A stretch of DNA of 63,287 nucleotides, the filler included, from Octopus bimaculoides (Eukaryota), in assembly GCF_001194135.2 (NCBI RefSeq). It is 5 parts of 5 records of this genome, joined end to end, with 100 filler letters (N's around TTAATTAATTAA, not from the genome) between each part and the next. Parts side by side here need not be neighbours in the genome. Positions count along the whole stretch, not along the records: positions 1 to 31,170 come from NC_068985.1; 4 more parts are not named here. One strand, written 5' to 3'. This document shows, one piece after another, positions 1 to 63,287 of the stretch (positions are counted from its first letter, which is position 1; the number at the start of each line of letters is the position of its first letter). The position numbers and the translations under genes are program-made. A model generated the notes under the pieces. That model had not been told where the DNA came from and ran no database searches. It saw nothing but the letters and a program-made list of their open reading frames with translations.

Positions 1-182
1 TCTGGAATGTCGAACAGAGGAATTTCGCACAGACATACAACGCATCCAGTCATAAGAAGGTCTGTAGAAAAAGAGAGAGAGAAACCAAATTGTATAATTG
101 ATAAGAAATCTAAAAATATATAAATCAAAAATGTAATGTAAGATTTTCTTTGTGAAATGTTATTTGGGAACACCTTTTGAGC

Positions 183-317
183 GTTGGGCCTCACAGAGAC
201 AAAGTGACTGAGTTCCTTTTGAGTGTTGGGCCTCACAGAGGCAAAGTGGCTGAGTTCCTTTTGAGTTTGGGCCTCGTGGAGGCAAAGTGGCTGAGTTCCT
301 TTCGAGTGTTGGGCTTC
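183..317 (+). repeat. 42-bp minisatellite, about 3.2 copies
   Basis: Unit gttgggcctcacagag(a/g)caaagtg(a/g)ctgagttccttttgagt starts at 183, 225, ~266 and 308. Confidence 0.85.
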
Positions 318-569
318 ATTTTGGAGAAGCTTAACTTTGATTAAAACATTTCCATATATTTGGCAATATCTGATACCAAAATCTTTGATCTAACAGATAC
401 AAACCCAGCTTGTGGAAAACAACTGTATCTATATGTTAGATATATGATATCTATATGTTAGATATCACAATCAGTGACAAAATAAAATGGCATCACACTT
501 TCTAAGGTTAATTTCTATTATAAAAACTACAACTACAGTAAAAAAAAAAACCATCTATATATTATACTT

Positions 570-638
<69 letters not shown>

Positions 639-1229
639 GGTGTCGTGATGACGATGACGATGACGATGACGATGGCATGGGTCATATGGTTAGGCAGAAA
701 CTGATGAGTTCAAGAACTGCTTTGAGCTCCGATGTCTACTTTGACATACAGCTGGTCTACTTTCACATACATACATAGAGTAGACATACGATGTCTACTT
801 TGTCACACATTTGCCATACGTCTTGCTAGCCACTGGCAAGGCATCATTTGTTTGTCTCCCCCCAATATATATATATATATATACTGTGTTTATAACACAG
901 CATGTCTCTAAGAGATTTTTATTCCAGACGAAATAAAATGTCTCTCTTAACACCAACCATTTTACAACATGGACCAGGTGCTTTCTTTGTGCTACCCACA
1001 CTAATGCAGTTGCCATGTTGTTTTCAGGACAAGTCTTAGGGTAGGGAGTGGGGGAGCTTCAAACTAGGGGACAAGGAGATTGCTATGAGAGAGGGAAGCA
1101 AATTAGATTCCTGCAGAAAGATCTGCATGGCTACTCTCACATAATATGGTGACCAACGATGCAGACTCAATTGTGACAGGGCATATAAATATATTTACAC
1201 AAAATATGATAAATTATTTGTTCACTTAC

Positions 1230-1361
1230 ACTTTAGAAAGATCGATTAATTCAGAAAAATTGGTATTGCCTTCTGCTTCAAGAATTTGACCAAATCTTTC
1301 CACGATTACTTTTAACCGTTTGTCGAGGTCAAAGTGGAAAGGAAACGTTCGGATCCAGTAT
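1230..1361 (-). CDS. RASGRP: RasGRP-like exon YWIRTFPFHFDLDKRLKVIVERFGQILEAEGNTNFSELIDLSK(V); gene continues beyond window start
   Basis: 132 nt, phase 2-2, ttttttatttag acceptor and gtaagt donor. Aligns to the end of the RasGRP REM domain (YWITEF...F.MD..L...F.EL...EG...LID). Confidence 0.94.
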
Positions 1362-1717
1362 CTAAATAAAAAACAAAACAAAACATCAATGAAATGACAG
1401 GTAAGCATGAAATTAGATAATGGTTTCAAATTTTGGTACAAAGCCAGTAATTTTGTGGGGAGGGATAAATTAATTATATTGACCCCTGGGTACCATGCAG
1501 TGGGATGGAACTCAGAGCCACATGGTTGTGAAGTGAACTGTTTAACCACACAACCCTGCCCTATGTTTCATATTTACATCTAATCATATATTTGATACTC
1601 TAAAGAAGATGTTAAGAATCTTAGCAACAACAATTCACATCAGATATACAGATATTTAAAAGAAATTATTTGACCTTTTTCATACCATCTCACCTGAAAC
1701 TAACTCTGGATCTATAA

Positions 1718-1895
1718 CAGTGCTCCACAACCAGAATACCACAGCACACTGGTGTGTCACAAGACAATACTAGGTGTGCCGCAGAATATAACTTTTTGTC
1801 CCCATACATTTAGTTATAGTTTTAGTTCAGGTGTGCTACCAAATTTTGAAACGAATACAAGTGTGGCGCAAATGAAAAAAAGTTGCAGAGCACTG
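1718..1895. mobile_element. hAT-like MITE, 178 bp
   Basis: Termini CAGTGCTCCACAAC and GTTGCAGAGCACTG; 8-bp TSD atctataa/atctgtaa. Confidence 0.8.
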
Positions 1896-2109
1896 ATCTG
1901 TAATACAAACATTTTGTCTTAAAGGAATTCAAATTCAAATCTTCCATCAAAATTTTGCTTTAACTTATGTCCCAGACACCAGTTTAACAATGACAAAGTT
2001 ATTTTACTAAACTCTTAATTATTTTAAAATTTAATTGAAAAAGCAGCAATGTATTTTAGCAGAAATATGGTAACAAAAGGATTAAAATTTAGCAGAAATA
2101 TAATTTGAA

Positions 2110-2267
2110 ATTTTGTTGTGTCTGGAGAGAGTCATTCTCTTTTAGTGCCTTATCATTTAATACACTCACCGGTAAAGTTTCCTTTTAAATGAGTGGAAAT
2201 TTTACCGGTGAGTGTGTTAAATAATAAGGTACTAAAAGAGAATGACTCTCCCCAGACACAACAAAAT
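2110..2267. repeat. Fold-back inverted repeat (73-bp arms, 5 mismatches, 12-nt loop), probably a hairpin MITE
   Basis: Arm 2110-2182 is the reverse complement of 2195-2267. Confidence 0.92.
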
Positions 2268-2342
2268 ATGCTTCAACACACAAACTCACATAAAGATTCT
2301 TGAATTACCAAATCCAAAAACGAAATAATTTGAAATATTTAC

Positions 2343-2456
2343 CTGAAAACATGGCATATTTTTGCTTTGTAAACCTGTAGAGAACAATCTTGTTGCTGTG
2401 GGGTGTGTGAACATTTTACAGCTTCACATTGTATTGTATCTTCTACACCAAGATAT
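2343..2456 (-). CDS. RASGRP: RasGRP-like REM exon YLGVEDTIQCEAVKCSHTPQQQDCSLQVYKAKICHVF(R)
   Basis: 114 nt, phase 2-2, gtaaat donor. KICHVFR joined to YWI matches the RasGRP KICYFVRYWI motif. Confidence 0.93.
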
Positions 2457-2752
2457 CTAAAACACTTAAGTCAAGGAATGTTTACATGAAAAAAAGAGTT
2501 CCTGCAGGAGTTATTCTCTGCTTTCCTGGGACAATTAATAAGACTGATATTGTACATGGTCTTGTTTTAGTTAATGTTGATAAGAAAAAAATTTCAAAGG
2601 GCATTTTAAGGGGTTATCTTAACATATAGTATTTAAACTGACTACATTTGGCTCAAATATTCTACCTAATTTATGTTCAAACTGGCCAGATTCAACCTCT
2701 CTCATTCTAAAAATAAAAAATAACATCATCAAAATCTCAAAGCTACAAAATA

Positions 2753-3387
2753 CTGTAAAAACCCATGTAATTTACGCACTTTTTTCGCAAAAACAAAAAT
2801 AAACTTTAAGGGGTGCGTAAATTATGAGTAAATCCCAGGTCTTCCCAGGTAGACCCAGGTAGACTCAGGTAGACCCAAGAAGACCTGGGATGAGATGGTG
2901 AAGCATGACCTTAGAACGTTGGGCCTCACGGAGGCAATGACAAGCGGCCGAGACCTTTGGAGATATGCTGTGCTTGAGAAGACCTGGCAAGCCAAGTGAG
3001 ACTGTAACCATGGCCTTTGCCAGTGCAGCATAACCAGCCCATTTAAGAGTACCCTTCAATCATTGGGCAATATACTGTGGGCAAGAAATGTAAACTAAAG
3101 TTTATTATAAACAACACAAACACTTCATAATTAAATAGCTTTCAATGCGATACCTGTTAAACAGAAATTATTTTTATTTGGTGAAAATTAAATAAAATGT
3201 AATCATAAGTAAGTGAAATTATGCTAAATACAACTAAATTGAAAACCTTTTTTCCCTGACCTTATTGGTAATTCTGAAAACTTTTGGGTGCAAATTTTAC
3301 ATGAATAGAAGCTTTATTTAACAATTTTTATCCTGAAAATCACATGCATAAATTACACAGGTGCGCAAATTACATGGGTTTTACATG
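2753..3387. mobile_element. TA-flanked TIR element (pogo/Tigger-like MITE) nested in another repeat
   Basis: Left TA|CTGTAAAAACCCATGTAATTTACGCAC, right GTGCGCAAATTACATGGGTTTTACATG|TA. The uninterrupted host repeat is visible at ~3565-3615. Confidence 0.75.
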
Positions 3388-4065
3388 TATGATTAATTCA
3401 AAAACAATATGAATGTTACATTTCTCAGAGTAGTCTGAATGCTTAAGGAATATACCAGCCATATCCAGTTTAGATATTCTACTAGTTTCATGTTGATCCA
3501 GACCAGATCTGGTCTCTCATACCTACTCTACAATGTCACTCTAAAAATAAAAAAAATCACATAATCAAAATGTCAAAGCTACAAAATAATGTCTGATTAA
3601 TTCAAAACAATATGAATAAATAAACATTACATTTGACAGTCTGAGTCCTAAGGGGGTCAAAGAGGGAAAGAGATTAGGGAAATGATGGAGTAATTTGATG
3701 AGGCACAGTAAAACGAAACACCAAGAGGTGGAGAACTGGATATATGAGATAGGCGTTAACAGGTCTTCAGTGCAGCTGGTTAATTCAAAGAAATAGAAAC
3801 TGTAAAAGAAACAGATGAGAAATAGAAGGAAACTCCAATGCAAAAGAATGCTTAAAGTAGTAGATGTTATTCTTGTTGCTTATGCCAGTGTTTCTCAAAC
3901 TATCTGATGTGGGGTACCAGCAGTTTTTTTTTCTCCAATGTGCCAGGGACTGGTAATATTTCTTAGTAATATTAATTTATATCAGAAACAATATATATAT
4001 GATGAATATAATAAAAGTTAACAATTTTTTTTTATCTTATATTTATTTTGTAAACAAAAGGTATA

Positions 4066-4451
4066 GGAGTGGCTGTGGTAAGTAGCTTGCTTACCAACCA
4101 CATGGTTCTGGGTTCAGTCCCACTGTGTGGCACCTTGGGCAAGTGTCTATAACTATAGCCTTGGGCCGACCAAAGCCTTGTGAGTGGATTCGGTAGATGG
4201 AAACTGAAAGAAGCCCATCATATATATGTATATGTATGTATGTGTGTGTATATGTTTGTGTGTCTGTGTTTGTCCCCCAAACATCGCTTGACAACCGATG
4301 CTGGTGTGTTTACACTGCTGTAACTAGCAGTTCGGCAAAAGAGACTGATAGAATAAGTACTAAGCTTACAAAGAATAAGTCCTAGGGTCGATTTGCTCGA
4401 CTAAAGGTGGTGCCCCAGCATGGCCACAGTCAAATGATTGAAACAAGTAAA
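4066..4451 (+). mobile_element. tRNA-derived SINE, family A (ggagtggctgtg(t)ggtaagtagcttgc...), near full length
   Basis: tRNA-like head with GGTTCAGTCCC B-box-like motif. Copies recur at ~5330(-), 7705(-), 18670(-), 20520(-), 21115(+), 28800(+) and 42910(+). Confidence 0.85.
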
Positions 4452-5252
4452 AGAATATATATATATATATANNNNNNNNNNNNNNNNNNNNNNNNNNNNN
4501 NNNNNNNNNNNNNNNNNNNNNNNNNNNNNNNNNNNNNNNNNNNNNNNNNNNNNNNNNNNNNNNNNNNNNNNNNNNNNNNNNNNNNNNNNNNNNNNNNNNN
4601 NNNNNNNNNNNNNNNNNNNNNNNNNNNNNNNNNNNNNNNNNNNNNNNNNNNNNNNNNNNNNNNNNNNNNNNNNNNNNNNNNNNNNNNNNNNNNNNNNNNN
4701 NNNNNNNNNNNNNNNNNNNNNNNNNNNNNNNNNNNNNNNNNNNNNNNNNNNNNNNNNNNNNNNNNNNNNNNNNNNNNNNNNNNNNNNNNNNNNNNNNNNN
4801 NNNNNNNNNNNNNNNNNNNNNNNNNNNNNNNNNNNNNNNNNNNNNNNNNNNNNNNNNNNNNNNNNNNNNNNNNNNNNNNNNNNNNNNNNNNNNNNNNNNN
4901 NNNNNNNNNNNNNNNNNNNNNNNNNNNNNNNNNNNNNNNNNNNNNNNNNNNNNNNNNNNNNNNNNNNNNNNNNNNNNNNNNNNNNNNNNNNNNNNNNNNN
5001 NNNNNNNNNNNNNNNNNNNNNNNNNNNNNNNNNNNNNNNNNNNNNNNNNNNNNNNNNNNNNNNNNNNNNNNNNNNNNNNNNNNNNNNNNNNNNNNNNNNN
5101 NNNNNNNNNNNNNNNNNNNNNNNNNNNNNNNNNNNNNNNNNNNNNNNNNNNNNNNNNNNNNNNNNNNNNNNNNNNNNNNNNNNNNNNNNNNNNNNNNNNN
5201 NNNNNNNNNNNNNNNNNNNNNNNNNNNNNNNNNNNNNNNNNNNNNNNNNNNN

Positions 5253-5319
<67 letters not shown>

Positions 5320-5329
5320 TACACAACAG

Positions 5330-5480
5330 ACTTCTTTCAGTTTCCATCTACCAAATCCACTCACAAGGCTTTGGTCAGCCCAAGGCTATACTAGAAGACA
5401 CTTGCCCAAGGTGCACACAGCAGGACTGAACCCCAAACCATGAAGTCAAGATGCAAGCTTCTTACCACACAGCCATGCCT
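5330..5480 (-). mobile_element. SINE family A, 5' part
   Basis: Reverse complement of 4066-4220. Confidence 0.8.
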
Positions 5481-5630
5481 GTTTTTTTTTTTAAGAATGA
5501 CATTGTAGGATAGGTGTGAGAAGCTGGATCTAGCTGGTTTGAACTTAAAACAGCTGGAATATTTGGGCCTGATATGGCCCAAGTTTAAATGTTAATGCGT
5601 TAAAGTTTCTACAATGATTTTAAAGGATAC

Positions 5631-5736
5631 AATTCTACGAGATGTTCTGCCAGTTCCTGAGATGGTATAAACCATTTATGCATGAGAAGTAAAACGCGTG
5701 GATAGAACGAGTCATCAACCAAACTACCACTGGGAC
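5631..5736 (-). CDS. RASGRP: RasGRP-like REM exon (C)PSGSLVDDSFYPRVLLLMHKWFIPSQELAEHLVE(L)
   Basis: 106 nt, phase 1-2, ttcttttctttcag acceptor and gtatcc donor. LLMHKWFIPSQEL matches the REM motif (L-x-MH-x-W/I-F/V-x-x-S-x-EL). Not in the ORF track; read by hand. Confidence 0.93.
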
Positions 5737-5871
5737 CTGAAAGAAAAGAAAATATTTTATCAAATAAGTTGCAGTTAAATATGTTTCAGTTTCTTTTGAT
5801 CAGAATATATAGTATTTTAGAAATGAAGGAAGTCTCAAAAGCAGGAGAATTGCTGTGAAAACAGCTTAGAG

Positions 5872-6144
5872 CAGGGGTGGGGAAACCCCCACCCACGAGT
5901 GCAATTGCGCCCATGAGCCCATTTTATTGCACCCACAGGCTGGTATATTTGTATGTACAAAATACAGAAAATGTTTCAATTATGAAATTTGTGCAATATT
6001 CGTATGCCTATTTGCAACGTAGGTCACATTTCCATTATGACATAAAAGGGTCAGACTCGAACAGAAAATCGTCCAGTAATTGCCATTTGAATGGAAATTT
6101 TGTTATCACTATAAAACACATATTGCTAGGTTTGTACCACCCCT
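5872..6144. mobile_element. hAT-like MITE relic
   Basis: Starts CAGGGGTGGGGAAAC; degraded gtaccacccct at the right end, next to a SINE insertion. Confidence 0.45.
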
Positions 6145-6157
6145 TTGGGACCCAACT

Positions 6158-6500
6158 TAAAAAAAAAAAAAAAATAGGAGCACTCCGTCGCTTACAGCGT
6201 CGAGGGTCCCAGCTGATATGATCAACAGAACAGCTTGCTCGTGAAATTAACGTGCAAGTGGCTGAGCACTCCACAAACACGTGTACCCCTAATGTAGTTC
6301 TCAAGGAGATTCAGTGTGACACAGAGTATGACAAGGCTGGCCCTTTGAAATACAGGCACTACTCATTTTTGCCAGCTGAGTGGACTGGAGCAACGTGAAA
6401 TAAAGTGTCTTGCTCAAGGACACAACGCGTCACCGGGAGTTGAACTCACGATCTTACGATCGTGAGCCGAATGCCCTAACCACTAAGCCATGCACCTTCA
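6158..6500 (-). mobile_element. Full-length tRNA-derived SINE, family C, with 13-bp target-site duplication
   Basis: TSD ttgggacccaact (6145-6157) and ttgggaccgaact (6501-6513). The body gaaattaacgtgcaagtggctgagcactccac recurs at ~28400, 39720-39890 and 41330-41510. Confidence 0.85.
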
Positions 6501-6634
6501 TTGGGACCGAACTACACTCTAGCTGAAAAATAAAGACCTTTTAAGTGATATAAACGTCCTAAGTTCAGTGGCGATGTTAATGAAGATACTACGTGCTAAT
6601 TTAATGTGTTAAATCTTAATTAATGTATATCGAA

Positions 6635-6644
<10 letters not shown>

Positions 6645-6667
<23 letters not shown>

Positions 6668-6800
6668 GTTTAACGTCCGCTTTCCATGCTAGCATGGGTT
6701 GGACGGTTTGACTGAGGACTGGCGAACCAGATGGCTGCACCAGGCTCCAATCTCATCTGGCAGAGTTTCTACAGCTGGACGCCCTTCCTAACGCCAACCA
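6645..6800 (-). mobile_element. SINE/RTE-type 3' tail ending in (GAT)n, family E
   Basis: catcatc gtttaacgtccgctttccatgctagcatgggttggacg motif; related copies at ~12230-12515, 12825-13220, 15000, 25680-25800 and 26345-26470. Confidence 0.8.
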
Positions 6801-6872
6801 AAGCTTTGGTAGACAGAAACTGAAAGAAGCCTGATGCATGTGTGTGCGCATGTGTGTGTGTGTGTGTATGTA

Positions 6873-7515
6873 CCAGGTCTGATCTATAAGTATCCAGACT
6901 GTTGCCATAGTAACGAAGCTAAAGCATGCACAGCTTGGCCAAGGCTGACCTTGAACTCTGCTGTGCAGAGTTTTTAATGTTTTAGCTCACTTCTGCTGTT
7001 TACAGCAATGCTTGGAAGGAAGGTGTGTAGCGTGTGATTGTCACATTGACCATGACAGATGAAGTTGTCATGAGGATACCTGCTCAGAGGCCTATGAAGA
7101 GTCACAGAAAGTGTATGGAGAAGAGTGTATGAGCAGCACACAAGTGTACAAGTGGTTCAGACATTTCCAAGATGGCCGAAAAAATGTCGATATTGACAAA
7201 CATCCTGGGAGAAAAACATTGCAGATGTGCATGCAGCTGTGAGGGGAAATCATTGAATCACCATCCATGAGTTATCAGAGGATGTGCAGATTAGTTATAG
7301 TTCAGTTCAGTCCATTATCACTGATGATTTGGGTATGAGACACGTGTCTGCCAAGTTTGTGCCAAGACTGCTTTTAGCTGACTAAAGAGACACTCAGGTT
7401 TCAGTTGCACAAGATCTTGAGTGTGTCAAGAATGATAAAAAGTTTTTGAAAACTTTGTGTATGCCTCTGAGCAGGTATCACCAAGCTTTTGGCAAAATTT
7501 GAAGCAGATTCTCTG
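6873..7515 (+). mobile_element. Decayed mariner transposon, 5' part, cut off by a SINE
   Basis: TA|CCAGGTCTGATCTATAAGTATCCAGACTG TIR-like end. Translates to QKVYGEECMSSTQVYKWFRHFQDGRKNVDIDKHPGR (HTH) and GMRHVSAKFVPRLL (WVPHEL-type motif), with stops. Confidence 0.88.
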
Positions 7516-8341
7516 AAATAAAGTGTCTTGCTCAAGAACACAACACACAGCCCGGTCCGGGATTCGAACTCAAAACCTCACGATCGTAAGCTTAATGCTC
7601 TAACCACTGAGCCATGCGCCTTCACACACACACACACACACATATATATGTATGTATGTATGTATGCATGTATGTATGTATGTATATACTTATATATATA
7701 AATATATATATACGATGAGCTTCTTTCAATTTCTAACTACCAAATCCACTTATAAGGCTTTGGTTGGCCCAAGGTGCCACGCAGTGGGACTGAACCTGGA
7801 ACCATGTGGTTGGGAAGCAAACTTCTTACCACACAGCCAAGCTGGTGCCTATTTGTTGAGAAATCATTATCAAATAATAAAAATAACATTTAAAACAAAA
7901 AATCATGTTAATACCAAATTATATAAAAGTAATTAAGTCATATGGTAATTAACCAATGTAATGCTTTTTACACAATTTTTAAATACCTTAGCATTAACGA
8001 GGGAATAAACACATAAAAATTGAAAGAGAGCATTCATAAATTGCTATTTTTATGCATTTATTGTATAACAACTATTTTTGGAAAAGTACAAAGCCATTTA
8101 CGAACTACTTAGAACCGAAATGGAGCTAACAACACCAAGAATTATCAACATAACACAAACAATGTGGATGAAATTAGGTGTTAACACAACAAACCTCCAT
8201 GGAATTTTGTATCTTGTTACGAATGTTGTAGTGAATGTGGTCAATGGAAGAAAAAAAAAAATGGAAAATTTTAAGAAATAGAAATGTTGTTATTGTTAGG
8301 GGTGTAGTATGTATTACGCATCTGAATATATAATAGCAATC

Positions 8342-8841
8342 GTTGTTATCATCACCGTTATTGTCATCCCATTCATCATCATCACCATCATCATCATCAG
8401 CATCATCATCAGCATCATCATCGTCAGCAGCAGCAGCATCACTATCATACCATCACCATCATCACGTGCACCATAATTCTCATCTTGACAATCACCATCA
8501 TCATCATCATCATCATCACTATCACACCATCATCATGACCACCATCATCATCACCATCACAATCATTACCACCACCATCATCATCATTATTATCGCCGTC
8601 ATCATCGCCATCATCATCACCATCATCATTATCATCATCATCATTATCACACCATCACCATCATCGTCATGACCACAATCATCACCACCATCATCACCAC
8701 CATCATCATCTCCATGAGCACCATATTCCTCACCACCACCATCATCACAATCATCACCAACATCATCATTTTCACCACCATCAGCAGCAGCAGCAGCACA
8801 TCACCACCACCATCATCATCATCACATCACCATCGCATTAA

Positions 8842-8873
<32 letters not shown>

Positions 8874-8990
8874 ACATCATCATCAACATCATCATCATCA
8901 CCATCACCATATTATCATCATCATCATAATCATCATCATCCTCACCAGCATCACTGTCATCACATCACCATCATCACCATATTATATCCA
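8342..8990. repeat. ~650-bp mosaic CAT/CAC/CAG trinucleotide tract
   Basis: Direct reading; the poly-S/H/I ORFs in the track are by-products. Confidence 0.9.
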
Positions 8991-9039
8991 TGCTTATATG
9001 GGTTGGATGGGTTTAGCAGCACACTGCCGCTCATGGTCT

Positions 9040-9555
9040 TTAGTCATCCAACACAAATAACCTGAGATATAACCAACCAGCTTCATCCTTAAGTTGTTCC
9101 CTGCCCCCATCTTCTCCATCAAGAATAAGGACTCAGTACCACAACAGCTTGGGTTTCAAGGGTCCACAACTATCCAACATTCAAGGGTCCACAACTATTC
9201 AGCATTCATGGGTCCACAGCTATCCAACATCCAAGGGTCCACAGCTATCCAGCATTCATGGGTCCACAGTTATCCAACATCCAAGGGTCCACAGCTTTCC
9301 AACATTCAAGGGTCCACAACAATCCAACATTCTGTCAGAGATGTACAAGGTGTAGATGTGGAGGTCTTCAAAGTGCATCTGAACAAATTTCCGTCTGAGA
9401 TACCAGATGAACCCACATCATGACAGGCGGCACAAAGAAGAGCAGCTCTGTCCAACTCGCTACTTCACCGGAAATAATACAGAAAAGACACCCAATTATA
9501 CCAAAAGGCAATGCCCCAACATGGCCTCAGTCTCTGGCTGAAACCAATAAATCAA
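9040..9555 (+). mobile_element. CR1/L2-group LINE 3' fragment with an internal 25-bp x7 tandem expansion (9157-9331)
   Basis: QGPQ.SNI followed by RDVQGVDVEVFKVHLNKF...IPDEP, typical of the C-terminus of CR1/L2-type ORF2. Confidence 0.7.
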
Positions 9556-9599
9556 ATGGTGGCTTATGGCTGTGTAACTTTGTCATCACCAACCAATTC

Positions 9600-10085
9600 A
9601 CTACATGAACTTGGTTTATTTTATTATTGTCCTAGCACTACTTTTGTACTGCTGTACTTTGATATATGGAGTATTGAAGTACAGCTGATATGGAGTGAAG
9701 AACCCAAGCAGTTGAGTACAAGTGTTCCAGAAGGCTGCTACACGTCCCATATGCAGAGCTCTGTTAGGCAACAAATCAACAAATACACTGACAGAGAGGA
9801 ACCACTCCTTGTGCAGGTAAAAAGATGAAAGCTCGACTGCTGCAGATACATGTCTTGCTATAATGCCATGTTCAAAACGGGACACAGTTGAAGGCAGTGG
9901 GACAAAAGAGAGGCAGACAGAGAAAATCCTGGTTGGACAACATCAAAGAATGGACAGATCACAGTACTGCAACCTTTCTGTGCAAGACAGAGAACAGTGG
10001 TGACGGCTCAGTGCAAAAGCATCTAGAACGGTACCCCAATGACTTGCAGCATCAGTTAAGAGATTTTGAAGATGATGATGATGAC
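9600..10085 (+). mobile_element. RTE-clade LINE 3' fragment
   Basis: VRQQINKYTDREEPLLVQVKR and RGRQRKSWLDNIKEWT, ending in a (GAT)n tail. Confidence 0.82.
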
Positions 10086-10303
10086 TTAGATACATTAATA
10101 TTTTCATCTACAATAAACAGACTAGAAAATTAACCTTTCTCAGATCAATATTTAATGGATTGCTGTAAATTATGTTTATTAAACATTTTATTATGTGAAG
10201 GCACATTTAATGATTTAATGAGATAATAATTTTTCAGGCTATTAACCGCATGTATATGTTGTGTACATGTGTGTGTATGTATGTGTGTTTGCACACATGT
10301 GTT

Positions 10304-10334
<31 letters not shown>

Positions 10335-10893
10335 GCTTGTGTTTTATATTTATTTAATATTTCAATTGGTTTGATCTTCAATTACAATCAGAGATCAAAC
10401 CGATTAAAATATAGTGTAATTTGATGATGTAAATATTCACTGCACAAATAAGGTTAATAGTCCAGAAAATTATAATCTCATTAACAATAACTCACCAGAG
10501 AACTATATACAGACAACTAATGTTCATAAGATATCATAAAATGGTTAAAAACGTATTTAACAATGCCACAATATACTCCTTGTAATAGTTGGGTCATTCT
10601 TCAAAAGATGTCTATCTGTTGCATGACTATTATGAGTAAGATGAAGTTTTTATTAATAAACTGACCATATTGGTAGACCTAAGTGTGAAATCGAGAAATT
10701 TCAGCCATATAAAACTATGTGGAACTGTATGTAAAAGCATATATAAAACATGCAAAAACATATACAGACACACACACACATGTACACATACACATACTCA
10801 CACACACACACACACACTCATACACACACAGACACTCGATTTACAGGCATCCACACAATACACACAGAGACACGGACACAGACATTCACACTA

Positions 10894-10933
10894 ACTGTCC
10901 GATGAACGGGAACGTGAAACTCAGAGTAACAGT
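10894..10933 (+). ncRNA. Minimal type I hammerhead-ribozyme-like motif (U4C variant), Penelope pLTR-type
   Basis: ACTGT-CCGATGA-ACG(GGAA)CGT-GAAA-CTCAGAG-TA-ACAGT: stems I and II pair, stem III is quasi-palindromic, and the GUA cleavage triplet is present. Confidence 0.55.
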
Positions 10934-11743
10934 CTTTTGTTATATTTCTGCTGCTCATACCAGCCATGACGAAGGGAAATAGCCCTGAAACTCGAGTCAC
11001 CTTTATATATTTATATATTTATATATTTGATCCTTTATATTGAACACTCAATATTTCATCTACATTCAATACTTTCTTCCATGGTGCCATCCATTTTTAT
11101 TTTATTTTATTTTATATTATATATTGTATATTATATTATATATTGTATATTCCATATTCTATACCCCACATTGGTTCTGCAGGAATATAAATAAAACATA
11201 AAAAACAGACAGTGTTGGAACTCTTTTAAACTAAATAATATATATANNNNNNNNNNNNNNNNNNNNNNNNNNNNNNNNNNNNNNNNNNNNNNNNNNNNNN
11301 NNNNNNNNNNNNNNNNNNNNNNNNNNNNNNNNNNNNNNNNNNNNNNNNNNNNNNNNNNNNNNNNNNNNNNNNNNNNNNNNNNNNNNNNNNNNNNNNNNNN
11401 NNNNNNNNNNNNNNNNNNNNNNNNNNNNNNNNNNNNNNNNNNNNNNNNNNNNNNNNNNNNNNNNNNNNNNNNNNNNNNNNNNNNNNNNNNNNNNNNNNNN
11501 NNNNNNNNNNATATATATATATATATATATATATATGGATGTGTGAAGGAACAAAAGAAAGAGGTACTCAATACATTTAGTAGGAGTTACTACATATCAT
11601 TTTCTAGAACAGTTTGATTCAGCCCCGTGTGACTTAAAGTTTCCATAAGAAGCCTACAAAAACCTTAAGTTGCATGGCAACAACATTGATGATAACAATG
11701 ATGATGATGATGATGATGAAGATGATATGTTTGGTATACTTAC

Positions 11744-12124
11744 AGAAACTCTCAACACAGATTTGAATCAGTTTCTCCAAAGTGGCAGCACGGACACTAA
11801 TCCCTGGTAAGAGAGGTTTCTCCTCTTCCAAGTAATCCGAAGTAGGAATACTCGGGACAGTTTGTTCTACAGATGATGAAGATGAGGATTCAGAAGGATT
11901 TACTGGTGCCAGGCTTGTCGTCGCTGTTGTTTCAGCTCCTGTTGTGACTGTTGTGCTGGCTGGTATCGATTCTGTTGTTGGAACCATGTTATGGAGTGGG
12001 GGAGAAGGCGGAGGTGGAACTCTGGTCGGAGTAGAGTTGCAGCTTAATGAAGTGAGTTGAGGGGAACATGATGTGTTGAAGGAATGCTCACCCAACCCGA
12101 GTGGCTCATGGCGGCAAGTTACCT
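11744..12124 (-). CDS. RASGRP: RasGRP-like exon: S/T/P-rich N-terminal extension and start of the REM domain (...PGISVRAATLEKLIQICVESF)
   Basis: 381 nt, phase 1-1, ttacag acceptor and gtaagt donor, open frame. VRAATLEKLIQICVESF resembles the RasGRP REM start (human RASGRP1 GASLDDLIDSCIQSF, recalled). Confidence 0.92.
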
Positions 12125-12466
12125 CTGTAATAAATTAAAAGATAATTAAAGACAAATTAATTGTTGCTTTGAATATATACTTTTGTTAATTACATCACAG
12201 GAATTTAGAAGCTTCAAAAGACAGGAAATGATTTAAGGACAGTGCCACACAAAAATAACTGATGCTGGTACCACGTAAAAAGCACTGGTACTGGTACCAC
12301 GTAAAAAGCACCCAGTATACTCTGTAAAGCGTTTAGATATTAGGAAGGGCCTCCAGCCATAGAAACCAAGCCAAAACAGATTATGAAACCTGGTGCAACC
12401 CCTGGCCTTGCCAGCTTCTGCCAAAACATCCAACCCATGCCAGCATGGAAAACAGATGTTAAATGT

Positions 12467-12515
<49 letters not shown>

Positions 12516-12824
12516 ATGTAAAATGATCTCATTAGGAATTATTTAATTATGAAATGAAATAATTTGAGAATGGTACAGAGCGAACAATGTGAGCACAGAG
12601 TTCCAAAAGCACAAATACCACATGGCTTGATATGCTGCAAGGTCCACAAACAACAGGTGGACTTGTGCAGTTGCCAAGTGGCGTCAAAGAGATCGTAAAA
12701 GGCCACTTGGAAATCAATATGAGACAAGATGGTAAAGAATGGCACAACCAGGACAAAATTGGAAGCGCATTGTGACCAGCGGCATATAACAGCATCTGAT
12801 GGTCTGGTCGATACTGAGATATCA

Positions 12825-13220
12825 TCATCATCATAATCATCATTGTTTAACGTCTGCTTTCAATGCTAGCATGGGTTGGACGATTTTACTGAGGACTGGG
12901 CCAAAGCCAGAAGGCTGCACCAGACTCCAATCTGATCTGGCAGAGTTTCTACAGCTGGATGCCCTTGCTAATGCCAACCACTCCAAGAGTGTAGTGGATG
13001 CATTTACGTGCCACTGGCATGAGGGCCAGTCAGGCGGTACTAGCAATAGCCACGCTCAAAATGGTGTTTTTTACATGCCACCTGCACAGGAGCCAGTCCA
13101 GCAACACTGGCAATAACCTCGCTCGAATGCTTTTTCACGTGCTGGTAACGATCACGCTCAAATGGCGCTATTTACGTGTCACTAGCACGGAAGCCAGACA
13201 GCTGTGCTGGTTTGCTCTGG
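12825..13220 (-). mobile_element. Long SINE, family E, with internal repeated modules
   Basis: Shares modules with 15425-15715 and 12230-12515, both in the opposite orientation. Confidence 0.75.
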
Positions 13221-13384
13221 TAAAAATATAAAAAGCAAATGGACAACCACACTAAACAATTATCATTTTCTATAATGAAACAATGATTTGCCTGTTGGAA
13301 GTCTATATTTAACAATGCTAATATTTATAAAAATATGCAATAAAAATATTTTTTTAGATAAAACATGACAGTGATAATACTTAC

Positions 13385-13388
13385 CCAT
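13385..13388 (-). CDS. RASGRP: RasGRP-like gene, probable start codon (ATG+G) at the 3' end of a 53-nt exon (13385-13437)
   Basis: Minus strand reads tatttccag|TTTTATCAGC...TCTGACCCATGG|gtaagt. ATGG spliced to the 12124 acceptor gives ATG GAG GTA ACT (MEVT), in frame with the REM exons. An in-frame TGA ends 3 nt upstream of the ATG. Confidence 0.68.
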
Positions 13389-13437
13389 GGGTCAGATTTT
13401 GTACGATGAACTACTGAACTCAGTGCTGCTGATAAAA
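13389..13437 (-). other. 5' UTR part of the start-codon exon
   Basis: Good acceptor (catttatttccag) at 13438-13439 and a gtaagt donor at 13383-13384 bound unique sequence between repeats. Confidence 0.6.
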
Positions 13438-13639
13438 CTGGAAATAAATGGTAAAAATAAATGAAAGTCTGACAACAAACAAGAAAGAAGCAGCATATAA
13501 AATGAAAGTTTGTAATTTCATGATCTACGTATTTATAGCCATCAATCTCTACAACTAGCTTTCACTCTCTTTTACTTTGCCTCTATGCCTCTCTTTCTCT
13601 CTCTCTCTCTCCTTGTCTCTATCTCTGTCTTTCTCTCTC

Positions 13640-14165
13640 TAAATGTGTATGTGTGTGTTGTGTTGTGTGTGTGTGTGTGTATGTGTGTCTGTTGTATTTT
13701 GTGTGTGTGTTGTTTTGTGTGTATGTTGTGTTTTGTGTGTCTGTTGTATTTTGTGTGTGTTGTGTTTTGTGTGTGTGTATTTGTATTTGTAGTGTTTTGT
13801 GTGTGTGTGTGTGTTTGTGTTTGTTGTGTTTTCTGTGTGTGTGTGTGTGTGTGTGTTTGTTGTGTTTTGTGTCTTTCGTGTTTTGTGTATGTGTGTGTGT
13901 GTTTGTTGTGTTTTCTGTATGTGTGTGTGTGTTTGTTGTGTTTTCTGTGTGTGTGTGTGTGTTTGTTGTGTTTTGTGTTTGTTGTGTTGTGTGTGTGTGT
14001 GTGTGTGTGTGCTGGGTTTTGTGTGTGTATGTTGTGTTTTGTGTGTGCATGTGTGTGTGCATGTGTGTGTGTGCATGTGTGTGTGCATGTGTGTGTATGT
14101 GTGTGTGTCCATGTGTGTGTGTGTGCATGTGTACACACACACGTACTGCATGTGTGTGTGTGTGA
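13640..14165. repeat. Degenerate (TG)n/TTG mosaic tract
   Basis: Direct reading. Confidence 0.9.
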
Positions 14166-14804
14166 TCACTATTTCCTGGCAGTGAGTTGGCCTAATTCTT
14201 AGCTCACCAGATAAACTGCTTAAAAGGATTTCTTCCGGCTTGGCTTTATTTACTAAGATCAAATACAGCTGAGGTGAACTCTGACTGTATTGCTTTCAAG
14301 CTCAATGAAATAAGGACCAGTGCTGAACACTAGGGTCAACATAATCGACTCGACCCCTTCCTCACAATTTCAGGCTTTGGCGCAAAGGATTATTTTATGT
14401 CCACCATCCCATACAGGTATGGATTTGATGTGAAGTTAAAAACTATATCTCGCTTATACAAGGATAAAACATTCATATTCTTTGATATATACATATGGAA
14501 CTGTTAATAAGGACCTTTCCTTATTATTTCCTCAATCAGGGAACCACCTAATGTATATATTTCTCACTCTGATCCTTCTTTCATTTTTTGACAAATATTT
14601 TCATATTTTCTAACTCCCCTCTCTCTCTCTCTCTCTCTGATGAAGATGATGATGATGTAATCTTTAGCTCAATGTTATGATCTACATACTTGGCTATTTG
14701 CGAAACAGCTGTAAAAGACTTTATCCATTTATATTCTCAATCTAAATTAAATATTTTCAAGTGATGTCAAATGTTTTCCTATTCACTTTCTATTTTAATC
14801 TATG

Positions 14805-14985
14805 TAACGTATTTTAATGTATATAAGTAACCCCTTTTTGTTAAAAATTAGGCTGAAAAAATATGGGAATTCCTTATACATGGATAGTATTATACTCCCT
14901 TACAAAACCTTTTTCAAATTTTAAGCCCCCAAAATTAGGGAGTTCCTTATACATGAGGGTTCCTTAAACACATTAAAATACAGTA
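14805..14985. mobile_element. Short pogo/Tigger-like MITE
   Basis: taacgtattttaatgtatataagtaaccc is an imperfect inverted match to gggttccttaaacacattaaaatacagta. Confidence 0.65.
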
Positions 14986-16142
14986 TAGCACATTATCATT
15001 TAATGTCTGTTTTCCACGCTGGCATGGATTGGACGGTTCAGCTGAAGTGACATGGTGACACAAGGGACAAGAGTTTTATGCATTAGCAATTATAAAAAGT
15101 TTTTGCCAAGTGATAATGGATGAACCTTTCAGACCCTTAAATCACTCTGTTCTTTCTGCTGAATACTTATTTCAGATTTTGGCAACAAGGCCAGTAATTT
15201 CATGGGAGAAGGTAAGACGGTTAGAACAACCCCAGTGTTCAACTGGTACTTATATTATCAACCCTGAAAGGATGAAGGGCAAAGCTGACCTCATTGGTAT
15301 TTGAACTCAGAATGTGAAGACAGACGAAACACAAAATGCTGCAAAGCATTTTGCCCAGCATGCTAATGATTCTGTCATCACACCATTTTGCTTCTGCTGT
15401 ATATCAATACATATATATATATATATATATATATTTTGGAAATGTGCTGTGCGTGAGAAGACCCGGCAAGCCAAATGAGATCGTTGCCAGTGTCCCTGGA
15501 CTGGCTCTTGTGCGGGTGGCACATAAGATGTACCATCTTGAGCGTGACCGTTGCCAGTACCGCCTGACTGGCCTTTGTAGGGTTTTCGAGCGAGATCGTT
15601 GCCAGTGCCCCTGGACTGGCTCTTGTGCGGGTGGCACATAAAAGACAGCATTTCGAGCATGGCCGTTTTCGTGCGGGTGACACGTAAAAGCACCCACTAC
15701 ACTCTCTGAGTGATGATGATATATATATGGTGTGTTATGAGAATTTATGGAAAGGAATCCCATATAAACTCAACAAATTTGTTAAAAATGGAGAAAAGAT
15801 GATGTTAAAATTTGAAAGAATTTTAATACATGCATACAATTGTTTCAAACAGCAATATTAACATGTAAATGCATGGTAGAAGAATTAAAATTAATTTGAT
15901 TAAATTAAATTAATTACATATCACTGTAAGCTACCAGCAAAATCTGAAGAATGCATTTTTCATTTCATTTAGCCCACATTGCTATTGCTCTCAAAAGAAG
16001 GCATAAACATCACAACATCACAATTTATTAGTTGCTGAAACAGTTTAACTAGATCAGCCTTGACAGCAGATTATAATCAAAGTCAATCCAGCTACGACCA
16101 TTGCTTATTATCTAACGAGTCATCTCGTTATTTAAGACTGCA

Positions 16143-16360
16143 AGGCATTGAGCTGGCAGAATCGCTAGCACGCCGGGCGTAATGCTTAGCGGTATTTCAT
16201 CTGTTTTATATTCTGAGTTCAAATTCCGCCGTGGTCAACTTTGCCTTTTATCTTTTCAGGGTCGATAAATTAAGTACCAGTTACATACTAGGGTCAATCT
16301 AATCGAATAACCCCCTCCCCACCCACAAATTCAGGCCTTGTGCCTATAGTAGAAAGGATT
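16143..16360 (+). mobile_element. tRNA-derived SINE, family B (gagctggcagaatcgttagc...gagttcaaattccgccgaggtcgac)
   Basis: Recurs at ~15170(-), 18340(-), 19690(+), 21340(+), 36580(-), 39180(-), 39895(-), 44800(+) and 56660(+). Confidence 0.85.
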
Positions 16361-16779
16361 ATTTAAGATAGTGGGGCATGATTTTAAGGAGATTTGGCTG
16401 CTATTTCTAGCACATCAAGCAACCATATAGCAGCTCTCATTATTTCAAGCTCTGTAACACTCTAGACATATTTCAGGTCAAGGACCTTTGCTCATCTGCT
16501 TGCAACTGCTTGCAACTATAACAAAAATTACCCACCAACCCTTACAAAAAATACATTATTCATACCCTGCCCTGCACAATACTATAATATGGTTATCAAG
16601 AGTTTTTATTATGATTTACCATGAAATTGTTATTCAAAGGTCATATTAAATTATGGGTGTGACTTGCAAACTATTGGTCTCTCTTTCAATGAAAGAAAAA
16701 ATAATGACGTTTCTTTCACTTCATGTTCACTGCAATATTTTCTTTTTCATGTTGTATTTGTACTGATTTTTATTTATTT

Positions 16780-17020
16780 ATGCGCCCTTTTCAAGCCTAG
16801 CCAGGCTCATGGGCCCGGTTTCCCAGTTTTTATGGCGTATGTGTTACCCCACTAGCTGGACGGGACGCAGGAAGAAAGAGTGAGAGAAAGTTGGGGCGAA
16901 AGAGTACAACAGGGGTCGCCACTACCCCCTGCCAGAGCCTCGTGGAGCTTTAGGTGTTTTCACTCAATAAACACACACAACGCCCGGTCTGGGAATCGAA
17001 ACCACGATCCTCCGACGGGT
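16780..17020 (-). mobile_element. tRNA-derived SINE, family D head with a distinct 3' tail
   Basis: Reverse complement of the head at 39524-39700, but continues into a different tail; related copies at ~22780-23070 and 23080-23300. Confidence 0.75.
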
Positions 17021-17272
17021 GTAAAAATGTGTTGAAACAACTGTAGCGATTTTAAATAAAGAATATCACTCATTTCCATTCACTACCATTTATCTATTTT
17101 ATATATATATACACTCTACAGATACTATGGAATTCCTGACATATATCCAGTAGCAGGAGCACTTTTAATGTATGATAACATTAGGTAGCCAATAGCTGTG
17201 GATCAGCTTTGCCTAGTAATCCAGAAGGTTTTTACCCAAATCTTATTTAACTATATATATGACTGTATGTCT

Positions 17273-17317
<45 letters not shown>

Positions 17318-17350
17318 AAACAATATACATATATACTTATATACATATGT

Positions 17351-17389
<39 letters not shown>

Positions 17390-17699
17390 TATCAATTGGT
17401 TTGGACCTTGCTGGTTATTAGCTCAGTAACATCCAGCATATAATTGAATTGGTTAGTGGTGTATGCAGTAGGAATACTAATAAATTAATATTCCCACTTT
17501 ATCATCGAATCGCAAGGTTAATTAACGTAATCACAATCATTTAATGATATCACATATTCCACAACCCCCGTCTCCGTAGCAACATCAGCTACACATCACA
17601 TGGTAAAGAAATATAATAAACGAAAATGAATGATCAATAACAGTTTAATATGCGCATGTATTGAACTCTCATTGTCCATTCATCTCCATTTGTTATCTA

Positions 17700-17739
<40 letters not shown>

Positions 17740-18639
17740 CGCCTCTGTCTAGATATCACATGATGACTGTAAATGAGCATTATTATCATTCGAGTGAGAT
17801 TGTTCATTTCCACTCTTCTGTGAAAACCAAGTCTGGCCAAGGGAAAATGACTTGCTTGGAAGCAGATAAAGGTTGGCAACAGGAAAGGCATCCAGCTGTA
17901 GAAAATCTGCCCCAAGAAATTTCAAATGGTTCAAGGCTCTTTGATGGTCTCAGTCCATATAATAGAGAAATATCATGACTGCACGGTGAAGATTTAGGGA
18001 AATTTAGCTGTTATTTCTAGCATAGTGAATGACCACATATAGTCTTCTTTGGAACAGCAGCTCTGTTTCATCCAAGTTCACCTCACCCACTTTTAATTAC
18101 TTTTAACCACCATCAGAAGTAAACTGAACAAAGGAGAATGCATAAAATGCGCAGACTGCAACACATAAAGTGCATTGTGTTCCACAATTAGACAGAATTA
18201 GTTCTACCAGAAGCTATGGGCTTGTCACTGACATGTTGCAGTGCTTATTGGATCATGGCAGAGTACCCAGGGTACATAAATAGACTGGACAGGAAAGAGA
18301 GAGCAGGGTATCAAAATTATCACGCTATATACAGGTAAATTCTTTTCTACTCTAGGCACAAGGCCCGAAATTTAGGGGGAGGGAGCCAGTTGATTAGACC
18401 GACCCCAGTACACAACTGGTACTTGATTTATCGACCCCGAAAGGATGAAAGGCAAAGTCGACCTCGGCAGAATTTGAACTCAGAACGTAAAGACAGACAA
18501 AAATCGACCTCAGGACTTATTCTTTGCAAGCCTAGTACTTATTCCATCGGTCTCTTTTGCCAAACCTCTAAGTTACGGGGACGTAAACACACCACCATCG
18601 GTCATCAACCGATGATGGGGAACAAACACAGGCACACAA

Positions 18640-18672
<33 letters not shown>

Positions 18673-21654
18673 CAACAGGCTTCTTTCAGTTTCTGTCTAC
18701 CAAATCCACTCCCAAGGCTTTGGTTGGCCCAAGCCTATAGTAGAAGACACTTGCCCAAGATACCATGCAGTGGGACTGAACCCGGAACCATGTGGTTGGT
18801 AAGAAAGCTACTTACCACGCAGTCACTCCATCTGTCACATAATGTCAAGACAAGGAGACACAAACACCCACAAAACCCTGAACAAATGCCCACGTATCCA
18901 CAAACCCCTGAACACACACATACATACAACTGGTGTCTTTCACTTCCCATCTCTCAAATCCATTGAAAATGGCTCTGACCAACCATGCACCATAGCAGAA
19001 GACTCTTGCCCAAGGTACCATGCAGTGGAACTGAACCTGAAACTACAAGGTTCAGAAGTATACTTTTAACCACTCAATTATACCTGAGCCTCCATGTGTG
19101 CATATGTATGTGTATGTGTGTGTGTGTGTAACTAAAGAATATCTCCTTTTTTTTAAACACATTATTATATTACAAACATGTCTATTTGAAGTTCAAATCT
19201 AGTGTTTTTTATTAACAATTTTCCATATTTCCTTATTTCTCTTTAATGTTTAGATTGTAACAATAACATTACAAAATCCATTAGTCTGATGTTTAGAGAC
19301 TTTAAGAAAACTCATTTTCAAAATGTTGTTAATGGAGTGTTGTCCATTCGTTCTGCTGTTAAGACACAAACGGTCTTGGGAATATTGTTTATAACTAATA
19401 AAATCCACACCAGATTTGCAATCATATAACAGTAACTCCTGATAGATTTCATGATATCACAGTCATACTTTTATGTGAGATGTTTCAGAGAGTCTAATTC
19501 AGGTTTGTATTTTTGCCATTAGCAAAGCTTCCTTGGTTATTATCAACATTTTTTTTTTTTGCGGAATCTTATATATATTTGAATGATGGCTGATTTATTC
19601 TAAAGTAAATATGCTAATCACTGTTGTGATTCATTGTATGAGAACTTCTCTTTTATGATGAATATCTGCTCATAACACATTCGGTTCATTAAGGCAGCAA
19701 GCTGGCAGAATCGTTAGCATGCTGGGTGAAACGCATAGTGGTATTTCGTCTGTCTTTACGTTCCAAGTTCAAATTCCGTCGAGGTCGACTTTGCCTTTTA
19801 TCCTTTTCGGAGTCGATAAATTAAGTACCAGTTGCATACTGGTTCAATCTAATCGACTAGACCCCACCCCTAAAATTTTAAACCTCGTGCCCAGAGATAT
19901 TCAGCAACAGTACTTTTCTAAACCCACATGGTTGCAATAATTTTGATATATTCTAAGATTTTGTAGTTAGGGGTAGAATAAATAGTCTTTTATTTCATCT
20001 GTTGTTTTCATGATATATTCATCCATTTTCTAACCAGCAACCAGAACATTGATCACTGAGAGAAATATGAGATCTAATTTATTGGAGACTTGCAATTCAT
20101 GAAAGACTTGTGTATTTTCAGTGCTGTTTCTTCAACCACTGCTGTTGTTGCTAAGAGAAGCAAATTATCCCACTTTGTCGTACCTATTCACTGATAGGTG
20201 AACCAGGCTGTTGAAAGTTATCTGTTGCCCATGGCCACTGTATAGACAATGCTATGAATAGAAATTCAAACATCCAACCATTTAGCCTTTTGAAAATTAC
20301 CAAATAAATTCAGTTATTTATGTTTTTAAATTGCATTCAACCTAATCGGTTATTTATATACATGTTGATGCTGTTCTGTATTTAGGTAAAAAGGTAATTC
20401 TTTCCCAAATAAATTGCACTTCATATTCGAGGCTCTGATGAAGCATCAGTTGTCAAGTGATGGTGGGGGGGGNNNNNNNNNNGGGGGGGGGGGATAAACA
20501 CACACACACACATATAAATATATAGTGGGCTTCTTCCAGTTTCCTTCTACAAAATCCACACACAAGGCTTTGGTCAGCCCATAGCTATAGTAGAAGACAC
20601 TTGCCCAAGGTGTCACGCAGTGGGACTGAACCCGGAACCATGTGGTTGGGAAGCAAGTTTCTAACCACACAGCTACGCCTATGCCTATGTTTTTTTTTGT
20701 TTTTTTCACAGATATTTTCTCAGTACTTCTTGTTTGACTGCAATATATCTTTTTTTAACGACCTTCGATGTTTAACTATTTTTTTTCTCTAACATTTCAC
20801 TTTTTGCAAATGTTTTTTTTTTTTATTGGCTCTGAATTTTTGGCTCTTTTCATCAACTGGTTTATACTGTAATTTTTATTCTTGTATATTTTCCCTTTTT
20901 AGCTAAAACTTAATCCTGTGACTTTGAATAATTTCACCATATATTTCTCTAACAATCTAATGTCACAATTAAACATGAAAAATAGCTTTTTAAAAATGAC
21001 CATTATCGTTTCAAATAAGGATTATTTGAATACTATGGAAATTCCTCAGACGAAAAAAATAAATAAGAATAAATAAATAAAACATGCTTTGGGGCACATA
21101 TTCCTACAGGTGCAGGCATGGCTGTGGGGTTAAGAAGTTTGCTTTGTAGTCATGTGGTTTTGGGTTCAGTTCCACAGTGTGGCACCTGGGTAAGTGTCTC
21201 AGACCAACGAATATCTTGGGAGTGAATTCGGTAGTCAGAAATTGTGTAGAAGCTTGTTGTGTGCCTGTGGGTTTATTCAACTAATTGACTGGCCCCTCTC
21301 CAAAAATTTTGGGCTTTTTGCCTAGAGTAGAAAAGAATTGTTAGCCCGCTGGGTGAAAGGCTTAGCGGTATTTTGTCTGCTGCTAGGTTTTGAGTTCAAA
21401 TTCTGCCGAGGTCGACTTTGCTTTACATCCTTTCAGAGTTGATAAAATAAGTACCAGTTGAGTACTGAGGTCGATGTAATCAACTAGTCAGAACGTAAAG
21501 ACAGACAAAACACCGTTAAATATTTCACCCAGTGTACTAACGATTCTGCCAACTCGCCAACCTTAAGGGTGATGTTAATAATGATGGCAATGACAGCAGT
21601 GATGATGATGATGAGGAGGAGGAGGAGGAGGAGGAGGAGGGCGGCGGCGGCGGC

Positions 21655-21728
<74 letters not shown>

Positions 21729-21883
21729 TGATGATGACAACAAGTAAACGATAAAAGATGATTGATTTTCTGCGAGATACAACCAATAATCATGACTCCA
21801 CCATTGTGGAATAGTTTCAGTTTCACTATTCAACATGGGATTAAAACTTGTATCACATGTATACGATTCTGTAAAATATATGT

Positions 21884-21914
<31 letters not shown>

Positions 21915-22280
21915 GTGTTTGTGTGTGTGCGTGCATGTGTGTGTTTGTGTGTGAGCATGTGCATGTGTGTGTGTGTTTGTGTGTGTGTGTGGCTTTGTGC
22001 ATGTGTGAGAGTGTCTGTGTGTGTTTGTGTGTGTGTGTGCGTGTGTGTGTGAGTGAGTGAGTATTTATGGGTGTGTGTGCATAAGTGTGTGTGTAAATAT
22101 GTATTCAAGAGAGAGACAGACAGACAGAGACAGCAAGAGACAGAGACAAAAGATAAATATTGAAAACATAACTGTTTTCTAGATTTTAGCTATTTTTTTA
22201 ATTAAAGATTTTCCTAATTCATTAAGCAATGCATAATTTTCTAATTGTAATGGACTCCACGACACAACACGAAACAAAAT

Positions 22281-22386
22281 ATGAAAAGAAAACATTGGCA
22301 AACAACACATTCATATACAACAAGAAAACATTAGCAAACAACACATTCATATATGAAAAGAAAACATTGGCAAACAACACATACAT
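22281..22386 (+). repeat. 36-bp minisatellite, about 3 copies
   Basis: aagaaaacatt(g/a)gcaaacaacacat at 22286, 22322 and 22358. Confidence 0.85.
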
Positions 22387-35152: not shown

Positions 35153-37657
35153 ATGTGTGTGTGCGTGCGTTCGTTCGTGCGTGTATGCATGTATGTATTT
35201 ATGCATGTATGTGTGTGTGTTTATGTATGTATGTGTGTATGTTTGTATATATGCGTATAATGTCTAAATCAAATTAAAAATGAATAGATTTAAAGTGAAC
35301 GGAAATAAAATTACAGTTCAGGGCTCAGAGGTCAGATGAAAATGTCACTTTTCATTGAAATTCTTTAATTAATAGTTAAGGTAATTAAATAAATAATATT
35401 TTAAGTCTTTTATTAACTGACAATACATATCTTGTACAAACACAATGTCATTATATGTAAATATAATGACATTACACGTATATGAAAAAAAAATACGTTT
35501 TATTTATTACATCTTATGTAAACAATGACATTAAATCTCTTATTTGTTGATGTAGGAAGCAATAAATATATTGGAAACAATTCCCATAATATCGTGGCTG
35601 TATATTAAGTTTTCGTTATTGGCGTCGGAAGCAGTGTTATTTCAAAATAACATTCTGTATATATTAATTAACCTGGATATACTATGGAGAGTCATAAAAC
35701 TGTGGTATTCGTTTCAGGAAAGCATTTTGTGTAGTGTTAAAAAGCACAGAAGAATATCAGTCCTAGACGGAAAGCGTCCAGTAATAGAAGCTGAGTCTCA
35801 CAGCATGCTGTTGTTAGTGGATGCATACTAGATATGATCTGCAAATACGCAGAAATAAATCTTGATCTAGCAGTTTCATCGCCCATGCTGGACGATATTC
35901 GTCTGCTACTGTGCTCTTTAGAACTATACATCTGTACGAGATTCTGTCTTGAGACGAAAAACACAGTTGTGTGGCGTCCTACAGTATATGTCCACGTTAT
36001 TTATGTAAGATACAGAGAACGGTATTCTGTTTTCTTTTACCTGTTTCAGTCGTCTTGACTGCGGCCATGCTGGAGCACCATCTATAGTCGAATAAATCGA
36101 CTCCAGGACTTATTCTTTGTAAGCCTAGTACTTATTCTATCGGTCACTTTTGCCGAGCCGCTACGTCACGAGACACACAAATACACACAAATACACACAC
36201 ACATACACACACGCATACACANNNNNNNNNNNNNNNNNNNNNNNNNNNNNNNNNNNNNNNNNNNNNNNNNNNNNNNNNNNNNNNNNNNNNNNNNNNNNNN
36301 NNNNNNNNNNNNNNNNNNNNNNNNNNNNNNNNNNNNNNNNNNNNNNNNNNNNNNNNNNNNNNNNNNNNNNNNNNNNNNNNNNNNNNNNNNNNNNNNNNNN
36401 NNNNNNNNNNNNNNNNNNNNNNNNNNNNNNNNNNNNNNNNNNNNNNNNNNNNNNNNNNNNNNNNNNNNNNNNNNNNNNNNNNNNNNNNNNNNNNNNNNNN
36501 NNNNNNNNNNNNNNNNNNNNNNNNNNNNNNNNNNNNNNNNNNNNNNNNNNNNNNNNNNNNNNNNNNNNNNNNNNNNNNTGGGGAAGGGGCAAGTCGACTA
36601 CATTGACCCAAGTACGCAACTGTTACTTAATTTATCGACCCCGAAAGGATGAAAGGCAAAGTCGACCTCGGCGGAATTTGAACTCAGAATGTAATGGCAG
36701 ACGAAATACCGCTAAGCATTTCGCCCAGCATGGTAACGATTCTGCCAGTTCGCCGCCTTTACATACTTACATACTTAATATATACTTACATACTTAAAAC
36801 CCTCCATACAAACATACATAGATGTGTGCTTATGTGAAGTCAGGTGAGTGTGTATGTTATACGTACGTAGATATGTATACATATACCATATGCATATAGA
36901 TCCATCGCTATACATCTCTGTGCATAGTATATGCTTGACACTTTTTTCTGTATCAGGTTTTAATGATAATTTTTCTCTTTTCTTCTTTCTCCGTTCTCCT
37001 ATTGTATTTCTACAACAAAATACATTGAAGGAATCCGCTTAATTCTCCTGACATTATTTCACAGATACTGAAAGAGGTAGGAAAAAAAAAATCAAAGTTA
37101 AGAAATATTAGGAACTTTAACTTTATGTTTCGTTTCGGCAGCTGTATATTTAGTTGGTCCTATAGTTGAATCAAATAGAGCGATTTATAAGGAGAGACAA
37201 GCAATTTCGTTCCTTTAAATTTGATACTGATGAACATATCAACCTCAACATGTCAGAAAGTGTTGCTTAATCTACCAATTCTATCAAAAATGATTACGCA
37301 TAACATTTTAACTTTTTAAACATTTAATCTCTCTCCGACGAAGTATTTTGCCCGAAACGTTAGACTTCTTATCTTCGTCAGTCACACACACACACACACA
37401 CACACGCACACACACACACACACACACAAACGTGTGTGTATAATTTAATCCGCTGTTTGAACTTTTGGCATATGTATCTATACATTACGCATGTATGTAA
37501 GTATGCGAGTGTATATTTGTATGTATATGCACACACACATATACATGTGCAAATACGGATAGCATTACATATATGAGTCTGTATGGTCCCAATTATGTAA
37601 TTATATATATTGTTATGTCTTTGCAAACCAAATAATTATGTACATATGTGTGTGTGC

Positions 37658-37741
<84 letters not shown>

Positions 37742-37990
37742 CATACGCATACATATATACTTATATGCATACATATATACATACATAATACATATATGTA
37801 TATATGCACAAGAACACACACACATACAGATACACTATAGATAGATGGATAGATAGATAGATGGATAGATAGACAGATAGATAGATACTTAAATACATAC
37901 AAACACACATACATACAGACATATATACATACATATATACAAAAGTGTGTATGTGGGTATGTGTTGTGTTTGTATGTATGTGGGTGTTTG

Positions 37991-38033
<43 letters not shown>

Positions 38034-38960
38034 GATGTCTTCTCGTGTGCATATACATTTTATTACATGCTAAACTTTTGGAATGTTTCACAAATTATCT
38101 CAATTCTATTAATGGCATGTAACTGTATTTCCCTAATTAACCGTCTTCATTTTAGCTTCTCATGATTGTTACTGATATAATTTATTACATGCTTATTATA
38201 AGTCTGGGTGGAATATCTACAGATTTCGCATCATCAGTCCGCCATAACAGCCTCATCCATAATTGTCAGGAGGTACTATAATTGTGTTAATTCTCTCATC
38301 ACCTGCTGATATAGACACCTTCCTGCTCCACCTCTTACCACCTGTTGACCCTGTCGAATTTTGAGGATATGACAGCTAGAGGAATAAAGGGCAACAACAG
38401 TACTAGGCTGCGACTTCATTTCCAGCTGGGTAGACGAGATCAACATGAAATGAACGAGCCAGTGCTTTGCACAAGAATACAACCTGCCGCCCGCTTCTGG
38501 AGTTGAACTCACGACCTTACGATCGTGAGCATGATCCGCTAACCACTGGGCCTGGTGTCTTATCTTTAATATTGGTAAATTTCTAATCAAAAGTAGCTCT
38601 AATAACGTAAACATTATCGGTATATAGTATATTTGTGTGTTTTATACATCAATTTGCTGCGAGAGAGCGTTCTCTGAAAGCTCCCTACACGACGCCGAAT
38701 GATAAAGAACACTGAATGTCCCAGATCAGGTGAGACAACTCGCTCCATGGTGAGCAGGAATGATAGTTATTCGCTATAATTGTAGCTCTTCAGTACCATA
38801 ATTTCGACATATCTCGAAGCGAAATCTGGACAACTGATTTCCGTTACAGCGTATTCTTTCCGTTCTCCGTTCCATATCACCATGATTACATCTTAATAAA
38901 TTTTTGACAGAAACATTCTCCCACCAGTATTTAAACCTGTTAATACCAACCTGCCAAAAA

Positions 38961-39020
38961 CTTATGTTACAAACTTCTAGTCTTATGTTACAAACTTCTA
39001 GTCTTATGTTACAAACTTCC
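38961..39020 (+). repeat. 21-bp tandem repeat, about 3 copies
   Basis: cttatgttacaaacttctagt at 38961, 38982 and 39003. Confidence 0.9.
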
Positions 39021-39511
39021 TGTTTTAATTTTTTTTTGTAACTGAAAACCTTCCAGCAAAACTGCATTTTAATTCATATTCCAAACACCACCTCGATAAT
39101 TTCTACTTCAATATTTTCATAATCAATTAAAACAATAGCAGAGTATTTCAACAGAAATATGGTAACAAAACGATTAGTATCAGTTTCAACCTTTGGCACA
39201 AAGCTAGTAATTTCGTTGGAAGCGGTTAAGCTGATTACATTGACCGCAGTGATCAAGTGGTACTTATTTTATCGACTCCGATAGGATGAAAGACAAAGTC
39301 AACCTCGACGGAATTTCAATTGAGAACCTAAAAACGGACGAAATGCCGCTAAGCATTTTATTTGGTCGGCGCAGTAACGATTCCGTAAGTTTGCCGCCTT
39401 AACAAAAGCATTAATATTAGTCTCAAATTTTGGCACCAAGCTAGCAATTTCAGGTCTGTAAGTCGATTATATCAACCCCAGTGTTTAGCTAGTACTTATT
39501 TTATTGACTGT

Positions 39512-39893
39512 GGAGGCGCAATGGCCCAGTGGTTAGGGAAGCGGACTCACGGTCATAGGATCGCGGTTTCGATTCCCAGACCGGGCGTTATGAGTATTTA
39601 TTGAGCGAAAAAACACCTAAAACTCCACGAGGCCCCGGCAGGGGATGGTGGCGAACCCTGCTGTACTCTTTCACCATAACTTTCTCTCACTCTTACTTTC
39701 TGTTTCTGTTGTGCCTGTATTTCAAAGGGTCAGCCTTGTCACACTGTGTCACGCTGAATATCCCCGAGAACTACGTTAAGGGTACACGTGTCTGTGGAGT
39801 GCTCAGCCACTTGCACGTTAATTTCACGAGCAGGCTGTTCCGTTGATCGGATCAACTGGAATCCTCGACGTCGTAAGCGACGGAGTGTCAACG
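39512..39893 (+). mobile_element. Full-length tRNA-derived SINE: family D head plus family C body
   Basis: A-box-like TGGCCCAGTGG and B-box-like GGTTTCGATTCCC, then the family C module to ...cgacggagtgtcaac. Confidence 0.85.
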
Positions 39894-40615
39894 ACATTTT
39901 ATTGACTCTAAAAGGGGTGAAAGGCGAAGTTGACCTAGGCGGAATTTGAACTCAGAACGTAAAGACGGACAAAATGCTGTTAAGAACTTTTGCCCTGTAC
40001 AGTAACGATTTCACAAGCTCGCCGCCTTAACAAAAGGATAAATATTATGATTGAAAATAACCGCCACATCACTGTAATTTCTCATATCTATCTCTCTAGT
40101 ATAATGCTTTCTACAGATTGCATTATATAAGTTTTTGATCACAGTGTCATGCGTTATAGATAGAGAGTGTCAAGACGATATTTTCGGACAGCTGCCTATG
40201 GTGAAGGCGACATTTTGTGTTAATTTCACGGAATCTGCATTGATTGTCGTATCTAAGTATTTATTGCAGAAGCATGCCTTTTCTAACGGAGAGCTAATAT
40301 GCGGTTGTTGGTCCATGCTTATGTCACTTTGAAGTTTTGGATATAAAAAGAAATGACATGAAAATATATGAGCAAACTAGTTATGAAAAGAAGGCAGTAA
40401 GTAAGACAAGGGAAGTAAAGAATAAGAGAATGGGAGAGACGGTAGAGAGGAGAAACCAGAGAGAGAGAGAGAGCGAGAGAGAGAGAGAGAGAAGGGGAGA
40501 GAGAAAGAGAGTGGGGAGAAAGAGAGAGAGGGAGAAAGAGAGAAAGCATAGGCAGAAAGAGGGAGAAAGTGTGCTGAGACAATGGGGCGTAAGTCGAAAG
40601 GAGACTAAGCATAGG

Positions 40616-40653
<38 letters not shown>

Positions 40654-41924
40654 ACGCACACGCACGCACACACACACACATACATGCACGTACGTACACG
40701 CACGTACGCACACGCACATACACACACACACGCACACAGGCACAAGCACATACGTGTACGTTTGTGTGTGTGCGTGTGCGTATGTGTGTGCGTGCGTATG
40801 TGTGTGTTTGCGTATGTGGGTGCGTGTACGTATGGGTGTGTTTGCGCATGTGTGCGTGCGTATGTGTGTGTGTGTGTGTGAAAGAGAGAGAGAGGGTGTG
40901 TGTGCTTGTCTGTGTGTATGGATGTACATACACTTTTCACCGATACTTATCGACAAAAGGTAGAGACATCGGTAAAAGAACCAAAGGAACGGATCTCTTC
41001 AAACGAAGCGCCTGGCGATATTTGTTCCGCGCCGAGTTATATACACTCCCTTATAATTCTTACCATTAGAAATACAATCAACTAGTGACTGAGACTGCTG
41101 GGAACCTCTGATCCGTGACGTTACTGAGCATAAAATGCTTTCAATAAAAAGTCAAACATAACATTAGATATTATTAGATATTATACTTAATATTTTATTT
41201 TCTTGATGAAGGCGCGTGGCTTAGTGGTTAGGATAACTGGTTTACGATCATGAGTTATTTCCTTGAGTAAGAAACTTTATTTCACGTTACTCCAGTCCAC
41301 TCAGCTGGCGATAATGAGTAGTACCTGTAATTGAAAGGGCCGGCCTTGTCACATTCTGTGTCACGCTGAATCTCCTTCAGAACTACGTTAAAGTTACGCG
41401 TGTCTGTGGAGTACTCAGCCACTTGCACGGTAATTTCACGATCCGGCTGTTCCGTTGATCAGATCAACTGGAACCCTCGTCGTCGTAACCGACGGAGTGC
41501 GGAGTGCCCGTTTATATTCTTGTCTTTGTTGTTTAGCCCATGGTCAATCCTGACTGAACAGACATTCTTGTGGTCATGATCTGCCAGTCTAGCCGTTTCA
41601 AATTAAAGATGGCGTCTCTATGTGACCACTTGATCTCCTTTAAAAAAAACCCCAGCTAAATTCACATCACTCACTATGGTGGGGAGAACTGCAAACAACC
41701 TTAGGATGTACAAAGAGATGGTATGGTCACGTCTGGAATACCCTTGATCATAGGTCTGTTGAATCAAGGTCGCCAAGGACTAAACAGTAGCAACAACCAC
41801 AACGCAGTGACTGCCCTTGCCTTTATTCAAATATAATGCATCTACAACCTCGTGTCATGGGAAGGTCATTACTATAGTAGTGGTAGTGGTAGTGGTAGTA
41901 GTAATAGTAGTACTAGTAGTAGTG

Positions 41925-41979
<55 letters not shown>

Positions 41980-42205
41980 TGATGATGATGATAATACTCT
42001 TTTACTGTTCTACTTGTTTCAGTCATTTGACTGCGGCNNNNNNNNNNNNNNNNNNNNNNNNNNNNNNNNNNNNNNNNNNNNNNNNNNNNNNNNNNNNNNN
42101 NNNNNNNNNNNNNNNNNNNNNNNNNNNNNNNNNNNNNNNNNNNNNNNNNNNNNNNNNNNNNNNNNNNNGCATCGGTTGTCAAGCAATGCTAGGGGGACAA
42201 ACACA

Positions 42206-42280
<75 letters not shown>

Positions 42281-44994
42281 TTATTTATTTATTTATGTGT
42301 TTCAGCCAAGTGGCGGCGGTCATGCTGGTGCACCAACTATTATTTCTAGCATGTTGAACGACGATGCAGACGCACCATCGTGGGCGGCTTTTGAGATCCG
42401 GATAAGATGGAAGTTCTTTAAATTCTTTGACACCAACATCACCATCCAAAAAAATGGACCATAGACATACTTCGTTAGTCTCAGAAATACCTCTAACTGA
42501 AACTAAATCTTAGCATTATTGGTATTATATCACTCAAATCTTGACGGCGCTTCAACAGAATGTTTCTTCCAGATTCCGATCGTTAAAGAATAGGATACAT
42601 TACAGATTGTGTATCCAAACCTAATTCTTTTCTGGTTTCTTTCTTCCGCTGCCAAATCCCCTCCCTCTTTCCGAATCATCACCGCCAAACGCGCACACAC
42701 TCTTACATACAAGCATACGTTTGCCACATATTGCTGAATATCTATGCAAACGCATAGGCCTTTTTACAAAGCTTCTTCAATCTCCACCCCCTCTCACTCT
42801 CACTCTCACTCTCACTCTTTCTTAGGCACACACATGAATACACGCACGCGCACATACACATCCGATCTTCGTTACCCACACTTTTACTTAGCCATAAAAT
42901 TATTATACGGCTGTGCGGTAAGTAGCTTGCTTACCAACCACACGGTTCCGGGTTCAGTCCCATTGGGTGGTACCTTGGGCAAGTGTCTTCTACTATAGCC
43001 TCAGGCCGACCAAAGCCTTGTGAATAGATTTGGTAGACGGAAACTGAAAGAAGCCCATCGTGTATATATATATATATATATATNNNNNNNNNNNNNNNNN
43101 NNNNNNNNNNNNNNNNNNNNNNNNNNNNNNNNNNNNNNNNNNNNNNNNNNNNNNNNNNNNNNNNNNNNNNNNNNNNNNNNNNNNNNNNNNNNNNNNNNNN
43201 NNNNNNNNNNNNNNNNNNNNNNNNNNNNNNNNNNNNNNNNNNNNNNNNNNNNNNNNNNNNNNNNNNNNNNNNNNNNNNNNNNNNNNNNNNNNNNNNNNNN
43301 NNNNNNNNNNNNNNNNNNNNNNNNNNNNNNNNNNNNNNNNNNNNNNNNNNNNNNNNNNNNNNNNNNNNNNNNNNNNNNNNNNNNNNNNNNNNNNNNNNNN
43401 NNNNNNNNNNNNNNNNNNNNNNNNNNNNNNNNNNNNNNNNNNNNNNNNNNNNNNNNNNNNNNNNNNNNNNNNNNNNNNNNNNNNNNNNNNNNNNNNNNNN
43501 NNNNNNNNNNNNNNNNNNNNNNNNNNNNNNNNNNNNNNNNNNNNNNNNNNNNNNNNNNNNNNNNNNNNNNNNNNNNNNNNNNNNNNNNNNNNNNNNNNNN
43601 NNNNNNNNNNNNNNNNNNNNNNNNNNNNNNNNNNNNNNNNNNNNNNNNNNNNNNNNNNNNNNNNNNNNNNNNNNNNNNNNNNNNNNNNNNNNNNNNNNNN
43701 NNNNNNNNNNNNNNNNNNNNNNNNNNNNNNNNNNNNNNNNNNNNNNNNNNNNNNNNNNNNNNNNNNNNNNNNNNNNNNNNNNNNNNNNNNNNNNNNNNNN
43801 NNNNNNNNNNNNNNNNNNNNNNNNNNNNNNNNNNNNNNNNNNNNNNNNNNNNNNNNNNNNNNNNNNNNNNNNNNNNNNNNNNNNNNNNNNNNNNNNNNNN
43901 NNNNNNNNNNATATATATATATATATATATATACGTATATATATACATTCAGAGATACATATATACACACATATATACATATATACACATATAAGCATAT
44001 ATACATACAAACACACACACACGCACACACACACACGTTACATACATATATGTTTATATATGTGTGTATGTGTGTATCAATATTCTTGAAATGTGCATTT
44101 TAACAATATTGAAGGACATACATTTTAATATTTCGTGCGTATGCACAAAATATCCACTGATTTTAGAGCTCCATAGTTACCATATAACATTCAACTCCGA
44201 TATTTTGCTTACTTTAATGGAAGTATCAAAGGAGAAAAATACATGACATTGTATAAAGTTTATAATTAGCTATAACGAATGTTAAAAACCATATATTAGA
44301 AGAGCTAGAAAAAAAAATATCATTGATATTTTAAAATCAATGAATAGGACTACATTATTTTATGTAGATATAAAAGACGGCTTGAATGACGAGGTAAACG
44401 ATGTTTGATGAATCTTTAATGAAAACACGAAACTAGTCAGTTCGATCCGCATTTCAAATTGCCGCCATGCTAATGTTATTTATCAGCAGATTCTATTTTC
44501 ATGTCTTCCATGTACATGAGGATTTTATCGAAATTTATGCAAAAGCTGGGATAACATTTTTATTGACTAACATAAGTCGTTCAAATTATACACGTTGGTA
44601 GAGTGAGTAAGTAACTGCTCCTCTATACAAAGATGGAATTCAACTTTGTCTCCATCACAAGCGATGTGTTTGCGTTATCGTTGAACTCAACTTTTGAAAC
44701 TTCTTTGCAAAAGATTCAGGTGTCCCTTTTGTCCTTGCTTCCTCAGAGCTATTTTCACCTCGTCTGCATCATCAAACTATTGTATATATATTTATATATA
44801 GGCGGCGCGCTTGCAGAATCTTTAGCACGCCGGGTGAAATGCATAGCGGTATTTCGTCCGTCTACACGTTATGAGTTCATATTCTGCCAAGGTCGACTTT
44901 ACCAGTTATCCTTTCGGGGTTGATAAAATGAGTAACAGTTGAGCACTAGGGTCGATTTAATCGACTTGAGTAAGAGTATAAAAAAAAACTCTAC

Positions 44995-45140
44995 CCCTTA
45001 GACAAGCCATGACGAACCAGTGTGGCAGTATAGGTTCATCCAACCAGTATAATCTGAAACTCGAATTCACGGCCTCCACATCAGACCGTGGCTGGCGGAG
45101 AGAATGCTGAGGCCTTCGTCCAGCAGTGGACTGAATACAG
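44995..45140 (+). mobile_element. RTE LINE extreme 3' end
   Basis: SDRGWR...EAFVQQWT resembles the RTE terminal A.DR..WR...EAYVQQWT motif. Confidence 0.65.
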
Positions 45141-45832
45141 NNNNNNNNNNNNNNNNNNNNNNNNNNNNNNNNNNNNNNNNNNNNNNNNNNNNNNNNNNNN
45201 NNNNNNNNNNNNNNNNNNNNNNNNNNNNNNNNNNNNNNNNNNNNNNNNNNNNNNNNNNNNNNNNNNNNNNNNNNNNNNNNNNNNNNNNNNNNNNNNNNNN
45301 NNNNNNNNNNNNNNNNNNNNNNNNNNNNNNNNNNNNNNNNNNNNNNNNNNNNNNNNNNNNNNNNNNNNNNNNNNNNNNNNNNNNNNNNNNNNNNNNNNNN
45401 NNNNNNNNNNNNNNNNNNNNNNNNNNNNNNNNNNNNNNNNNNNNNNNNNNNNNNNNNNNNNNNNNNNNNNNNNNNNNNNNNNNNNNNNNNNNNNNNNNNN
45501 NNNNNNNNNNNNNNNNNNNNNNNNNNNNNNNNNNNNNNNNNNNNNNNNNNNNNNNNNNNNNNNNNNNNNNNNNNNNNNNNNNNNNNNNNNNNNNNNNNNN
45601 NNNNNNNNNNNNNNNNNNNNNNNNNNNNNNNNNNNNNNNNNNNNNNNNNNNNNNNNNNNNNNNNNNNNNNNNNNNNNNNNNNNNNNNNNNNNNNNNNNNN
45701 NNNNNNNNNNNNNNNNNNNNNNNNNNNNNNNNNNNNNNNNNNNNNNNNNNNNNNNNNNNNNNNNNNNNNNNNNNNNNNNNNNNNNNNNNNNNNNNNNNNN
45801 NNNNNNNNNNNNNNNNNNNNNNNNNNNNNNNN

Positions 45833-45907
<75 letters not shown>

Positions 45908-46123
45908 CTGAATGCATATGCATGTAAATATATATATTTTACATGCATATGCATTCACACACGCACACGCACACGTACGTGCTTCACATAAATGTACATA
46001 TAACGACTCATTTATACATACGAACATTTTACAAACACACACGCAAAGAACACAACGCATTCACACGTATACACACACGCATGTATATACATGCTCAGAC
46101 ACATAACCACGCACGACTCAACA

Positions 46124-46166
<43 letters not shown>

Positions 46167-46702
46167 TCCCCCCCACAACACATTCACTGGCATTTACCAA
46201 CATTCAGACATACTACTCACAGGCACACACAGATGGTATCAAAGCAAAAGGGAAGCTGTAGAAATATTCAGATTGATCGTTTCAAGTCGTGATTGCACGC
46301 AACTATTTTGCCAGACCATCTTTTTGACCTGATATCTCATGCTAACATGTTAACGAGATCTCTGTCCTCCACATCTCATAAATCGCTAGAAGCTTCCATT
46401 GTTTTTCATAAGCTCAGCATTCATCTTTGATCTTTCAAGATTCTAGCTGTCAAGAAACGGTATCCTTAAGAAACATTCTTCGTATCATTTGGAAACGGTA
46501 TTTGCGGTTCCATTTCTAAGGACTTCTACTTTTCATCTAACTTGAAGTGTACATACTCGCTATGTTCCAGTATAGCTGCGTGGTTAAGAAGCTTAGCTTT
46601 CATGCCATGCACTCCTGCGTTCGATTTCACTATCCGCCACTTTTTCGGTGAATTAAACAAGCCAATACAGGTTTCCAAGCGGTGGAGAAATAGACACAAA
46701 GG

Positions 46703-46734
<32 letters not shown>

Positions 46735-47214
46735 NNNNNNNNNNNNNNNNNNNNNNNNNNNNNNNNNNNNNNNNNNNNNNNNNNNNNNNNNNNNNNNNNN
46801 NNNNNNNNNNNNNNNNNNNNNNNNNNNNNNNNNNNNNNNNNNNNNNNNNNNNNNNNNNNNNNNNNNNNNNNNNNNNNNNNNNNNNNNNNNNNNNNNNNNN
46901 NNNNNNNNNNNNNNNNNNNNNNNNNNNNNNNNNNNNNNNNNNNNNNNNNNNNNNNNNNNNNNNNNNNNNNNNNNNNNNNNNNNNNNNNNNNNNNNNNNNN
47001 NNNNNNNNNNNNNNNNNNNNNNNNNNNNNNNNNNNNNNNNNNNNNNNNNNNNNNNNNNNNNNNNNNNNNNNNNNNNNNNNNNNNNNNNNNNNNNNNNNNN
47101 NNNNNNNNNNNNNNNNNNNNNNNNNNNNNNNNNNNNNNNNNNNNNNNNNNNNNNNNNNCCCCAAGGTATCATTCGGTCCATGGTATCTTAGCATTTTTTT
47201 TCTTTTCACACGAG

Positions 47215-48125
47215 ACCATGACACTGTAGATGATAGAGCATCGCATGCTTGCCTACAACAGTTACGTGAAGAATAACGAGTCTACCACAAGAGTTCAGCG
47301 TGAGTTTCGGCGTCACTTCAACATTCACCGAAATCAGGCTGTTCCCACCCGTAACACAATCTTACCTTGGGTGAAGGCACTTCGTGCACGATTACACTAA
47401 TGAATAGGAAACCGGTGGGGGCGCCACGAACGGTACGGATCCCGGAAAATGTAGAACGCGTAAGACAAGCTTTGATATGGGTCCGAATCGCCCTGCTCGG
47501 AGGCATTCCACTGAAGATGGCATCGGTAATCGATCGGTAAGGCGTATTTTGCATGAAGACTTGCATTTCCAGCCGTACAAATTGGTCACTGGGCAACAGT
47601 TGATACCATGGGACTATGCACAGCGGCTTCACTTCGCATGTCAGATGGAAGCAATTTTTGAGGCAAATGACAACCTCATTTTGTTAATGACTGATGAAAC
47701 TCATTATCATCTCACTGACATAGTGAATCAACAGAACTGTCGTTATTAGGCTCTTGAAAATCCGAGACCACTGCACAGCCTAAAAGTGACGGTCTGGTGT
47801 GCTGTTGGAAAAGCTGCCGTCATTGGTCCTTACATTTCTAAAGACAATAATGGAAATGGTGTTACTGCAAACTCCGAGCGTTACATCGAAATGATAAACA
47901 ACTTCTTTGTGCCTGAATTACGACGAAAACGTATGCCCATTCGATGTGTGTGGTTTCAGCAGGATGGGGCGACGGCCCACAGAGTCAGAGCATCAATGGA
48001 CGTTCTTTGTCCTCGTGTCGGTGACCGCCTCATTTCCAGGTTTGCTGACATTCCTTGGCAACCCCTCGGTCCCCTGATTTGTCCATGTATGATTATTTCT
48101 TGTGGAGAAACCTCAAGGCACGTGT
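47215..48125 (+). mobile_element. Decayed Tc1/mariner transposase, DD41D (rosa) type; ends lost in gaps
   Basis: TDETH, KVTVWCAV, WFQQDGATAH and PRSPDLSMYDYFLW. Correcting one frameshift gives 41 residues between the second and third catalytic Asp. In-frame stops are present. Confidence 0.9.
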
Positions 48126-49591
48126 NNNNNNNNNNNNNNNNNNNNNNNNNNNNNNNNNNNNNNNNNNNNNNNNNNNNNNNNNNNNNNNNNNNNNNNNNNN
48201 NNNNNNNNNNNNNNNNNNNNNNNNNNNNNNNNNNNNNNNNNNNNNNNNNNNNNNNNNNNNNNNNNNNNNNNNNNNNNNNNNNNNNNNNNNNNNNNNNNNN
48301 NNNNNNNNNNNNNNNNNNNNNNNNNNNNNNNNNNNNNNNNNNNNNNNNNNNNNNNNNNNNNNNNNNNNNNNNNNNNNNNNNNNNNNNNNNNNNNNNNNNN
48401 NNNNNNNNNNNNNNNNNNNNNNNNNNNNNNNNNNNNNNNNNNNNNNNNNNNNNNNNNNNNNNNNNNNNNNNNNNNNNNNNNNNNNNNNNNNNNNNNNNNN
48501 NNNNNNNNNNNNNNNNNNNNNNNNNNNNNNNNNNNNNNNNNNNNNNNNNNNNNNNNNNNNNNNNNNNNNNNNNNNNNNNNNNNNNNNNNNNNNNNNNNNN
48601 NNNNNNNNNNNNNNNNNNNNNNNNNNNNNNNNNNNNNNNNNNNNNNNNNNNNNNNNNNNNNNNNNNNNNNNNNNNNNNNNNNNNNNNNNNNNNNNNNNNN
48701 NNNNNNNNNNNNNNNNNNNNNNNAAACATTGATATAGACTCTAAAGACTGATTTGTTTTTTCGAACAAAGAACATCGAGACATTTGTTCTCCATCAAATT
48801 GCAGACACTCTCATGTCTTGTTCACAGAAGTGCATTGACTCATTCAAAACCTACAATGCACAGCTCAACGACGCTATTTTTCGCAACTGCTTTCTATATA
48901 TATATATATAGCGTGTGAATTCAAGTAAATAATCAATTCAAATAAACGGATAAAATTAACGGACAACAAGGAGACGTGCACCAGAAATGTATTAGCTAGA
49001 CGTTCAGTAAATAAAAGAGAGTTTGACGTTTCGAGCATAGCTCATTGTCGGAAAGGAGAAAGTGAAAAGTCCAAAAGAAGGAAAAGAAATCGCCAACAGC
49101 ACGTGTATGTAATTACATTGCTGAAGTGTACACACACACACACATTCTTATATATACCGAATAGTTTACAGAAGGCTGATGTATTTCAACATATTACTAG
49201 GTCAGAGAATCGTCTTCGCTCGCACTAAGTAGAGCCAATAAGGTGTGTCTAGTGATGGGCATATTTCTTTTTCGGTATCTACTTTATAACTCCGGTGGTG
49301 TGGGCTGTTCGGACAGTTAGTCTTAGCAGATATTATTGTGTGTTGCACTTGGCTTAATACGAACTGCAGACCTATCAGACACATATCAGGATATCAGGAT
49401 ATCTACTCTCTAATGTATATGAACGGTATGTTATATGTATATTATTTATATACACAGTATATACATACATGCATACATACACACACACACATACCTATAT
49501 ATATACAGCGATACAGTAAGATAATATATATATCATAAATTGCACATAAATATATATGATAATCATATATATAAATACATAGTTGAATACA

Positions 49592-49628
<37 letters not shown>

Positions 49629-50224
49629 NNNNNNNNNNNNNNNNNNNNNNNNNNNNNNNNNNNNNNNNNNNNNNNNNNNNNNNNNNNNNNNNNNNNNNNN
49701 NNNNNNNNNNNNNNNNNNNNNNNNNNNNNNNNNNNNNNNNNNNNNNNNNNNNNNNNNNNNNNNNNNNNNNNNNNNNNNNNNNNNNNNNNNNNNNNNNNNN
49801 NNNNNNNNNNNNNNNNNNNNNNNNNNNNNNNNNNNNNNNNNNNNNNNNNNNNNNNNNNNNNNNNNNNNNNNNNNNNNNNNNNNNNNNNNNNNNNNNNNNN
49901 NNNNNNNNNNNNNNNNNNNNNNNNNNNNNNNNNNNNNNNNNNNNNNNNNNNNNNNNNNNNNNNNNNNNNNNNNNNNNNNNNNNNNNNNNNNNNNNNNNNN
50001 NNNNNNNNNNNNNNATATATATATATATATATATACACATACATATATATACATATATAATGTATATATGTACATATATATAAAAACATACGTGCATACA
50101 TACACACACATACATATACATATATGCGCGGGTTGGGGGAGAGAACAGAGAGAACAAAAAAATAGAGAATATGAGGGAGAGAGGGGGAGAAAGAGAAAGT
50201 GAGAGAGAGATAGAGATAGATAGC

Positions 50225-50300
<76 letters not shown>

Positions 50301-50308
50301 GATAGAGG

Positions 50309-50339
<31 letters not shown>

Positions 50340-50341
50340 AT

Positions 50342-50410
<69 letters not shown>

Positions 50411-63287: not shown

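What the first reader, a model, noticed from the sequence alone, without database searches (positions are those of the whole stretch)
2457..5630. Minor-spliceosome (U12-type) intron in a cephalopod RasGRP gene
Seen: the intron between the 106-nt and 114-nt REM exons begins GTATCCTTT and has TTCCTTGAC with its branch A 14 nt before the AG, without a pyrimidine tract. The neighbouring introns have ordinary gtaagt/gtaaat donors. Established: RTATCCTT plus TTCCTTRAY 10-20 nt from the acceptor define U12 introns, which are rare and can be rate-limiting for expression. Recalled and unverified: vertebrate RASGRP genes are listed among minor-intron genes. Inference: this is an ancestral bilaterian U12 intron retained in an octopus, so RasGRP output would depend on U11/U12/U4atac/U6atac.
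Basis: partly seen in the sequence, partly recalled or inferred. Interest (0 to 1): 0.8.

Follow-up and report, generated by a model that had tools for sequence, protein, structure and literature searches.

The report
Conserved U12 intron in RasGRP gene
The intron between two exons of this mollusc-like RasGRP gene has the sequence signals of a rare minor-spliceosome (U12-type) intron, and the same intron sits at the same codon in sea anemone, bivalve, sea slug, scorpion, sea cucumber, turtle and vole, so it is a real but expected old feature.

Summary
On the minus strand, a 106-nt exon (5736-5631) and a 114-nt exon (2456-2343) join in frame. Together with two neighbouring exons they encode a RasGEF_N (REM) domain whose closest solved relatives are RasGRP2, RasGRP4 and RasGRP1.

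The intron between them (5630-2457) starts GTATCCTTT. It carries TTCCTTGAC with the branch A 14 nt from the 3' junction. Each motif occurs only once in the window, exactly at these boundaries. The donor scores about -1.9 bits on an approximate U2 matrix, against 4.6 to 8.1 for the neighbouring donors.

The assembly gap (4472-5252) lies wholly inside the intron, so no reading frame crosses it. The spliced peptide aligns without gaps over 141 residues to mollusc orthologues.

The same codon position, in phase 2, holds a U12-type intron in seven other genes from seven other species. It is GT-AG in Elysia, Pinctada and the anemone Actinostola. It is AT-AC in Centruroides, Apostichopus, turtle RasGRP2 and vole RasGRP3. 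Priapulus and Dimorphilus have lost it.

Novelty is low. RASGRP genes are known minor-intron genes, and 83% of human minor introns are reported as conserved in octopus. No RNA evidence was available, and the species could not be verified.

The parts
11744..12124 (-). Exon E1. It encodes an S/T/P-rich N-terminal region and the start of the REM domain (...LLPGISVRAATLEKLIQICVESF). The 3' end is firm, with a GTAAGT donor at 11743. The 5' end and the start codon are unresolved.
   Evidence: The position of its phase-1 junction is shared with orthologues.
5737..11743 (-). Intron 1. An ordinary U2-type GT-AG intron in phase 1, with a strong pyrimidine tract at the acceptor. It contains the assembly gap 11247-11510.
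5631..5736 (-). Exon E2, 106 nt, REM domain (CPSGSLVDDSFYPRVLLLMHKWFIPSQELAEHLVE-L).
5622..5630 (-). U12-type 5' splice site GTATCCTTT. It is preceded by the exon end ..GAATT, with no G at position -1.
   Evidence: It is the only GTATCCTT in the window. The approximate U2 score is -1.9 bits.
2457..5630 (-). U12-type intron of the GT-AG subtype, in phase 2. Its nominal length is 3174 nt, of which 781 are N. If the intron is retained, the reading frame stops after 8 further codons (ELYPLKSL*).
4472..5252 (.). Assembly gap inside the intron. Both flanks are (TA)n, and two copies of a SINE-like element in opposite orientation lie on either side.
2470..2478 (-). U12-type branch-site motif TTCCTTGAC. 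The branch A is at 2471, 14 nt from the last intron base.
   Evidence: It is the only TTCCTTRAY in the window.
2457..2458 (-). The 3' splice-site AG.
2343..2456 (-). Exon E3, 114 nt, REM domain (YLGVEDTIQCEAVKCSHTPQQQDCSLQVYKAKICHVF-R).
1362..2342 (-). Intron 3. U2-type GT-AG with a GTAAAT donor, in phase 2. The position is conserved in orthologues.
1230..1361 (-). Exon E4, 132 nt, the end of the REM domain (YWIRTFPFHFDLDKRLKVIVERFGQILEAEGNTNFSELIDLSK), followed by a GTAAGT donor at 1229. The rest of the gene lies beyond the window edge.

Best explanation
The intron at 5630-2457 (minus strand) is a GT-AG U12-type intron, one removed by the minor spliceosome. It lies in the REM-domain region of a RasGRP orthologue ('RasGRP3-like') from a mollusc-like animal.

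The mechanism below is inferred from the established model of minor splicing:
- The U11/U12 di-snRNP recognises GTATCCTTT and TTCCTTGAC together. U12 snRNA pairs with the branch site and bulges out A2471.
- The G at the R position can pair with U of U12 as a wobble pair.
- U4atac/U6atac.U5 then catalyses removal, using the AG 14 nt downstream of the branch A.

Because the donor is a very poor U1 site, correct RasGRP mRNA should need the minor spliceosome. Retaining the intron gives a stop after 8 codons, inside the REM domain.

The intron is an ancient one. It sits at the same codon and in the same phase in cnidarian, mollusc, chelicerate, echinoderm and vertebrate RasGRP genes. The terminal dinucleotides differ between lineages (GT-AG or AT-AC), and some lineages have lost the intron cleanly.
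For: **Shown directly**
- Motifs and coordinates.
- Each motif is unique in the window and sits at the boundaries.
- The exons splice in frame to a RasGEF_N domain (Pfam 1.9e-10, 41.3 bits against a cutoff of 28.3).
- The best solved relatives are RasGRP2, RasGRP4 and RasGRP1 (4.4e-18 to 5.7e-10).
- The peptide is 53-56% identical, ungapped over 141 residues, to bivalve and gastropod RasGRP3-like proteins.
- On the approximate U2 donor matrix the site scores -1.9 bits against 4.6-8.1 for the neighbours, and no better GT lies nearby.

**Orthologous U12 introns in the same alignment column, phase 2**

| Species | Donor | Branch site |
|---|---|---|
| Elysia marginata | GTATCCTTTT | CCTTGAC |
| Pinctada imbricata | GTATCCTTC | CCTTAAC |
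| Actinostola sp. | GTATCCTTTT | TCCTTGAC |
| Centruroides vittatus | ATATCCTTT | TTCCTTAAT |
| Apostichopus japonicus | ATATCCTTT | CCTTAAC |
| Mauremys reevesii RasGRP2 | ATATCCTTG | CCTTAAC |
| Microtus ochrogaster RasGRP3 | ATATCTTTT | TTCTTTAAC |

**Literature**
- All human RASGRP genes carry minor introns (PMC6865273).
- Retention of the U12 intron 4 of mouse Rasgrp3 accompanies loss of spliced mRNA (PMC5224493).
Against: - No RNA evidence for the junction was available.
- The donor and the acceptor lie on different contigs of a scaffold, separated by a gap of estimated length.
- The acceptor region is not devoid of pyrimidines (13 of 20), so U2AF binding cannot be excluded from sequence alone.
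- No minor snRNA gene lies in the window. That says nothing about the rest of the genome.
- The U2 matrix I used is an approximation recalled from published tables. It is not intronIC.
- I could not confirm that the organism is a cephalopod. No cephalopod RasGRP appeared in the protein searches.
Confidence: 0.93

Rival explanations
1. It is an ordinary U2-type GT-AG intron whose ends resemble the U12 consensus by chance.
For: The termini are GT-AG. The acceptor region is moderately pyrimidine-rich, and a T7 run lies upstream of the branch motif. One chance copy of each motif is expected somewhere in the window.
Against: - The single copies of both motifs sit exactly at the two ends of one intron.
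- The donor matches U1 only at GTA (-1.9 bits).
- The same position holds AT-AC introns with ATATCCTT donors in four other species. Those cannot be standard U2 introns.
Confidence: 0.03
2. The scaffold join across the gap is wrong or incomplete. The donor and the acceptor would then belong to different introns, with an unseen exon or other sequence in between.
For: The gap at 4472-5252 separates the donor from the acceptor. The gap length is only estimated. Inverted SINE-like copies and microsatellites flank it, which is a known trouble spot for assembly.
Against: - E1 to E4 are colinear and in the same orientation across three contigs.
- E2 and E3 join in frame and align ungapped over 141 residues to four mollusc orthologues.
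- No orthologue has an exon between these two.
- Both gap flanks are (TA)n.
Confidence: 0.03
3. The locus is a non-functional or unexpressed gene copy, so the splice signals are relics.
For: Only the N-terminal exons are in the window. The start codon is unresolved, and an out-of-frame Kozak-like ATG lies in E1. No matching annotated protein was found in the databases.
Against: - All four exons are open and in frame.
- The splice sites are intact and the REM residues are conserved.
- The U12 motifs are perfect, whereas decay would be expected without selection.
Confidence: 0.03

Closest known systems
U12-type intron of vertebrate RASGRP genes (mouse Rasgrp3 'intron 4'; RasGRP2 and RasGRP3 AT-AC; RASGRP4 AT-AA)
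   Same: - The same gene family.
- The same codon position, just before the conserved Tyr of ..ELAxKLLxxY.., in the same phase 2.
- The same flanking phase-1 and phase-2 U2 introns.
- A U12 donor and branch-site consensus.
- Retention gives an early stop.

Sources; PMC5224493; PMC6865273; PMC1557818.
   Different: - The terminal dinucleotides are GT-AG here, but AT-AC or AT-AA in the vertebrates examined.
- The branch site here has G at the R position.
- The intron is of similar length (about 3.2 kb nominal against 2.2-2.9 kb).
U12-type GT-AG intron of mollusc RasGRP3-like genes (Pinctada imbricata, Elysia marginata)
   Same: The same position, phase and GT-AG subtype, with a GTATCCTT donor. 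The proteins are the closest relatives found, at 47-56% identity in the REM region.
   Different: The intron here is several times longer (331 and 712 nt in those species) and is loaded with SINE-like repeats. Its branch site is a better match to the consensus (9 of 9 against 7 of 9).
U12-type introns in general (Burge, Padgett and Sharp 1998; Levine and Durbin 2001; intronIC, Moyer et al. 2020; from my own knowledge)
   Same: RTATCCTT at the 5' end. TTCCTTRAY 10-20 nt from the 3' end. A non-zero phase. Deep conservation. Switching between subtypes, and clean loss in some lineages.
   Different: Nothing departs from the class.

Membership tests
U12-type (minor-spliceosome) intron | The 5' splice site matches RTATCCTT from intron position +1. 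| tested here: met
   GTATCCTTT at 5630-5622, matching 8 of 8 consensus positions plus T at +9.
U12-type (minor-spliceosome) intron | The branch site matches TTCCTTRAY. | tested here: met
   TTCCTTGAC at 2478-2470, 9 of 9. It is the only copy in the window.
U12-type (minor-spliceosome) intron | The branch A lies about 10-20 nt from the 3' splice site. | tested here: met
   14 nt from A2471 to the last intron base 2457. The only nearer AG (2467-2466) is 4-5 nt from the A, which is too close to be used.
U12-type (minor-spliceosome) intron | No strong polypyrimidine tract before the acceptor. | tested here: inconclusive
   13 of 20 pyrimidines at -23..-4, against 15-16 of 20 in the neighbours. 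Much of this is the branch motif itself, and a T7 run lies upstream.
U12-type (minor-spliceosome) intron | Poor fit to the U2-type (U1-binding) donor consensus. | tested here: met
   An approximate U2 matrix gives -1.9 bits, against 4.6, 8.1 and 5.9 for the three neighbouring donors. No alternative frame-keeping GT scores above 2 bits nearby. The matrix is recalled and approximate.
U12-type (minor-spliceosome) intron | The orthologous position is occupied by U12-type introns in other species. | tested here: met
   Seven other genes, in seven other species, have one in the same alignment column and phase 2. Four are AT-AC and three are GT-AG.
U12-type (minor-spliceosome) intron | The junction is used in RNA and depends on U11, U12, U4atac and U6atac. 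| not testable with these tools
   No transcript data were available. No snRNA gene lies in the window. The literature reports minor introns in Octopus sinensis.
RasGRP (Ras guanyl-releasing protein) | An N-terminal REM (RasGEF_N) domain most similar to RasGRP proteins. | tested here: met
   - Pfam RasGEF_N at 1.9e-10.
- The best PDB matches are RasGRP2, RasGRP4 and RasGRP1.
- The best library hits are RasGRP3-like proteins.
RasGRP (Ras guanyl-releasing protein) | A CDC25 (RasGEF) catalytic domain, an EF-hand pair and a C1 domain downstream. | not testable with these tools
   These exons would lie beyond the low-coordinate edge of the window. The orthologues that were fetched have them.

The most novel reading that the evidence does not exclude
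This one RasGRP intron has kept its position, phase and U12 identity since before the split between cnidarians and bilaterians. Its termini have switched between GT-AG (anemone and three molluscs, counting this window) and AT-AC (scorpion, sea cucumber, vertebrates) at least twice, and it was deleted cleanly in Priapulus and Dimorphilus. In this long-intron genome it may act as a splicing bottleneck for a neuronal or immune Ras activator. It also breaks automatic gene models, for example in Elysia marginata and Mactra antiquata.
Probability: 0.5. Interest if true: 0.3.

Novelty: new member of a known kind. Interest (0 to 1): 0.17.

Why it matters
The main value is for annotation.

- It fixes the exon structure of the N-terminal RasGRP exons in this scaffold.
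- It shows that the gap does not disturb the gene.
- It flags a junction that gene predictors tend to miss. The Elysia marginata model skips the upstream exon, and several database fragments end at exactly this junction.

In biological terms, it predicts that RasGRP expression in this animal needs the minor spliceosome, as it does in mammals. It also adds a well-resolved case of U12 intron conservation back to the cnidarian-bilaterian ancestor, with subtype switching. None of this changes current understanding. RASGRP genes are known minor-intron genes, and most human minor introns are already reported as conserved in octopus.

Tried and rejected
- **Word-indexed protein searches.** Searches with the 72-residue and the 198-residue window peptides found nothing. 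The exhaustive HMMER search was needed instead.
- **Search for a cephalopod orthologue.** The third word-indexed search, with the Elysia protein, listed 120 RasGRP proteins and no cephalopod. I therefore could not check another cephalopod or confirm the species.
- **Failed locus look-ups.** Three look-ups failed because the isoform was not on record: Hipposideros RasGRP4, Mizuhopecten and Lingula. RasGRP1 and RasGRP4 were not examined at the DNA level.
- **Rfam.** It found no RNA family in the window, and so no minor snRNA.
- **Supplement of PMC10639083.** The supplement held as text has no per-gene table.
- **Hidden exon in the gap.** Considered and rejected on the ungapped alignments.
- **A cryptic U2 donor near E2.** Considered and rejected, because no frame-compatible GT scores above 2 bits.

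Full report
**Observation**

The gene runs on the minus strand. Reading the sequence and translating it confirms a 106-nt exon (E2, 5736-5631) and a 114-nt exon (E3, 2456-2343).

The intron between them begins GTATCCTTT (5630-5622) and ends ...cattccttgacttaagtgttttag (AG at 2458-2457). TTCCTTGAC lies at 2478-2470. Its branch A (2471) is 14 nt from the last intron base.

Two further exons complete the picture. E1 ends at 11744 and is followed by GTAAGT. E4 is 1361-1230 and is also followed by GTAAGT. The E3 donor is GTAAAT.

**Chance**

GTATCCTT and TTCCTTRAY each occur exactly once on the two strands of the window. About one copy of each is expected somewhere by chance. The point is where they sit: one exactly at the exon end and the other 14 nt before the acceptor of the same intron, on the coding strand. 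From the expected densities I estimate the joint probability of that placement at 1e-8 to 1e-9.

**The gap**

The N run 4472-5252 lies inside the intron, 378 nt from the donor and 2015 nt from the acceptor. No reading frame crosses it.
- Both flanks are (TA)n. Two copies of a SINE-like element in opposite orientation lie on either side. This explains why assembly failed there.
- The four exons are in the right order and orientation across three contigs.
- E2 and E3 join in frame (GAA TT|A TAT, phase 2).
- The joined 141-residue peptide aligns without any gap to Mytilus, Mizuhopecten, Pinctada and Haliotis proteins at 53-56% identity.

I conclude that the join is sound and that no exon is hidden in the gap. 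Only the intron length (nominally 3174 nt) is uncertain.

**Gene identity**

- The spliced E1-E4 peptide matches Pfam RasGEF_N (E = 1.9e-10, 41.3 bits against a cutoff of 28.3).
- Among solved structures it is closest to RasGRP2, RasGRP4 and RasGRP1.
- An exhaustive HMMER search gave 110 hits. The best ones are annotated as RasGRP3-like in echinoderm, priapulid, chelicerate, rotifer and insect genomes.
- The closest of all are mollusc proteins.
- The catalytic, EF-hand and C1 exons lie outside the window.
- No cephalopod protein was retrieved in any search. The organism is therefore shown only to be mollusc-like. The abundant SINE-like repeat looks to me like the common octopus element, but that is recollection and not a test.

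**U12 or U2**

- On an approximate U2 donor matrix (recalled from published tables) the E2 donor att|GTATCC scores -1.9 bits. The neighbouring donors score 4.6, 8.1 and 5.9.
- No frame-compatible alternative GT scores above 2 bits in E2 or in the next 130 nt.
- The acceptor region has 13 of 20 pyrimidines, against 15-16 of 20 in the neighbours.

**Comparative evidence**

This is the decisive part. I fetched nine genomic loci of RasGRP genes, eight of them orthologues from other animals and one the vertebrate RasGRP2 paralogue, and located their exon junctions by exact spliced alignment. In a protein alignment, the octopus-like intron falls in the codon just before the conserved Tyr/Phe of ..ELAxxLxxLY.., in phase 2. 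summarises the intron at that position:

| Species | Lineage | Termini | Donor | Branch site | Length (nt) |
|---|---|---|---|---|---|
| Elysia marginata | gastropod | GT-AG | GTATCCTTTT | gaCCTTGAC | 331 |
| Pinctada imbricata | bivalve | GT-AG | GTATCCTTC | aaCCTTAAC | 712 |
| Actinostola sp. | sea anemone | GT-AG | GTATCCTTTT | aTCCTTGAC | 488 |
| Centruroides vittatus | scorpion | AT-AC | ATATCCTTT | TTCCTTAAT | 1778 |
| Apostichopus japonicus | sea cucumber | AT-AC | ATATCCTTT | caCCTTAAC | 792 |
| Mauremys reevesii RasGRP2 | turtle | AT-AC | ATATCCTTG | caCCTTAAC | 2864 |
| Microtus ochrogaster RasGRP3 | vole | AT-AC | ATATCTTTT | TTCTTTAAC | 2171 |

Two species lack the intron.
- Priapulus caudatus has E2 and E3 fused but keeps both flanking introns.
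- Dimorphilus gyrociliatus has lost all the REM-domain introns.

The flanking phase-1 and phase-2 U2-type introns are shared across most species.

The intron is thus at least as old as the cnidarian-bilaterian ancestor. Its subtype differs between lineages, which requires at least two GT-AG/AT-AC switches. It has also been lost cleanly at least twice.

**Literature**

- All human RASGRP genes are minor-intron genes (PMC6865273).
- Mouse Rasgrp3 has a U12-dependent intron 4. Its retention, in a model of reduced snRNP assembly, accompanies loss of spliced mRNA (PMC5224493).
- RASGRP4 has a conserved AT-AA U12 intron (PMC1557818).
- Octopus sinensis is among the species with many conserved minor introns (PMC10639083).

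**Mechanism**

This part is inferred from the established model of minor splicing.
- The U11/U12 di-snRNP binds the donor and the branch site cooperatively.
- U12 pairs with TTCCTTGAC and bulges out A2471.
- U4atac/U6atac.U5 replaces U11 and catalyses splicing to the AG 14 nt downstream.

The donor cannot serve as a good U1 site. Retention gives ELYPLKSL-stop. A functional mRNA should therefore depend on the minor spliceosome. I did not test whether this limits the rate of expression.

**Verdict**

It is nonetheless the expected state for this gene family in a lineage known to keep most ancestral minor introns. I file it as a new member of a known kind, of low interest. Its practical value is for annotation, because gene models break at this intron: Elysia marginata GFR65011.1 skips the upstream exon, and many database fragments end at the junction.

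Noticed in passing
L001 about 10793-12160 (Elysia marginata BMAT01011015.1): The annotated protein GFR65011.1 is named 'Ras GTPase-activating protein-binding protein 2' but is in fact a RasGRP. Its gene model skips the exon upstream of the U12 intron by joining a cryptic GT inside exon 1 to the U12 acceptor. Mactra antiquata KAL4237259.1 (98 aa) and many short library hits stop at query residue 60, which is the U12 junction. Predictors seem to fail at this intron.
   Followed up: partly
Loci L001, L003, L004, L005, L007, L008, L009 and window 2457-5630: The subtype splits at one orthologous U12 intron. It is GT-AG in the window, two other molluscs and a sea anemone. It is AT-AC in a scorpion, a sea cucumber and two vertebrate paralogues. 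This implies at least two subtype switches. Priapulus (L002) and Dimorphilus (L006) have lost the intron cleanly.
   Followed up: partly
Window 4074-4213, 5331-5475, 7720-7839, 18668-18792, 20530-20680, 21113-21199, 25791-25902, 28809-28950: A SINE-like element of about 150 nt, followed by a microsatellite, occurs at least eight times at 80-87% identity. Several assembly gaps (4472-5252, 20473-20482, 28987-29895) begin in or beside the microsatellite next to a copy.
   Followed up: partly
Window 11986-12125, minus strand: The 5' end of the coding sequence is unresolved. A Kozak-like gccgccATGa at 12109 is out of frame with the REM reading frame and stops after 21 codons, so it may be an upstream ORF or an assembly indel. 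An in-frame ATG lies at 11986. An acceptor-like ttacag at 12125 would allow a further upstream exon.
   Followed up: no
Window 30769-31170 (+) and 7111-7242 (+): Two transposon remnants. One is a reverse-transcriptase fragment cut by the window edge (RVT_1, E = 7.7e-5, below the Pfam cutoff). The other is a Mos1/mariner HTH_48 remnant inside intron 1 (E = 2.1e-4, below the cutoff).
   Followed up: partly
L007 26895-32763 (Centruroides vittatus): In the scorpion, the intron after the E3-equivalent exon is GC-AG (cag|GCAAGT). The other species examined have GT-AG at that conserved phase-2 position.
   Followed up: no
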